Shown: positions 1 to 64,000 of the stretch, piece by piece | Layout: every line of letters starts with the position of its first letter | How positions within the stretch are numbered: position 1 is the first letter of the stretch | NCBI GenBank assembly: GCA_002499085.1 | Contig: DAKD01000027.1 | Span: 12,324-76,323 of the forward strand | Source: Methanomassiliicoccales archaeon UBA280 | Lineage (GTDB): Archaea; Thermoplasmatota; Thermoplasmata; SG8-5 | DNA length: 64,000 bases | Direction of reading: 5' to 3' | Position numbers and translations under genes: made by a program | The notes under the pieces: model-generated | The model's input: only the letters and a program-made list of their open reading frames with translations | Database searches by the model: none | Told to the model about the DNA's origin: nothing

Positions 1-240
1 CTTGCCATGTGCGACCACTCCTACACGTTCGGGCACTGGGGACCCATGGCCCAGGAGGTCAGGGGCGCGCTGTACGACATGAAGGACAGGCCGCTTCTCA
101 AGAATTACATTGTCGGCCTTGGGGGCAAGGACATGACTCCCGAGATCATCGAGAAGATATTCCTCAAGGCCCTGGCCCTGAAGGGCGGCAAGGACTGCGA
201 CATCGAATGGATAGGCGTGAAAGGCCACGGGGGGTGGTAG
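1..240 (+). CDS. 2-oxoacid (pyruvate-type):ferredoxin oxidoreductase alpha subunit, C-terminal fragment (5' end outside window)
   Basis: The reading frame is open from the window edge and ends at TAG 238-240. The tail ...NYIVGLGGKDMTPEIIEKIF... resembles POR/VOR alpha C-termini. It lies directly upstream of the beta-subunit gene. Confidence 0.6.
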   Translation, partial: LAMCDHSYTFGHWGPMAQEVRGALYDMKDRPLLKNYIVGLGGKDMTPEIIEKIFLKALALKGGKDCDIEWIGVKGHGGW

Positions 241-296
241 GATGAAAATGCGAAGCTTTTTCAGACTTAGCCTGCTGCGGTGCAGGAGGCGGTAGG

Positions 297-1205
297 ATGG
301 CGAAGTTCACTATCCCCACCGAGGAATACATGAACCCGGGCCACGTCGGCTGCCTGGGATGCGGAGCCTGCCATGCGATGCGCTACACCCTGAAGGCGCT
401 GGGCCCCAAGACCATGGTCAGCATCCCGGCCTGCTGCTGGGCAGTCATGCCCGGACCTTTCCCTCTGAAATGCCTCGAGGTGCCGCTTATAAACACTGCT
501 TTCGAGGTCACCGGAGCCTCGATATCGGGGATCAAGGCCGCGCTTGATGCGAAGGGCATTACAGATGTGACAGTGGTGGGATTCGCCGGGGACGGCGGCA
601 CCGCTGACATAGGCATACAGGCGCTCTCCGGCATGGTCGAACGCGGCACCGATGTCATCTACATCATGTATGATAACGAGGCATACATGAACACGGGCAT
701 ACAGAGAAGCTCATCGACGCCTGTCGGCGCATGGACAACGACCACGCCCGTCGGGACAACAAAGGACTGGAAGAAACAGCCCAAGAAGAACATGATGGAG
801 ATCATGGTCGCGCACAAGATCCCTTACGCTGCCACGGTCAGCGTCGGCTTCCCCGAGGACATGATAAAGAAGTTGCGCAAGGCCCAGTCCATCAGGGGTC
901 CCAAGTTCATACAGATTTACGCGCCATGCCCGACCGGCTGGCGAATGCAACCCGAGAAAACGATCGAGGTCTGCAGGCTGGCCGTTTCGACGGCCGCCTA
1001 CCCGCTGTACGAGGTCGAGAACGGCGTTTACACCATATCGAGGAAGCCTTCGGAGCTGAAGCCGATAAAGGACTACCTGGCCATACAGGGCAGGTTCAGG
1101 CATCTGCCCCAGGAGGAGGTCGACGCCATGCAGAAGACAGTGAACTGGGAGTGGAAGCGGCTGCTGAAGCTGGAGGAATTCACCAAGGGGCTGGTGGAGG
1201 AATGA
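297..1205 (+). CDS. 2-oxoacid (pyruvate-type):ferredoxin oxidoreductase beta subunit (TPP-binding)
   Basis: 302-aa ORF. It has an N-terminal Cys cluster (CLGCGAC) and a TPP-binding signature (GFAGDGGTADIG ... YDNEAYMNTG) typical of OFOR beta subunits. Confidence 0.9.
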   Translation: MAKFTIPTEEYMNPGHVGCLGCGACHAMRYTLKALGPKTMVSIPACCWAVMPGPFPLKCLEVPLINTAFEVTGASISGIKAALDAKGITDVTVVGFAGDGGTADIGIQALSGMVERGTDVIYIMYDNEAYMNTGIQRSSSTPVGAWTTTTPVGTTKDWKKQPKKNMMEIMVAHKIPYAATVSVGFPEDMIKKLRKAQSIRGPKFIQIYAPCPTGWRMQPEKTIEVCRLAVSTAAYPLYEVENGVYTISRKPSELKPIKDYLAIQGRFRHLPQEEVDAMQKTVNWEWKRLLKLEEFTKGLVEE

Positions 1206-3070
1206 GCCGGCTTCTGGACAGGGAGAAGGGCAAGAAACTTTTCCTTCTGGGCAACGAGGCCATTGTCAGGGGCGCGCTCGAGGCGGGCCTTGACTTCGCT
1301 GCCACATACCCGGGAACACCGTCATCCGAGATAGGCAACACATTCTACGAGATAGGGAAAGAGGCAAAGGTCTATTTCGAGTTCTCCACCAACGAGAAGG
1401 TCGCGACGGAAGTCGCTGCTGCTGCCTCGGCGTGCGGGCTGAGGGCCATGACATTCATGAAGCATGTCGGCCTGAACGTCGCGGCAGACCCGTTCATGAC
1501 CATAGCTTACACGGGCGTGCGCGGGGGATTTGTCATAATCACTGCGGACGACCCGGGCTGCCATTCGAGCCAGAACGAGCAGGACAACCGGTACTACGCA
1601 AGGCTGGCCAAGGTACCGATGCTGGAGCCGGCGAATGCCCAGGAGGCCAAGGACATGACGCTGGCCGGATTTGCCCTGTCCGAGGAACTGGGGCATGCTG
1701 TCATGCTGCGCACCACCACCAGGCTGAACCATGTCAGGGGCGCGGTCGAGATAGGTGAGCTCGGGCCGCAGCGCGGGAAGGGCCATTTCGACAAGGACCC
1801 GAAGAAGTTCGTCACAATCCCGGCTCATGCCAGGGTTGACCACGCGCTGCTGCTCGAACGCATGGCCAAGGCCCTGGAGATATCGGAGAAGTCAGAGTTC
1901 AACAAAGTCATAGACATGGGCGGCTCGGAGTACGGCGTAATAGTCTCGGGCGTCGCCTACAACTATGCGGCCGATATAATGGCCGCGGCCGGCATCAAGG
2001 GAAGAATCCTGAAGCTGGGAATGACCTGGCCCCTGCCCGAGAAGATGATGTCCGAGTTCATCAGATCCGTGGACAAGATTGTCATAGCCGAGGAGGGCGA
2101 GCCCCTGCTGGAACAGGCCGTCATGGGCCTGGCCAAGGAAGTGAACCCTAAAATCCAGGTGTTCGGGAAGCGGTCGGGCCATTTCTCCGTGATGGGCGAG
2201 TACGGGCCTGACGTCCTGAAATCCGCGTTTTCAAAGATAACCGGGAAAGACCTGATGCCCAAGGATGTACACGCGGCTAAAATCCCGCTGCCGCCGAGGC
2301 CCCCGTCCCTGTGCCCTGGCTGTCCCCACAGATCCACATATTATGCCGCAAAAAGGGCGCTCAAGCAGAACTTCAAGGAGGCTATCTTCTCTTCCGATAT
2401 CGGCTGCTACACCCTGGGCATACAGGACCCGCTGAACACTGCGGATTTCCTGCTGTGCATGGGCTCCAGCGTGGACGCGGCAGGGGGATTCTCCAAGGCG
2501 ACAGACCAACCCATCCTTGCCTTTCTGGGGGACTCCACATTCTTCCATTCCGGGATACACGGCGTCGTGAACGCGGTATACAACCGCCACAAGTTCGTCT
2601 ACACTGTCCTGGACAACAGGACCACTGCGATGACTGGCCACCAGCCCAACCCAGGCATGGGCACTGACGGCCGGGGCAATCCCGCGCCAATGATTTCGAT
2701 AGAGGAGGTCGTCAGGGGATGCGGCGTGGATTTCATCAGAACCGTGGACACCAGCGACATCAAGGCCATGCAGAAGGCCTACGAGGATGCGCTGGCCCAT
2801 GACAAGCTTGCCGTGATCGTGGCCAAGAGGGAATGCGTGCTCCTGGAAGTCAGAACCAGGAAGAAAGCGGGAAGCTTCCTCACATGGCAGATAAACCAGG
2901 AGGAATGCAAGAAATGCCAGGTCTGCATAAAGACCTGGGGTTGCCCTGCGATTTACCTGGCAGAGGACGGCACAGTTCACATCAACGAGGGGATATGCAA
3001 CGGCTGCGGCATCTGCGCCAAGGTATGCCCGTTCGGTGCCATCCACGAGAACACGGAGGCGAGGAAATGA
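1202..3070 (+). CDS. iorA: indolepyruvate:ferredoxin oxidoreductase alpha subunit
   Basis: ATG at 1202 overlaps the upstream stop (ATGA). Supporting motifs: LLGNEAIVRGALEAGLDFAATYPGTPSSEI, the TPP motif GDSTFFHSG, and two C-terminal CxxCxxCxxxCP ferredoxin clusters. The ORF-track start at 731 is an out-of-gene extension overlapping the previous gene. Confidence 0.9.
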   Translation: MSRLLDREKGKKLFLLGNEAIVRGALEAGLDFAATYPGTPSSEIGNTFYEIGKEAKVYFEFSTNEKVATEVAAAASACGLRAMTFMKHVGLNVAADPFMTIAYTGVRGGFVIITADDPGCHSSQNEQDNRYYARLAKVPMLEPANAQEAKDMTLAGFALSEELGHAVMLRTTTRLNHVRGAVEIGELGPQRGKGHFDKDPKKFVTIPAHARVDHALLLERMAKALEISEKSEFNKVIDMGGSEYGVIVSGVAYNYAADIMAAAGIKGRILKLGMTWPLPEKMMSEFIRSVDKIVIAEEGEPLLEQAVMGLAKEVNPKIQVFGKRSGHFSVMGEYGPDVLKSAFSKITGKDLMPKDVHAAKIPLPPRPPSLCPGCPHRSTYYAAKRALKQNFKEAIFSSDIGCYTLGIQDPLNTADFLLCMGSSVDAAGGFSKATDQPILAFLGDSTFFHSGIHGVVNAVYNRHKFVYTVLDNRTTAMTGHQPNPGMGTDGRGNPAPMISIEEVVRGCGVDFIRTVDTSDIKAMQKAYEDALAHDKLAVIVAKRECVLLEVRTRKKAGSFLTWQINQEECKKCQVCIKTWGCPAIYLAEDGTVHINEGICNGCGICAKVCPFGAIHENTEARK

Positions 3071-3654
3071 CCCGCATAGTCGTTGTCGGAGTCGGTGGCC
3101 AGGGAGTCCTGTTCGCCTCGAAGGTCCTTTCCGAGGCCGCGCTTGCCGAGGGCAAGAACGCCGTCATGAGCGAGGTCCACGGCATGGCACAGCGCGGCGG
3201 CGTCGTGATGTGCAATATCTGCGTCGGCTGCATCGAGAGCTCGCTCGTGGGCGACGCCGAGGCTGATATAATATTCGCATTCGAGCCCATGGAAGCTTAC
3301 AGGGCGCTGCCCAAGGCCAACAAGGGCACGAGGTTCGTGACCAGCACATCCCCTGTCGTGCCCGTGGTCGTGTCCATAGGCAAGCAGAAGTACCCTGACA
3401 TAGAAGCCATGTTCGCCGAGATAAAATCCGTAACGCCGAAACTCACTGCGGTTGATGCCGATGCCCTGGCCATGCAGGCCGGGTCTTATGTCACGGCGAA
3501 CTCGGTCTTACTGGGCGCGCTGGCCGGAACGCCGGAGTGCCCGGTGTCCAAGGAGAAGCTTGTGGAAGCGCTGAAGAACTCGGTGCCCCCCAAGACCATT
3601 GAAATGAACCTGAAAGCCTTCGAACTTGGGCTGGAGTTCGCGAAGCATCATTAG
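3067..3654 (+). CDS. iorB: indolepyruvate:ferredoxin oxidoreductase beta subunit
   Basis: ATG at 3067 overlaps the iorA stop (ATGA). The N-terminus MTRIVVVGVGGQGVLFASKVL...HGMAQRGG is typical of IorB and the OFOR gamma family. Confidence 0.9.
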   Translation: MTRIVVVGVGGQGVLFASKVLSEAALAEGKNAVMSEVHGMAQRGGVVMCNICVGCIESSLVGDAEADIIFAFEPMEAYRALPKANKGTRFVTSTSPVVPVVVSIGKQKYPDIEAMFAEIKSVTPKLTAVDADALAMQAGSYVTANSVLLGALAGTPECPVSKEKLVEALKNSVPPKTIEMNLKAFELGLEFAKHH

Positions 3655-3663
3655 AATTCGTCT

Positions 3664-5211
3664 CTATCCTACGATGGTCCAGGCATTGAACTCCGGATAT
3701 ATCGAACCTGTGCCATAATCAACGAACCTGTTCTCGACGATTATGATATCGCCTTCCGAATATGTGCCAGTGACATTCCCAGACACAAATATATTGATGG
3801 GCATTTGGTCGCCATACATGCCAGAATAGGTCACGAGGTTTATCCATGTTTTGTTTTCATAGGAATCATACCATATGTATCCAATCCTGTCCCTTACCAC
3901 AACCTTATCGCCAACGCCATATGAGTGCCAAGCTATGGGCACGTCTGACCCATTGATTACACCGTCGTTGTTCCTGTCCAGCATGTCGTCCCAGAATTCG
4001 TTCACTGTCACTGCGGAGTAGATGTCGTTCTGGCCCCAGTAGTGTAAAAATAGAGGTGTAAGGAGAACTGCGGCTATAACCGCAGCAGCCATGATTTTTT
4101 TATTGGCAAGCTCCCGCCCCCTGTCGTTCTTCCGCGCCCAAACCGCAAATGCCATTACCAGGATGGCAGCAACGGATATTGCTGCCAGCATGTATATTGC
4201 CCGGTTGTCCTGGAGAGGTTCTACCGGCTCGGGCGGTACAACAGGCAATGGCTCTATCATCACATCGCCCAGATCAATAACTCCCCTTTCTGTGACATTG
4301 ACAAACACCGGCTGAGACAATCTGTACCCGTCGTCCACTTCCAAGGTGTAGTTCCCGGGCCTGGGCTGGAAGGAGAAGGTTCCGTCAAAATGATGAATGT
4401 CTGCTGCATATCCGCCAGGTCCGTTGATTTCTCTGAGATAGATGTTTGACCAAGTATCGCCTGCTATTCTTCCCGTAACATCTGCTGTATCATCGTACAA
4501 TTCACTGTAAACAGAGAACCTGTTCCATATCCTGGCAGTTTTCCAGGTCTGGTTGCCGAATGCGCCGTCCGGGGCGAACGCGCTCTCCCAATCCTCGGTA
4601 CGGTATTCCTGAAGGGAGTTGGAGTAGACTGCCATAAATCCTGATGATGCGTAGGTCTCATTGCAATCACTGTCATCTTGAAGGCCAATGCCGATACAGT
4701 GTCCGATTTCATGCATTATTACATGCCGGGTTTCATTATATAATCCGGTTATCTCTACGTTAATGATTGCGCCGTAAAGAGGACTTGCCTGCCCTGAATT
4801 ACCGCCCGCTTGCTTTGCCACAATAAAATGAATATGGGTAGCTGGTCGGTCATGGTATTGGCGGTGTATGGCCCTCCATTCATAATCACTAATGTATGGA
4901 CTCCCTGCTATGACATTGTTCGTGCTGTTGAAATCCACCGTGGCAGTGATGTTGCGGGCCTCGAAGTATGTTTCAAGGAAATCGAAGGCATCGATAACTT
5001 CGGGTGTCAGCAGCCCTTCGAAATAGTCGACCTCGACGTTCAGTTCATAAGTGGCCCTGGTTCCGGAGATCGGGGTTGGGCAGGAAGGTGCAGCGGCTGC
5101 GGGCATGACGGCCCAGAACATACTTCCCAGAAGGAGGACCATAACCATTAGTATTGAAATGAATAATCTGCCTCTCGGAGCGTTTTCGTCGCCGTCTTCC
5201 ACCATAGTCAC
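3664..5211 (-). CDS. membrane-anchored putative zinc metalloprotease (HEXXH)
   Basis: 515-aa ORF with an N-terminal hydrophobic segment (ISILMVMVLLLGSMFWAVMPAAAA) and a zincin motif (VIMHEIGHCIGIG). Two further hydrophobic helices (AIYMLAAISVAAILVMAFAVW, IMAAAVIAAVLLTPLF) precede a roughly 120-aa C-terminal domain. Confidence 0.55.
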   Translation of the reverse strand: MTMVEDGDENAPRGRLFISILMVMVLLLGSMFWAVMPAAAAPSCPTPISGTRATYELNVEVDYFEGLLTPEVIDAFDFLETYFEARNITATVDFNSTNNVIAGSPYISDYEWRAIHRQYHDRPATHIHFIVAKQAGGNSGQASPLYGAIINVEITGLYNETRHVIMHEIGHCIGIGLQDDSDCNETYASSGFMAVYSNSLQEYRTEDWESAFAPDGAFGNQTWKTARIWNRFSVYSELYDDTADVTGRIAGDTWSNIYLREINGPGGYAADIHHFDGTFSFQPRPGNYTLEVDDGYRLSQPVFVNVTERGVIDLGDVMIEPLPVVPPEPVEPLQDNRAIYMLAAISVAAILVMAFAVWARKNDRGRELANKKIMAAAVIAAVLLTPLFLHYWGQNDIYSAVTVNEFWDDMLDRNNDGVINGSDVPIAWHSYGVGDKVVVRDRIGYIWYDSYENKTWINLVTYSGMYGDQMPINIFVSGNVTGTYSEGDIIIVENRFVDYGTGSIYPEFNAWTIVG

Positions 5212-5284
5212 CGGGATTCATACCCCGATGTTGAAAGCGGGGTTTGGGCATTTATAACTTCCGTGGGATTGCCCATCGAATTGA

Positions 5285-6304
5285 GTGTCGGGAAATTTCA
5301 CTTTCGCCCACCCCCTGACCGGATATTTATACTGCGAGAGAGTGTTGAATCATGAGGGCAACGAAGGGGAAGAAGGATTGAGCGGGAACAAGACGGAATT
5401 CACGGATCTAGCATTGACAGAGGGGATACAGAGCAGGATATTCACAATACGCGATGCCCATGTGATGCTTGATTCAGATTTGGCTGCCCTGTACCAGGTC
5501 GGAACGAAGGTTTTGAATCAGGCGGTGAAGAGAAACAAAGGAAGATTTCCTGGTGAATTCTGCTTTCGGCTGACAGCGGCTGAATTCGGCACCTTGAAGT
5601 CACAGAATGTGACCGCAAGTTGGGGTGGGAGGCGGTCCAGACCGTACGCATTCACCGAGCAGGGGGTGGCCATGCTGTCAGCGGTTCTGAGAAGCGACGC
5701 GGCTGTTGACATCAGCGTCAAGGTCATCAGGGCTTTCGTGGCGATGCGAAGGTTCATTCTCTCGAATGCCCAGATCTTCCAGAGACTGGATACATTGGAG
5801 CTCAGGCAGCTGGAAACCGACAGGAAGATGGATGGCGTGCTCAACGCTCTCGAGAGCGGAACTCTGAAGCAAAAGCAGGGCATATTCTTCGACGGCCAGG
5901 TGTTCGACGCCCACAAATTCATCTGAGATCTTTTCAGAACCGCGGAGAAATCGATAACCATAATAGACAATTATCTGGATGATTCAGTCCTAACCCATCT
6001 GACTAAGAGGAAGAAGAATGTCAGCGTTCTGCTTCTGACCAGACACATCAGTGAGGCACTGGCCCAGGATGTGGGAAAATTTTACCGCCAGTACCCGCCA
6101 ATAGATCTCAGGGAATTCAATAACGCCCACGACAGGTTCATCATTATCGATGATGCGGAAATCTACCATTTTGGAGCATCTTTGAAAGACCTGGGAAAGA
6201 GATGGTTCGCATTCTCCAAGATGGAAATAGGAGCTGCGGAGATGCTGGTAAGGCTCAAGTCCGGTACTAACCCAGAAGCGCCTTGTACTCTGTCGGCGAG
6301 ATAA
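5285..6304 (+). pseudogene. ORF6N/KilA-N-type DNA-binding protein gene interrupted by one in-frame TGA (5924-5926)
   Basis: ORFs 5285-5926 and 6071-6304 are in the same frame. Reading through the TGA gives ...FDAHKFI*DLFRTAEKSITIIDNYLDDSVLTHLTKRKK...HDRFIIIDDAEIYHFGASLKDLGKRWFAFSK. From memory, this is the continuous architecture of full-length ORF6N-domain proteins. The true start is uncertain: GTG 5285 or an internal TTG near 5378. Confidence 0.6.
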
Positions 6305-6644
6305 GGTCGGGCGAGTCGGCCGACTTCACTTCTATTACAGCGAGCCAGCCCTTGCCGTACGGGTCGGCGTTGATGTCCCCGGGCGAGTTCTCCAGGTCAG
6401 AATTCACTTTCACGACCTTGCCCGAGACAGGCGAATAAACATCGCTCGTGCTCTTGACGGATTCCACAGTCGCGAGTTCCTGGCCTGCCTGCAATTCCTG
6501 GCCCACCTTGGGAAGCTCGATGTAGACTATGTCAGTGAGCTCGCCCTGTGCGTGGTCGGTTATGCCCACGGTGACATTGCTGCCCTCTATCCTAGCCCAT
6601 TCATGCTTCTTCGTGTACTTCAGGTTCTCCGGAACATTGGACAT
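6267..6644 (-). CDS. gcvH: glycine cleavage system H protein (lipoyl carrier)
   Basis: Supporting motifs: KYTKKHEWARIEG..VGITDHAQ and the lipoyl-lysine motif VESVKSTSDVYSPVSG. The ATG at 6644 is preferred over the upstream GTG at 6662. Confidence 0.9.
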   Translation of the reverse strand: MSNVPENLKYTKKHEWARIEGSNVTVGITDHAQGELTDIVYIELPKVGQELQAGQELATVESVKSTSDVYSPVSGKVVKVNSDLENSPGDINADPYGKGWLAVIEVKSADSPDLISPTEYKALLG

Positions 6645-6746
6645 CGAATACACCTTTGGCACTGCAATGCATGAACCATATTAATTTTATTGGTGACCTG
6701 ACAGGCGGGCCCGCCGCCCCAACGCCCGAAGGGCTTGGGACGGATA

Positions 6747-7766
6747 TCAAAACCACGAATCCAGCGACTGCTGGGCCCTCGCCTTCTGGCCCTCCGATAT
6801 CTTGTCCAGCGTGGACATCAGCCTCTGCTCCGAGAACTCGAACTCGCCGCAGAGCATTGCCAGTATTCTCTCCCTGTCCGCCTTCCCCCAGGACAGAGTG
6901 TAATCGTCAGTCGTCTTCGGGCTGAGGAATATCTCCCTGACATTCTCGAATCCCGGAACATCCAGCTTCTGCTCCCTGATGGCCGCCTCTCCGGAGCCGT
7001 GCTCCCTGATGAGCTTGAGGGCCTTCTTCGGGCCTATGCCCTTCACACCCTGGTTGAAGTCAGTGCCCATGAGCACGCCCATGTCAACCAGCTGTTCCCT
7101 GGTTATGCCGAGGGCGCCGAGCAACTCGCCCAGCTTCAGGACCTCCGGGACCACGTCCACATAGACGTTCTTGCGCGGCAGCTTTCTTCGGCCGGACAGC
7201 GTCATGTTCCTGACCAGCACTGGCGCTCCGAACAGCAACGAGTCATAGTCCTGGGATGCTGCGGCATAGACCTCGCCTTTCGAGGCCATGTAGCTGGCCT
7301 GGGCCTCGCCGTCCTCCTCGGCCTGCACGCAGGGCACGCCCATGTACCCGAGCAGTTGCTTTGCCTGGGCCGCCATCTCCTTTGTCAGCCGCGAGGTCTG
7401 CTGCGCCTTCATCCTCGCTGTCTCTGTGTCCCCTGCTTCCAGGGCCTCGTCCCACTCGGCCTGGGCCTTCTCCTTGCGCTGCCTGCGGTCCTGCAGCGTG
7501 CCGGCCTTGAGCGGGTTTGGCTTGCCGTCGAAAACGTAGACCGGTCTGATGCCGGCCTCCAGAAGGTTCGCTGTCCTGTGGAACGTGCCCGAGAGATGCG
7601 ACGTGATTCTGCCTTTCGAGTCCATCAGGGGCGTGCCGTCAGCCTGGCGTATGCTGCTCAGGAACTGGTAGAGGGCATTGTACCCGTCGATTGCCACTGC
7701 CCGGCCCTTGAAATCCTTCAGGGCGCTCGGCCTGGGCTCGACCAGGTCGGAGAGATCTATTCCCAT
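6747..7766 (-). CDS. fen: flap endonuclease 1
   Basis: 339-aa ORF. Supporting motifs: MGIDLSDLV...AIDGYNALYQFL...HLSGTFHRT..PVYVFDGKP and a C-terminal PIP-like QQSLDSWF. Confidence 0.95.
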   Translation of the reverse strand: MGIDLSDLVEPRPSALKDFKGRAVAIDGYNALYQFLSSIRQADGTPLMDSKGRITSHLSGTFHRTANLLEAGIRPVYVFDGKPNPLKAGTLQDRRQRKEKAQAEWDEALEAGDTETARMKAQQTSRLTKEMAAQAKQLLGYMGVPCVQAEEDGEAQASYMASKGEVYAAASQDYDSLLFGAPVLVRNMTLSGRRKLPRKNVYVDVVPEVLKLGELLGALGITREQLVDMGVLMGTDFNQGVKGIGPKKALKLIREHGSGEAAIREQKLDVPGFENVREIFLSPKTTDDYTLSWGKADRERILAMLCGEFEFSEQRLMSTLDKISEGQKARAQQSLDSWF

Positions 7767-7803
7767 TGCCCGGGGGAATGGAATGCGGGTTTATGGATTT
7801 TCC

Positions 7804-9645
7804 CTACATCCGCTCCTTCATGACGAATATCAGCACGATGACTGCGAGTACGATTATGACGGCCAGTATGACCCAGAACCATGGGAAGCCCCCGCCCGGG
7901 GATATTTTCTTGGCGTCGAAGTGGGGCGTGCCGTCGGCCGTGTCCATGTAGCCGGCGATGATCGTGATGTCATGGCCCTCCAGGAACTCCGGGACCAGGA
8001 ACGAGCCCTGGTACTTTCCCGATTCTGTCTGCTCCAGCCTGATCGCATACCCGGCCGGGACCCAGTTCATCCATTCAGGGTCCATGGTTCCGATGGAGTC
8101 GAGGGACCATTCGCCGACTCCCCAGAGCACCGAGGTCGGGTCGCCCGCGTTTGCCGAGAGCTTTATGTTCGCGCTTCCCCATTCGCCCGGGTCGAAGCTG
8201 CCGCCTATGCTTACTTCGCCGTCGCCGTCCAGGTTGCCCCCGAAAGCATAGAACACGAAACCGTGGTCGTTCCACGGGTTTTCAGGGAACACCTCGTAGT
8301 ACCAGTCATCGTCCAGGTCATAGCTCGGACCCGTGGAATTGTCGCGCTGCAGCGGAACTTCCAGGCGCAGCTCGATCGCGCACTGCTCGTCCGGGACCTC
8401 GAATGCGACGCTGAACTTGCCCAGGCTGTCCGTTGTGAGGGTCCCTGCGACCAGGACTTCCCTCGCTGTCTCAACGTGGCTGCCTTCGTCGAACAGCAGG
8501 GCGAAATCTGTGCCGCGCGCCGTGACATAGTAATGAATCGTCTTCAGTGCCGCGGGTATCTGGGAGTCATACGCACCGTAGGGAACCGTGACTGAATCCC
8601 CGGGCTCGAACAGTGTCTCTGTGCCCTCCCAGATTATGTCGAAGTCCGAGTGATGCGGCGTCTGGGCGGCAGGGTTGTACACCAACCCGTAAACTGTCTG
8701 GTTCAGCCCCGCGGCCAGAACATACCCGGAGAAGCCCTCCGAGCCTTCTATGTCTGGAACATGCAGGAGCGCCTTGCCGCTCGCATTGGTGACCCCCGAG
8801 AACGCATCGTAGGGCCAGCCTATTCTCTCTATGAAGTAGTTTGCGCCCTCCACTGCCGCGCCTGTCATGTCCGCGACGCAAATCTCGAATGAAACCGTGC
8901 TCCCGGACGCTGACAGCTTGTGGTACCACACATCGAGCACGTTGACGTATATCTCGACCGAGTCCTCGTCCCACATGTCCATGGGCTGCGCCACTATCTC
9001 GTACATTCCGCTCACTGATGTCTGCGGGACAGTGAAGAATACATTGTAGACGCCTGTCTGGACCTCCGTGTAGTTCAGAGGATGGGTCTCGCCCGCGGGT
9101 GTCTCGACATAAAGCTCAGTGAACCCGGATATCGGTATCGGGGAGCTGCCCGTCCTGGTGAGAATGGTGGCTGTCAGAACGTCTCCGGATTTTGCGGGAA
9201 CCATCTCCTGGCCGCATATGCTTATGTCGACGGTGTCCTGTATCGAGTAAACTGGGATGGCCAGGGCGTCGTTGTGGCTTGTCACGCCTTCATGGTCGTT
9301 TCCCAGCGTGACGTCGTGGAAGAAGTACAGGTTGCGGTTGCTGTCCGCCGCCTTGACCGTGTAAGTGCCCGAGTAAATTCCCGTGCCCGATTTGGACATG
9401 GTCAGGTTTGTCGGGTTGTTGAAATTGTGGTTCGTGCTTACGCCGGCATATATGCTTGTCGCATCGGCCAGCGTGCCCGAGTTGTAAATCCGCAACTGCA
9501 GGGTCACAGTATCACCCACACTGTAGTTCCTGTCCTCGACCGCCATTATGACGTGAAGGGAATCGTTCTCGGCCGCGGCCGGGGATATCATCCCGGCTAG
9601 CAGCACGAAACCCAGCCCCAGAGCTATGACAACCTGTCTCTTCAT
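7804..9645 (-). CDS. cell-surface protein of unknown function (signal peptide, C-terminal TM anchor)
   Basis: 613-aa ORF. N-terminus MKRQVVIALGLGFVLLAGMISPAAA. The body is rich in beta-strand/Ig-like sequence. C-terminus FPWFWVILAVIIVLAVIVLIFVMKERM. Confidence 0.6.
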   Translation of the reverse strand: MKRQVVIALGLGFVLLAGMISPAAAENDSLHVIMAVEDRNYSVGDTVTLQLRIYNSGTLADATSIYAGVSTNHNFNNPTNLTMSKSGTGIYSGTYTVKAADSNRNLYFFHDVTLGNDHEGVTSHNDALAIPVYSIQDTVDISICGQEMVPAKSGDVLTATILTRTGSSPIPISGFTELYVETPAGETHPLNYTEVQTGVYNVFFTVPQTSVSGMYEIVAQPMDMWDEDSVEIYVNVLDVWYHKLSASGSTVSFEICVADMTGAAVEGANYFIERIGWPYDAFSGVTNASGKALLHVPDIEGSEGFSGYVLAAGLNQTVYGLVYNPAAQTPHHSDFDIIWEGTETLFEPGDSVTVPYGAYDSQIPAALKTIHYYVTARGTDFALLFDEGSHVETAREVLVAGTLTTDSLGKFSVAFEVPDEQCAIELRLEVPLQRDNSTGPSYDLDDDWYYEVFPENPWNDHGFVFYAFGGNLDGDGEVSIGGSFDPGEWGSANIKLSANAGDPTSVLWGVGEWSLDSIGTMDPEWMNWVPAGYAIRLEQTESGKYQGSFLVPEFLEGHDITIIAGYMDTADGTPHFDAKKISPGGGFPWFWVILAVIIVLAVIVLIFVMKERM

Positions 9646-9728
9646 GTTTATCGCGGATTATATATAGATGCGACTATAAAAACATATTGCAGAGAAACAA
9701 TTTATATCACGGGGAGGATGCGGATGCG

Positions 9729-11072
9729 ATGGACGAGAAGGAGCTTTTGGAGAGGGCCAAGCGCCCCGGCAAGGCCGCAATGGCCTGGCACCCTTTCTAC
9801 AGGGGCAAGATGGAAGTGATTCCCAAGTGCCGGGTTAGGGACTTCTCCGATTTCGGTGTCTGGTACACTCCGGGGGTCGCCGAGCCCTGCAACGACATTG
9901 CAGCGCATCCCGAGAGGGTTTTCGAGCACACCAACAGATGGAATTACATCGCTGTGGCCAGCAACGGCACAAGGGTTCTGGGCCTCGGGGACATAGGCCC
10001 TCTGGCCGGCTATCCGGTGATGGAGGGCAAGGCCCTGCTGTTCAAGTATCTCGGCGGCGTTGATTCCACTGCCCTCATGATCGACGCCAAGGACCCGGAG
10101 AGGTTCATAGATACCGTGAAGGCAGTCGCGCCCACCTTCGGGGGAATCAATCTCGAGGACATACGGACTCCGGATTGCTTTTACATCCTGGACAGGCTGA
10201 GGAAGGAGCTGGACATTCCAGTTTGGCATGACGACCAGCAGGGCACGGCCGCGATAACTCTTGCCGGAATCATCAACGGCCTGAAGGTCGCCGGAAAGAG
10301 ACTTCCCGAAGCGCGCATCACCCTGGTCGGGGCCGGGGCGGCCAACATATGCCTGGCATTGACGCTGATGAAGGCCGGCGCTTCGCCCGGAAAGATCGTA
10401 ATCGCGGACAGCAAGGGCACGCTCCATTCCGGGAGAAAGGACCTTGAAACTGATAAAAAGAATCCGAAGAAATGGGAGCTGGCCCAAAAGACGAATTCCG
10501 AAGGAGTCGCGGGGGACATTGCAGCTGCCCTGAAAGGCGCGGACGTTCTTGTCTCGGCTTCCAAGCCCGGCCCGGGCACTATCAAGAAGGAATGGCTCGG
10601 GGGCATGGCCCACAACCCGGTTGTCTTCGCCGAGGCAAATCCCGTTCCCGAGACCTGGCCCTGGGAGGCCAAGGAAGTCGGGGTCAGGATATTCGGCACC
10701 GGCCGGTCGGATTTCCCGAACCAGGTCAACAATTCAATCGGATTCCCGGGCATCTTCAGGGGGACCCTGGATGTAAGAGCCAGCACAATCACGGATGAAA
10801 TGCACATTGCAGCGGCCCATTCAATAGCAAAAACAGCCGAGGAAAAAGGCCTGCGCGAGGATTATCTTGTTCCCACGATGGATGAAATTTCGGTATTCAT
10901 CAACACCGCGGTTGCAGTGGCCGAGAAGGCCATGGAGCAGGGCGTCGCCGGGTTGAAAAGGTCGCGCCAGGACCTGCGGGAGACGGCTGAGTTTCTCATC
11001 ACCACGTCAAGGGAAAAGACCAATTTGATGATGGATAATGGCTTCATCCTGGAGCCGCCTGAAACGGATTAG
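9729..11072 (+). CDS. NAD(P)-dependent malic enzyme
   Basis: Supporting motifs: VWYTPGVAEPC, LGLGDIGPLAGYPVMEGKALLFK, GGINLEDI, VWHDDQQGTA and the Rossmann motif GAGAAN. The ATG at 9729 lies downstream of TATA-like CTATAAAAAC. The ORF-track start at 9687 is a TTG. Confidence 0.9.
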   Translation: MDEKELLERAKRPGKAAMAWHPFYRGKMEVIPKCRVRDFSDFGVWYTPGVAEPCNDIAAHPERVFEHTNRWNYIAVASNGTRVLGLGDIGPLAGYPVMEGKALLFKYLGGVDSTALMIDAKDPERFIDTVKAVAPTFGGINLEDIRTPDCFYILDRLRKELDIPVWHDDQQGTAAITLAGIINGLKVAGKRLPEARITLVGAGAANICLALTLMKAGASPGKIVIADSKGTLHSGRKDLETDKKNPKKWELAQKTNSEGVAGDIAAALKGADVLVSASKPGPGTIKKEWLGGMAHNPVVFAEANPVPETWPWEAKEVGVRIFGTGRSDFPNQVNNSIGFPGIFRGTLDVRASTITDEMHIAAAHSIAKTAEEKGLREDYLVPTMDEISVFINTAVAVAEKAMEQGVAGLKRSRQDLRETAEFLITTSREKTNLMMDNGFILEPPETD

Positions 11073-13825
11073 AGGGACCTACGCCGGCGCAGGAAATAGG
11101 CGAATACTGCCGCAGCGATAAAAATCGCCGCGACTGTAATTGTGATCTCTGTTGGGGACAGCGAGATTTGGGATGGGGGCGGTTCCTCGGGAGGTGCAGC
11201 GTCCACTATCTGCAATGTGCACCGGTTCTGCCCCTGAATGGTTCCGTTCGCCGGATGCACGGCTACGGCTGTCAGCAAATACTCGATGACGGAGCCGTCG
11301 TTGTCAGGCAGGTCCGTAGCCGTGACAGTGAACCTTGCCCTGCCATCCGCATCTGTATCCTGATACATAGGTTCGACCATCGGTACTGCCGGGGACGCTG
11401 CCAGGGCGACAGAAGCCCCGCTGACGCTTGCCCCGTCCTGGTCTGTGACAAACACATCAACATAGGTGAAGCCCAATGTTCCGTCCTCGGAGATGTCGGG
11501 GCTGATTATGTCCGGGTCCGCAGACATCATGGCCGACAGGAAAGGCCTGCCTGCCGGATAAACGCGGATGAGTATCTGTCTGCTCGGGGCGTCTTCATAC
11601 TCCCAGTCGGACGGGTCAGTGTACTTGGCCTTGACAATCTGGATTATCGCCTCAGTCCCGTTGGCCTGGGCATCAGGGTCTGTCGGGTCGGCCCACGGTG
11701 CCGTGAAAATCACAGTCAGCTTCCCGGTAGATGAGGTGACACCGGTTTCGATTGATAGGGTTCCGACTGAGGCCGAGAGCTGGACAATGGCGCCTTCCAC
11801 GGGGTTGGCGTTCTCGTCCTTGACTAGCACCGCCAGGGAAGAAGCGGAGCCCGAGATCACAGCCGAGGGCGGGGAAACAAACTGCGCGACCAACTTATGC
11901 GGGTTTGGACCCCTGATGGCCCTTAGAGACTGTATGTTGAATACTGAACCTGCATCGCTCTGCCAGCCTGTGAACCGGTCCGAGCGAAGAGCCTCGATGT
12001 TGGTTTTGTAGTGTAGCACATCATAGGGGAGGTCGTTGCATACCGCTGCCTGGGCCTCGAATATCGCAGCCTTTCTGACAGTGTCGTTGTCTGACGACCT
12101 GGCCAATTCTACCGCGGAGTCGAAGCTCGAGTTCCTGTATCCTGCATGGTTCAACCCGACGTCCACACTCTCAGAGTGGAAGAGGCTGTATAGGAATTCC
12201 GGAGGCTCTGAATCTATATTGGTCCGGGACATGCACATGTCGAAATCCCCGGACAGCATCCTGTCCTCTATGGAGCGGATGTCCATCGCAACCGAGTTGG
12301 TATATATGCCTACGTCCCTGAACTGGTTGGCAATCATCAACCCGGGCTGGGCACATATCGGGTCATAATTGGCCTCGGGAGTGAGCATCTCGATTAGGCC
12401 GCCTGCGCCGCTGCCTATGGGTGTGCCGTCGGGATTCATCCACCATTTTCCATTCCCGGCCGCGGCAATGGCCTCGGCGCCGGAGAGCAGAGTTCCAGAG
12501 CTGTTGACCTTGTATCCCGCATTCGCCAGGATGTTCTTCGCCTCCTGCGGGTCAAAGCTGTACTTCCGTATGCTCTGGTTGTACCATGGGCTGATAGAGC
12601 TGATTGTGCCTTCGCCCGCGATTCCCGTGCACAGAAGCAGTCTCTGGACGATTGTGTTTTTGTCTATGCAATGGGCCATGGCCCTGCGCAGGGGCTTTCC
12701 TGCATCCGAGCCGGCCGTGTCGTATCCAAACGAACACCGTCCCATGTTGTATGCCAGATGGGTGAAGCTCTCGTCGAAGCTTTGGTATAGCGATATTCCG
12801 GGCTCGTTAGCGAGTTCCTGGATGAACGTTGGGGGCACTGACCATGCGATGTAATCGGTGTTGTTGCTCTTCAGCGCCAGCACCGCCGACTCCGCCGTCC
12901 TGAACGACCTGAACATGATGCCGCCCACATGCGACTGCTCGGCGAGGGAGCGCCCCCATTCGTCATGGCAGAAGTCTTCGTACGCGAAACCGGGCCCGAA
13001 GAAATGCGCGCGCCAGGCTGTGAGATTCGTGTAATCCCCTGAGGCATTAGCCCATTTGAAAATCCCGCTACCTATGGGATTCGGATTGGAAAATTCGCTG
13101 GCTGCCGAGAGGTGCCAGGAATCATATGAATCCGGAACGTAACCCGAATCGCACCATATCTTAGCGTGGTCAACGGCCTGGCCAGACGCGGCACCCGCCC
13201 ACACATGTTCGGGTAGCAGCCTTACTGCAAGCGTTCGGTTGAAGAACTGCCAGTAGGGGACCTGGAGTGTGAACTTCAGCGCGGCTTTTGTTCCGTTCTC
13301 CCAGAGTTTCTCGATGCCCAGGCCGTGCGTGATGCTGTAATCACCCTCCATCAGGCAGCGCATATCGCCCCTGGATTCGGGTAACTGAGCCGCCACATGG
13401 TAGCTAAAGAGGATGTCCCTGATATCCATCTGATGGCCGTCATGCCACATTACATTCGTGAAGTCGTAGAATATCACTGCCTCGGGGTGCGAAGAATCTG
13501 TCCATGTCGATTTGGGGGAATATCCGAAATTGCCAATCTCGCAGCCGGACCAGTCCGTTCCGAGACCTGTGGAATTGGCCGAGCCCACTGCGATGTAAGG
13601 TCTTATTTTACCTTCATCATCCAAGAAAACCGGCGTGTCATAGATCCACCGGGTCATCAGATGCGTCCAGTGGTCGATGCCGGTGTAGAAGGGGTTGGTG
13701 CTCTGGAGTTCGCCCTGCACCGCGACCCTGAGTATGAGCCCGTCCTCGGCCTGGGAGCTGGCCGGAGCCGGCACTATCGCTGCCGCGACCAGAAAAAATG
13801 CCACGAGGGGGGCGGCCCACCTCAT
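11069..13825 (-). CDS. family-5 (Opp/Dpp-type) solute-binding protein paralog 1 with Ig-like C-terminal extension and TM anchor
   Basis: 918 aa. It has a signal peptide, an SBP_bac_5-like body (...AGYKV..., WWMNPDGTPIG, FDMCMSRTNI) and an intimin/Big-like segment (VLVKDENANPVEGAIVQLSASVGTLS). The C-terminus is hydrophobic, ending in RRRRSL. Its start overlaps the upstream stop by 4 nt. Confidence 0.8.
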   Translation of the reverse strand: MRWAAPLVAFFLVAAAIVPAPASSQAEDGLILRVAVQGELQSTNPFYTGIDHWTHLMTRWIYDTPVFLDDEGKIRPYIAVGSANSTGLGTDWSGCEIGNFGYSPKSTWTDSSHPEAVIFYDFTNVMWHDGHQMDIRDILFSYHVAAQLPESRGDMRCLMEGDYSITHGLGIEKLWENGTKAALKFTLQVPYWQFFNRTLAVRLLPEHVWAGAASGQAVDHAKIWCDSGYVPDSYDSWHLSAASEFSNPNPIGSGIFKWANASGDYTNLTAWRAHFFGPGFAYEDFCHDEWGRSLAEQSHVGGIMFRSFRTAESAVLALKSNNTDYIAWSVPPTFIQELANEPGISLYQSFDESFTHLAYNMGRCSFGYDTAGSDAGKPLRRAMAHCIDKNTIVQRLLLCTGIAGEGTISSISPWYNQSIRKYSFDPQEAKNILANAGYKVNSSGTLLSGAEAIAAAGNGKWWMNPDGTPIGSGAGGLIEMLTPEANYDPICAQPGLMIANQFRDVGIYTNSVAMDIRSIEDRMLSGDFDMCMSRTNIDSEPPEFLYSLFHSESVDVGLNHAGYRNSSFDSAVELARSSDNDTVRKAAIFEAQAAVCNDLPYDVLHYKTNIEALRSDRFTGWQSDAGSVFNIQSLRAIRGPNPHKLVAQFVSPPSAVISGSASSLAVLVKDENANPVEGAIVQLSASVGTLSIETGVTSSTGKLTVIFTAPWADPTDPDAQANGTEAIIQIVKAKYTDPSDWEYEDAPSRQILIRVYPAGRPFLSAMMSADPDIISPDISEDGTLGFTYVDVFVTDQDGASVSGASVALAASPAVPMVEPMYQDTDADGRARFTVTATDLPDNDGSVIEYLLTAVAVHPANGTIQGQNRCTLQIVDAAPPEEPPPSQISLSPTEITITVAAIFIAAAVFAYFLRRRRSL

Positions 13826-16590
13826 GCTTTCTTCCTCCGCTTGAGCATGTAGCCGAAGGCTGCGGCCGCGACGAAGATTGCCGCGAGGGTGAATGTTATT
13901 TCTGCCGGCGACAGCCCCGAGTCCGACCCGGGGGGCGGTTCTGTGTACAAGTCAACCACCGTGATGGATATCGTGTTTTCGCCTTGGATGTGTGTGTCGG
14001 TCGGATGAATGGCAATTGCCGATAAGGAATACTCGGCCACAGTCCCGCCCGAACCGGAAATGTTGCCGACCGTCACCCTGAACCTTGCCCTGCCTTCCGC
14101 ATCTGTGCGCTGGTCAGCAGGCTCGATGTCTATAACCGCCGGGGAGGCACTGAGCCCCACATTCGCATTTTCCACCGGAACGCCATCTTGGTTGACGACG
14201 AGCACATCAACATAGGTGAAGCCGGGTGTGCCACCGATGTCCGAGTCTATCACATCCGGGTCTGCTGTCAGGGATACTGAAAGGAACTCGGCCCCCTCCG
14301 GGAAGACCTTGACAAGGGTTATCCGGCTGGGCGCCGGTTCGTACACAACATATTCGGGCGAGACATAGGTCGCATACTCTATGCTGATAAGCGCGCCGGA
14401 GCCGTTTATGACAGAGTCTATGTCGTTCGGGTCAGAATATGGAGCCGTGTAAGTAACAGTCAGCTTCCCGGTCGATGAGGTGTTGCCGAACTCCTGGGAC
14501 AGCGCGCCGGCGGTCGCGTTCAGCTTCACCCCGGCCCCTTCCAGGGGATTGCCGTCCTGGTCCCTGACATATACAGTTATCTGGGTCGTGGAATTGGATA
14601 GGACGGCCGAGGGCGGGCTCATGAACTGGGCGATGACCTTCCACGGCCCGGGAGCGTGGATGTTGTACAGGGACTGCAAGTTGAATATCGAGCCTTTGTC
14701 GCCCACGACCCAGCCTGTGAACCTGTCCGAACGGTAAGCCTCGATGTTGGTCCTGTAATACAGAACGTCGTAAGGCAGGTCATAGCAAATCGCGGCCTGC
14801 GCGTCCAGTATGGCTTTCTTCTTCACGGCCGGGTCGCCCGTGCTCCTGGCCAGGTCGATGAGCGCGTCGAAGGAGGCATTGTTGTACCCGGGGTAGTTCT
14901 GGCCCACATCGGCATTATCGGAGTGGAAGAACGCGTGCAGGTAGTCGGCCGGCTCGGAGCCGATGCTCCAGCCCAGGATGTACATGTCGAAGTCCCTTTC
15001 GTCAATCCTGTCGACGATTGAGCCGAAGTCCATTGCCACTGATTGGGCATAGATTCCGATGTCGCGTAGTTGCTCAGCAATAATCGCTGGCCGCTGATAG
15101 CTGATTGGGTCATAGTGTCCTTCGGGAGTCAATATATCAATCAGGCCGCCAGATGAGCTCCCTATGTTCGATCCATCCGGATTCAGCCACCAGTTGCCGT
15201 TCCTGGCTTTTGTCACGTCGGCAAGCCCCGTGGTTGAATTGATGCTGCCGTCAGTCAGTTTATACCCTGCGTCGGCCAGTATCTGCTTGGCCTTCTCCGG
15301 GTCGAAATCATAGGTCGGGACCGAGGAATTGTACCATTCGCTGAACGGTGACACCGGCCCTGTGCCGGCCACCCCAAGGTTCAGAAGATCTCTTTGGACA
15401 ATTCTCTGCTTGTCTATGCAATGCGCAATCGCCCGGCGCAACGGCTTACCCACATCCTCACCTGTCTCGTTGTACCCGAAGGATTTCCTCCTCATGTTAT
15501 AGGCCAGGTAGAAGAAGCCTTTCTCGGGGTTCTGCTGGAGGGCTATGCCGGGCTCGTTGGCCAGCTCCTGCACGTATGTCGGCGGCACAGACCAGGCAAT
15601 GTAATCTATATCGTCGGATTTCAGGGCCAGGACCGCGGCTTCGGCCGTCCTGAATATCTTGTATGTGACCGCGTCTATCTCGGGCTGCTTGGCATCCGAG
15701 CGGCCGTATTCATCGGTTCCGACATAGTCCCTGTACTTGTAATCCTCACTGAAGAAATGGTCGCGCCATGTGGATATCTTTATCGTGTGGCCGACCTCGT
15801 GGAATTCAAACTTGAAAGGGCCGCTTCCTATGCATGCGGCATTCTCGTATGCCTGGGCCGGCGCCGCAAGCCAGGGGTTCGAAAGGTAATCCGTGTCGCA
15901 CCATATCTTGGCGCCGGATAGCTGGCCTGCTGCAACTGTGTTCCATATGTGCTCGGGCAACAGGAATGTGGATATCGTGGACCTGAAGAAGTCGGCGAAC
16001 GGCTCCTGGACCTGGAACCTGAGCGCGGCCTGCAACCCATCGGCGCTCTCCCAGACCTTGTAAACATGCAGCCATCCAATAGCCGAGAAATTCGAACCGA
16101 TGGCGCCCCCATTGGCCTTCAGCGGGTTCATTGAGCCGGACCAATCCGGAATCTGGGCCGCAAGATGCATCGAGAACATGATGTCCCTGACTGTCATCTG
16201 CACGCCGTCATGCCATGTAATATTCGTGAAATCGTAGAATAGTATGGCTTCCTGCTTCGTCTGGTTCTGCCAGACATTCTTCGGGCTGTAGCCGAAGTTC
16301 CCGATCGCGCAGTCAGCCCAGGAATCGGCTTTACCCGAGACATTGGCCGAGCCCACCGCGATGTACGGGACTATCTCGTCAGTGTCCGGGTCGGTGTTGA
16401 TGGGGTCGTCGAAGATGTAGCTGAGCACGTTCCAGGACCAGACGTCGCCCACGATCAGGGGGTTGGTGCCCTTCATGTCGTCCTGCATGGCGACCCGCAG
16501 TATGAGCTCCGAATCCTGGGAGCTGGCGAGGCCGGGTGCAAGTGTCCCGGCGAGCATCAGCAGAGCCGCGGCGAACACGAGAATCCTCAT
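13822..16590 (-). CDS. family-5 solute-binding protein paralog 2 with Ig-like extension and TM anchor
   Basis: 922 aa, colinear with paralogs 1 and 3 (FDMYILGWSIGSEP, WWLNPDGSNIG). It has a signal peptide and a C-terminal TM segment ending in KRRKKA. ATGA overlaps occur at both junctions. Confidence 0.8.
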   Translation of the reverse strand: MRILVFAAALLMLAGTLAPGLASSQDSELILRVAMQDDMKGTNPLIVGDVWSWNVLSYIFDDPINTDPDTDEIVPYIAVGSANVSGKADSWADCAIGNFGYSPKNVWQNQTKQEAILFYDFTNITWHDGVQMTVRDIMFSMHLAAQIPDWSGSMNPLKANGGAIGSNFSAIGWLHVYKVWESADGLQAALRFQVQEPFADFFRSTISTFLLPEHIWNTVAAGQLSGAKIWCDTDYLSNPWLAAPAQAYENAACIGSGPFKFEFHEVGHTIKISTWRDHFFSEDYKYRDYVGTDEYGRSDAKQPEIDAVTYKIFRTAEAAVLALKSDDIDYIAWSVPPTYVQELANEPGIALQQNPEKGFFYLAYNMRRKSFGYNETGEDVGKPLRRAIAHCIDKQRIVQRDLLNLGVAGTGPVSPFSEWYNSSVPTYDFDPEKAKQILADAGYKLTDGSINSTTGLADVTKARNGNWWLNPDGSNIGSSSGGLIDILTPEGHYDPISYQRPAIIAEQLRDIGIYAQSVAMDFGSIVDRIDERDFDMYILGWSIGSEPADYLHAFFHSDNADVGQNYPGYNNASFDALIDLARSTGDPAVKKKAILDAQAAICYDLPYDVLYYRTNIEAYRSDRFTGWVVGDKGSIFNLQSLYNIHAPGPWKVIAQFMSPPSAVLSNSTTQITVYVRDQDGNPLEGAGVKLNATAGALSQEFGNTSSTGKLTVTYTAPYSDPNDIDSVINGSGALISIEYATYVSPEYVVYEPAPSRITLVKVFPEGAEFLSVSLTADPDVIDSDIGGTPGFTYVDVLVVNQDGVPVENANVGLSASPAVIDIEPADQRTDAEGRARFRVTVGNISGSGGTVAEYSLSAIAIHPTDTHIQGENTISITVVDLYTEPPPGSDSGLSPAEITFTLAAIFVAAAAFGYMLKRRKKA

Positions 16591-19343
16591 TTCCTCTTCC
16601 TCCTAGCAATTACGTAGGCCAGGACAGCCAAAACAGCCGCTGCGGCTAACGCAATCATCGGGGCGCTAAGCCCGCCGGTCACTTCGGCAGTTCCGGCCGC
16701 CTCCCTGTCCAGCACCAGGAGAGTCATGTATCCCTCGGTCCGCATCGCATCGGGAGAGTCTGAGCTCCTGGCCTGTGCTGTGAGTGTGAATTCTCCGACC
16801 GAGCCGTCATCCGCTGAAAGGTTTGCCGCCGTCACTGTGAACGTTGCCTTCCCGTCCTGGCTGGCAGTTGCCCCGGAAGGAGTTATCGCAAGGGTGCCGG
16901 ATGAGTCTGTCAGGTTCACCAGGGCATAGGGCACAGGATAGTTGTCCTGGTCTGTCACTTCCACGACAATGTTGGTGAAGCCGGGGGTTGTTCTGTCATC
17001 GCCCAGGTCGTCGATTATGTCAGGGTCCGCTGTTATCCGGAGGTTCAGGAACTGCGCTTCCTCGGGGTAGACAGTGACGAGGATGAACCTGGGCGGAGAG
17101 GGAGCGTATTTCAGATCCGGCACGGCCGCTGACGTGATCTGGATGAAGGCCTGGCTGCCGTTATCGATGTTGTCCTGTGTCGGGGGGACATACGGCGCCT
17201 TGAACGTTGTGGTGAAAGTCCCGTCCGCGCCCGATGCCCCAGTTTCCGGACTGAGTGCCCCCATTGTCGTGTCCATGCTCAATGATGCACCTCCCATGGG
17301 CTGGCCTTGGCCGTCTATCAGCGATATTGACAGCTGCGTGCTGGAATTGGAGAACACTGCCAGCTTCGGTTCCATGAATCTCGCGTACAGGGCGAACAGG
17401 GGTTTCGGCCTAAGGTTGACTATCGAGTCCCTGTTGAACACATTGCCGTTCTGCATTATCCAGCCGATGAAGCTGTCCGTCCTGGCGGGTAGAATCGAAC
17501 TGCGGAAATAAAGAACATCGAAAGGCAGGTCATACACCAGTGCTGCCTGGGCGTCCATTATGTACTTCCTCCTCAGGTCGTCATCCCCCGTCCTCCTGGC
17601 CATGTCAACAAGCTGGTCGAATGTGCGGTTCTGGTAGCCGGGATAATTCTCTCCTATTTCGGCATTGCTTGAGTGACAGAAAGCGTATATGAAATCGCTC
17701 GGGTCGGAGCCTACGTTCCAGCCCAGAACATACATGTCGAAATTCCTTTCGATAATACGGTCGACGATGGAGCCGAAGTCCATGGCTACGGAATATGCAT
17801 TGATGCCTGTGTATCTCAGCTGAAGGGCAATCATCAGTCCGGCCTGGGCCCTGATGGGGTCATAGTTGGCCTCGGGTGTGAGTATGTTGATGCCTCCGCC
17901 TGCTTCGCTGCCTATCGGCATTCCGTCGGGCCGAACCCACCATTTTCCCTCGCCGGCCGCCGCGATTGCTGCATCGCCTGTGAGATACGATGTCCCGTCG
18001 AAGACCATGTATCCTGCATCGGCCAGAATCTGCTTTGCCTTTGCAGGGTTGAAATCATATGTCGGCAGGCTCGTGTTGTACAACTCGCTCCCCGGGTTTA
18101 CCGGGCCGTTGCCGGCCACGCCGTGGCACAATAGGAGCCTCTCTATAATCTTCTGCTTGTCTATGCAGTGGGCCATCGCCCTCCTGAGGGGCTTGCCCGC
18201 ATCCCCCAGCGATGCGTTGCCGTCCTGATATCCGAAGGATGTCCTGCGCATGTTGTACGCCATGTAGAAGAAACCATTCTCCGGAATCGCATAAAGAGAC
18301 ACGCCGTTCATGCGGCTGAATTCCCGAATGAATGTGGGCGGGATGGACCAGGAGATAAAATCTATCTCGCCGTTTTCCATGGCCAGGACTGCGGCTTCGG
18401 CTGTCCTGTATATCCTGAACGTCATGGCATCTATCGCAGGTTGGTGAATAGTTCTATTCGGAAAGGCTGCCTCGACATAGGACTTATAGGCGTAATCCAG
18501 AGAGTGGAAATGCTCCCGATACGTGTCCAGCCTGATTATTTGGCCCAGCTCCCAGTATGCGAACTTGAAAAGGCCCGAGCCGACAGGCGGATCGTTCTCG
18601 TATGCCCAGGCCGGCGCCACAAGCCAGGGATTCGAAAGGTAATCCGGGTCGCACCAAATCTTGGCGCCGGAAAGCTGGCCCGAGACGGTATTTCCCCAGA
18701 TATGCCACGGGAACAGTTTGGGGGACGCTGTTACCTTGAAGAAGTTTGCATAGGGTTCCTGAAGAACGAACTTCAATGCGGCCCTGTTACCGCTCTCCCA
18801 GACTTTGTGAATGCACAGCCAGCCCGTCCTGGAGTAATTCGAGACATGCCACTCGCCGCCTCTGTCCTTCAGCGGGTTCATTGACGAGGACCACTCGGGA
18901 ATTTGGCCTGCCAGGTGGAACGAGAACATGATGTCACGTACCGTCATCTGGGTGCCGTCATGCCATGTAACGTTCGTGAAATCGTAGAAGATTATGGCTT
19001 CCTGCTTGCTGGCATTCAGCCATGTATCTTTGGGGCAGTACCCGAAATTGCCCATGGCACAGTCGTCCCAGGATTCTGCCTTCCCCGAATGGTTGGCCGA
19101 GCCCACTGCTATGTAGGGCATGACTTCCTGCGAATCGTAATCCACCAGAACCGGATAATCGTAAATCCATTTCAGGACCATGTCTGACCATGCATCTGTG
19201 GCCACAATCGGGTTCAGCCCCTTGATGTCGTCGTGCATGGCGACCCGCAGAACCAGCTCGCCCCCTGCATCCTGGCCCGAGGCAATAAAAGGCGGAAACA
19301 TCATCATCAGGGCGAATGCTACCGCCAAAGCTCTCCGAATCAT
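16587..19343 (-). CDS. family-5 solute-binding protein paralog 3 with Ig-like extension and TM anchor
   Basis: 918 aa with the same architecture (FDMYVLGWNVGSDP, WWVRPDGMPIG). A TATA-rich promoter module lies immediately upstream at 19371-19437. Confidence 0.8.
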   Translation of the reverse strand: MIRRALAVAFALMMMFPPFIASGQDAGGELVLRVAMHDDIKGLNPIVATDAWSDMVLKWIYDYPVLVDYDSQEVMPYIAVGSANHSGKAESWDDCAMGNFGYCPKDTWLNASKQEAIIFYDFTNVTWHDGTQMTVRDIMFSFHLAGQIPEWSSSMNPLKDRGGEWHVSNYSRTGWLCIHKVWESGNRAALKFVLQEPYANFFKVTASPKLFPWHIWGNTVSGQLSGAKIWCDPDYLSNPWLVAPAWAYENDPPVGSGLFKFAYWELGQIIRLDTYREHFHSLDYAYKSYVEAAFPNRTIHQPAIDAMTFRIYRTAEAAVLAMENGEIDFISWSIPPTFIREFSRMNGVSLYAIPENGFFYMAYNMRRTSFGYQDGNASLGDAGKPLRRAMAHCIDKQKIIERLLLCHGVAGNGPVNPGSELYNTSLPTYDFNPAKAKQILADAGYMVFDGTSYLTGDAAIAAAGEGKWWVRPDGMPIGSEAGGGINILTPEANYDPIRAQAGLMIALQLRYTGINAYSVAMDFGSIVDRIIERNFDMYVLGWNVGSDPSDFIYAFCHSSNAEIGENYPGYQNRTFDQLVDMARRTGDDDLRRKYIMDAQAALVYDLPFDVLYFRSSILPARTDSFIGWIMQNGNVFNRDSIVNLRPKPLFALYARFMEPKLAVFSNSSTQLSISLIDGQGQPMGGASLSMDTTMGALSPETGASGADGTFTTTFKAPYVPPTQDNIDNGSQAFIQITSAAVPDLKYAPSPPRFILVTVYPEEAQFLNLRITADPDIIDDLGDDRTTPGFTNIVVEVTDQDNYPVPYALVNLTDSSGTLAITPSGATASQDGKATFTVTAANLSADDGSVGEFTLTAQARSSDSPDAMRTEGYMTLLVLDREAAGTAEVTGGLSAPMIALAAAAVLAVLAYVIARRKRK

Positions 19344-19385
19344 GTTTTCCCGGCAAAAGCATTCTTTCTGTATATATATAATAAC

Positions 19386-19437
19386 ATTGGTACGGTGTTT
19401 TGTATATTATATAAGTATATTGGTACAACGTTTTGTA
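19386..19437 (-). promoter_or_regulatory. promoter module A: two TACAAAAC-N3-GTACCAAT boxes flanking an AT-rich core, upstream of SBP paralog 3
   Basis: On the plus strand, ATTGGTACGGTGTTTTGTA lies at 19386-19404 and ATTGGTACAACGTTTTGTA at 19419-19437, with starts 33 bp apart. The TATA-like TATATATATAAT lies at 19371-19382, between the boxes and ATG 19343. Confidence 0.55.
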
Positions 19438-19735
19438 GGCGCGCGATGTAATAGCATGACCGAGCGTCCTGTCGAAACTGCGTTTCGACGGATATTTGTT
19501 CACTGCGTTCACAAAATAAGCAGGCGGGCGGATTTTCTTCTTTTGCAGCCATTTTTCTTTTTTGGAGCCCGACTTAACACCTTGGACACCCTGCTAACCA
19601 CATAGATTTTTCGAGCAGGCTTACCAGAGTTTTTTCTATTAATGAATTTTTCTTTTTGACGACGGTAAGCCAGCGGAGAAAAATCTTTCAAAAAGAAAAA
19701 CTCCAGCGCAGCGAGGTTTATAAAAAAGAAGAATG

Positions 19736-19787
19736 GGGGTACAGGCGTTTTGTATATTATATATAATTATTGGTGCAGTGTTTTGTA
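19736..19787 (-). promoter_or_regulatory. promoter module B: second copy of the two-box module, immediately downstream of SBP paralog 4
   Basis: The sequence is GGGGTACAGGCGTTTTGTA-TATTATATATAATT-ATTGGTGCAGTGTTTTGTA. It is colinear with module A, with a few substitutions and a 1-nt indel. Confidence 0.5.
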
Positions 19788-19796
19788 AAGGCCGGG

Positions 19797-22523
19797 CTAT
19801 CTCCGTCTTCCCTTCCGCATCCTGCGCACAACCCCCAGAAGGGCCAGGGCGCTCAGGCCTATCACGGCCGGAAGCATGAGCCTCTCGGCCGCTGAACCTC
19901 CCGCCGCGTCCGCCTCCTCTACATAGGGCAGCACTGTCAGCGTGACATTCGCCGTCGCATTCCTGAACCCGCCCTTGGTGGCGTTGATTGTGATGTTGCA
20001 GTCTGCCAATGATTCGACGTCGGCCGCGTAGACTGTCACGGAGGCGCTGCCTCCGCTGTCTGTCCTGGCCTCTGCCGCGCCCAGCGTGACGTTCCCGTCC
20101 CGGGTGCTCAGCCTGAGAACCGCGCCGTCAACCGGCATGTTGGCCGCATCCCTGACCATTATGTTGAGGTATGTGAACCCGGCATTTCCCGAATGGTCCC
20201 TTGCAGTTACCGTGTCAGGGTCCGCAGCCGCCCGGATTAGCAGCGTCCTCAGCCTCTCTGGGAATATCGTTATCGTGAACGTGACTGAAACTGCGGGCCT
20301 GTAGCCGGCGAGTGTCGCGGATGTTACCGTGAGAGTCACCGACTCCGAATTCGTGTATGATTCCACCAGCGGCACGTACGGCGCTGTGAAGTTGGTCGAG
20401 AACTGGCCGTGAGCGTCTGTGCGGCCAGTCAGGTTGAGCAGGTATCCCGTGCTTGCGCTCAGGACGACATCCGCGCCCTGCATCGCGTTGCCGCTGAGGT
20501 CTGTTATCTTGACCGAGAAGGTGTGAGTGGAGTTAGACTGGCCCGTCAGGGGAAGCCCAAGGAACCTGGCCCTGAGCATGGCCTTCTCCTGCTTGACTAT
20601 GCTTGTCATGGAGAGAGCGTTCAGCAGGCTTCCGGAGCCGTCGTCGACGAAACCGTCGAAGTTGTCTGCCCTGTAGAACTCGGTGGCCGATATCTGGTAC
20701 AGAGGGTACATGGGCACGTCATAGGCAATGGAGGATTCTGAGTCCTGGACGTATTTCAGGTGCGCGGCCGGGTCTGTGGCTGACATCGCGCTCTGGAGCT
20801 TCATGTCCAGGGACGAGTTCGAGTAACCGCAGATGTTGGGGCCGTACAGAGTCATGTCGGTGTGAAACAGCCTGTAGTAGTATGTGTCGGGGCGCGCCCT
20901 CTCGCCCGAAATCACTGCCTGGCTGACGATGCACATGTCGAATTCCCGTGAGTCCAGGCGCTCGGCCAGGGCTGTCGCGTTCATCGGCACAAGCTCGGTT
21001 TTGATGCCTATGGCATTCATCTGGTTCGCCAGCATGGAGCCTGCCTGGTACATGGTCAGGTCCGTGACTGAGTCCGGAACAAGGAGCTTGACCGCGCCGT
21101 CGGGCATGCTGCCAATCCTGGTGCCGTCCGGGTTGAGCCACCAATTGCCCTCGCCCGGAGGCTGGCTCCTGTCAGTGGGCACGTAACCCGTGTTGTTCAG
21201 TATGCTCATTGCCGCAGACGGATCGAACGCGTAGGCAGGGGCGGTGAGGTTCTTCCAGAGCCCGAAGACCGCGGGAGGGTAGGACGTGGCCAGGTTGGCC
21301 ATGCTGTTCATCCCGGTTGTGTCGGCGCAGTGGGCCAGCGCCTTCCTGAGCGGCTTGCCGTAATCTATGTCCGTGAATGTGACGCTGCTGTAGTCCCTGT
21401 CGTACCCGAAGGGCCTGCGCCTCATGTTGAAGGCGACCTGGACAATGGTCTCGGACCTCAATGACTCGTAAGCCACTTCCTCGCTGCCTCCGAACCTGGC
21501 CAGCGCCCCGGGCAGGTCCCAGGCTATGTAATCGATCCAGTCCGCCTCGAGGTCCATGATCGCTGCCTCCTCGGACAGGTAGGGACTGAGCACGATTCTG
21601 TCTATCATGGGCTCGGACGCTATTCCAGATTCGTAAACGTAATACCTTGACCCGGGCCTGTAGAAATGGCCCTGCCACGCGCCGAGCGTTATCCTGCCGC
21701 CAGCATTGCCTGCCCATATGAACGGCCCGCTTCCCACAGGATTCGGGTTGGTGAACTTGGTGGCAAAGTACAGCTTCCATGAGTACTGGTCGGAGCTGTT
21801 GTATCCCGGATCGGACCATATCATGGTGTTGTTCATCGTCTGGTTCGAGGCCTCGCCGCCCCAGATGTGGTAGGGCAGTATGGGAGCCGAGAAATAGCTG
21901 TCGAACACCCCGAACAGGGGCTTCTGCAGAGTGAATTTGAGCGCGGCCCTTGACATGTCCTGGCTTTCCCAGACCTTCTGAATGTGCAGCCACCTCGAGT
22001 CCGTGTAATTGCTGCCCAGCAGCCCTGCCTTGTCTGCGAGCGGATGCCCCATCCACCCATCCTGGAAATGTGCCTGGGCATGGAACGAGAACATGATGTC
22101 CCGCGCGGTCATCTGCTCCCCGTCATGCCATTTCACGCCCCCGAAATCGTAGAACACTGTAATCTCTGGCTTGCCCGGATCCTCCCAGAGCCCTTTCGGC
22201 CTGTAACCGAAATTGCCCACGGAACAGTCCGCCCATGTCACATTGTAGGGGTTCGCCGAGACATTGGCTGTCCCGACCGCAATGTAAGGGACGCGTTCGC
22301 CAGTCTCGGGATTAATCTTTGTTGCCGTGTCGTATATCAGGCCGAGCACGTTCATGGAGGCTGCGTCAGCAGTCAGCGGGTTCGTGGATGCGAGCGGCTT
22401 TATCGCGGCCCTGAACACTGTCTCGGCGGCGGCACCGGCCTGCGCCTGTGGAACGGCCGGCACGAGCAGGGCGAGCGCCAGGATGATGCAGACCGGCCTC
22501 CAGTAAGCAATGCGGGATCTCAT
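19797..22523 (-). CDS. family-5 solute-binding protein paralog 4 (more divergent) with Ig-like extension and TM anchor
   Basis: The start is taken at ATG 22523 (MRSRIAYWRPVCIILALALLVPAVPQAQA, a signal peptide), which overlaps the upstream stop by 4 nt. The ORF-track start at 22802 runs into the upstream gene. The body is SBP5-like (WWLNPDGTRIG, FDMCIVSQ) and the C-terminus is a TM segment ending in RRMRKGRRR. Confidence 0.75.
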   Translation of the reverse strand: MRSRIAYWRPVCIILALALLVPAVPQAQAGAAAETVFRAAIKPLASTNPLTADAASMNVLGLIYDTATKINPETGERVPYIAVGTANVSANPYNVTWADCSVGNFGYRPKGLWEDPGKPEITVFYDFGGVKWHDGEQMTARDIMFSFHAQAHFQDGWMGHPLADKAGLLGSNYTDSRWLHIQKVWESQDMSRAALKFTLQKPLFGVFDSYFSAPILPYHIWGGEASNQTMNNTMIWSDPGYNSSDQYSWKLYFATKFTNPNPVGSGPFIWAGNAGGRITLGAWQGHFYRPGSRYYVYESGIASEPMIDRIVLSPYLSEEAAIMDLEADWIDYIAWDLPGALARFGGSEEVAYESLRSETIVQVAFNMRRRPFGYDRDYSSVTFTDIDYGKPLRKALAHCADTTGMNSMANLATSYPPAVFGLWKNLTAPAYAFDPSAAMSILNNTGYVPTDRSQPPGEGNWWLNPDGTRIGSMPDGAVKLLVPDSVTDLTMYQAGSMLANQMNAIGIKTELVPMNATALAERLDSREFDMCIVSQAVISGERARPDTYYYRLFHTDMTLYGPNICGYSNSSLDMKLQSAMSATDPAAHLKYVQDSESSIAYDVPMYPLYQISATEFYRADNFDGFVDDGSGSLLNALSMTSIVKQEKAMLRARFLGLPLTGQSNSTHTFSVKITDLSGNAMQGADVVLSASTGYLLNLTGRTDAHGQFSTNFTAPYVPLVESYTNSESVTLTVTSATLAGYRPAVSVTFTITIFPERLRTLLIRAAADPDTVTARDHSGNAGFTYLNIMVRDAANMPVDGAVLRLSTRDGNVTLGAAEARTDSGGSASVTVYAADVESLADCNITINATKGGFRNATANVTLTVLPYVEEADAAGGSAAERLMLPAVIGLSALALLGVVRRMRKGRRR

Positions 22524-25513
22524 CTGCTGTCCCTCCGGGCCTTCCTGCGGCCTTTGACGGTCGCCGCAAGCAGCAGAACTGAAACGGCCAGCAATGCAGC
22601 GCACGCTGCTGTTACCGGCCCGATACCGGACTGTTCGGGCGGCGCTGGGACTGTCACGGCCATGACGTCGGTGCCTGAATTTCCCGCGGCATCGCTCACT
22701 GTCAGGTTCACCTGTGTCGTCCCGGGCGACCAGAACCTGTATGACTGTTCTGGGCCGTAAAGCGTCACGGCCGAGCCGTTGTGGACGAATGTCCATGTCC
22801 AATTCACTACCCCGACATCGTCATAGGAGGCCGAGCCGTTCAGGGCTGTCTCCGAGCCTGCCCCGGAAAGTGGGACTGGCAGGGCAACGGCCAGCGGCGC
22901 GGAATTGTCCAGGACCGTAACCGTCGCAATGCTTGTGTTCGTGTTTCCGTCCGCATCCCGGACAGTCAGAGAGGCACGGTACACGCCCGGCACACTGAAT
23001 GTCCATGACACCGACGCATCGGCCGACATGATGCCCGTGTTGACGCCGTCGCTGAACACCCATGAGTATTCGGTTATGGCGACATTGTCCCTGCTCGCGG
23101 AACCGTCCAGGCTCACTGCCGTGCTCCGGTTCACCGTGATGTCCGGACCTGCATCGGCAATCGGTATCGGATAGATGAGGACGGAGAGGGCCAGTGTGTC
23201 CGTGTCAGTGCTGCCCACGCTGTCCTGCACCGTGAGTGTGACCGTGTAATTGCCCGGCACCGCGAAGAAATGGTCGGCCACAATTCCCGAAAGGTTCTGG
23301 TGGGCTGCGCCGTCAAAGAAGCTCCATGTGTAATTGACAATCCCGGCGTTGTCGGTGCTGCCCGAGCCGTCGAACCTGACCGTGTTGCTTTCGTTTACTG
23401 CGATGTCGGGGCCTGCGTCCGCGGTCGGAGCGATTATGTCGGCCTTGATGGCGAACGCATCTGTCCCGCCGGAGGCTGTTTTGCCGGGCACGGCCAGTGT
23501 CGCGGGGAAGTCGTCCGAGGCAGTCAGGCCGGCAATGAACACGCATGCGTCGTCCGCCACAGCAATGCCTTGACCGGAGTCGTCCTCCGAGCCGCCAATG
23601 TAGGTCGAATAAACAAGGCGGCCTGTGTCAGGCGCAACCTTGGAGATGAACGCGTCGGCATTGCCGCTGTTTGCCCTTGCCAGGCCGTCCCTTGTAACCG
23701 GGAAATCAGTTGATTCTGTGAGGCCGGTCACATGGGCATGGCCTTCGGAGTCCAGGGCTATGCCCCCTGCCGCTTCTCTGCCGCTGCCGCCCAGGTAAGT
23801 GCAGTATTCCGCATCCTGGCCCGAGGCGCTCAGCCTTGCAATGAAAAGGTCTGTGCCGCCTCCGAGCGCCTGCTGCGCCGCGCCGGTTGTTGCAGGGAAA
23901 TCCGTGGAGTTTGTCTGCCCGGTGAGATGGGCCCGTCCCAGGGAGTCGACGGCGATGCCTGAGCCCATGTCAGCGCCGCTGCCGCCCAGTACCGCTGAGT
24001 ACTCGAGAGCGCTCCCGTGCAGGCCCAGTTTTGCGGCGAATGCATTCTGCCCCGGCTTGGTTGCATTGAGTCGGCCCGATGTCACTGGGAAATCGGACGA
24101 GGCTGTGGTGCCTGTGATGTAGGCATACCCATCCAGGACTGCTATCCCCGAGGCCGAGTCTGAGCCTGTGCCGCCAATGAAGGTCGAGTAGAGGATGATG
24201 TCGCCCTGGAGGCTCAGCTTTGTGACGAATGCGTCTGAGTCGCCATTCAGCCGCGTGCCGTAAGCCCTGAGTGTCGCCGGGAAGTCTGCTGACCATGTAT
24301 GGCCTGTGATGTACGCCTGGCCCATGCCGTCGATCCCTATACCCGAGCCTTCCTCGTCATGGCTCCCCCCCAGGTATGTCGAGTAGTTCAGGGAGAGTCC
24401 GTCCGGGCCCAGCTTGGCCACGAATGCGTCACCCACGCCGCCGTAAGCGGCGTCCGCGGCCCCGCCCGTGACTGGGAAATCCGTGGACTGGGTCAGGCCG
24501 GTGATGTGCGCGCACCCCGAAGAGTCCACTGCCATGGCCTTTGCCGCGTCATACTGTGTGCCGCCGATGAATGCCGCATACTCGAGCGTCTCGCCCGTGG
24601 GATTCAGCTTGGCCACGAAGATGTCATGGCTGCCCCTCGGGTCCTGGACGCCTGAAACGGGCAGAACGCCCGCGGAGTCTGTCATGCCGGCGACATAGGC
24701 CGAGCCGTCAGCGCCCAGGGCCAGGGCCAGTCCCGAATCCTCCCCCCCGCCGCCAAGGAATGTGGAGTACACCAGCGGGTCTATGACAATGGCGCGGGAT
24801 GCTTCCCTACCTTCGACTGCGAAGGAATATGTGCCGTCGCCGTGAAGAACGAACCCGGATTCCAGAGTGTCGCCGGGGCTGCCTTGGTAGTATGTCTCGG
24901 GAGGCGAATCGGTGAGCGTCTCGCCCGACCCGGCCACGATGTTCAGCGAGCCGTCCGCGGCCAGATGCATCGAGGCTTGTCCTGCGACCCTCACCCGTAT
25001 CTGGGCGGGGTCAGCGAATTCGTGGACCAGGTACTGGTACTTCAGCGAGCCGTTGCTGAGCGAGAATTCAAGGTCGATGCCGTCCCACAGGTTCTCGTAA
25101 ACCAGGGCGCGGTAATTGGCCGCCCCGGTGTGCCAGCTTGCCGGGTCGTTCCCCATGAAATAGCTTGTGCGCCATGATGCGGGATCCAGCCCGAGCGGCT
25201 CGGCAGCATTGCAGCCTTCGAAGCGGAATTCCAGGGGGCCGCTGCCTGTGCGTACCGTGAAAGAGCCGTCTGCGAAGGCGATTCTGCCCGATGTCGCATG
25301 GTACCTGATCGCAGCGTCCCCGGCCTGGCCGATGTTCTCCGTGAACACGCTCATCAGGGTTGCGGGCGCAACTGACGGTTCGAACGTCCCCGAGGGCCCG
25401 GGAACGGGTTCCGGGTCCAGGGCTGTTGCCGCGGGAGGCGGATTGTCGATGCATGGGGAGAGCGATGCCAGCAACAGAAGGACCAGTATCGCGGCGGGAA
25501 TTGTGTGCCTCAT
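22520..25513 (-). CDS. SBBP beta-propeller-repeat / PKD-domain surface protein 2, C-terminal TM anchor
   Basis: The start is taken at ATG 25513 (MRHTIPAAILVLLLLASLSPC), in an ATGA overlap with the upstream stop. The protein has repeated ...G.AVD..G.AY.TG.T.S.DFP.T... units, then PKD-like units (W.F.DG ... TV.D..G), and a C-terminal TM segment with a basic tail. The ORF-track start at 26371 is an extension into the upstream gene. Confidence 0.8.
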   Translation of the reverse strand: MRHTIPAAILVLLLLASLSPCIDNPPPAATALDPEPVPGPSGTFEPSVAPATLMSVFTENIGQAGDAAIRYHATSGRIAFADGSFTVRTGSGPLEFRFEGCNAAEPLGLDPASWRTSYFMGNDPASWHTGAANYRALVYENLWDGIDLEFSLSNGSLKYQYLVHEFADPAQIRVRVAGQASMHLAADGSLNIVAGSGETLTDSPPETYYQGSPGDTLESGFVLHGDGTYSFAVEGREASRAIVIDPLVYSTFLGGGGEDSGLALALGADGSAYVAGMTDSAGVLPVSGVQDPRGSHDIFVAKLNPTGETLEYAAFIGGTQYDAAKAMAVDSSGCAHITGLTQSTDFPVTGGAADAAYGGVGDAFVAKLGPDGLSLNYSTYLGGSHDEEGSGIGIDGMGQAYITGHTWSADFPATLRAYGTRLNGDSDAFVTKLSLQGDIILYSTFIGGTGSDSASGIAVLDGYAYITGTTASSDFPVTSGRLNATKPGQNAFAAKLGLHGSALEYSAVLGGSGADMGSGIAVDSLGRAHLTGQTNSTDFPATTGAAQQALGGGTDLFIARLSASGQDAEYCTYLGGSGREAAGGIALDSEGHAHVTGLTESTDFPVTRDGLARANSGNADAFISKVAPDTGRLVYSTYIGGSEDDSGQGIAVADDACVFIAGLTASDDFPATLAVPGKTASGGTDAFAIKADIIAPTADAGPDIAVNESNTVRFDGSGSTDNAGIVNYTWSFFDGAAHQNLSGIVADHFFAVPGNYTVTLTVQDSVGSTDTDTLALSVLIYPIPIADAGPDITVNRSTAVSLDGSASRDNVAITEYSWVFSDGVNTGIMSADASVSWTFSVPGVYRASLTVRDADGNTNTSIATVTVLDNSAPLAVALPVPLSGAGSETALNGSASYDDVGVVNWTWTFVHNGSAVTLYGPEQSYRFWSPGTTQVNLTVSDAAGNSGTDVMAVTVPAPPEQSGIGPVTAACAALLAVSVLLLAATVKGRRKARRDSR

Positions 25514-28500
25514 GGCCTTCCTGCCCCCTGTCCCTTCCTCTTGCGCAGCATTGCCGTGGCCGCGAGCATTATGCAGGCAGGCAGCAACAGTGCCCACCCG
25601 TACGAGTCTCTCCAGCCAGACGACGAAACAGCCTCTGTCCCGGCCACTGTCACGGCAATACTGGCCTCTGCGGAGTTCCCGTTGGCGTCGAGAACTGTGA
25701 GCGTCACTGTGTACGTTCCCTCGGTCCAGAAGAGGAATGACTGAGTCTGGCCGAACAGGGTTATCTCTGTTCCGTTGTACACGAATGTCCAGGTGAAGTT
25801 GGCTATGCCGGAGCTGTCGTAGCTGCGCGACCCGTCGAATTCGGCCGATGTCCCGGGCAATATGATGCGGTTGGCTCCGGGGGCCGCAATCGGCGGCATG
25901 GTGTCGAGCACGGTCACTGTCATCGTGTCCAGGGCCCAGTTCCCTGCCGCATCCGAGGCATTGAGCGTGACCTGGTATGTGCCGGGCACAGTGAATATCC
26001 AGGAAGGGTTCCGGCCGAACAGGGTTATGCTGTTCAGGCCGTCGTTGAATGACCAGACCCAGCTTGCAACTCCGATGTTGTCCGTGCACCCCGACCCGTC
26101 GAAGAGTGCTGTTTCCGCCTCGTTCACTGTCATGTCCGGGCCTGCGTCTGCCGCCGGGCTTGATGTCTCGAGCACAGTCAGCACCATGGTGTCTGTGCCT
26201 GTGAGGCCTGACGTGTCCGTGACTGTGAGCCGGACCGGGTATGTGCCGGGCACGCTGAAGAAGTGGCGCACCTGCGCGCCTTGGAGAACGAAGTCGGCTG
26301 TTCCGTCGCTGAAAAACCATGTGTATGAGGTTATGTCGACATTGTCCCGGCTGGCAGCGCCGTCGAACCATGTCTCGTTGCCGCTGTAAAGGGACCTGTC
26401 AGGCCCGGCCCTGGCCGTGGGCGCGGTGATGTCGTATATCAGCACCGAGACAGTGTCCACGGCCCAGTTCCCTGCCGCGTCCCAGATCTTCAGAGTTATG
26501 GCATAGTTTCCGGGTGTGGCGAAGACATATGACGGGGTCTGGCCGTACAGAACCTTATCGACATATCTCTCGGTGAAAGACCATGTGTAGTTGACGATGC
26601 CCACGTTGTCCGAGCATGCCGCCGCGCTGAGCTGCACGGCAGTGTCCTCATCTGCGACTATGTCCGGGCCTGCATCGGCCGTCGGATGCGTGATGTCCCA
26701 AACAGTGAGGACAGCGGTGTCGGTGTCCCAGTAACCTGAGGCATCAGTGACGTTCAGTGTGACTGTGTAAATTCCCGGAACAGGGAACATGCGCTGCGGG
26801 GAAATGCCGTACATCTCGATGATTGACTGGCCGGCCGTGAAGGTCCATGTGAAATTGACTATGCCGTGGTTGTCTGTGCTTCCGGCCGCGGTGAAAGTTG
26901 CCGTCTGGCCCTCATTGATCAGCATGTCCTGCCCGGCGTCGGCAACTGGCGGGGCGATGTCCAGCTTCGTGACGAATCCGTCGCTGTTCCCGCCGAATGA
27001 GATGTCCGCAGCACCCGATGATGCGGGAAATGCGGGGGAAAACGTCTCGCCGACTATGTGCGCGAAACCTGTCTGGCCTGCGGCTATTGCCCAGGCATAA
27101 TCATTTTCCGGTCCGCCCAGGAATGTGGAGTCCAGGAGATGTGCCCCTGACGCTGACAGCTTGCTCATGAAGGCGTCAGTGCCGCCGTTGTGCGTCCTGT
27201 CATAGCCCCTCTCCGCCATGGGATAGTCGGGCGATGCCGTGTGCCCCGCAATCGCGGCGCAGCCGTATGAGTCCAGGCTTATGCCGACGCCGGAATCTGC
27301 GTTTGCTCCGCCCAGGAATGTGGAGTATGCAAGACTCTCCCCGTACCTGTCCAGCATGGTGACGAAGGCATCGCTGCCGCCGTTATGCGAGATGTCGTAA
27401 GCGCCCTCGGTGGTCGGAAAGTCGGTTGAGACTGTGCTGCCTGTGACATACACTGTGCCCCATGCCCCCACGGCTATGCCGTTGCCGTAGTCTGCGCTCG
27501 AGCCCCCGATGAATGTGCAGTACATGAACGACGTACCGGTCTGGCTGAGCTTGGCCGCGAAGGCGTCATAACCGCCGTTATGCGTCCTGTCGAAAGCCCT
27601 CGAGGTCGCCGGAAACATGGCGGACCGCGTCTGGCCCGTGATGAAGGCATAGCCGTTGCTGTCGACCGCGATGTCGTTCGCGTAGTCGTAATCGGCATGT
27701 CCCAGGTAGGTCGAGTACTCGATGGAGCTTCCATGGCGGTTAAGCTTGGTCACGAAGCCGTCGTTCGCGCCTGTCGAGCCGCCGTTGAAAGAGCGCATTG
27801 CCGCATCCGACGATATGGGGAAGTTCTGGGACCACGTGTCTCCGACGATATAGGCAGAGCCCGAGCCGTCAACCGCAATGGCGGAGGCGCAGTCCACGGC
27901 CGAGCCGCCCAGGTATGTCGAGTAAATCAGCGAGTCTCCGAGCGGGCTGAACTTGGCAACGAAGGAGTCGTAAGTGTCGCCGTTGTAGGCCGGGCTGAAG
28001 GCGCCCTGGGTCGTGGGAAAATGCTGGCTCATCGTGTAACCAGTGATGTAGGCATTGCCTTCGGAGTCGACCGCTATGCCTTTGCCGAAATCATGGGACT
28101 CGCCGCCCATCATCGCAGTGTATACCACGGAGTCGCCGTTGAGCCCCATCTTCGTGACGAATATGACATTGCTTTCCGGATTCGAGACGCTCACGTAAGC
28201 CCCGAAGGACGTGGGGAAGTCCAGTGAGTCAGTGTATCCGACTGTGTATGCGCAACCGTCCGTGCCTACGGCAACATCGGTCGGGCGATCATACCCAGTG
28301 CCGCCGATGAATGTCGAATATATCAGCGGGTCTATGGTCATGGGCCGGGACATGTCCCTCCGCCCAAGGCTGAATGAGTACATGTTTTCGGAAAGGACCG
28401 TGAAACTTGCCTGGATTTTTTCGGCGACCGCGTCGGTGTAGAACACATCCAGGCCTGCATCGGTTATGCTGCGGCCGTTGCCCAGTTCCATCTCGAGCCC

Positions 28501-29097
28501 GGAATCGGACACGCTGAGCGCCTCCGCGCCTTCGGCCTTTATCCGTATCAGCCCGGGGTCTGCTCCCGGGGCCACCGAGAACTCGTATTTCACCGAGCCG
28601 TTGACGAACATGTATGTGAGGTCTATGCCGTCCCACAGGTTCCTGTAAACGACAGCGCGGTAATTCGGCACTCCAGAATGCCATGAGCCTTCATCCTGGC
28701 CTATGAAAAAATTGCTCTTCCAGGGCAGCGGGTCCGAGCCTTCGGGCCCGGCTGCGTTGCAACCCGGGAAACACAGCCGAAGAACGCTTTTCCCGGATGC
28801 GCCGGACTCCGCTCCCCCGGCAGTGTAGATGAAAACAGAATCGGATGCGAAGGCCATGCTGCCCGATGCAGCATAGAAAAGCACATCCGGGTTCGGAACC
28901 TGGCCCAGATTCTCGGTGAAGGCGGCCGTGGGCTCGGAGCGGATGGCCGGGGCATGCGCTGTTTGGGCCGGCAGCAGGGCTGCCCCTGATTCCGGTGTTG
29001 CCGGCGCAGAGGCGGACCTTTGCTGAATCAGTGCCGGAAAGAGCAGGCAGAACACCAACACGCAGCAGAGGCAAAGAGTAGTTAATCTGGTCGGCAT
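25510..29097 (-). CDS. SBBP beta-propeller-repeat / PKD-domain surface protein 1, C-terminal TM anchor
   Basis: 1195 aa. It has a signal peptide (LCLCCVLVFCLLFPALI), about nine SBBP-type repeats, five PKD-like repeats (WTFTAGQ, WSFTERY, WFFSDGT, WSFNDGL, WTFVYNG) and a C-terminal TM segment. Confidence 0.8.
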   Translation of the reverse strand: MPTRLTTLCLCCVLVFCLLFPALIQQRSASAPATPESGAALLPAQTAHAPAIRSEPTAAFTENLGQVPNPDVLFYAASGSMAFASDSVFIYTAGGAESGASGKSVLRLCFPGCNAAGPEGSDPLPWKSNFFIGQDEGSWHSGVPNYRAVVYRNLWDGIDLTYMFVNGSVKYEFSVAPGADPGLIRIKAEGAEALSVSDSGLEMELGNGRSITDAGLDVFYTDAVAEKIQASFTVLSENMYSFSLGRRDMSRPMTIDPLIYSTFIGGTGYDRPTDVAVGTDGCAYTVGYTDSLDFPTSFGAYVSVSNPESNVIFVTKMGLNGDSVVYTAMMGGESHDFGKGIAVDSEGNAYITGYTMSQHFPTTQGAFSPAYNGDTYDSFVAKFSPLGDSLIYSTYLGGSAVDCASAIAVDGSGSAYIVGDTWSQNFPISSDAAMRSFNGGSTGANDGFVTKLNRHGSSIEYSTYLGHADYDYANDIAVDSNGYAFITGQTRSAMFPATSRAFDRTHNGGYDAFAAKLSQTGTSFMYCTFIGGSSADYGNGIAVGAWGTVYVTGSTVSTDFPTTEGAYDISHNGGSDAFVTMLDRYGESLAYSTFLGGANADSGVGISLDSYGCAAIAGHTASPDYPMAERGYDRTHNGGTDAFMSKLSASGAHLLDSTFLGGPENDYAWAIAAGQTGFAHIVGETFSPAFPASSGAADISFGGNSDGFVTKLDIAPPVADAGQDMLINEGQTATFTAAGSTDNHGIVNFTWTFTAGQSIIEMYGISPQRMFPVPGIYTVTLNVTDASGYWDTDTAVLTVWDITHPTADAGPDIVADEDTAVQLSAAACSDNVGIVNYTWSFTERYVDKVLYGQTPSYVFATPGNYAITLKIWDAAGNWAVDTVSVLIYDITAPTARAGPDRSLYSGNETWFDGAASRDNVDITSYTWFFSDGTADFVLQGAQVRHFFSVPGTYPVRLTVTDTSGLTGTDTMVLTVLETSSPAADAGPDMTVNEAETALFDGSGCTDNIGVASWVWSFNDGLNSITLFGRNPSWIFTVPGTYQVTLNASDAAGNWALDTMTVTVLDTMPPIAAPGANRIILPGTSAEFDGSRSYDSSGIANFTWTFVYNGTEITLFGQTQSFLFWTEGTYTVTLTVLDANGNSAEASIAVTVAGTEAVSSSGWRDSYGWALLLPACIMLAATAMLRKRKGQGAGRP

Positions 29098-29144
29098 TTA
29101 TCTTTCACCGTGGCATCCTGCCATTGAACAGGGATATGGTATAT

Positions 29145-29168
29145 ATGGATTGCCGGATGGCAATCCAT
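29145..29168. promoter_or_regulatory. perfect 10-bp-arm palindrome ATGGATTGCC-GGAT-GGCAATCCAT in a divergent promoter region
   Basis: Read directly from the sequence. It abuts the TATA-like GGTATATATGG between the surface-protein operon (start 29097, minus strand) and the phosphoesterase gene (start 29215, plus strand). Confidence 0.45.
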
Positions 29169-29214
29169 CTCCCGCGGGCACGGGAATTTTATACACCGAG
29201 GGATTGCATGCTTC

Positions 29215-30261
29215 ATGAACCGTGAGCGCGCGGTGCAGGCCGCAGGGTTCGGCTTGCTGTTCGTCATAACAGTCATCATCAATTTCTATGCGTTTGACAG
29301 GATGTGCGGCCTGCTGGGCCTGGGCGTTTTCTGGGTCTCACTGGCATATGCGGTGGTCCTGACTTGCCTGCTCGCCGCGGGGTTCCTGGTCCGAACGTCC
29401 GCGGTCAGAGGGACAAAGGCCTTGTTCGTGGCAGTTACAACCGTGTACGGTCTAGAGTTCACTGCCCTGGCCCTGCTCATTCCCTTCGACATAGTGAATC
29501 TAGTTCTCCCGCTGCCTGAAAGGGATTGCGGCGTCGGCATCATGTGCTTCGTCATCGCGGTCGCGTGCGTCTCGGCAATAAACTCGCAGATGCTCTGCGT
29601 CAGAACCCTGAGCCTGCCTTTCGCGAGGAGGCTGAGGGCTGTCCAGCTATCCGACGTCCACATAGGCGCGGTTCACGGCGCCCGCTACCTCAGGAGGGTT
29701 ATTGATGCGGTTAACCGGTTGGAGCCTGACCTGGTGCTCATCACCGGCGACATAGTTTCCGGTGCAGCAGCCCCGGAGGACAGCCGCCTCGAGGGCTTTG
29801 CCGGGCTGAAGGCCAGGACGCTCTTGGCGCCGGGGAACCACGAGTACTACGAGGGCATGGACCAGATAGAGAAAGCGCTGCCCCGGAACATCGAGATCCT
29901 GAGGGACAGGGAAGTGAGATTCGACGGGTACTCGGTTTTTGGCCTGGACTTCCTGGGGCATCAGGGCGTCAGCGGCACCCGCGAACTGGAAAGAAAATTC
30001 GACTGCCCCGTGATCGTGCTGGCCCATGTCCCGCAGTTCCTCGACCTGCCCGATGGGAGTATAATTCTCTCCGGACATTACCATGCAGGCCAGGTGTTCC
30101 CGTTCAACTTCCTCGGGCATTTGTTCATAAAATATTTCAGGGGCGTGTACAAAAAGGCTGGAGTCACGCTGCATGTATCGCCGGGCACCGCGACCTGGGG
30201 TTCCCCGATGAGGTTCGGGTCGAGGAACGAGATTACGCTGCTCGAATTGGGTCAAGAGTAG
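29215..30261 (+). CDS. membrane-bound metallophosphoesterase
   Basis: The N-terminal part has about four hydrophobic helices. The calcineurin-like motifs follow: LSDVHIG, ITGDIV, GNHEYY, GHYHAG. Confidence 0.85.
   Translation: MNRERAVQAAGFGLLFVITVIINFYAFDRMCGLLGLGVFWVSLAYAVVLTCLLAAGFLVRTSAVRGTKALFVAVTTVYGLEFTALALLIPFDIVNLVLPLPERDCGVGIMCFVIAVACVSAINSQMLCVRTLSLPFARRLRAVQLSDVHIGAVHGARYLRRVIDAVNRLEPDLVLITGDIVSGAAAPEDSRLEGFAGLKARTLLAPGNHEYYEGMDQIEKALPRNIEILRDREVRFDGYSVFGLDFLGHQGVSGTRELERKFDCPVIVLAHVPQFLDLPDGSIILSGHYHAGQVFPFNFLGHLFIKYFRGVYKKAGVTLHVSPGTATWGSPMRFGSRNEITLLELGQE
30203..30251 (+). repeat. direct repeat copy A (3' end of the phosphoesterase gene)
   Basis: This 49-bp stretch matches 30549-30597 at 47 of 49 positions, counted by eye. 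Confidence 0.85.
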
Positions 30262-30548
30262 AGATTGCCCGGCACCTGCCACACGATATCGGGTGTTGAA
30301 TCGACTATGTGCATGTATTCCGGAGATTCGACGATGGCCCGACACCAGTTTCTCGGCTGAATCAGGGCCATAAAACATAAGCTTATGCTGGCAAGCGGTG
30401 AACGCCGGAGCTGAATCGTTCCAAATGTCCCGCAGGACTTTGGATGGAAAATAAAGGCGTTCGCCATGATTGTATTTTGCATTAAGGAGTCACAATCATG
30501 AAAATGCCGGTAATCAGCAATCTGGAAGCGATGTGATTACCGGGGGCC

Positions 30549-30597
30549 CCCCGATGAGGTTCGGGTCGAGGAACGAGATAACGCTGCTGGAATTGGG
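30549..30597 (+). repeat. direct repeat copy B (orphan duplicate of the phosphoesterase 3' end)
   Basis: It would encode ..PMRFGSRNEITLLELG followed by a stop, but it has no upstream ORF. Confidence 0.85.
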
Positions 30598-30729
30598 ATA
30601 ATAGCTCAGTTCGCGAAAAGTGGATGGTTAGCTGGGACAGAGTACCGGGTCACGACCCCGGCCTCGGAATTCAGAATGAAAGCAATCAGCCAGGGCATGA
30701 TCTGGTTGGCCGTTGCGCGTGTGTGGATA

Positions 30730-33147
30730 TTATAAGTCCTTTAATCGTTCCTTGAGTTTCGATACTTCATCCTGCCTCTTTCTCCACTTCTCCTCTTTCT
30801 CTGACAGGGTGGCCTCGCGCTCATCAAGTTCCGCTATCCGGGTCTGGAATTCCGCCAGAATCTCCTCGCGCATCTCCTCGGCCATCTTCTCCAGCTTCCA
30901 TTCCTGGGCCTTGAGCTTCTCGTCCTTGGCGAGCAGTATCTTCTCGTGGTCCCTCAGGTTGCGGTCCTCCTTCTCCAGGTCCTGGCGGGCCTTGACCACT
31001 TTCGCCATCTCGGCCTTGACGTTCTCAAGCTCTGCATGCACCTTGGCCTCATGCTCCTTCAGCATGTTGCGCTGCTCAGCTATCTTCTCGGCATTTGTAT
31101 GAATGGCCTGGTTCTTTTTCTCTATGTCCTTCTCGCGCTTCGCGGCTTCCTTCTCGAAGTTCTTTCTCGAGCCTTCGAACTCCTTTCCGGCAGCGTCCAA
31201 GGCTGCCTGCCTCTCCTCCAGCTCTTCAGCTCTTTCCTCTAGGCCTTTCTCGCGCTTGTCCAGCTCGAGCTTGAGGCTGTCCAGTGCGGAGCGGTGCCTG
31301 TCGAGCTCTGCCCTGTGCTCCTTGAGGTCGGACTCTTTCGCGTCGACTTTCTCGGCTTCCTTGCGCAGCTTCTCCCGCTCCGCCTCGAGTTCTTTCCCGT
31401 GATTGGCAATGTCCTTCTCCAGGCGCTGCCTGTCCTTGGCCAATTCCTTGGCCGCGGCATCGAGTTCCGACTGTTTCGCGCTCATCTCGGATTCGGCGTC
31501 CTCGATTTCCTTCGTCCTGGTTGCCAGCAGTTCCAGCTTCTTCTCCACTTCGCGTGTCGCTTCTTCCAGCTCCTTCAGCTTGTCCTCGGCCTTCTCGCGG
31601 TCCCGCTCAAGCATGCGCCTCTCCCTGGCCATCTCCGTGTTCGCGCCCTTGGCCTCCTTCTCCATATCGGCCAGCTTGTCCATGTCCGCCTTCATCCTTT
31701 CCTCGTCCGCCGCAATCTCCCTTTCCTTCTTCTCCAGCTCCCTGGACATGTTGCGCAGGGCCTTCTTCTCCTCCTTCATGGCATTCTCGATTGCGTCCAG
31801 CTGCTGGCCCATCCTCTCCAGATCCTTCTTCTCAGATTCGATGTCTGATTTTTCATCCGCAAGCTTTTTTCTTTCCTCGGCAACCGCTTCCTTTTGCTCG
31901 GCAAGCTTGGCTTCCGAGGATTCGGCCTTCTCCCGGAGCCTGGCAAGCTCCTTCTCCCTGTCATTGAGTTTGACTGTCTGCGTGTCAAGTTCCTTCGCAA
32001 GAGCGTCCAGCCTTTTCCTCTCGGAGGCCGCGCTCTTCATCTCCGAGCCCAGCTTGGTTTCGATACCCTCCATCTCCTTCTCGCGCCTGGCAAGAAATGC
32101 CTTGGAACCGTCCAGCTCCCGTGCTGTCTGGGCCAGCGCAGTTTCCCTGGAGGCGAGGTCCTTCTCGGCCTTCTGCAGGCGGTCTTCTGTCTTGAGCAGA
32201 AGCGTCTCCTTCTGAACGTAGGATTCGATTTTTTCTTCCAGGTCCACGCGGGCGGCGTTCTGGCGCTTCGTCTCCTCCGAAATGTCGGCCCAGATGGACT
32301 CGAGCTCGGACCTCTCCCTGGCGAGAAGCTTCTCCTTCTGCTCTGCCTCGGACTCGCGCGCCCGCATGACCTCCTCTTCCTTGGCCAGGATCACTTCCTT
32401 CTTCCGAAGGCTGCGTTCCTTCTCGTCGAGGATCCTTGCGCGGTTCTCCAGATCCTCCTGCCTTGCCTGGAGGCGCATCTCCTCCACCTTGCGCTCGGCC
32501 ATGGTCACGACATCGTCCTGGCTCAGACCCTTCTTGTCGGATGCCAACTGCTTCAGCAATGCCACGCTTCCGCTCCTGAGCGCGTCCAGCTCGGACCTCA
32601 TCCTCTCTATGTCCTGGGACCGGTTCACTGCTTCGAGCTTTGCCTGCTCGAGCTCGGCCGACCTCGCATCAAGTTCATCATCGGCCTTTCTCAGAACCTG
32701 GGTCCTCATCCTTCTTTCGCCGGCTTCCCTCCTGGTCTTTTCTATCCTGATCCTTTCCTCGCCCTCGACCGCGCGCAGCACCGAGCCGATGTCTGTCTCG
32801 CCCAGTATTCCGGCCGGGTAGGGTTCCGCAACATGGGTGACTGAGATGGATGATGATTTGTACGAGTAAGAGCGTATTTCGATTATACAGTCCTCGTTCG
32901 CGGAGTCGCGCGCAATCTCGTACACGGCGCTCTCGCCCAGCAATGTCCCGTCGCTCTCGTGGATCGCGAGATAGGGCATGCCTTTCCTGGTGACAAGGTG
33001 GCCCGACGAGGCTGTGCCGTCGCGCATGAAGCTTGTCTTCAGGAGGCCGTCCAGCTTGCCCTCTCCGAGTGCCGCCAAAGCCTTCGCGAGCGAGCCCTCT
33101 CCGCCGAAAACCGTGTTCAGTATCCTTCCGCCGGGCAGATTCACCAT
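30730..33147 (-). CDS. long coiled-coil protein with a ~130-aa N-terminal globular domain
   Basis: 805 aa. After the N-terminal domain (MVNLPGGRILNTVFGGEGSLAKALAALGEGKLDGLL...) there are about 650 aa of uninterrupted E/K/R/L/A-rich heptad-like sequence. No Walker motifs are present. Confidence 0.7.
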   Translation of the reverse strand: MVNLPGGRILNTVFGGEGSLAKALAALGEGKLDGLLKTSFMRDGTASSGHLVTRKGMPYLAIHESDGTLLGESAVYEIARDSANEDCIIEIRSYSYKSSSISVTHVAEPYPAGILGETDIGSVLRAVEGEERIRIEKTRREAGERRMRTQVLRKADDELDARSAELEQAKLEAVNRSQDIERMRSELDALRSGSVALLKQLASDKKGLSQDDVVTMAERKVEEMRLQARQEDLENRARILDEKERSLRKKEVILAKEEEVMRARESEAEQKEKLLARERSELESIWADISEETKRQNAARVDLEEKIESYVQKETLLLKTEDRLQKAEKDLASRETALAQTARELDGSKAFLARREKEMEGIETKLGSEMKSAASERKRLDALAKELDTQTVKLNDREKELARLREKAESSEAKLAEQKEAVAEERKKLADEKSDIESEKKDLERMGQQLDAIENAMKEEKKALRNMSRELEKKEREIAADEERMKADMDKLADMEKEAKGANTEMARERRMLERDREKAEDKLKELEEATREVEKKLELLATRTKEIEDAESEMSAKQSELDAAAKELAKDRQRLEKDIANHGKELEAEREKLRKEAEKVDAKESDLKEHRAELDRHRSALDSLKLELDKREKGLEERAEELEERQAALDAAGKEFEGSRKNFEKEAAKREKDIEKKNQAIHTNAEKIAEQRNMLKEHEAKVHAELENVKAEMAKVVKARQDLEKEDRNLRDHEKILLAKDEKLKAQEWKLEKMAEEMREEILAEFQTRIAELDEREATLSEKEEKWRKRQDEVSKLKERLKDL

Positions 33148-33229
33148 AAACTATCGCCGCGTGGAGATGTAGATATACGATATAAAATTAGAGGAAAGGT
33201 TTATCTGAATCGCTGACAATGTGCGGCTA

Positions 33230-33781
33230 ATGCCCCTGTCACCGTTTCACCTGGGTTTTGCCTGGCCAGTTTGGATGCTGAACCGGAAGAAGCTGCATTT
33301 CATGTCCCTGAGCTTCGGCTCCATGGTGCCTGACATTGAGGTGTTGCCGCTGATGCTGCTGAACGGGGAGGGGGAGCGGGCCAGGGGCCCGATGCATTCG
33401 TTCCTGGGCGCGCTGACCTTCGACATACTGGTCGTCATGCTGATTGTCTTTTTCATTGTGCCGCCGGTCGGCCGCTGGGTAAGGAGGAATTCCAAGGAGA
33501 GATGGCATATCTTTGCAGGGGTCGACGTCACCAGAGCGCCGACAGACATCGGTTGGGCATTGCTCTCGGCACTCATAGGCACGCTGAGCCATGTCATCAT
33601 AGACGTCTTCACGCACGAGTACAATCCGATATTCTGGCCCTACTTCACTCAGCGCGAGATAAACTGTATGCCTTTTGCCGATTCGGCCCTTTCGTCCCTG
33701 GTTTTCATGGTCCCCATGGGCATCGCGGTCCTGGGCATGGCTCTGATGTACTGGACCAAACCCGCCGCGCGAAGCAAGTAA
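33230..33781 (+). CDS. DUF4184-like integral membrane protein (putative metal-dependent hydrolase fold)
   Basis: Supporting sequence: MPLSPFHLGFAWP...SFGSMVPDIE...HSFLGAL...SHVIIDVFTHE, with several hydrophobic helices. The ATG at 33230 is preferred over the GTG at 33221. Confidence 0.55.
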   Translation: MPLSPFHLGFAWPVWMLNRKKLHFMSLSFGSMVPDIEVLPLMLLNGEGERARGPMHSFLGALTFDILVVMLIVFFIVPPVGRWVRRNSKERWHIFAGVDVTRAPTDIGWALLSALIGTLSHVIIDVFTHEYNPIFWPYFTQREINCMPFADSALSSLVFMVPMGIAVLGMALMYWTKPAARSK

Positions 33782-33820
33782 CTTATAATATGCGCGCCAT
33801 ATCGCGGCCGGGAGGCATTC

Positions 33821-35011
33821 ATGGACATAGGGATTGTAGGCAAGCCGAACGTGGGAAAGTCCACGTTTTTCTCTGCGGCCACGATGGCGCCGGCCGAGAT
33901 CGCGAATTACCCGTTCACCACTGTCAAGCCTAACGTCGGCGTTGGCTATGTTCACGGCAAATGCCCCCACACGGAGTTCAAAGTCCAGTGCAACCCGAAC
34001 AATGCGCCCTGCGAGAACGGCACCAGGCTGATTCCCGTGGAACTGATTGACGTGGCCGGGCTGGTCCCGGACGCATGGCAGGGCAAGGGCCTGGGCAACA
34101 AATTTCTCGATGACCTGAGGCAGGCCAGCGCCCTCATCCATATTGTGGATGCGAGCGGCTCGACCCTTGCGGACGGCACGCCCTGCGACATTGGCGCGCA
34201 CGACCCCCTGGAGGATGTGAAATTCCTCGAGCGGGAGATTGATTACTGGTTCTTCTCCATACTGCAGAAGGACTGGAAGAAAGTGTCGAGGCAATGCTCC
34301 CAGGAAGGCAAGAACGTGGACAAGATGCTGCACGAGAGGTTCACGGGACTTGCGATTTCCGAGGGGCAGATTTCTCACGCCACAAGGAGGGCGGCTCTTG
34401 AGGGGCAAACGCATACCTGGACTGACGATGACGTTCTCAGGCTGTGCGGCCAGATCCGTCGCGCCGGAAAGCCCATGATAATCGCCGCGAACAAATGCGA
34501 CCAGGCGTCCGAGAAGAACCTTGCTGCCCTGATGGCCGTCGAGGGAGCCACAGTCATCCCGACTTCGGCTGAATACGAGCTTGCTCTCAGGAAGGCTTCC
34601 AAAGTCGGGTTGCTGGAATACATGCCCGGTGACGTGAGTTTCACCCTGAGGGAACCGTCGAAGCTGAACGACGACCAGAGAAGGGCGCTTGACAAGATTG
34701 CGGCCTTCATGGAAAAATTCGGCGGAACAGGCATACAGAGATGCCTTGAAACCGCGGCTTTCGACCTTCTGGGCCTCATTCCCGTGTACCCTGTCGAGGA
34801 CGAGAACAAGCTGACCAACAAGGAGGGGTTGGTGCTTCCCGACGTGCACCTCATGCCGCAGGGCTCGAACGCCAGGGAGCTTGCCTACAGGGTGCACACT
34901 GACCTCGGAAACAACTTCATCCGGGCGATAGACGCGCGGACAAAGCGCGTGGTCGGCCATGACTACGTGCTGAAGAAGGACGATGTCATAACTATAATCG
35001 CGAGGCGCTGA
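33821..35011 (+). CDS. OBG-family GTPase/ATPase (YchF/OLA1-like) with C-terminal TGS-like domain
   Basis: G1 motif GKPNVGKST, G3 motif DVAGLV and G4 motif NKCD, with a C-terminal ...VGHDYVLKKDDVITII. Confidence 0.85.
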   Translation: MDIGIVGKPNVGKSTFFSAATMAPAEIANYPFTTVKPNVGVGYVHGKCPHTEFKVQCNPNNAPCENGTRLIPVELIDVAGLVPDAWQGKGLGNKFLDDLRQASALIHIVDASGSTLADGTPCDIGAHDPLEDVKFLEREIDYWFFSILQKDWKKVSRQCSQEGKNVDKMLHERFTGLAISEGQISHATRRAALEGQTHTWTDDDVLRLCGQIRRAGKPMIIAANKCDQASEKNLAALMAVEGATVIPTSAEYELALRKASKVGLLEYMPGDVSFTLREPSKLNDDQRRALDKIAAFMEKFGGTGIQRCLETAAFDLLGLIPVYPVEDENKLTNKEGLVLPDVHLMPQGSNARELAYRVHTDLGNNFIRAIDARTKRVVGHDYVLKKDDVITIIARR

Positions 35012-35012
35012 G

Positions 35013-37400
35013 ATGGCGGCCTGGAACGTGCGTTTGCTGACTGCGTCATACTCGCGCGAGGAGGACGTTGTCGTCGAGCTTTACGGGCGGACGGACAAGG
35101 ACCAGTCCATCACGGTACGGTACCGCGGGTTCAAGCCCTACTTCTACCTGGTGGCGCCGCCCTCGGGCATAGTGGCCGAGCTCAAGGCCAACGCAAATGT
35201 CATTTCCATCGAGGATGTGCAACTGTTCCATGACGGCCAGGACAGGCCGTGCAAGAAAGTCACAATAAAATACCCCTGGCTGGTGCCGGATTTCAGGAAG
35301 TCCTACGGAAGCCACTGCCGCGTCTTGGCGGCGGACATCCCGTTCCATCACAGGTTCATGTACGACATGGACCTGGGCGGGTGCGTCAGGGTGACAGGGA
35401 AGAAGCTGGAGCAGGGGAAGTACACGACCGACCTTGTGGTGGAGGCGTCCTCGTTCAAGAACATCGAGCCCTTCAAACCCAGACTCAAGATTCTCAGCTT
35501 CGACCTGGAGAATTCCATAAAGACGAATGAGATCCTGACGATTTGCTGCGCTGTTTCCGGCGGCGATGCCATAACATACGAGAGCCTGGTCGGCGACGAG
35601 CGGACGATGATATCCGACTTCTTCGGGCTCATGAAGAAGCATGACCCGGACATCATCACCGGGTACAACATAGACGGTTATGACATCCCGCTGATCCTGG
35701 AAAGGGCTCAGCATCACAGGATGCATGACCTGGCAATCGGCAGGGACGGCACGGAGATTCGGGACGTGAGCGAGCGCTTCTGGCGGGCCCACGGCCGCAT
35801 CATCGCGGATGCATGGTGGAATGCCAAGAAGGAGCTTCACCCGAAGCAGGAGACGCTCAATGCCGTGTCCAAGCTTGTGCTCGGGGAGCAGAAGGACGAC
35901 GTCAACCCGCAGCAGATTGACAGGGAATGGGCTCAGGACAGGGACAAGGTCGTGAAGTACTGCGTCAAGGATGCGGAGCTCGCGCTCAAAATTCTTCAGA
36001 AGATTGCGGTTCTGGAGAAGAATATGGACCTCGCCACGGTTTCCAAACTCCCGCTGGACGATGTTTTCAACGGGCGGACATCGACTCTCATAGATTCTGT
36101 GCTCATCAGGGAGGCTGACCGCAACGGCATCGCCGTTCCGCTCACGGGCGGGTTCTCCAAGGAGGGCCAGATCGAGGGCGGCTATGTACACACGATAGAC
36201 CCGGGCCTCTATGACTGGATATGCGTGCTGGACTTCAAGTCCATGTACCCGAGCCTCATAATCGCCAAGAACATCTGCTTCACAACGCTGAGCAAGGACG
36301 GGGCCATCGTGAGCCCGGAGCCCGGCGTCCGTTACCTTGACAAGGAGACCAGGTTGGGACTCCTGCCCCAGGTTCTCGAAAGGCTGATGAAGGACAGGGA
36401 CGACACGAAGAAGAAGATGAAGGCCGCCAAGACGGCCGAGGAAAAGCAATATTACGACGGGCTGCAGGCCGCCATCAAGGTCCTGATGAATGCAGTTTAC
36501 GGCGTGTTCGCTTCCGCGTTCTACAGGTTCACCAATCCGAAGATAGGCGCCAGCATAACCGCCTTCGCCCGCGAGAACACCAAGTCCATCATCAGCCAGC
36601 TCGAGACCGAGGGCATAAGGGTGATTTACGGGGATACTGATTCGGTGTTCTTCCAGTCCAAGGGCCAGACGCTTGACGAGGCAAAGGAGCTGGGATCGGC
36701 CATCGCCAAACGATACTCAAAGGAGGGCGCAACCCTGGAATTCGAGAAGATAATCAATCCCCTGTTCAGCCATGGCGCGAAGAAGAGATACGTGGGCAAT
36801 GTCGTATGGCCCGAGCAGTACATGATTGTGCGTGGCTATGAAACCAGGAGGACTGACGCATTCGATGCCCAGTCCGACGCTCTGACCAAGGTTTTCGAGC
36901 GCATACTGGACCATGACACGGAGGGCGCAATATCGTTTGCCAGGGAAACAGTGGGCGCCATAGCCAAGGGCGAGGTGGAAGCAGCCAGACTTGTCATATC
37001 CAGGTCCTGCAAGACTGAGCAGAGCTACAAGGACCCGAACAACCAGACCACCGTCCAGACCGCAAGGAAGCTCCAGGAAATGGGTTACGAGTTCACTCCG
37101 GGCATGAAAGTCAGCTGGATAGTCACTGACGCCCGCAAGACGCCCATCGAGATCGAGCCCTTCATCAGCGGCAGGAAGTTCGAGCACAAGCCCGATTACG
37201 AATATTATGCCAGGCGGGTGGCCATGACCCTGGCCAGGGTTACCGATACCTTCGGCTGGGACGTGCAGGAACTGCTCACGGGCACGCAGCAAAAATCACT
37301 GTTCAGCTTCGACCCCTCGGAGCCTTCCAAGCCCAAGAAGAAGGAGGAGCCGAAGGTCAAGAAGACTGACAAAGAATTGACGCTGGACGACTTCTTCTGA
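35013..37400 (+). CDS. polB: family B DNA polymerase
   Basis: Exonuclease motifs ILSFDLE and YNIDGYDIPLI. Polymerase motifs DFKSMYPS, KVLMNAVYG and YGDTDSVFF. Confidence 0.95.
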   Translation: MAAWNVRLLTASYSREEDVVVELYGRTDKDQSITVRYRGFKPYFYLVAPPSGIVAELKANANVISIEDVQLFHDGQDRPCKKVTIKYPWLVPDFRKSYGSHCRVLAADIPFHHRFMYDMDLGGCVRVTGKKLEQGKYTTDLVVEASSFKNIEPFKPRLKILSFDLENSIKTNEILTICCAVSGGDAITYESLVGDERTMISDFFGLMKKHDPDIITGYNIDGYDIPLILERAQHHRMHDLAIGRDGTEIRDVSERFWRAHGRIIADAWWNAKKELHPKQETLNAVSKLVLGEQKDDVNPQQIDREWAQDRDKVVKYCVKDAELALKILQKIAVLEKNMDLATVSKLPLDDVFNGRTSTLIDSVLIREADRNGIAVPLTGGFSKEGQIEGGYVHTIDPGLYDWICVLDFKSMYPSLIIAKNICFTTLSKDGAIVSPEPGVRYLDKETRLGLLPQVLERLMKDRDDTKKKMKAAKTAEEKQYYDGLQAAIKVLMNAVYGVFASAFYRFTNPKIGASITAFARENTKSIISQLETEGIRVIYGDTDSVFFQSKGQTLDEAKELGSAIAKRYSKEGATLEFEKIINPLFSHGAKKRYVGNVVWPEQYMIVRGYETRRTDAFDAQSDALTKVFERILDHDTEGAISFARETVGAIAKGEVEAARLVISRSCKTEQSYKDPNNQTTVQTARKLQEMGYEFTPGMKVSWIVTDARKTPIEIEPFISGRKFEHKPDYEYYARRVAMTLARVTDTFGWDVQELLTGTQQKSLFSFDPSEPSKPKKKEEPKVKKTDKELTLDDFF

Positions 37401-37578
37401 AAGCATACTGCCGTAGCATGCCCCGCCTCCGCATGGGCGGGGTGCCAGATACTCGCCCCACATCTCGTGAGCGGGGCGAAACCCATTTCACGGCTCTAGC
37501 ATTGGAGCGTTTCTCTCATCCTTCGCATTGCATGTTCCCCACAGATTAACGTTTATACCAGAAGCGAAATGCAGTTTC

Positions 37579-38175
37579 ATGTTCGCGCGCGGCTCCGCAG
37601 GCATTCTCGCAGTTCCCCCGTTAGCCGCGCTTTTCCTCTGGTACCTGGGCATCTGGCCTCTGGCACTTGCCCTGTCCCTGTTCTGGCTCATCCTGCTGAT
37701 GTTCTTCCGCGACCCGGAGAGGAAGGCCGGGAAGGGCATTGTCTCGGCCGCTGACGGTGTCGTGGATTGGATCAGGGCCGATGAGAAATGGCTCGTGATT
37801 TCGGTTTTCATGAACCTGCACAATGTCCATGTCAACAGGGCGCCGCTGCCCGGTGTGGCCCTGAGGGTGACCAGGAAAGCTGGCGGGATGTGGCCCGCAT
37901 TCCTCGAGCGCTCGAAAAGGAATGCCAGGGCCGTGATGGTCTTCGACACTGCAATAGGGCATGTGCGGGTCGTGCAGATTTCAGGGGTCTTCGCCTGGCG
38001 CGTTGTTCCGTATGTCAGGAAAGGAAAAGCCGTACTGAAGGGTCGCAGAATCGGCATGATTAGGTTCGGGTCCCGTGTTAACGTTTGGCTGCCCGCTGAT
38101 AAAGTTGTGTGCAGGGTGGTGAAAGGCCAGAAAACCATTGCCGGAGTGACCACGATCGCGGAAGTGAGACCTTGA
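37579..38175 (+). CDS. psd: archaetidylserine/phosphatidylserine decarboxylase proenzyme
   Basis: Supporting motifs: FFRDPER, NLHNVHVNRAP and the self-cleavage-type site IRFGSRV. The ATG at 37579 is preferred over the TTG at 37528. Confidence 0.8.
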   Translation: MFARGSAGILAVPPLAALFLWYLGIWPLALALSLFWLILLMFFRDPERKAGKGIVSAADGVVDWIRADEKWLVISVFMNLHNVHVNRAPLPGVALRVTRKAGGMWPAFLERSKRNARAVMVFDTAIGHVRVVQISGVFAWRVVPYVRKGKAVLKGRRIGMIRFGSRVNVWLPADKVVCRVVKGQKTIAGVTTIAEVRP

Positions 38176-38972
38176 GGTGGCTGAGCAAGATAAGCTCCGC
38201 GGACCTGCTCACTCTCTTCAACGGGCTCCTGGGCATGCTGGCCATAACCTACATCCTGGACGGGAACCATGTCTTCGCTGTCATGCTGATATTCATGGCC
38301 GTGATCGTCGACGGAATGGACGGCATGGCCGCCCGCAGGTTCCGCAAGAAGCATGATTTCGGCAGGTTCCTTGATTCGATATCCGATGCTGTCTCTTTCT
38401 GCCTGGCGCCCGGCATCCTGATCTACAGCAATTATTATGACGCGGCTTTGGGCAGCGCCTGGTCCTCTTTGTCCAACGCAGTCTGCGTACTGGGCAGCGT
38501 CATGTTCGTGGGCTTCGGCCTGCTCAGGCTGGCGAGGTTTGCCGGCAAGGACTACATGTCATCCGGGTTCAGGGGGCTTCCGACTCCTGCGGCTGCCCTG
38601 CTCGTAATAATTCCCTGCATGCTCTGGGGCCACTGGGATTTCAACCCATTCTCACTGAGCTACGAACTATACCCGGTTGTGGCGTGGGTCATAATCCTGT
38701 CAATCGTCATGGTGTCCGACATCCCATATCCGAAGATAAGGGGCAGAGCCGCGCTGGCTGTCGGCACGATATTGGCAACCTGCATCCTCATCATGGGAAT
38801 GTACATCATCGAGACCGGGCTCGAGCTGCCGTTTGTCCAGGTTTTCTTTGTCATGTGGGTCCTGCTCCTCTGCTATCTCCTGGCCGGGCCCGTGTACGAG
38901 GTCACCAGGCCGGGATACGTGAAACCCGAGAAGCGCCGGAAAAGGCGGCTGAAACGCCGTCAGCCAAACTGA
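38172..38972 (+). CDS. pssA: CDP-alcohol phosphatidyltransferase (archaetidylserine synthase-like)
   Basis: It carries the signature DGMDGMAARRFRKKHDFGRFLDSISD (DGx2ARx8Gx3Dx3D) and multiple TM helices. The start is inferred as TTG 38172, overlapping the psd stop (TTGA), and is uncertain. Confidence 0.8.
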   Translation: MRWLSKISSADLLTLFNGLLGMLAITYILDGNHVFAVMLIFMAVIVDGMDGMAARRFRKKHDFGRFLDSISDAVSFCLAPGILIYSNYYDAALGSAWSSLSNAVCVLGSVMFVGFGLLRLARFAGKDYMSSGFRGLPTPAAALLVIIPCMLWGHWDFNPFSLSYELYPVVAWVIILSIVMVSDIPYPKIRGRAALAVGTILATCILIMGMYIIETGLELPFVQVFFVMWVLLLCYLLAGPVYEVTRPGYVKPEKRRKRRLKRRQPN

Positions 38973-39026
38973 GGGACGGGCGAAACCTTTTATATCCACA
39001 CCCGTTAATACACACAGGGTGAGCCA

Positions 39027-40043
39027 TTGCCACTGAACCTGGACATTGAGAAACTGAGATACGGGACAGAACTCCTCAAGAGAGGGTTTGCGAAGATGCA
39101 GAAGGGCGGCGTCATCATGGATGTGACCAACCGCGAGCAGGCCATAATCGCCGAGGAAGCGGGCGCGGTCGCAGTCATGGCTCTTGAAAGGGTGCCGGCC
39201 GACATCCGCAGGGACGGGGGCGTGGCCAGGATGGCAGACCCGAACAAGATTCAGGAGATTCTGGACTCGGTATCCGTGCCTGTCATGGCAAAATGCCGCA
39301 TCGGGCATTTCGCAGAGGCCAGGGTGCTGGAGCATATGGGCGTCGACATGATCGACGAGTCAGAGGTTCTCACTCCCGCAGACCCGTTCTTCCATGTGAA
39401 CAAGGCAGACTTCAAGGTTCCGTTCGTTTGCGGGGCGACACACCTGGGCGAGGCCGTGCGCAGGATAGCGGAGGGCGCAGCCATGATCCGCACGAAGGGC
39501 GAGGCCGGAACGGGCAATGTCATAGAGGCAACGAGGCATCAGAGGCTCATCCAGGAGATGATTGACAAGCTCTCGCACCTGTCGGAGAACGAACTCAACA
39601 GCGTGGCCAAGACCTATGCGGCACCTTTCGGCAAGCTCGAGAGGGCAGTAAGGTCGCAATGGAGCGATGCCGAGACGCCGGGCGAATATGCCGTATTCGG
39701 CGGGATAACCATGTCCGAATGGGAGGCCAGGGTGAGGGCGCTTCTGGTCGAGATCAGGGACTTGAAGAGGCTGCCTGTGGTCAATTTCGCGGCCGGCGGC
39801 ATAGCAACGCCTGCGGACGCCGTTCTGATGATGCAGTCCGGCTCGGACGGCGTTTTCGTCGGCTCCGGGATATTCAAATCCAAGAATCCGAAGGAGAGGG
39901 CCAAGGCCATTGCCGAAGCGGTCGCCCATTTCGACGACCCCGCGGTTGTAATGGAAGTGTCAAAGGGCCTCGGGGACGCAATGCCGGGCATGAACATCGA
40001 TGACATTCCGGCGGAGAAGAGGCTTCAGGAGAGAGGCTGGTAG
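39027..40043 (+). CDS. pdxS: pyridoxal 5'-phosphate synthase lyase subunit
   Basis: Supporting motifs: [49 protein letters not shown] and [11 protein letters not shown]. It uses an apparent TTG start. No pdxT gene is adjacent. Confidence 0.9.
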
Positions 40044-40052
40044 GGGTAATCC

Positions 40053-40931
40053 ATGAACAAGATAAAGAGCGGGGTTTACGGCCTTAACACGCTGCTGGAC
40101 GGCGGCATCAATGAGAATTCCGCCACTGTCGTGATAGGCTGCTCCGGTGCAGGAAAGACCACGCTTGCAACCCAGTTCATCAGGCGCGGCCTCGAGCTGG
40201 GCCAGGAGGGCATCTTCGTCAGCCTTGATGAGAACAAGGAGCAGATAATCAAGGAAGCTGTCCAGATGGGCTGGAAGAAGATTGTGGATTACATTGACGA
40301 GGAGAAGCTGGTTTTCATCGATGCCTCGGGACATGAGTTCTCGGCTTTCATCAGGAAGGAGTTGCCTTCCTTTGTCGCGGACTGGAAAGGCGCGAACGCC
40401 AGGATATCCATCGACCCGCTCACGCCTGTCATGTGGTCCACGGCCGACAGGTACGAGCAGCGCGAGCTCATAGGCTTCATGCTGAAGGAGACGAGGAAAG
40501 TGGGTACCGTCCTGGCCACGCTTGAGGAGCACGGCATGGCCGGCGATTTGTCGGGCAATGAGACAGTGATCCCCATGTACCTTGCAGACTGCGTGATACA
40601 TCTCAAGAGCATACACACCCCGGAAGGTGGCCTGCAGAGGCGGCTCAAGATCCTGAAGTGCAGGAGCAGCAGGCACAGCAAGACCGAGCACAGGTATTCC
40701 ATAGTGAAAGGACTGGGAATCGTGGTGGACCCGGAGAGGTCCAGCTTGCTTCCGTCGAAGAAGATGCCTGACCAGTTCAGGAAAATCCTCGAGCAGAAGA
40801 AGGATTCCATCCCGAGCAGGGTATATACCAGGCTTACAGAGGCCCTCGAGGAGCTTAGGGACGACGACTTCTCCGAGATAGAGCTGGACACGCTTGTCCG
40901 CGAGATAATTGCCGAGTACAGCAGCGACTGA
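40053..40931 (+). CDS. single-domain KaiC/RecA-superfamily ATPase
   Basis: Supporting sequence: GVYGLNTLLDGGINENSATVVIGCSGAGKTTLATQF (Walker A) and VFIDASG (Walker B-like). Confidence 0.8.
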   Translation: MNKIKSGVYGLNTLLDGGINENSATVVIGCSGAGKTTLATQFIRRGLELGQEGIFVSLDENKEQIIKEAVQMGWKKIVDYIDEEKLVFIDASGHEFSAFIRKELPSFVADWKGANARISIDPLTPVMWSTADRYEQRELIGFMLKETRKVGTVLATLEEHGMAGDLSGNETVIPMYLADCVIHLKSIHTPEGGLQRRLKILKCRSSRHSKTEHRYSIVKGLGIVVDPERSSLLPSKKMPDQFRKILEQKKDSIPSRVYTRLTEALEELRDDDFSEIELDTLVREIIAEYSSD

Positions 40932-40987
40932 GTTCTGGCAAATCATTTTATCCGTGGCGCATTTATCAAGCTGTCGGAGAAGGCAGG

Positions 40988-41698
40988 ATGAGCGAGGGAA
41001 TTGGAAAAGCGCTGGCAAATGCCATTAGGGACGAGCCGGTCTTGGCGGCTGAAGCCCGTGGCCGGCATGTTTTCCAGAATTCGAACAGGCGCGGCGTTTT
41101 CACCTTGCTTACGGAGAATCCCTGCATGGGAGTGGGCATGCTGGCATCAATCACGGGCCTATCCAAGAATTCAGTTAAGTGGCATCTTGAGGCGCTTGTC
41201 AAGGCAGGGTATCTCGTCAGATTCGGAGCGGGAAGGGGCAATGTGTTTTACCCGGAGGGGCTGATAAGCCAGGAAACGGCCGGGCTGTTCCTCGTCATAA
41301 ACAGCCCGAGGCAGAGCAGCCTGTTCAGGGGAATCGTCGCCAGACCCGGGCTTTCGCAGCGCGACATAGCGACCATCCATGGGAAAAGCAGGCAATGGGT
41401 GGCCGCCTCGATGAAGACGCTGGAACAGGCAGGCCTTGTGAGCGGCGTGGCTGACGGCGCGCACACAAGGTATTACCCGACCAGACTGCTTCCTGACATG
41501 GCCGACGGTTTCTACAGGGCCTCGAAGGATTTCGGGGACTACATGCTCAAGAAGCTGGGCCGGGAGGGCGGCGCAGCCCCGGCAGTGGTGAAACACGGCC
41601 TTGACAGGATATTGGTCGAAGTGGGCCATCAATCCAGCAGGTTCAATATCGAGATAGGCGTCAATCCCTACCTAACCTGTCTCGGGTGTAAAATTTAA
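40988..41698 (+). CDS. transcriptional regulator with two winged-helix (ArsR/MarR-like) domains
   Basis: There are two copies of the wHTH pattern: ...MLASITGLSKNSVKWHLEALVKAGYLVRF... and ...GLSQRDIATIHGKSRQWVAASMKTLEQAGLVSGV... Confidence 0.65.
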   Translation: MSEGIGKALANAIRDEPVLAAEARGRHVFQNSNRRGVFTLLTENPCMGVGMLASITGLSKNSVKWHLEALVKAGYLVRFGAGRGNVFYPEGLISQETAGLFLVINSPRQSSLFRGIVARPGLSQRDIATIHGKSRQWVAASMKTLEQAGLVSGVADGAHTRYYPTRLLPDMADGFYRASKDFGDYMLKKLGREGGAAPAVVKHGLDRILVEVGHQSSRFNIEIGVNPYLTCLGCKI

Positions 41699-41715
41699 CA
41701 ATTAGTTGTACCAAT
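41697..41715 (+). promoter_or_regulatory. AACAATTAGTTGTACCAAT box upstream of the giant gene, related to the TACAAAAC-N3-GTACCAAT boxes of the SBP promoter modules
   Basis: The 11-mer GTTGTACCAAT (41705-41715) equals the reverse complement of 19419-19429. By eye, 15 of 19 positions match the full box. Confidence 0.4.
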
Positions 41716-41762
41716 GAAGTTAGATTTAAAGACTATCAATGTTAATTGTAAAACTACAATGC

Positions 41763-41770
41763 CTATATAG
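41763..41770 (+). promoter_or_regulatory. TATA box (CTATATAG) of the giant gene
   Basis: It lies about 24-31 nt upstream of ATG 41794, which suggests a leaderless or very short-leader mRNA. Confidence 0.5.
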
Positions 41771-41793
41771 TTTGCAGTGCAGGTACATGCAGA

Positions 41794-44700
41794 ATGTATC
41801 AGACAGATGATGACCTTGTCGAGCTTCTGCTCATACCGAAAGTCGGGAGAGCGCGCGCCAGGTCGCTTTTCAATGCCGGCTTCAAAACTCTCGATGATCT
41901 TGCCCGCGCAAAGCCCGAACAACTCCTTGGCATTCCCGGAATAAGCCAGGGCATTGCCGCCGGGATCATAGAGTCTGCCAACGGCATGCTCATCTCGAAG
42001 CCTGCCGACGAGAGGCTCGAGTCGAAATCCGGTATCGACATCTGCCCCCTGTGCGGGTCCATGGTCAGCGCCGGCGCCAAGGTCTGCAACGGCTGCGGAG
42101 TGACCTTCAGCGACGAGGTGGAGGACCTGACCCAGGAACTTGGGGCCCGTGAAGGGGAGGAAGGGCATGACGGATTCTGGTACAGAGACCAGGGAAAATT
42201 GTTCATCTGCCCGGAATGCGGCTCCCTTGTCGCGGACGGGAGCCAGGCATGCCCGAACTGCGGTGTGCGCTTCGAGGAGGGCGGAGATGAGGAGCTGGAG
42301 CCGCCAGCACCGGCCGCCGGAGACGCGGACGGGTTCTGGTACAAGTCCGGCTCGAAGATATCCATGTGCCCGAACTGCGGCTCTTTCCTCAGCGGGGATG
42401 CTGCGAGCTGCACGTCCTGCGGCCTCGTGTTCGAGGCGGGCGAGGAGGAGGAGCTGGAGCCGGAAAAATTCACATGCCCCATGTGCAAAAAAGACCTCCA
42501 TCCTGGCGCGGACAGATGCGAAGGGTGCGGATTCGACTTCTCCGCGGAGAAGGACAAGGACGGGTTCTGGTACAAGGAACAGGGAGGCCTGTTCATGTGC
42601 CCGAACTGCGGCGCATTCATACCCAGAGACGCCGAGAGATGCAGCATATGCAATTCAGTCCTCGAGGTTGGCGAGGAGGAGGATGTGCCTCAGCCCCAGG
42701 CTGTGCTCTGCCCGATGTGCGGCATTCCGGCGCCGGCCGGTGCCGGGAAATGCGCAAGCTGCGGGTTCGACTTCTCCGAGGAGAAGGACAAGGACGGGTT
42801 CTGGTACAAGGACTCGGTGGCGCTTTTCATCTGCCCGATGTGCGGGGCCTTCATGTCCGAGGCGGCGGATAAATGCGCAAACTGCGGGGCTGTGTTCGAA
42901 GAGGACGGGGCGGAAAAGGAGACCGCGAGAGATATTGTTCCCGACATGGCCGCGAAAATAACCGTGGAAAAGGAGGCAGATGAACTCATCGAGATGATGG
43001 AGATCGAGGAGGAGCTCGATGCCGCCACAAAATCGGGTCCCCGGGATTCTCAAGACCTGCCCGCCGATGGGGAGACTGTTGCGCCTGTGCCCGCTTCCGA
43101 TTCTCTCGTGCTGTGCCCTGTTTGCGGTGCGTTTTCAAGATCCGGCGGGACCAAATGCCCTGCATGCGACGCCGTGTTCGACGACATAGAGGACATGGAG
43201 CTTGCGGGTGTCAGACCCGCGAGAGCCGCAGATGCAGAATTGGCTAGCGAGATGGCGGCCGAGATCCGGGAGATCGAGGCTGAGCTCCTCGAACCGGCCA
43301 AGCCCATGAAATCGGAGAGGGGCGGCGTTTCCAAGGACTTCCTGGACAGGTGGAAGAGGCTTGACGGGAACGGTGGGGTTTCTGGACAGGCAGGCAAGAG
43401 GTCTGCCAAGCCCACGGATGCGGAAATTGAAAAGGAGCTGGGCCTGGACGGCCTACCGCGGGCCGAGGACCTGTCTTCGCAGATTGACGAGGCCGAGCTG
43501 GAGGCGGGCATAGACGAGATGGCAGGCAAGCCCAAACCTGCGGGATTCTGGATCCAGAGGGCGAGAGAACTTGCCGCTGGCGGGCAGGTGGAGGAGGCAG
43601 TTGCATGTCTTGACAGGGCTGCGGAAACAGACCCGGACAGGGAGCTGGAGTACAAGCGGCTGATGCTCGAGCTGATGGGAGTTGGCTACCCCGAGGCAAA
43701 GGTTGACATTTCAGAGATTGCGGCGATAGACGACATAGGAGAGCTGAAAATAGACAGGGAGCTTCTCTCGGGAAAAACAGAGAGAAGGTTGGCTGAGATA
43801 GACCGCGAACTGGACAGGGAGCCGGGAAACAGCGCGCTCTGGCAGGAGAAGGGGGAGCTTCTGGAGAAGCTGGGGCGCCATGAGGAGGCTGTCCAGTGCT
43901 TCGACACCTCCATCAGCATGACATACGCGGAGCTCAGGAAGGAGACGAAGGACGCGCACAGGCATGTCCCCCAGATAGGCATCGGGCTGACAAACGGCCA
44001 GGGCCGCGTGAACGGCCGCGTGAACGGGCTTCTCATCCAGCGCGGGCTTTCCAGGGGAGAGACCAATGGCCTTGCCGATGGAAGGACAAACGGCCGCGTG
44101 AACGGGCTCAGGGTCCCGAGGGGCAAGATCAACGGCATGGTTAACGGACTTTCTGGCAGGGTGAACGGCCTAACTAACGGCAAGATCAACGGAACAGGAC
44201 TGGTCAGCGGCAGGACAAACGGAAGGACCAACGGCCGCATTAACGGCACTGGTATGATAAACGGCGCCGGCATGGTCAACGGCTCCAGAGGCCTCATCAA
44301 CGGCGGGCTAGTGAACGGCCTGGGCCTCGTTAACGGAGAGGCAATGGTCGGCGGCTCCGGCGTCCTTCGCAGGATGAGGAGAAGGCGCAGGGAGCGCATA
44401 ATGTGGCGGTACAGGCTCACGGCAATGGCCCTTTTCGTCACGCTGGTGCTGATGCTCTCCATGCTTGGGAACCTGATGGTCGAAGAGGAGTCGGGCGCAA
44501 TTCACATTGACGGCAGCTTCGCAGACTGGGACGGAGTGCGGATTTACAGCAACTTCCTCGGAGCGCCGGTGAGCCCGAACCTGAGGATCCTCGAAACAGG
44601 GATGGTGCTCGAGGAGGATTCGGTCAAAGCCAGGGTGCTGTTCGAGGGACAGCCTTTCAATGCGGCCGATGGGGCGGTCGATTCTGTATGGGCGTTCATA

Positions 44701-47700
44701 GACCTTGACGGCGACCCGGCCACCGGGTACATCCTGGAGGGAATGGGCGCAGACCTGGCCGCGGAGATGTACGGCTGGAACGGCACTGTCATGGGCACCA
44801 ATCTCCACAGGTTCGACGGCACGCTTAACAGGAGCGACTGGAACGGATTCTACAATGCCGGTTCCGTTGACTGCGAGTTAGGGGGCAACGGCCTCGAGGC
44901 AAGCCTGCGCATACCCCGCGACATGGCAGCGAGCGTGAATGACCCCGGCATGCTCGTCATGACGCTGGACTCGGAGGGAAACTCCGATGTCACGGACTAT
45001 TTCATGTCAGAGTCCGCGGGGGGAAATGCAGCCACGTTCAGGCATTCCGGGGCCGACATCCTCACCCAAGGAACTGCCGCAACCCTGGGCGAGCTTACAT
45101 TGAGCGCACATTCCGCGAACGGGGCAGAGTTCCGGAGCCTGGATTTCACTGCAGAGGGAACCTTCATGCCGGACATTTCCCTGATCGGCTCGGACGGCAG
45201 CGAAATACCTGTTCGCCCGTCTGTATCCGGAAATACTCTTTCCCTCGAATTCGTGCATCCCCTGGTTCTGGAATACGGCACGGCTGTTACATTGACTCTT
45301 GAGGCAAGCATCCCCCTAGCGGCCGCGGGAACTCTGGGCCTCAGGCTTGATAGCGCCAATGCAACTGACGGGGCCAGAGTGCGCAACCTGAATTCGAAGC
45401 TGCACAACCTGGGCATGCCGGAAGACATGACAGTGGACGGGGCCTTCGGAGACTGGGCATATTCGCCGGCAAACCCTGACAGGGCCGGAGATGTGATTTC
45501 CGGCTCGGGGAACCGGGATTTCATCAATTCGAACGTTGACCTTGCGGACGCAAGGCTTGCTGACGATGGCGTCAGCCTGTTCTTCTACGCCTCGGTTCAT
45601 GGCGTTATGATGGGCGGCTCCGAAATCCCGACGATAAGGTCCAGGCCGGGACTGCCGGGGCCGGCCGGCGAGGCTGACTCGGACAGGGATTCTGTGCCTG
45701 ACAGGCTTGACACCCTCTACCTGGACTTCAACAATGACGGGATTCCCGATTCCGAATCCGTCATGCCGGATGACGCCCCGGACCTTGACGGCGACGGCAT
45801 TGCGGATTATCCGGGCGGACCAGATTGGTGGCTGAACACCACCATACCCGCGGATGTCGAGGCGCCGTACGGCGGCTCCTTTGTCTCGGTGTACATAGGG
45901 CCGGTCGACGTGTCCCACCGGGAGAATCTTGGCGACGACAGGGCCTACATCATGTTCGATACCGATGAAAATCCGGCGACAGGAAGCAACCTGAGGGGCG
46001 CTCCCGGGGTGGAGTACGCCGTCGTGATAAGCGGAAAGCAGAACCGCATAATGGCAGCCGAGCTCTACGTCAGCGACCCAAGTCACTTGCCCACCGGCTG
46101 GAGGTTTGTGAGGGATGTTTCTGCGGCAACGGACTGGACCAGGCTGGAGGGCGCGGTTCAATATTCGGCGCTCGGCCTCGGCCCGGGCGGCAATTTCACG
46201 GCCTACATGGCCCTGGAGGACTGGAACGGAGCCGGCGATATCTCCGATGAAAACCTGGGAGCCTCGGATTTGCCGGCATCGCCTTCCGGGACGCGTTCGC
46301 CTGCCGGTGACTATGTCGTCATAAACGAGATAATGCCCGCCCCGGACACAGGGGAGTGGATAGAGCTGTGCAACCCAACCTCGGGTCCGATAAACATCGG
46401 CGGATTGAGGCTGCGCATCGGAAACAGGGATCTCATCGTATTTCCTGCGAACACGATACTCGGGGCCTTCGGGTCAGGAACCGAATATTATCTTGCGACA
46501 TTCTACGGCTGGAGGGACGATATCCCCAACGGCGGCGGAACAGTCCTGTTCCAGTGGGACAGCCCTGGGCCAGGCTGGACGACGCGCGATTCGTTCACTT
46601 ACACCGCTGTTCTGGCAGGCCAGAGCTATGCCAGGCTCAAGAACTCCACCTGGGGCATGCCCCTTGACACGGACTCGACCGCGGACCTGTACGCTTCCCT
46701 TCTTCCGAGCCCGGGTGCCCCGAACGACAGGACCAGGCCCATCATCAATGCCGACAAGAATGCCGACGCAGAGTACGGCATGCCGGGCGATTCCGTAGTT
46801 TACACGATATGGTACAACAACACCGGCGACGGCAATGCCAGGCATGTCTGGGTGAATGATACGATCCCGACAGGCTTGACATACCAGTCCTCGAGCCTTC
46901 CTTATGCGTCATACTCGGGCCAGACCTATTGCTGGTACTTCTCCCACGTTGCTCCGGGGACCCATTCCTTCACTGTCACGGCCACCATCGATGCCGGCGT
47001 GCCCTCAGGCACTGTTCTGACGAACATGGTTCAGATCCAATACACTGACCAACTTTCAAGGCCCATGGGCACAACCTCGGACACTTGGGACGTCACCGTC
47101 CAGGTCCCTCCGCCGGTTATTACTCTGATCAAGACTGCCTCCTACACCAACCCGTCCCCGGGCGACGACGTTGATTTCACGATTTACTACAACAACACCG
47201 GAACCGGAACCGCAACCAATGTTTGGCTGAATGACACGCTCCCTGCCGGAATGACGTATATCGCAGCGACTCCTGTGCCGGACTCGGTCGCCGGCCAGAT
47301 CATCTTCTGGCATTTCCAGAGCTTGGCCCCGGGAAATTATCAGCTCACTGTGACGGCGCAGGTCGGAGCCGCTGTTCCGGTCGGCACAGTGATGACCAAC
47401 ACTGTCGACTGCGACTACACGGATTCGTCCGACGACCCGATTCCGGGGCTGACTGCCTCGGCAAGCGTCACGGTGACTGACCCCCTCAGCAGGATTGTCA
47501 TGAACGAGATTTCCGTCCAAGGAAACGACAACGAATGGGTGGAGGTGTGCAACCCCACCTCGACCCCTATCGATGTGAGCGGGTGGCGCATCAGGGCCGG
47601 AACTGTGACGGTATACACATTCCCCGCAGGCACGATACTTGGAGCCTGGGGCTCCGGTTCAGAATATTTCGTGGCCGATACGGGCGGCGGCAATGATTTC

Positions 47701-48762
47701 GGCAACGGAGGCGGAACAGTACAGCTCCAGCGGCGAATAGGTTTGGTCTGGACGACCATGGACCAGACAACCTACCCGGGCGGCATAGCCGCAACCCAGA
47801 CATGGTCCAGGTTCAAGCATGAGGACACGGGAATGCCGGAGGACACAGGCGCGACTGCGGACTGGTACATTTCCGACAATGCATGGCTGGTACCCGAGGG
47901 CCCGACCCCGGCCGCGCCCAATGACAGGAAGAGGCCCATAATGGAAGTCTGGAAAAGCGCCTCTCCGCTGATTGCTGAGCCGGGACAGCTGGTGACGTAC
48001 ACAATATGGTACAACAATACCGGCGACGGGAATGCCAAGGATGTGTGGGTCAATGACACGCTGCCCACCGGAATGGATTATGTCTCGGCAAACCCGACCC
48101 CCGCAAGCGTCTCAGGGCAGGACATTGTCTGGTACTTCAACAATGTCAACCACAACACAGTCAACTCCATCACCCTGACGGCAAGAGTGAGCGCGCTGGC
48201 AGCCGACGGGGACATTCTGGTCAACACTGCAACTCTGGTCTACCATGACGCGCTCAGGAGACCCATGGGCTCGAGCGCGGACACGGCCGATGTCACATGC
48301 TCCAGAGCCGTGATCTCTGTCGAAAAAGTTGCTGATGTCGCCGAGACCGTGGCAGGAGGCACTGTTGTTTACACGATATATTACAACAATACCGGCAGCG
48401 CAAACGCCGGTTCAGTGTGGGTCAACGACACGCTGCCCGCGGGAGTGACTTTCATGTCTGCCAGCATCCCGCCGACTGTTTCCGGCAGCGTCCTGAGTTG
48501 GCATCTGACCGATGTTGCTCCGGGCACGCATTCCATAACTGTGACTGTCGCTGTAAATGCCACGGCAGGAAGCGGAACAATAACCAACTGGGCTTTCCTG
48601 GACTATGCCTCCAACTACGGCACAGCCCTGGGCTCCGGTTCGGACTCCGCAACCGTTATCATCCCGGAGATGGGGCGGCTTGCCGTGCCTCTGCTGGGCA
48701 TCATGCTGATGGCAATTGCAGGAATAGGAAAAGGGAGGAGGAACGATGGAAAGAAAGTATGA
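41794..48762 (+). CDS. giant (2322 aa) bitopic protein: cytoplasmic HhH + 8 zinc ribbons + TPR + N-G repeats; extracellular Ca-binding-like D-rich repeats + 2x[lamin-tail domain + 2 DUF11 repeats]
   Basis: One uninterrupted ORF. Domains in order:
- HhH motifs: LIPKVGRARARSLFNAGF and LLGIPGISQGIAAGI.
- Eight CxxC-N(9-12)-CxxC ribbons, four of them preceded by DGFWYK/R.
- A TPR-like segment.
- An (x)NG repeat tract, followed by RRMRRRRRE and a TM helix.
- D-rich DxDxDG-like repeats.
- Two LTD units: VINEIMPAP..EWIELCNPT and VMNEISVQG..EWVEVCNPT.
- Four DUF11-type units: YTIWYNNTGDGNA..VWVNDT.P.G.
- A C-terminal TM helix followed by KGRRNDGKKV. Confidence 0.85.
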   Translation: MYQTDDDLVELLLIPKVGRARARSLFNAGFKTLDDLARAKPEQLLGIPGISQGIAAGIIESANGMLISKPADERLESKSGIDICPLCGSMVSAGAKVCNGCGVTFSDEVEDLTQELGAREGEEGHDGFWYRDQGKLFICPECGSLVADGSQACPNCGVRFEEGGDEELEPPAPAAGDADGFWYKSGSKISMCPNCGSFLSGDAASCTSCGLVFEAGEEEELEPEKFTCPMCKKDLHPGADRCEGCGFDFSAEKDKDGFWYKEQGGLFMCPNCGAFIPRDAERCSICNSVLEVGEEEDVPQPQAVLCPMCGIPAPAGAGKCASCGFDFSEEKDKDGFWYKDSVALFICPMCGAFMSEAADKCANCGAVFEEDGAEKETARDIVPDMAAKITVEKEADELIEMMEIEEELDAATKSGPRDSQDLPADGETVAPVPASDSLVLCPVCGAFSRSGGTKCPACDAVFDDIEDMELAGVRPARAADAELASEMAAEIREIEAELLEPAKPMKSERGGVSKDFLDRWKRLDGNGGVSGQAGKRSAKPTDAEIEKELGLDGLPRAEDLSSQIDEAELEAGIDEMAGKPKPAGFWIQRARELAAGGQVEEAVACLDRAAETDPDRELEYKRLMLELMGVGYPEAKVDISEIAAIDDIGELKIDRELLSGKTERRLAEIDRELDREPGNSALWQEKGELLEKLGRHEEAVQCFDTSISMTYAELRKETKDAHRHVPQIGIGLTNGQGRVNGRVNGLLIQRGLSRGETNGLADGRTNGRVNGLRVPRGKINGMVNGLSGRVNGLTNGKINGTGLVSGRTNGRTNGRINGTGMINGAGMVNGSRGLINGGLVNGLGLVNGEAMVGGSGVLRRMRRRRRERIMWRYRLTAMALFVTLVLMLSMLGNLMVEEESGAIHIDGSFADWDGVRIYSNFLGAPVSPNLRILETGMVLEEDSVKARVLFEGQPFNAADGAVDSVWAFIDLDGDPATGYILEGMGADLAAEMYGWNGTVMGTNLHRFDGTLNRSDWNGFYNAGSVDCELGGNGLEASLRIPRDMAASVNDPGMLVMTLDSEGNSDVTDYFMSESAGGNAATFRHSGADILTQGTAATLGELTLSAHSANGAEFRSLDFTAEGTFMPDISLIGSDGSEIPVRPSVSGNTLSLEFVHPLVLEYGTAVTLTLEASIPLAAAGTLGLRLDSANATDGARVRNLNSKLHNLGMPEDMTVDGAFGDWAYSPANPDRAGDVISGSGNRDFINSNVDLADARLADDGVSLFFYASVHGVMMGGSEIPTIRSRPGLPGPAGEADSDRDSVPDRLDTLYLDFNNDGIPDSESVMPDDAPDLDGDGIADYPGGPDWWLNTTIPADVEAPYGGSFVSVYIGPVDVSHRENLGDDRAYIMFDTDENPATGSNLRGAPGVEYAVVISGKQNRIMAAELYVSDPSHLPTGWRFVRDVSAATDWTRLEGAVQYSALGLGPGGNFTAYMALEDWNGAGDISDENLGASDLPASPSGTRSPAGDYVVINEIMPAPDTGEWIELCNPTSGPINIGGLRLRIGNRDLIVFPANTILGAFGSGTEYYLATFYGWRDDIPNGGGTVLFQWDSPGPGWTTRDSFTYTAVLAGQSYARLKNSTWGMPLDTDSTADLYASLLPSPGAPNDRTRPIINADKNADAEYGMPGDSVVYTIWYNNTGDGNARHVWVNDTIPTGLTYQSSSLPYASYSGQTYCWYFSHVAPGTHSFTVTATIDAGVPSGTVLTNMVQIQYTDQLSRPMGTTSDTWDVTVQVPPPVITLIKTASYTNPSPGDDVDFTIYYNNTGTGTATNVWLNDTLPAGMTYIAATPVPDSVAGQIIFWHFQSLAPGNYQLTVTAQVGAAVPVGTVMTNTVDCDYTDSSDDPIPGLTASASVTVTDPLSRIVMNEISVQGNDNEWVEVCNPTSTPIDVSGWRIRAGTVTVYTFPAGTILGAWGSGSEYFVADTGGGNDFGNGGGTVQLQRRIGLVWTTMDQTTYPGGIAATQTWSRFKHEDTGMPEDTGATADWYISDNAWLVPEGPTPAAPNDRKRPIMEVWKSASPLIAEPGQLVTYTIWYNNTGDGNAKDVWVNDTLPTGMDYVSANPTPASVSGQDIVWYFNNVNHNTVNSITLTARVSALAADGDILVNTATLVYHDALRRPMGSSADTADVTCSRAVISVEKVADVAETVAGGTVVYTIYYNNTGSANAGSVWVNDTLPAGVTFMSASIPPTVSGSVLSWHLTDVAPGTHSITVTVAVNATAGSGTITNWAFLDYASNYGTALGSGSDSATVIIPEMGRLAVPLLGIMLMAIAGIGKGRRNDGKKV

Positions 48763-48947
48763 GCACAGGACAAGGAGCAGGACAGGATGGATGTGGGTTG
48801 CCTTTGAGGGGGCCCTATCCAACCTTCCGATACTGGTATGCGGGTTCGCCGTTGCACTAGCCCTTGTCAACGATGTGTTCGGAAGCTGATTGCTGCACTG
48901 ATGCCGAGATGGCGCCGAGGCAGAGCCAGGGTTAAGCCGATGGCAGT

Positions 48948-50087
48948 TTACATTATCTTGGCCAATGCATTTTCGGCCCTCTCGGCCATGGGTGCGGAGC
49001 CTGCGGCCCTGAATGATTTAACCGCGTCTTTCAGATGGACTGCCGCTTCTTCTTTCTTGTTCTGCTTCGACAGGCATTCGCCGTATGCCAGCGCCATCAG
49101 CCCGGTGTCGAACGGTATTCCCAACGAGACCATCTTCAGGAGGGCGGCCAAGTAATTCTCGCTTGCCTTGCCGAGATTTTCTTCGTTTTCGTGAATCAAG
49201 CCCCAGGCGAATTTCACCATGGCCTGGAGATATTCGTCCTGTATCCCGGCGGCATTGTCCTCTGCCATGGTGATGAATGTCCTCGCTTCCAGGTTCCGGC
49301 CTTCCCTTATGTGGCATTCTGCGAGATTTGTCAGGAGGTAGGACATGTTCCTCCGCACGCCCTTTCCCGTTGTGAGCCTCAGGCCTTCGTTGAAGCATTC
49401 TATGGCCTTGGAATACTTGCCCATCACCTTGTGTGTCTCGCCGGTGTTGTTGAGGACCCTGGTGGCTTCTATGACGTTTCCGGCCTTGGTGTAATGCTTA
49501 AGAGCTGCCTCGTTCGAGGTTATAGACAGTTGGTAATTGCCCAAATCGAAGGCCGCGGTGCCGATGAGGGCCTGGGCTGCGCCCATTATGTCATCGTCTT
49601 CCGACTCCTCGGCGATTGCGAGGGCCTTTCTCGCGTTCAGTATGGCCTGGTCGCCCATTCCCTTTCTCCAGAATATTATGCCCTTGCCTATCATGGCCTT
49701 GGCCATCATGGGATGCCTGTATCTGTGGCCAAGATGGGTTATGGCCTGGTCGAATTTTTTTTGTGCCAGGTCCCATTTGCCTTTCTTGGACAGGATGGTG
49801 CCGGAGTTTATCAGGGCCTCGCCCATGAAGCCGACAAGATTGTTCCGAGTGGCGGTCTGAAGCACATTGTCCAGGAACATCAGGGCGTCAACCCATTGCC
49901 CGGTTATGTGATTCACCTCGGCCAACTTCATCATGATGTCCAGCCTCTGCTTGATGTCGCCGGGAGCGGTTTTCTCCGCCATATCGAGCGCGTCCCTGAG
50001 AATGTAGTGGGCACGGTCGTAATCTCCCTTGGCTGTGCTCAGGTCGGCCAGCGCGAGAAGGGACATGACATCGGTTTGGAGGGACAT
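48948..50087 (-). CDS. TPR-repeat protein
   Basis: 379 aa made of consecutive 34-40-aa helical repeats with the A/G/Y/L TPR pattern (..YSKAIECFNEGLRL.., ..LGKASENYLAALLK..). TATA-like ATTATATATC lies about 30 nt upstream on the minus strand. Confidence 0.8.
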   Translation of the reverse strand: MSLQTDVMSLLALADLSTAKGDYDRAHYILRDALDMAEKTAPGDIKQRLDIMMKLAEVNHITGQWVDALMFLDNVLQTATRNNLVGFMGEALINSGTILSKKGKWDLAQKKFDQAITHLGHRYRHPMMAKAMIGKGIIFWRKGMGDQAILNARKALAIAEESEDDDIMGAAQALIGTAAFDLGNYQLSITSNEAALKHYTKAGNVIEATRVLNNTGETHKVMGKYSKAIECFNEGLRLTTGKGVRRNMSYLLTNLAECHIREGRNLEARTFITMAEDNAAGIQDEYLQAMVKFAWGLIHENEENLGKASENYLAALLKMVSLGIPFDTGLMALAYGECLSKQNKKEEAAVHLKDAVKSFRAAGSAPMAERAENALAKIM

Positions 50088-50174
50088 TGCTTGGGAATAA
50101 TCCCAATGATATATAATGGTTTGAGACAGATGCGGTGTAGTTGTGCATGATGGGCTATGATTTCTGGCTCTTCC

Positions 50175-50277
50175 GGCGCGGGCTGGGCGGTTGGCGGGAT
50201 TTGTAGGGGAGGCGCGCGGGGCGGTTGTAGGGATTTGTGGGGGAGGCGCGCGGGGCGGTTGGCGGGATTTGGGGGTG
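50175..50277. repeat. three tandem G-rich ~34-bp repeats (GGCGCGCGGGGCGGTTG[TA/GC]GGGATTTG[T]GGGGGA)
   Basis: Read directly. The units are 50175-50210, 50211-50244 and 50245-50277. They lie upstream of the TPR gene start. Confidence 0.85.
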
Positions 50278-50736
50278 TTGTGTTATTCGAAGGATGAAAA
50301 AACGTAATCAATGCAAGAGCTTACAGATTGATGGCGATTGCTTCACAACATTTCGCAGAGAGGCGCAATCGCCGGTTGCGACGAATTTGATCGATTGTCG
50401 CCAAAGAAATTCGTCTTACCTCCCTTCCCCCGGTGTGAGTGAAATTGCTCTGATTTGTAACTGATTCAAAAAAGGAAGGGAGGGCTAGCCTTGTCAGAAG
50501 GGATGGGATGCACTCTAACAACTAGCCCAAAATCCCCCAATTGCCTATATAAATAGGAGTATATAAATACCTTTTGAGTAAGATTTATATATAAGGTATC
50601 GAAATTATTAACGACCGGCTGACAGTTTTTCACTATAATCATATAAAAGAATTATTCCCTGGTCTGATAAATTGATTAATATATATTTTTCACATATATA
50701 AATAATTGATATTTGGTTTTCGCGCCGTGCGGATGC

Positions 50737-51618
50737 TCAGAGATAGCCCGATGTCTGCAGGAGCATTATGTCCTCCGTGCTCAGCTTTTCGCCTCTCTTG
50801 AACTTCTCGTATATGTCCTTGGCCTCGTCGCGCTCGCTCTTCTGCTCGCGCGGCGCTGCCGCATCCTCTTCTGTCGGGGGCGTATCCCTGTGCCTGAGGC
50901 CTGAGAGCATCTTGTCGTAGTCGTGGACCTGCTTTATCATCTCTATGTGCTTCTGATGTTCCTCGTCGGCCTGGACCTTGCATTTTATGAAGCTGTCCTG
51001 GGCCTTGTCCGCCTCCTTTCTTATGGCGTCGGAGCGGTCGTAAATCTCCATCATGCTGTCATGCTCTTTCTGGGACTGAACCGCCAACTCCTCGACCTTC
51101 GCATGGAAGTATTCGGCCTTGTCCCTGGCCTCGTTCGCTTCCGCAATCAGCGCCTTTATCTCCTCATCGCCCTCGAGCTCCTTCTCCAAGGCCTGTATCT
51201 CCGCGTTGAGGGCGCGCATCTGGTCTATCAAGTCCTTCTCCTTGCTCGGGCTCAGCGAGGATGTCTGCTGCTGGAATTCCAGGTCCTTGAGTTTCTTCTT
51301 CAGAAGCCTTATCGGAGGGCCCTTGCGGGGTTCCTTGTCGCGTTTCTTTCTTGCAAGGACCTCGGCTGTTTCGTTGACCCTCCTGTTCCACAGGTCGCGC
51401 TGCACCTTGATGTCCCTGACTTCCTGATTGAGCTGGTTCCGCTTGGCCTTGTGGACGTTGGCCTGGTCAATGTGCTCCCTGGCCTGGGCGTTCAGGTCGT
51501 CCCTCTTCCTGACCCACTCCTTTGTCTGCTCGTTCAGCCTGTCCCTGTGGTGGCGGTGCTTCTCCGCCTCGGCGTTGTGACGCTCGCGCTTCTCCATCAG
51601 TTCCTCAATCAGATCCAT
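50737..51618 (-). CDS. conserved archaeal coiled-coil protein (COG1340-like)
   Basis: 293 aa of charged, heptad-rich sequence ending ...IYEKFKRGEKLSTEDIMLLQ. The assignment to the archaeal coiled-coil family is from memory of that pattern. Confidence 0.6.
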   Translation of the reverse strand: MDLIEELMEKRERHNAEAEKHRHHRDRLNEQTKEWVRKRDDLNAQAREHIDQANVHKAKRNQLNQEVRDIKVQRDLWNRRVNETAEVLARKKRDKEPRKGPPIRLLKKKLKDLEFQQQTSSLSPSKEKDLIDQMRALNAEIQALEKELEGDEEIKALIAEANEARDKAEYFHAKVEELAVQSQKEHDSMMEIYDRSDAIRKEADKAQDSFIKCKVQADEEHQKHIEMIKQVHDYDKMLSGLRHRDTPPTEEDAAAPREQKSERDEAKDIYEKFKRGEKLSTEDIMLLQTSGYL

Positions 51619-51759
51619 CGGACACCAATGCCGTAAATATGCTGGCGCTTCGTCTAATAGAAGATTGCCTTATTAAGCCTTTCGGATTTTTCTCTCCGTC
51701 GGAATTTTCAGTTCCCGACCGGTATGGGGCCCATTTCCCAGTATTGACTGTCGTCCCCT

Positions 51760-52170
51760 CCGAACGCCCGCAGGGCTTCGGTTGAAGAGAAAACCCAACG
51801 TCCGAAGGACTTGGGATGGAGAGTAAACTACCAGCCCCTGAAGGTAGTGGCGAATTCATTATAATCGGTGAAATTCGCCCTATCTCCAGTCTTCCTTCGG
51901 AAGCCTGAAGAGGCAGGCGTTTGGAGCAACGATATTCGCTGCGACTTAGCCGAATTTTGAATTCGGCGATAGTTGCCAGGGCTGGAAGTTTACCATGGGT
52001 TAGTTATATGCCGAATCAGAGATTCGGCAAACCCATTTTGAAATGTCAAAATGGAGCATACCTATTTTATCGAAGCCTGGGAGCTTCGATTCATTTTGAT
52101 TATATATTCACGGTATGCAACGGTGGATTGACTACTGCCCATGCCGATTCATCTCAGCCCTGAAGGGCTG
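51760..52170. ncRNA. candidate structured RNA / hairpin array (unclassified)
   Basis: At least nine stable hairpins lie in a 570-bp non-coding gap: 51760-51781, 51794-51815, 51828-51847, 51849-51879, 51891-51903, 51949-51967, 52010-52028, 52033-52054 and 52069-90. A tenth lies at 52155-52170. There is no convincing ORF. I could not recognise a known RNA family. Confidence 0.3.
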
Positions 52171-52191
52171 AAGGTTCTCGGCATCTTTACA

Positions 52192-53499
52192 CTAAATCAG
52201 ATGGAACCTGTCATATGCGGGATGGCCGCTGTGGAAGCAGTACTGTATGGTTTTGAAATCCCTCTTCAGCTTTATGACGTCCTGCTTGACTTTGTCTGTC
52301 GGCTCCTTCCTTACTATGGCCCTGACGATGAGGTCAGCAACCTCAGCCATGTGCGATTCTTTCATGCCCAGCCTTGTGAGTTCCTGGGAGCCGAGCCTTA
52401 TGCCGCTCGGGCTCTTGGGCTTGGTGTCTCTGGGCAGCATGTTCATGTTGGCTATGATGTTAGAATCCTCCAGAAGCTGGGAGCAGGGAGAGCCGCCGCC
52501 GTGCTCCTCCACATCTATCGCAATAATGTGGGATGCGGTGAACCCTTTGTGCTCGCAGAGGACCTTGATGCTGCGCTCGTGAAGGGCCTGGCCCAGGGCC
52601 TTGGAGTTCCTGATTACCTGATCGGCATACTGGGCACCGAACTCGATGTGTTCGGCCAGGGATATCCCGAGCGATGCCATGGCATGAAGGTGGTGGTTGC
52701 TCGTGACGCCCGGGAATATGCCCGCGTAAAGAGATTTGGCCATCTTGTCGTCCCGCGGGTTGGCCACCAGTATTCCGTGCTGCGGGCCCGGGAATGTCTT
52801 GTGCGTGCTGCCTGTTATGACTTCTACCCCTTCCCTCAGCGGGTCCTGGAACTTGCCGCCGGCTATGAGCCCGAGGACGTGAGCGCCGTCGTACCAGACA
52901 TAACAGCCCACTTCGTCGAGCGCGTCTTTCAGCTCCTTGATCGGAGAGGGGAAGAGAAACACAGACTGGCCGAAAAGCGCTATTTTCGGTTTGACTTCAA
53001 GTATTGTGCGCCTCGCGGCATCCACATCTATATTCATCTCGTGCGTGTCGAACGGGTAAGTGTGGCTGACCAGGCCCCTCAGGCCGACCGCGCCGAACTT
53101 CGCGGTGCTGATATGCGCACCGTCTGACAGCGCGCAGTGCGTTATCGGGTCGCCGTACTTTCCCAAAGCCTTCAGGACCCCGAGGTTGGCAACAGTCCCG
53201 GATGTCGGGCGTACGTCCGCGTGTGTGCACTTGAAAAGCTTCTTGGCCAGGTCCATGACCCTGGTCTCCACCTTGTCGACGTAGATGTTTCCGTGATAAT
53301 ATCTCTCGCCCGGAAGGCCCTCGGCATAACGGTCGCAGAAATCCGAGACCAGCATCTCCCTTGCGAGCGGACTGATAAGGTTCTCCGAGGCTATCATGGG
53401 CAATGAGTCCCCGAACCATTCGTGATGCCTGTCTATCTGCTCGACGATGTAATCGGCTTCCTTCCTCATGTCACTCAAGGTTTCACCGCAGGGGACCAT
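52192..53499 (-). CDS. glyA: serine hydroxymethyltransferase
   Basis: Supporting motifs: LPMIASENLISP, YAEGLPGERYYHG, and the PLP-lysine context GSTHKTFPGPQHG. Confidence 0.9.
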   Translation of the reverse strand: MVPCGETLSDMRKEADYIVEQIDRHHEWFGDSLPMIASENLISPLAREMLVSDFCDRYAEGLPGERYYHGNIYVDKVETRVMDLAKKLFKCTHADVRPTSGTVANLGVLKALGKYGDPITHCALSDGAHISTAKFGAVGLRGLVSHTYPFDTHEMNIDVDAARRTILEVKPKIALFGQSVFLFPSPIKELKDALDEVGCYVWYDGAHVLGLIAGGKFQDPLREGVEVITGSTHKTFPGPQHGILVANPRDDKMAKSLYAGIFPGVTSNHHLHAMASLGISLAEHIEFGAQYADQVIRNSKALGQALHERSIKVLCEHKGFTASHIIAIDVEEHGGGSPCSQLLEDSNIIANMNMLPRDTKPKSPSGIRLGSQELTRLGMKESHMAEVADLIVRAIVRKEPTDKVKQDVIKLKRDFKTIQYCFHSGHPAYDRFHLI

Positions 53500-53621
53500 G
53501 TTTTCTGGAAGTATATATCTTTCTCATGGCGGTTTCCTTGCCCCGGTGCCAGGCCTATTATATTTTTGTTCGGGTATAAAAAGCATAGCCTTTTATCCAT
53601 GACGGATATTTCCGGTCCGGG

Positions 53622-54977
53622 ATGTCTCTAACGACCGCGTCAGCCGACGCTACGCCCGAAAGGAAGGCCCTGTGGTTTTACTCGTATTTACCCACGAACA
53701 TGGCGGGCGGATGCTTCGACTCGCTGTTGCCCATATTCATCGTACTGGCTCTCGGAGGCACAGTCGGGGATGTGGCCGCGGTGTCTGTGGCCGCGTCCTT
53801 CGCTGCCGTTCCGTCCCTCATATTCTGGGGCAGGGTATCTGACTCGATGAAATGGAGAAAGCATTTCGTCGTCATGGGTTTTCTGGGAAGGTCCATAGCG
53901 TACACTATAATGGGTTTCTCCGTCAGCACGGGGGACCTGCTGTTCGCAAACATAGTCATGGGCCTACTGGCATCGGCAAGCACGCCGGCGATGAGCATAC
54001 TGATCCTGGAATCGTTCGACAGGAGGGTGTGGTCAGAGAAGATCGGCCTTTTCAACCGGGTCGCCGGAATCGGCAACATAGCAGGCATAGCTCTCGGTTC
54101 ACTGTGGATAGCCTTCTCTCCCGGGCTATTCGGTGTGGAGGTCTCACTGAGACTGCTTTTCCTCATCAATGCCCTGCTCGCGCTTGTGGGTTCATGGCTG
54201 GCATTTGCCCTTATCCTTGAGCCGGGCGAGAAGCTGTCGAGGGAAACATTCTACGAGCATATTCTCCAGATAATACGATGGACCCATGACAGGAGCCGTT
54301 ACCTTCCCGACAAGATACACCATTTCTTCTCCTGGAAGCACCTAAGCCGAGTATTTGAGCCCGGGTCCAGCGGCAAAAGCTATATGTCCTGGTTCCTGGC
54401 ATCTACGTTCATATACAATATCGGGGCCGTGGGATTCTTCACCATAGCGCCAGTTTATCTTCTCGATGAGCTCGATATGGACGGAGCCACGGTCTTCGGC
54501 CTTGCCTTGATCCAGGCCATAGCGTCAACTCTCCTCTTCAAATATTTCGGAAGGTTCTCGGACAGGGGTGACAAGCCCAAGCTGCTGTTCTTCTCCAAGG
54601 TTGCCAGGGTGGGCATATTCGCCATGTATATTTTCACCGCACCGATACTGGCAGCTAGTTTTGCGGTCGCCGTGGCTTTCCTTGTGGCGCTGCATGTTGC
54701 CATCGGCATAACCTGGGCCATCATTGCGGATACGCAGCTTCCCATCGCCGTGAGCGCGGGCCCGGACGAGCGCAAGGGTTCGCATGCGGGGGTGTTCAAT
54801 GCGGCCGTGGGCCTGGGTGCGATCGCCGGCGGAGCCTTCGGCGGGATATCCGCAATCGGTATAGGCTTTGTGCCCTCGATAGTTACCTGTGCATTGATTG
54901 TGGGCGCGAGCGGCATAATTCTCAGGACAAAGGTCAGAACTGGCAAAGGAACCGGACCTGTGAATGAAAGTGCATGA
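53622..54977 (+). CDS. MFS-type transporter
   Basis: 451 aa with about 12 hydrophobic helices. The loop 2-3 motif is MFS-like (GRVSDSMKWRKHF). Confidence 0.7.
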   Translation: MSLTTASADATPERKALWFYSYLPTNMAGGCFDSLLPIFIVLALGGTVGDVAAVSVAASFAAVPSLIFWGRVSDSMKWRKHFVVMGFLGRSIAYTIMGFSVSTGDLLFANIVMGLLASASTPAMSILILESFDRRVWSEKIGLFNRVAGIGNIAGIALGSLWIAFSPGLFGVEVSLRLLFLINALLALVGSWLAFALILEPGEKLSRETFYEHILQIIRWTHDRSRYLPDKIHHFFSWKHLSRVFEPGSSGKSYMSWFLASTFIYNIGAVGFFTIAPVYLLDELDMDGATVFGLALIQAIASTLLFKYFGRFSDRGDKPKLLFFSKVARVGIFAMYIFTAPILAASFAVAVAFLVALHVAIGITWAIIADTQLPIAVSAGPDERKGSHAGVFNAAVGLGAIAGGAFGGISAIGIGFVPSIVTCALIVGASGIILRTKVRTGKGTGPVNESA

Positions 54978-55005
54978 ACCGGCCCGGGGGTTTGCGTTTT
55001 GAAAC

Positions 55006-56607
55006 TTAAGGGAGCGCGACGTATTCGGCCACCTTGGCCGCGACCGCCTGTTCACCGAGCGCAGTTTCAAGCTGATGCAGGGCCGATATCGGCCTTGCCC
55101 TGAATATCCTCATTGCACGTTTCCTGCCAACCCCGGGCAATGCCTCCAAGGCGGAAAAAGGACAGCTGTTGATGTCAAGAGGGTACTGCACAGCAGTCAG
55201 GCTCCTGCTCCCCAGCGCAGTTACCTTTGCATCGAGGAATATTCCGGGGGGAAAGTCCTGTGGCACTGCCACAAGCAGCGGATAGGTCCCTATCTGCCTG
55301 GAGAACATGAGCTTGCCGATCCTCACCTCGGTGAACACGTTCTTCAGGATGGTACCTATGGGCGCAACCCTTTCAAGCATGACCGGATCGATCTCCGAAC
55401 GCACAAATTCCCTGAAGCGGATGAATGGCTTCTTGCTGCCCTTCCTTGGGAATCCGCGTCTCACTGGCGATACCTGCCTTATGTTGATTCTCCTGACTGC
55501 CAGGCCTTCTTTCGCTATGCTTTGCAGAAATGCCGAGTTGGCCAGGAAGGTCTCGGGGGTCTCGCCTTCCAGACCGGCGAGGAAATTCAATCCCGGCAAC
55601 AGCCTCGGAAGCCCTGTTGGACCCCTTTCCAGCCCGACCCTGTTTATCATCCTGATGGCTGCCTGTGCCTCTTCCGCTGTCGAGTTAAGATTGTTTCTCC
55701 CGGCCACTGCCGGGTCCGCGCTTTCCAGGCCGAGCGACAGGACGTTTCCTGACGTGCAAGTTTTGACGAGCATTTCCAGTATTCTTTCCGATTCGTCCGG
55801 GTGGCGGGAAATCACCGACGGGTCGGCATTGTCCGTGTGCAGCACCTCTATGCCTTCGAGTCTGGAAAGCCCCTTGAGAACTGCAGAAAGAGCGGAGACG
55901 TTGGGCTTGGGCGTCGGCGTGTCTCCCACGCCTTCCGCCCTGTAGCTGAACAGGCATGACTGCCCGCCCAGCCGGAAATTCGTGCAACCCGCCTTCAGTA
56001 ATGCCTTGACCTCGGAGATTATGCCCGTTTCGTCTCTGAAGACAGGCATGCCGAACAGCGCCTCAGTGCAGAAACTGCACCCACCGGTGATGAAATGCGG
56101 GCATCCGTAGGACATGTCAATCTCGCATACCAGCGGCTGCGGAAAATCCTGATGCTGCTTCACCGCTGAAGCGCCCAGAATCGGCCAGGCATTCCATTCT
56201 TCCTGTGTTCTGCGCCTTTTCTCATCGGAGCCCGAGGCAAGAGTGTCGTAAATCCATGCATCCGGATCGCAGCCCCAAAGATGGTCGCCCCGCATGATTT
56301 CCTGCGGTTCGGCGGAGTGCCATGTCGCTGTTTCCAAGGTTGACAGTTCCAGAATTTCCTTCAATTCCCTGGCAGACATCGGCATGGACCTGAGGTACTT
56401 TCCCGGAACCAGGGCTCCGGAGATTATTAGCAGTAAATCGCCTGTCGGCCGCCTCCCGGAGCGCCAATGGTCTATTGTCATGTACTCGGGCTCGTGGCCT
56501 GCAGCAGCAACCGCGCCCGCACAATACCGGGGGTAGGGGCTCATGAACGGCGGGACACCCAGCCTGGAGGGTTCGTCTATGTACCCGTCCAATATTGTTA
56601 CGCGCAT
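55006..56607 (-). CDS. radical SAM-superfamily protein with C-terminal helix-hairpin-helix
   Basis: It has the Cys cluster YGCPHFITGGCSFCTE, a TIM-barrel-like middle region (LGGQSCLFSY, LSLGLESADP) and a C-terminal LEALPGVGRKRAMRIF segment. Confidence 0.65.
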   Translation of the reverse strand: MRVTILDGYIDEPSRLGVPPFMSPYPRYCAGAVAAAGHEPEYMTIDHWRSGRRPTGDLLLIISGALVPGKYLRSMPMSARELKEILELSTLETATWHSAEPQEIMRGDHLWGCDPDAWIYDTLASGSDEKRRRTQEEWNAWPILGASAVKQHQDFPQPLVCEIDMSYGCPHFITGGCSFCTEALFGMPVFRDETGIISEVKALLKAGCTNFRLGGQSCLFSYRAEGVGDTPTPKPNVSALSAVLKGLSRLEGIEVLHTDNADPSVISRHPDESERILEMLVKTCTSGNVLSLGLESADPAVAGRNNLNSTAEEAQAAIRMINRVGLERGPTGLPRLLPGLNFLAGLEGETPETFLANSAFLQSIAKEGLAVRRINIRQVSPVRRGFPRKGSKKPFIRFREFVRSEIDPVMLERVAPIGTILKNVFTEVRIGKLMFSRQIGTYPLLVAVPQDFPPGIFLDAKVTALGSRSLTAVQYPLDINSCPFSALEALPGVGRKRAMRIFRARPISALHQLETALGEQAVAAKVAEYVALP

Positions 56608-56745
56608 CGGAGTGTCATAGCCCGGCCGGTTTAAATGCTTTTCAAAAGGGATGGGCGGGGTCTGCTGGGGCTTTGTGCGGCGACTTGGGTTATGCTTTTA
56701 TCCCCCGAGGGTTTTGGGTTCTTAGGAAATTGACGAGGACGATGC

Positions 56746-57432
56746 ATGAACCCCGTATCTTGGCTGATTGAATTCATCCTGCACCTGGATTCGAACCTTG
56801 CCTACATGATTGACCAATACGGGCCCTGGGTATATGCAATCCTGTTCATCGTCGTATTCTGCGAGACCGGGCTCGTGGTGTTTCCCTTCCTCCCCGGGGA
56901 CTCTCTCATATTTGCGGCCGGCGCCATGGCCATTGCCTACGGCTCGTTCAATATCTGGGCCCTTTTCATCGTATTTGTCTCGGCTGCCATCATCGGGGAC
57001 ACTGTGAACTACTGGCTCGGCCACTATGTTGGCCCGAAAATATTCTCGAAGGAGAATTCCAGGCTCTTCAAGAAGAAATACCTGGATGATGCCCACGTGT
57101 TCTACAGAAAGCACGGCCCCAAGACAATATTCCTGGCGAGGTTCATACCCATCATGCGGACATTTGCGCCGTTCGTGGCCGGCGTAGGCAGGATGGATTA
57201 CAGGAAATTCGTTGTTTACAACGTGGTGGGTGCCTTTGCCTGGGTGTCCATATTCCTGAGCCTGGGGTATGTGTTCGGCGATCTGAGAGTTGTAAAAGAG
57301 AACATTACTTTGCTCTTCGTGGCCATAATCATAGTCTCCTTCGTTCCGCTTATTCTCGGCTGGCTGTTGGAAAGACGCAAACAGAGAATTAAAGCCAGTC
57401 GCCAAAAATCCACAGCGGGAAAACACCGATAA
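56746..57432 (+). CDS. DedA-family membrane protein
   Basis: Supporting motifs: CETGLVVFPFLPGDSLIFAAG and RFIPIMRTFAPFVAGVGRM. Confidence 0.85.
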   Translation: MNPVSWLIEFILHLDSNLAYMIDQYGPWVYAILFIVVFCETGLVVFPFLPGDSLIFAAGAMAIAYGSFNIWALFIVFVSAAIIGDTVNYWLGHYVGPKIFSKENSRLFKKKYLDDAHVFYRKHGPKTIFLARFIPIMRTFAPFVAGVGRMDYRKFVVYNVVGAFAWVSIFLSLGYVFGDLRVVKENITLLFVAIIIVSFVPLILGWLLERRKQRIKASRQKSTAGKHR

Positions 57433-57470
57433 TTACTGGTTGCCATCACGGAAAGGCTTAAATCCCGCCC

Positions 57471-57479
57471 ATTATATAG
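57471..57479 (+). promoter_or_regulatory. TATA box (ATTATATAG) of the tRNA gene
   Basis: It lies about 30 nt upstream of tRNA position 1 (57508). Confidence 0.5.
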
Positions 57480-57507
57480 ACACAGCACCCAGGTCAGACC
57501 ACGCCAC

Positions 57508-57740
57508 AGCGGGGTGGGGTAGCCAGGAAATCCCATCGGGCTCATAATCCCGGAAGCTTGCTTTCGGGAATGGGACACCCGAAGACCAGTCGTTCAAACC
57601 GAGGGCCAGTGTCTGTAAACAATCACTGGCAAAACTGGCCGAGGCCGTGCCGAATGGTGCAGCTATTCGTGCCGGCCCGAGACGGGCTTGCCCGTCGAGA
57701 CGCAGGCAAAGTTGCTTCGTTGAAAATCGACTCCCCGCTA
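57508..57740 (+). tRNA. initiator tRNA-Met (anticodon CAT) interrupted by two introns
   Basis: Exons join to AGCGGGG-TG-GGGT-AGCCAGGAAA-TCCC-A-TCGGG-CTCATAA-CCCGA-AGACC-AGTCG-TTCAAAT-CGACT-CCCCGCT-A (75 nt). This has the A1:T72 pair and three G:C pairs in the anticodon stem, as in archaeal initiator tRNAs. Intron 1 is 57547-57576 (30 nt, canonical 37/38 position). Intron 2 lies within the T-loop, about 57596/57599 to 57723/57726 (about 128 nt). Its exact junction is ambiguous because of repeated A residues. Confidence 0.8.
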
Positions 57741-57744
57741 TATC

Positions 57745-57750
57745 TTTTTT
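57745..57750 (+). terminator. oligo-T terminator after the tRNA
   Basis: A TTTTTT run starts 5 nt after the discriminator base. Confidence 0.5.
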
Positions 57751-57966
57751 ATGTTTTCCAAAATGCCATAGGGGGAGTGGCCAAAATATGCGATTTGATG
57801 ATTCGGTCTTAATTTGGCCATAGCGCCGAATTTCTTTGACGGTTCAAATCAATGGACGAAATTCGGCTGAGTCGCGGCGATGATTGCAAACACCCCGGAA
57901 CTACGCCGCTCCACTCCCCGCTATATATTTATTTACCAAAGCCGATTCCCCCCCGTGGAGGAAGAG

Positions 57967-58755
57967 ATGCTGCTTCCCGGGGATTCGGACCGGGACAGGT
58001 TCGACAGAGCCAGGCGCATAGCTTGGCTTGACATCGATGCCATTTCAAAAGCCCGGGTTCTCATGGTGGGCGCCGGCGCAATAGGCAACGAGGTTGCCAA
58101 GAACCTTGTCCTCTCCGGGTTCAGGGACGTTGTTGTTGTGGACATGGACAGGGTTGTGCATTCCAACCTGGCAAGATGCCTGTTCTTCTCACGCGGCGAT
58201 GTCGCCTCGGAGCGATTCAAGGCCGATATTGTGGCGGAGGGCATGAGAAGGCTCGATGGAGATGTGGCGGCTGTCGCAATAACAAGGAGAATCCAGGATC
58301 TGGGGGATGAATTCATTGGCGGGTTCGACCTGGTGCTCGGGTGCCTGGATAATCTGATGGCAAGGCTCCATGTCAATGCCCAGTGTTGCAATCAGGGAAT
58401 CCCGTACATCGATGGGGCCATGGACGGCGTCAGAGGTAAGGTGCAGGTCGTGCTGCCCCCTGAAACGCCATGCCTAGAATGCGGCATGAACCGCAGCCAC
58501 GGAAGAATTGTGGAGCAGAGGTTCAGCTGTACAGGAAACGATGTGTCTGTGTTCGTGCCGAAGGTGGGTGCAGAGATCACCACTACCAGCGTAATAGCCG
58601 CGGTCCAGGTCAGGGAGGCCGTGAAGATCTGTTGCGCCCAGCCGGATAAATGCCTCCGCAATCTGGCCTATTACGACGGCATGAAAAACACATTCGACGT
58701 GATGGAGATTGAAGTGAATCCCGATTGCGCGCACCATGCTCGAAAACGGCGTTAA
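57967..58755 (+). CDS. ThiF/MoeB/UbaA-family E1-like adenylyltransferase
   Basis: Supporting sequence: VLMVGAGAIGNEVAKNLVLSGF..VVVDMDRVVHSNLAR, a PCLEC Cys pair, and AEITTTSVIAAVQ. The ATG at 57967 lies about 30 nt after TATA-like CTATATATTTATTT. The upstream ATG at 57880 would place that TATA inside the gene. Confidence 0.8.
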   Translation: MLLPGDSDRDRFDRARRIAWLDIDAISKARVLMVGAGAIGNEVAKNLVLSGFRDVVVVDMDRVVHSNLARCLFFSRGDVASERFKADIVAEGMRRLDGDVAAVAITRRIQDLGDEFIGGFDLVLGCLDNLMARLHVNAQCCNQGIPYIDGAMDGVRGKVQVVLPPETPCLECGMNRSHGRIVEQRFSCTGNDVSVFVPKVGAEITTTSVIAAVQVREAVKICCAQPDKCLRNLAYYDGMKNTFDVMEIEVNPDCAHHARKRR

Positions 58756-59450
58756 TGGTTGATGCGCTCTTTCAGCAGGCGGAACCATATCTTGGCACCG
58801 TCCTTCAGAGAACTGAGCTTGTTGGCGTTGGTTCTCTTTCCGTATGTGATGTTGACCTCGCTGACTGTGAATCCGGATTTCACGCATTTCGCATACATCT
58901 CGGCCTCAACATCGAAACTCGGGGATTCCAAGTCAAGGGCGTGGATGACCTCGTCCGTGAAGCCCCACATGCCGGTGCAGACATCCGACACCTTATGCCC
59001 GTTCGGGAAAAGCACGTTGGCCGTCCGGGTCAGCGCGACATTGCCTATGAAGTTGAGTCTGGACATGGCTCCCTTGGATATGCTCCCGTTCAACCTGGAG
59101 CCCATTATCACGTCCGCCTCGCCTTTTTCAAGGGGCGGCAGCATCCTCAGGATCTCCCCCGGGTTGTATGTATCGTCGGCATCGAGCATGAACAGGTACC
59201 TGCCGTCGAAATCCTCAAAAGCTGTCTGAAGGGCATTGCCCTTGCCTATTCCTTTCTGCTTGAGAAGCCTTGCCCCCATCGAAGAAGCAATCTCGCATGT
59301 CATGTCCTTACTGTGACCGTCCACGACCACAATATCGACCTTGTAACCGAGGTTGGTGAGCTCCTTCTTCGGTATTTTGCTTATCACGCGCCCGATGGTT
59401 TCCGCTTCGTCGAGGGCGGGCAATAATATTGCAATGCTGCTGACAGACAT
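58752..59450 (-). CDS. family-2 glycosyltransferase (dolichyl-phosphate sugar transferase-like)
   Basis: Supporting sequence: IAILLPALDEAETIG, VVVDGHSKD, GKGNAL and the DxD-like MLDADDT. The ATG at 59450 is preferred over the TTG at 59471. Confidence 0.8.
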   Translation of the reverse strand: MSVSSIAILLPALDEAETIGRVISKIPKKELTNLGYKVDIVVVDGHSKDMTCEIASSMGARLLKQKGIGKGNALQTAFEDFDGRYLFMLDADDTYNPGEILRMLPPLEKGEADVIMGSRLNGSISKGAMSRLNFIGNVALTRTANVLFPNGHKVSDVCTGMWGFTDEVIHALDLESPSFDVEAEMYAKCVKSGFTVSEVNITYGKRTNANKLSSLKDGAKIWFRLLKERINH

Positions 59451-59508
59451 AGGCCCATCCGTTAAGGGCAACTAACTCACATAGTATTTATATTTATCGT
59501 TGATTGCG

Positions 59509-59525
59509 GCGTTGCACCTAAAGTC
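59509..59525. repeat. left terminal inverted repeat
   Basis: See the mobile element entry. It is followed by subterminal GACCYTAAAGTC copies at 59532-59543 and 59552-59563. Confidence 0.8.
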
Positions 59526-59561
59526 GCGTTTGACCCTAAAGTCGGGATTCTGACCTTAAAG

Positions 59562-60401
59562 TCATAAAGTGTCTTTGAAAACGAGTGGTTTCTTTGGTGT
59601 TGCGGTTTTTGGTTCATCCCAACGCCCGAATTTTCTTGATGCCATTCCATAAACAAAAACATTATCCCTATAAATGCAATTGAAATTTATTTTCTCAAAC
59701 AATATCTTCATGATTCGCGGCTTAATCATATTGAATCGAATTTCCCGATAGTGTGTTGCACTATCATTGCGCATCTCTATCTCTCCGATGTTTAGCCCTT
59801 TGTAGCGCAATAAAACTTTCTGCTCAGGCATTTGACCCGCTGAAATTGCTCGGGAATTACAAACTTCCATATATTCCCCAAATAAATCGACCACGTCTTT
59901 ATAATAAAACACATGAAAAGCCCCGTCATGTTTTACAGTTAAATAATCTACTTCACCGCCATTAAAAATGGATTTGTTTATGAACGCCCTTAGTCTTGCT
60001 TTGTTTTGGAGTCTTTCGGCAAGTTGTCGCATAGGGGTTCTTAACCTCTCTTTGCTTGGTATTTTATCTAAAATATATTCATCATACGTTGCTGGAAAAG
60101 AATTAATGCACTCTATTAGTAAACCGCCTATCCCGTTCATTACTGTAAAGGCATCGTCGTGTTCAAATCTCCCCAAACCATAAAGAAAAATCTGCCATTT
60201 TGATTTGCCACTTTTAACGGAGTGCGCATCACCAGACGGGTCTATTACGTCTTTTTTGGCTTTTATGTCGTTTTTGTAATCGTGCTCTAAACCAATTGAC
60301 AAAGCAAACTCTAAAGCATCATCATGCCCTCTTTGGCGATACGCCCTGGCATCCTCCGAAGTTGACGCTCTTGTTTTTTTAGGCTTTACGGCATTTTCCA
60401 T
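59562..60401 (-). CDS. putative type II restriction endonuclease (partner of the adjacent methyltransferase)
   Basis: 279-aa AT-rich ORF whose start overlaps the methyltransferase stop by 16 nt. It shows no recognisable family by eye. A possible PD-(D/E)xK-like stretch is DVIDPSGDAHSVKSGK. The call rests mainly on gene context. Confidence 0.5.
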   Translation of the reverse strand: MENAVKPKKTRASTSEDARAYRQRGHDDALEFALSIGLEHDYKNDIKAKKDVIDPSGDAHSVKSGKSKWQIFLYGLGRFEHDDAFTVMNGIGGLLIECINSFPATYDEYILDKIPSKERLRTPMRQLAERLQNKARLRAFINKSIFNGGEVDYLTVKHDGAFHVFYYKDVVDLFGEYMEVCNSRAISAGQMPEQKVLLRYKGLNIGEIEMRNDSATHYREIRFNMIKPRIMKILFEKINFNCIYRDNVFVYGMASRKFGRWDEPKTATPKKPLVFKDTL

Positions 60402-61378
60402 ATTATCAATTCATGTGATTTTTTCACATGACTTCCTCCGTTTCCATTCGCCCTATTTACCCCGATTCTCGTATCGCCCTGGCCGAATGTGTATTGCCAT
60501 TCAGGGGTTATAAATTCGAAATCTTTATACCATTCTCGAATCGTGGAACAGTCGTTGTATGACAGTACGAATCCGCCTTTGTGTTCTAATAGGTAGTCCC
60601 TAAGCAACTCGTGCTTAAAACCCTTATGATGCACCGGGAAATTGCGGTGCGGATATAATCCAATAAACATTTTACTATCGCCACCGAGGAAATATGGTGG
60701 GTCACAATACATGAAGTCGTTTTTGTGTTTTGACATGATTGTTTCAAACGATGCGCATTTAACATCTAAATTACCTACTCTGAATTTACGAACCTTGTCT
60801 ATTAACGTTGCGTATCTTTTTTCATCTAAATATATATCGGATGGCCACCCTAAGAAATGTGGCCCGTATGACGTGTTATGATTGAAATAATACAATGCGG
60901 CCAGGTCTAATTTATTTGTAATCATTTCTTTTTTGTCCCAATGCAACTTCAATATGCTTTTAATCCTCTTAAATTCGTCCCTTGTTGGTTCAAATTCTCG
61001 CAATCTTTTGTAAAGTGCTTCGGGGTGCTTTATCTGCTCACCCCAGTAATTAACTAATATGTCAAATATTTCATAGCCTTGGACTTCCATCCCTAATTCT
61101 TTTGCGCACGCTATTTCAACAGAGCCAGCACCAAAAAACGGCGATACCAGTTTACTTGTGTTATCTGGGATATGTTCCACAATCATACCAACAGCCAGAC
61201 TTTTACCCCCAGGGTATCTAAGCGGAGATTCGACATATCTGCGATATTTCATTTTGCCTTTTATGGGCGTTAGCCTCTTTAGAAATGCTTTTTTTCTTTC
61301 TAAAATTGTTCCGGTCGTTCCAAACTTCGTTTCAGCATTCATATTTTCGCTCTTTCCTGACATTTGGTCAATCCCCAA
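60386..61378 (-). CDS. D12-class (Dam-like) N6-adenine DNA methyltransferase
   Basis: Supporting sequence: LRYPGGKS, SAM-binding motif SPFFGAGS, and catalytic motif YCDPPY. Confidence 0.85.
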   Translation of the reverse strand: MGIDQMSGKSENMNAETKFGTTGTILERKKAFLKRLTPIKGKMKYRRYVESPLRYPGGKSLAVGMIVEHIPDNTSKLVSPFFGAGSVEIACAKELGMEVQGYEIFDILVNYWGEQIKHPEALYKRLREFEPTRDEFKRIKSILKLHWDKKEMITNKLDLAALYYFNHNTSYGPHFLGWPSDIYLDEKRYATLIDKVRKFRVGNLDVKCASFETIMSKHKNDFMYCDPPYFLGGDSKMFIGLYPHRNFPVHHKGFKHELLRDYLLEHKGGFVLSYNDCSTIREWYKDFEFITPEWQYTFGQGDTRIGVNRANGNGGSHVKKSHELIIWKMP

Positions 61379-61559
61379 CTTCTCGAATCCTGAGAAAACT
61401 CTTTCCGTCCTCGCTCTCGATAATCTCCCATCTCAACACACTGCCTTTTTTCAAGCCCATCTGACTTATGATAAACGCGGGTATGGTAGTCCTATAAGAA
61501 GTTCCCTTAGAGGTCGCCGAATGTACTATTGTTTCGTTGGCACTTGGATTTCTTGGCAA
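61368..61559 (-). CDS. AbrB/SpoVT-fold small DNA-binding protein, candidate controller of the R-M operon
   Basis: 63 aa. The stretch TTIPAFIISQMGLKKGSVLRWEII fits the swapped-hairpin AbrB/MazE pattern (xxIPxxxxxxxGLxxGdxvxw). Its stop overlaps the methyltransferase start by 11 nt. Confidence 0.55.
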   Translation of the reverse strand: MPRNPSANETIVHSATSKGTSYRTTIPAFIISQMGLKKGSVLRWEIIESEDGKSFLRIREVGD

Positions 61560-61702
61560 TCAATCACCGAACATACATGGCTTATCGAGTATATAATCTT
61601 TATCTGTCTTTCTTGTTTGGTCAAAATTTACCTATTCATGGACAGAAAGAAAGACCGACATATTTATATAGTTAGTGTGCTTATAGGTAGATAAAGAGGT
61701 AG

Positions 61703-62962
61703 ATGAGATTGACAGAAAACATACTAAACTCGGACATAAGTGAGATAGAAATCGAACACGACGGCGTAAGCATCCCGTCATCGACCAGGCTTGAAAAGGC
61801 AATGAAAATACTGGAACTGGACGACCCGATACATGAGGTCGAACATGGTATTTTCACGGTCAAGAGTCAAAGCGGATACGGGCTTTACAAGGTTGAGGAT
61901 TCTGGCGAATGGAAGTGCAACTGCCCGGATTACATCACGCGCGGCGGGGAGTGCAAGCATATTCTGGCAACGAGGTATTATCTCGAAGTCCAGAGGGAAA
62001 CAATCACAGGCACAATATCCGAGAAAATCCCGATTGCGCCGAGCCAAGCATGGTCGGCATACAACAAAGCACAAGTCATGGAAGGCGAGATATTCGAGAA
62101 ATTACTCCGTGAATTGTGCGACACAATACCAGAGCCAGAGTATGAATTTGGCAGACCAACAATCCCAATCGCAGACCAAGTATTCTGCGCGGTCATGAAG
62201 TCTTACAGCATGATGTCCAGCCGAAGGGCGCACACGTTCCTGAGAGATGCGGAAAAGAACGGAACGCTTACCCATGCACCGCATTTCAACCAAGTTTCAA
62301 AGACCCTATTAAAGCGTGAGATAACGTCCGTATTGCAGAAATTGATAAGGAAATCCGCGATTCCACTGGCCAGCATCGAATCTGATTTTGCGATTGATTC
62401 CAGCGGGTTTTCAACGTCCAAGTTCAACGCTTATTGCGGCGCAAAGCATGGTGTAAAGAAAACCCACGACTGGATAAAGGCGCACATCTGCACCGGAGTA
62501 ATAACCAACGTAGTAACCGATGTAGTTATTACAGACGGGCATGGGGCTGATTCCCCGCAGTTCGAGGGATTGTTGAGGGGTACAGCCGAGTCCTTCGAGA
62601 TAAGCGAAGTATCCGCAGATAAAGCCTATTCATCAAGGCTTAACCACGATGTAGCCATTGAGGTCGGCGGTCAGGCGTTGATTCCTTTCAAGAGTAATGC
62701 AAACGGGAAAAAGCAAGGCTCGAAGGCATGGAAAAATGCTTACCACTATTTCCAGTTGCACCGGGATGAGTTCAACGCCAGATACCACAAGAGGTCGAAT
62801 GTTGAAACTACCTTTGGCGCGATGAAGGCCAAGTTCGGCGAGAACCTCAAATCTAAGAAGTGGGTTGCCCAAGGTAATGAATTACTTTGTAAGATACTGG
62901 CCTACAATATCACCGTGCTAATCGCCCAGATGTATGAGTCCGGCATCGAGCCGGACTTCTAA
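61703..62962 (+). CDS. DDE transposase (IS4/IS5-type catalytic core) with N-terminal SWIM zinc finger
   Basis: The SWIM motif is WKCNCPDYITRGGECKHILA (CxCx(n)CxH). The DDE core is FAIDSSGF ... VSADKAYSS ... and YHKRSNVETTFGAMKAKFG (the Y-x2-R-x3-E-x6-K signature). Confidence 0.8.
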   Translation: MRLTENILNSDISEIEIEHDGVSIPSSTRLEKAMKILELDDPIHEVEHGIFTVKSQSGYGLYKVEDSGEWKCNCPDYITRGGECKHILATRYYLEVQRETITGTISEKIPIAPSQAWSAYNKAQVMEGEIFEKLLRELCDTIPEPEYEFGRPTIPIADQVFCAVMKSYSMMSSRRAHTFLRDAEKNGTLTHAPHFNQVSKTLLKREITSVLQKLIRKSAIPLASIESDFAIDSSGFSTSKFNAYCGAKHGVKKTHDWIKAHICTGVITNVVTDVVITDGHGADSPQFEGLLRGTAESFEISEVSADKAYSSRLNHDVAIEVGGQALIPFKSNANGKKQGSKAWKNAYHYFQLHRDEFNARYHKRSNVETTFGAMKAKFGENLKSKKWVAQGNELLCKILAYNITVLIAQMYESGIEPDF

Positions 62963-63195
62963 TTTAATTTTGATTTGTTCATCATATCTGGTTCTTTTTT
63001 AAGACAAAAAAGACACGGTAATTTATACTTCATTTCACTCGATTCTAAAAAATTAATAGCCTCATTCTTTGTTTCAAACGAGTGCCATGTGCCATGTTTA
63101 TCATCAATCGGCGCACCCATTTTTTTTATTTCTTTACATCCTTCAATATGCAACCGCCCAGTACTTGTTAATTTGTCTAAATATACCCAATACAT
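62959..63195 (-). CDS. small Cys-containing hypothetical protein (transposon cargo)
   Basis: 78-aa AT-rich ORF (MYWVYLDKLTSTGRLHIEGC...LPCLFC). It is convergent with the transposase and overlaps it by 4 nt. No family was recognised. Confidence 0.35.
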   Translation of the reverse strand: MYWVYLDKLTSTGRLHIEGCKEIKKMGAPIDDKHGTWHSFETKNEAINFLESSEMKYKLPCLFCLKKEPDMMNKSKLN

Positions 63196-63295
63196 AGATT
63201 TCCACCTAAATTCAATATGCTCTGAGAGTACTTAATATTTAAGCTGAAACCGACCCTAAAGTATCGTTTCTGACCCAGAAGTAGCCATTTCAGAG

Positions 63296-63312
63296 GACTT
63301 TAAGTGCAACGC
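63296..63312. repeat. right terminal inverted repeat
   Basis: See the mobile element entry. Subterminal GACCCTAAAGTA (63252-63263) and GACCCAGAAGTA (63272-63283) precede it. Confidence 0.8.
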
Positions 63313-63432
63313 TGTTGATTGCCGTAATATTTTCAATATGTAATATAAAAATATGATGGGTATGTCGCAGAAATGAGGTCAAATATATGGTTTCAAAAAG
63401 TTTTATATGGAAGTTACTGCCTTGTGTTCATT

Positions 63433-64000
63433 GTGAAGCCCAGAAACGAGACTGTGACTGATCTGCATGGCATGCTTCTGAGGGCCGGTTTTGCCGCTTC
63501 GGACCCCAAAGACCTTGTCCACTCGGGGTTCGACATAGTCGCCAGAAGGGACCAGGTCATCCTTGTCATCAAAGTTGTAACCAATGCGAACTCCCTCAAC
63601 GAAGAGATGCTCACCGGGATGAAGACGCTCTCCAACGCAGTAAGGGGTTCCGCGATCCTAATCGCCCTTAAATCCGGAACAGAACCGATTGAAGACGGCG
63701 TCGTATACACAAGGACCGGTATACCGATGATTTCTCTGGGTACGCTGAGAGACCTCATTGAGGATGGCATCCCCCCGATAGTTTATGCGGCCAGCGGCGG
63801 CTTCTATGTCGAGGTGGACTCGGAGGTCCTGAGGAAGGCAAGGGACGGGGGGCTTTCTCTGGGCGACATTGCGGAAATGGCCGGGGTGACCAGGCGCACG
63901 ATAAAGATGTACGAGGACGGGATGAGCGCGAAACTGGATGTGGCTCTTCGGATTGAGAAGGGCCTTGGAAAGGAGATCATATTGCCTCTGGACCCGCTGT
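63433..64000 (+). CDS. conserved archaeal HTH (Xre-type) regulator with N-terminal nuclease-like domain (COG1395-like), 3' end outside window
   Basis: My own translation, because the ORF is absent from the track (it has no stop before the window end): VKPRNETVTDLHGMLLRAGF..GFDIVARRD...GIPMISLGTLRDLI...GLSLGDIAEMAGVTRRTIKMYEDG. The start is uncertain: GTG 63433 or ATG 63373. Confidence 0.65.
   Translation, partial: MKPRNETVTDLHGMLLRAGFAASDPKDLVHSGFDIVARRDQVILVIKVVTNANSLNEEMLTGMKTLSNAVRGSAILIALKSGTEPIEDGVVYTRTGIPMISLGTLRDLIEDGIPPIVYAASGGFYVEVDSEVLRKARDGGLSLGDIAEMAGVTRRTIKMYEDGMSAKLDVALRIEKGLGKEIILPLDPL

Follow-up and report, generated by a model that had tools for sequence, protein, structure and literature searches.

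Positions 59508-63313 of the window (the whole 64-kb stretch of DNA analyzed here) hold an element of 3,806 bp. Terminal inverted repeats (TIRs) enclose a SWIM-finger transposase gene and passenger genes, and the insertion lies in a 165-bp spacer separating two divergent genes, one for a GT2 glycosyltransferase and one for an HTH/PDDEXK_19 protein. The features of the locus are as follows.

59499..59507 (no strand): target-site duplication, left copy, GTTGATTGC; occurs once in the empty site of the sister genomes L100 and L102
59508..59525 (+ strand): left 18-bp TIR, GGCGTTGCACCTAAAGTC; identical to both ends of the related element L009
59514..59563 (+ strand): three direct copies of a 12-nt repeat at the left end; presumed transposase-binding sites
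59562..60401 (- strand): 279-aa passenger gene, putative restriction endonuclease (R); partner of M
60386..61363 (- strand): D12-class N6-adenine DNA methyltransferase (M) with FFGAGS and DPPY motifs; Pfam PF02086
61368..61559 (- strand): 63-aa SpoVT/AbrB(MazE)-like small DNA-binding protein; weak Pfam PF04014 match
61560..61702 (no strand): AT-rich spacer separating the divergent AbrB-like and transposase genes; read from the sequence
61703..62962 (+ strand): transposase, 419 aa, with a SWIM-type N-terminal finger and an IS5/IS903-like DDE domain
62959..63195 (- strand): 78-aa ORF in the right-hand cargo slot; GC 0.312
63252..63283 (+ strand): two inner right-end repeats, GACCCTAAAGTA (63252-63263) and GACCCAGAAGTA (63272-63283); repeat layout common across the family
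63296..63313 (- strand): right 18-bp TIR, AGCGTTGCACTTAAAGTC read inward
63314..63322 (no strand): target-site duplication, right copy, GTTGATTGC

The original prediction described inverted-repeat ends with one mismatch, and these are present: GCGTTGCACCTAAAGTC at 59509-59525 is matched by its reverse complement, with one mismatch, at 63296-63312. These are the only two matches to GCGTTGCACCTAAAGTC at three or fewer mismatches in the 64-kb window (0.16 expected by chance). The true TIR is 18 bp long, and 16/18 positions match between the left (GGCGTTGCACCTAAAGTC) and right (AGCGTTGCACTTAAAGTC) copies. The right TIR is mismatched at its terminal base; present-day mobility might be reduced. The 9-bp sequence GTTGATTGC is found on both sides of the element (59499-59507 and 63314-63322). 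This repeat had been predicted at a distance of 1 nt from each end; the repeat is real, but the supposed gap base is the terminal base of the 18-bp TIR. L009 has a perfect TIR (18/18) with the same outline and its own 9-bp duplication, so the GTTGATTGC duplication directly abuts an element spanning 59508-63313. The left-end repeats are GCACCTAAAGTC (59514-59525), GACCCTAAAGTC (59532-59543), and GACCTTAAAGTC (59552-59563). The two inner right-end repeats share their absolute orientation, which makes the layout asymmetric.

Sister genomes L100 and L102 contain the base-exact empty site, with a single GTTGATTGC followed directly by CGTAATATT. The GT2 and HTH genes are adjacent there (GT2 identity 91% and 93%), and the site expected after removal of the element and one 9-mer copy exists as such in both genomes. 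We confirm a bona fide transposon insertion at 59508-63313, with the methyltransferase and its partner inside the TIRs. With a single transposase gene and a left end of 55 bp, the element is neither an IS adjoining a restriction-modification (R-M) system nor a composite transposon; the earlier placement of the R-M genes within the TIRs holds. There is no second transposase or transposase remnant.

GC content is 0.574 in the window left of the element and 0.513 in the short right flank. Inside, the transposase has a GC of 0.482, the AbrB-like ORF 0.448, M and R 0.39, and the 78-aa ORF 0.312. The interior is AT-richer than the flanks, as predicted, but GC forms three tiers rather than a simple split between interior and flank.

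The transposase matches DDE_Tnp_1 (E 3e-23). Its SWIM match is under the Pfam threshold (16.7 vs 19.6 bits), but the finger residues C72, C74, C84, and H86 (CxC...CxH) are invariant in 31 relatives (alignment A1), and the predicted SWIM/DDE architecture is upheld. The catalytic residues D232, D306, and E368 are also invariant in this 31-sequence alignment, as are Y361, R364, and K375. The score on the NCBIfam IS5 model NF033579 is 136 bits (4 bits under the NCBIfam cutoff), and the best IS4 model scores 32 bits. IS903 and IS903B are the closest plasmid-borne relatives, with 25-30% identity over residues 117-402. The transposase is an intact IS5-family, IS903-like DDE enzyme with an N-terminal SWIM-type finger. 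Target duplications of IS903 are 9 bp. The 9-bp duplication had been read as more IS4-like than IS5-like; this assignment is ruled out by the model scores, the relatedness to IS903 and IS903B, and the start of the TIR.

The likeness to IS903 and IS903B (IS5 family, IS903 group) includes the DDE_Tnp_1 transposase with a Y-R-E-K signature, 9-bp target duplications, and an 18-bp TIR beginning GGCTTTG; the first 7 nt of the IS903B TIR (GGCTTTGTTGAATAAATC) are the start of the archaeal family consensus. IS903B is a single-gene IS of 1,057 bp, whereas the archaeal element is 3.8 kb and its family ranges over 2.4-10 kb. The transposase of the archaeal element has an extra N-terminal zinc-finger region of ~115 aa, and the ends have two more inner repeats each, asymmetrically arranged. 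The archaeal elements also differ in always carrying passengers, in a divergent AbrB-like gene in some members, and in their hosts.

M matches Pfam PF02086 (E 8e-35) and, over its full length, the PADLOC model PDLC03281 MTase_II (363 bits). Its start varies by gene caller (61342, 61363, or 61378). The methyltransferases encoded ahead of R homologues in L003 and L007 share 63-66% identity with it. The FFGAGS/DPPY methyltransferase was correctly recognized, but the class is D12. Its resemblance to Dam and DpnM is distant (E 1e-5 to 8e-9), and GATC specificity should therefore not be taken for granted.

The 279-aa gene has a 16-nt overlap with the end of M. Its protein has a unique 17-aa C-terminal tail, and the stop codon falls where the gene meets the third left-end repeat. 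Homologues number 1,045, and identity is 62-76% for the best 120. In the other contexts, mostly bacterial, the homologue is directly downstream of a D12 methyltransferase (6/6), the M and R stop and start codons overlap (6/6), and the GC of the pair is lower than that of the flanks (all six). In bacteria, the pair is inserted between housekeeping genes without any transposase. M and the 279-aa gene are linked across these loci and make up a conserved two-gene module. We found no family match, nuclease signature, PDB match, or fold match for the 279-aa protein in family, PADLOC, and structure searches. Its structure model is confident (pLDDT 83, pTM 0.80), and its only structural neighbors are uncharacterized viral proteins. 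Sequence similarity among type II restriction enzymes is typically below detection. Most probably, the 279-aa partner acts as the type II restriction endonuclease cognate to M, with a predicted nuclease activity. We infer that M methylates a specific site and that the pair confers a defense or addiction benefit. The claim of a complete R-M cassette thus becomes a prediction, as the conserved partner of the D12 methyltransferase has no nuclease signature and no fold match.

The 63-aa ORF has a SpoVT/AbrB-MazE-like match below threshold (21.2 vs 24.7 bits). In 12 relatives with unrelated cargo, a homologue lies ahead of the transposase gene in divergent orientation, and no such ORF is found upstream of M in the six other M-R loci. 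Its GC is near that of the transposase and unlike that of M and R. It is a backbone gene of the transposon, outside the R-M module, and encodes a probable regulator. The three-gene operon proposed earlier is therefore reduced to M and its partner. The divergent region at 61560..61702, with TATA-like boxes at about 61588-61595 and 61661-61668, may hold the promoters of the AbrB-like and transposase genes. The 78-aa ORF has no family match in profile searches. The 280-bp stretch that includes it is missing in L009, where the transposase lies 17 bp from the right end, and two different small genes occupy its position in L011.

We identified 35 related elements, non-redundant and bounded by TIRs and a 9-bp duplication, with lengths of 2,386-9,986 bp. 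The duplication-anchored search is expected to give about 0.4 false positives over 80 loci (an estimate based on the count of 9-mer pairs and a binomial tail). None of the 35 is a bare IS; each carries passenger genes, with at least 1,094 bp from the left end to the transposase match. Nine more loci have the left-end signature, in each case 1.3 kb or more away from the transposase match. The family TIR consensus is GGCTTTGCACNTAAAGTC, and the three-repeat end layout occurs in most of 37 aligned elements. No target-sequence preference is evident among the 9-bp duplications of the family. The passenger genes are mostly mutually unrelated and include many R-M and other defense genes. Their Pfam and PADLOC matches include N6_Mtase, N6_N4_Mtase, Methylase_S, BglII, BsoBI, XamI, and EcoRI methylase, and also GmrSD_N+HNH, GIY-YIG, PIN, NYN, and SLFN/AlbA_2.

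Backbone and cargo form a mosaic. The L009 transposase is 92% identical in protein and 85% in DNA, and its 55-bp left end is 96% identical. L009 shares the TIR and is flanked by a 9-bp duplication of its own (GGGAAATAA), but its slot 1 encodes DUF6978 and DUF1828 proteins matching the PADLOC candidate PDC-M24A. L032, L036 (both in one genome), L039, and L043 have left ends 90-96% and transposases 78-84% identical, with unrelated cargo. Homologous two-gene cargos accompany the transposase in different genomes and target sites in L032/L037, L036/L051/L057, and L072/L074. The element belongs to a large and apparently undescribed archaeal transposon family with a conserved backbone, passenger genes in every bounded copy, and R-M and other defense-type modules as frequent passengers.

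Very likely, the element is a single-transposase unit transposon ("transporter IS") of this cargo-carrying archaeal family, bearing a low-GC D12 M-partner module. From the left end, it runs through cargo slot 1, the AbrB-like gene (- strand), the divergent promoter region, the transposase (+ strand), and slot 2 to the right end. Each end has the 18-bp TIR and two inner 12-nt repeats, which the transposase is predicted to bind through one of its domains. The element was inserted by staggered cleavage in the GT2/HTH spacer of a Thermoplasmata archaeon, with duplication of 9 bp. Slot 1 holds a horizontally acquired low-GC M-R module with M translationally coupled to the 279-aa partner, and slot 2 the 78-aa ORF. 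The exact transposase occurs on 7 contigs and the exact GT2 gene on 11; every one of these is the same locus at 100% identity, and no second copy of the element with the same M-R cargo was found among them. The element is known from this single locus, so co-transposition of the M-R cargo is not directly seen. Of the proposed single recent event delivering a whole R-M module, the transposon insertion is established, and delivery of the module by one transposition event is likely.

It is extremely improbable that the inverted repeats and 9-mer reflect chance or a composite (an IS by an R-M island, or two IS remnants). Only the 2.2 kb between the left end and the transposase favors this, and the base-exact empty site in L100 and L102 effectively refutes it. 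The low chance expectations given above for TIR matches in the window and for false positives over 80 loci, the identical end architecture of the 35 other bounded elements, and the single transposase also argue against it. We think it quite unlikely that the transposon came first with other or smaller cargo and that the M-R module came later, moving into slot 1 or replacing its content through recombination with a second family member or through mobility of its own. The swapped cargo on near-identical backbones indicates that cargo exchange occurs in the family and, with the single known locus and the transposase-free insertions of the pair in bacteria, is consistent with later entry. Against it, slot 1 is already filled in every bounded member, homologous two-gene cargos recur with the transposase across genomes, and the cargo borders bear no footprint (for example, extra repeats or a nested duplication).

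A further possibility, unlikely but by no means negligible, is that the pair is not a classical type II R-M system. The 279-aa protein would then be a non-nuclease, such as a specificity or regulatory partner or an effector of another methylation-linked system, and M a functionally orphan or accessory methylase. The missing nuclease motif, family, and fold matches and the viral structural neighbors are in line with this. A nuclease is favored by the strict M-then-partner order with overlapping codons, the patchy spread over bacterial groups and a Thermoplasmata archaeon at 62-76% identity, the low GC of the pair everywhere, the full-length type II methyltransferase match of M, and the dissimilarity usual among type II restriction enzymes.

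The unit transposon reading has parallels in known systems. Transporter IS (tIS) and unit transposons, which ISfinder and TnCentral catalogue (concept in the TnCentral preprint, 10.1101/2021.05.26.445724), likewise have one transposase, TIRs, and a target duplication around transposase and non-transposition genes. However, tIS are occasional derivatives of bare IS, whereas passenger carriage is family-wide in the archaeal elements, and the archaeal cargo is defense-type and not antibiotic resistance. Tn7-like defense-cargo transposons (Benler et al. 2021, PMC8649781) share a conserved core, asymmetric multi-repeat ends, and highly variable cargo rich in defense systems; they are much larger and use a multi-protein machinery (TnsABC with target selectors) and site-specific targeting, in contrast to a single IS903-like transposase. 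Furuta, Abe and Kobayashi (2010, PMC2853133) described transposon-like R-M units with inverted repeats and a target duplication of 8 bp; a sister genome has the empty site. Those units are bacterial, nearly all lack an internal transposase gene (the single exception carries one that is likely inactivated), and no archaeal case survived their screen. The element at 59508-63313 also has R-M genes bracketed by inverted repeats, a target duplication, and an empty site, but it is archaeal and autonomous, with its own transposase. The main extension of these findings is that passenger carriage is a trait of a whole transposon family, with defense genes as many of the passengers.

The element in this window is a cargo-carrying unit transposon. 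Its left TIR has the core GCGTTGCACCTAAAGTC at 59509-59525, and the reverse complement of this core occurs with one mismatch at 63296-63312. The inverted pair reported in the original prediction is confirmed, and these are the only two copies in the 64-kb window at up to three mismatches (0.16 expected by chance). The 9-bp target duplication is GTTGATTGC, with copies at 59499-59507 and 63314-63322. The 9-mer had been placed 1 nt outside each end; it is present on both sides, but the intervening base is the terminal base of an 18-bp TIR. The left 18-bp TIR is GGCGTTGCAC... and the right one is AGCGTTGCAC... The element with the closest transposase, L009, has the same outline, with a perfect TIR (18/18) abutted by its own 9-bp duplication, GGGAAATAA. 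Because the supposed gap base is the outermost TIR base and L009 has the same outline, we place the element at 59508-63313, a length of 3,806 bp that includes four ORFs besides the transposase.

Features at the insertion and their GC content
1-59498, window left of the element, GC 0.574
59562-60401, minus strand, R, the 279-aa ORF (putative endonuclease), GC 0.387
60386-61363, minus strand, M, the predicted D12-class methyltransferase gene, GC 0.392
61368-61559, minus strand, AbrB-like ORF (63 aa), GC 0.448
61703-62962, plus strand, transposase (419 aa), GC 0.482
62959-63195, minus strand, 78-aa ORF, GC 0.312
63323-64000, right flank, GC 0.513

An orthologue search with GT2, the glycosyltransferase gene left of the insertion, identifies the host as a Thermoplasmata archaeon with two sister genomes, L100 (GCA_964354755.1, GT2 91% identical) and L102 (GT2 93% identical). 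A search of sister genomes for the empty site had been proposed, and both of these contain it. In each, GT2 and the HTH/PDDEXK_19 gene found right of the insertion adjoin divergently across a 165-bp spacer, which reads ...TCGTTGATTGCCGTAATATT... and has one GTTGATTGC followed directly by the right flank of the window. This spacer matches the predicted empty site to the base. The element is thus one mobile unit bounded by its TIRs, and it was inserted by a 9-bp staggered cut into an intergenic spacer. As in a unit transposon or transporter IS, a single TIR pair and target duplication enclose the transposase and its passengers, and an empty site exists. The insertion point lies between AT-rich, TATA-like stretches, left attached to each flanking gene, which we infer from the sequence to be the promoters of the GT2 and HTH genes.

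The right-flank gene (window 63388-64000, continuing at locus L001:7671-8666) encodes a 331-aa protein with a PDDEXK_19 match and a weak HTH_3 match; the orthologue in the empty-site genome has 311 aa, and the insertion is 66 bp upstream of the start codon. Contigs encoding the exact transposase or the exact GT2 all represent one locus at 100% identity, and among them we found no second insertion or empty site, nor the same element with the same passengers at a second site. An exact scan of a metagenome collection with a 22-mer of the rejoined site gave two matches (L098:1415-1436 and L099:6329-6350), which were rejected as chance matches: over the 180 nt shown around the 22-mer the two contigs have the same sequence, and neither is related to the window. 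No Rfam or tRNA match was obtained in the window.

The passengers could also have been enclosed by a composite transposon, or the transposase could belong to a bare IS of about 1.5 kb hidden within the element. A composite structure is rejected, as there is one transposase gene and the left end comprises just 55 bp of backbone. The hidden IS is rejected in the window, where no further TIR-like site occurs at up to three mismatches, and at the level of the family, where no left-end signature lies less than 1.1 kb from the transposase match. The unit transposon is the reading we retain.

The transposase has a DDE_Tnp_1 domain (PF01609, E 3e-23). Residues D232, D306, E368, Y361, R364 and K375 are invariant in an alignment of 31 relatives and supply the D, D, E triad and the Y-(2)-R-(3)-E-(6)-K signature, and the N-terminal C72, C74, C84 and H86, also invariant in the 31 relatives, form a CxC...CxH SWIM-type finger. 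The best NCBIfam model is that for IS5 (NF033579), with 136 bits against a cutoff of 140 and 288 of 289 model positions aligned; the best IS4 model gives 32 bits, and all IS4, IS1182 and ISNCY models in NCBIfam are far below NF033579. Relatives in a plasmid collection are IS903, IS903B and ISAha2 (25-30% identity over residues 117-402). The IS903B copy in a Klebsiella plasmid (L103) is 1,057 bp long with the TIR GGCTTTGTTGAATAAATC, and its first seven bases are those of our family TIR consensus, GGCTTTGCACNTAAAGTC (opening GGCTTTGCAC...). IS903 makes 9-bp target duplications. The suggestion that a 9-bp duplication is more IS4-like is therefore not borne out; the transposase, TIR start and duplication length are all IS5/IS903-like. 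The window element and its family share with the IS903 group of the IS5 family the 9-bp duplication and TIRs of about 18 bp starting GGC. They differ from it in size and content: IS903-type elements are compact (about 1 kb) and encode the transposase only, whereas the window element is 3,806 bp and the family 2,386-9,986 bp.

The interior was described as AT-richer than the flanks; this holds, and the GC values form three tiers. Two independent short-read assemblies (L016 from SRR1313287 and L017 from SRR1313285) both break at window 59929/59930, inside the 279-aa gene, which may reflect strain heterogeneity or a change in coverage at the low-GC cargo.

Comparison with L009 separates backbone from cargo. 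The two transposases are 92% identical in protein and 85% in DNA, and homology between the elements is limited to three segments.

Segments of the window element conserved in L009
59508-59562, left end, 55 bp, 96% identical to L009
61731-62971, transposase segment, homologous in L009
63252-63312, right end, 61 bp, homologous in L009

The interval between left end and transposase is unrelated in the two elements; in L009 it encodes DUF6978 and DUF1828 proteins that match the PADLOC candidate PDC-M24A. The interval between transposase and right end is 280 bp in the window, with the 78-aa ORF inside it, versus 17 bp in L009. In a third element, L011, whose transposase is 72% identical, this position is occupied by two other small genes, one of which resembles a GIY-YIG homing endonuclease. 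Since L009 differs from the window on both sides of the transposase, and L011 on its right-hand side, we recognize two cargo slots, slot 1 between the left end and the AbrB-like gene or transposase and slot 2 between the transposase and the right end.

The AbrB-like ORF has a weak SpoVT/AbrB-MazE match. In 12 of about 70 loci, iterative searches placed a homologue next to the transposase, directly upstream and in divergent orientation; the transposases of these 12 loci are 38-60% identical to that of the window, and their cargo is different. The AbrB-like ORF has no relationship to the small ORFs that precede M in bacterial R-M loci. A role as controller of the R-M operon is rejected, because the gene is kept beside the transposase with other cargo and the bacterial upstream ORFs are unrelated. 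The three-gene operon originally described is thus retained as an M-R pair, and the 12 loci with different cargo remove the AbrB-like gene from the R-M module. Its position beside the transposase and its backbone-like GC mark it as a backbone gene that some members of the family have. The most plausible role of its product is regulation at the divergent promoter region or accessory DNA binding, and M and R, which lie downstream on the same strand, may be co-transcribed with it.

M contains FFGAGS and DPPY motifs, matches PF02086 (E 8e-35), and has a full-length match to the PADLOC model MTase_II PDLC03281 (363 bits). It had been assigned to the Dam class, which does not stand: the TIGR00571 score is 58 bits against a cutoff of 114.85. 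Matches to Dam and DpnM in the PDB have E values of 8e-9 to 4e-5. By sequence, M is a D12-class m6A methyltransferase that resembles Dam and DpnM remotely.

The 279-aa ORF and the end of M share 16 nt. The ORF product has 1,045 homologues, of which the best 120 are 62-76% identical to it; the named homologues are from Falkowbacteria, Magasanikbacteria and Treponema. A C-terminal tail of 17 aa (window 59562-59615) is absent from the 13 homologues shown. In all six other contexts the homologue directly follows a D12 methyltransferase of about 310-380 aa, with stop and start codons overlapping or abutting. These methyltransferases are 63-66% identical to M, and the pairs lie between housekeeping genes with no transposase nearby and have lower GC than their flanks (6/6 loci). 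Such adjacency and patchy, low-GC insertion are the behavior expected of a mobile type II R-M pair. This pattern suggests that the cargo is of bacterial origin. Known relatives of the window's pair are from Patescibacteria and Treponema. In two bacterial M-R loci, M is directly preceded by a conserved small ORF (L105:1698-1973 and L106:591-794; 91 and 67 aa, 80% identical) that extends over the start of M. This ORF may encode the controller protein of that R-M family.

We predict that the 279-aa protein is the cognate endonuclease. It has no family match in Pfam, NCBIfam, PADLOC or PHROGs and no meaningful match in PDB sequence and profile searches. The AlphaFold model (pLDDT 83.4, pTM 0.80) has no neighbor in the PDB by Foldseek (best E 0.09), and its sole neighbors in BFVD are uncharacterized viral proteins, of cyanophage and marine virus origin (E 6e-5 to 6e-4). 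The claim of a complete R-M system accordingly holds for the methyltransferase, by motifs and PADLOC match, and for the presence of a conserved partner, whose nuclease role is putative. The 279-aa gene has its stop codon at the border with the third left-end repeat, which leaves the cargo tightly packed against the left end. Capture of the module may have altered the natural 3′ end of this gene.

A transposase-alignment scan of one genome per prokaryotic species yielded 80 loci, nearly all in archaeal MAGs (Methanothrix, Methanoregulaceae, Methanocellaceae, Methanocorpusculum, Thermoplasmata/Methanomassiliicoccales, Halobacteriales, Micrarchaeota, Aenigmatarchaeota and Woesearchaeota). Boundaries were sought as identical 9-mers flanking the transposase with at least 13/18 inverted-repeat matches just inside, for which about 0.4 false positives are calculated over all loci. 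This gave 37 bounded elements with the family TIR, including that of the window. Two further candidates, L066 and L068, lack the TIR consensus of the family and appear to be chance matches; they were left out. After one tandem case and one duplicate locus were dropped, 35 non-redundant elements remain, and the 9-bp duplication is present in the window element and in these 35. They are 2,386-9,986 bp long (median 4,087), with 1,094-5,984 bp from the left end to the transposase match and 44-5,082 bp from there to the right end. When left ends were sought by their signature (a TIR with a direct inner repeat), without reference to the duplication, nine more were recovered, and each lies 1.3 kb or more upstream of the transposase match. 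There is no bare IS among the bounded elements or the loci with a left-end signature. A scan of viral contigs found only seven relatives, one of them bounded; the family is not mainly virus-borne.

In this family a 12-nt repeat occurs three times in direct orientation at the left end. The two inner repeats of the right end point in the same absolute direction as those on the left, and the terminal copy alone is inverted; these asymmetric ends are closer to those of Tn7 or Mu than to those of a simple IS. In the window, a degenerate extra copy, TTCCACCTAAATTC at 63200-63213 (12/14 to the left terminal repeat), lies directly upstream of the 78-aa ORF and 40 bp inside the inner right-end repeats, and may be either the relic of an end or an additional, fourth binding site. 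One Methanothrix contig (L044:101-5070) contains two 100%-identical 2,462-bp family copies in tandem, each with a 217-aa cargo gene and a transposase. The same 9-mer, TCATGCAGA, separates the copies, and a third starts after the second. This array could be a real tandem multimer or an assembler wrap around a repeat or circular form.

The cargo is highly diverse: of 158 cargo ORFs, 111 have no cluster partner in the cargo of another element. Pfam matches among the 102 larger cargo proteins include N6_Mtase (5), N6_N4_Mtase (3), Methylase_S (3) and Endonuc-BglII (2), and also BsoBI, XamI, EcoRI methylase, Eco57I, HSDR_N, GmrSD_N, SLFN/AlbA_2, DUF4145, PIN, NYN and SDH protease. PADLOC matches are mostly to type I, II and IIG R-M models. 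In slot 1, methyltransferases are paired with nucleases of the BsoBI family (L039), GIY-YIG type (L067) and XamI family (L071), and a GmrSD_N-HNH protein is paired with an EcoRI-type methyltransferase (L069); L043 contains a type I-like set. A protein with the methylase motif (D/N/S)PP(Y/F/W/H) is encoded in 11 of the 37 elements. In elements without this motif, 30 larger cargo proteins were screened singly, and 22 of them have no Pfam family.

Cargo and backbone are combined in different ways across the family. In L032, L036, L039 and L043 the left ends are 90-96% and the transposases 78-84% identical, and the cargo is unrelated. The first two are in one genome, on a 2.43-Mb Methanoregulaceae contig (CAVTTL010000001.1), and have different 9-bp duplications. 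With left ends about 90% and transposases 84% identical and unrelated cargo, L032 and L036 are a direct example of cargo diversity within one host. Conversely, some two-gene cargo modules have homologues in other elements whose transposases have diverged and whose target sites differ (L032/L037, L036/L051/L057 and L072/L074).

We propose that transposition would be DDE-catalyzed, with the transposase recognizing the terminal 18 bp, as its relationship to IS903 implies, and binding the inner repeats probably via its extra zinc-finger region. From the biology of R-M systems (PMC2853133, PMC3874152), the cargo could protect the host against foreign DNA and could stabilize the insertion by post-segregational killing. 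Cargo mosaics may arise when family members recombine within their conserved ends and transposase gene, which would explain those seen in L009 and in L032, L036, L039 and L043.

Cargo-carrying transposons are well documented in bacteria (Tn3, Tn7, tIS), and the literature searched holds very few reports of archaeal ones. Among the closest precedents there are transposon-like R-M units of bacteria, nearly all without a transposase gene, from a study that found no archaeal case (PMC2853133). Tn7-like elements with defense cargo (PMC8649781) and the concept of the tIS or unit transposon (10.1101/2021.05.26.445724) are further precedents. An archaeal family that is IS903-like, has the SWIM finger and always carries cargo is not described in the literature searched. 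A wider reading, possible though on balance doubtful, is that the element belongs to an undescribed archaeal family of IS903-derived, single-transposase shuttles for defense genes. Such a family would have a conserved chassis (SWIM-DDE transposase, asymmetric three-repeat ends and an optional AbrB-like regulator) with one or two slots exchanged like cassettes at a fixed border by the third left-end repeat, and would import bacterial modules into archaea. If this is true, the many cargo genes without a family would represent new archaeal defense systems, and the 279-aa protein a restriction enzyme of novel fold.

The 279-aa family, with more than 1,000 members, a confident model and no PDB neighbor, is a good target for restriction-enzyme discovery. 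The 111 unclustered cargo ORFs and the 22 of 30 proteins without a Pfam family provide a guilt-by-position route to new archaeal defense systems. With its defined ends and its tolerance of 1-8 kb of cargo, a minimal single-protein transposon of this kind could serve as an archaeal genetic tool. The M-R pair itself represents an apparent transfer from bacteria to archaea. This compact, one-enzyme family is spread over Thermoplasmata, Methanothrix, Methanoregulaceae, Methanocellaceae, Methanocorpusculum and DPANN with passengers in every bounded copy, and its R-M types and other defense-like passengers offer a concrete mechanism for the movement of defense genes between and within archaeal genomes.
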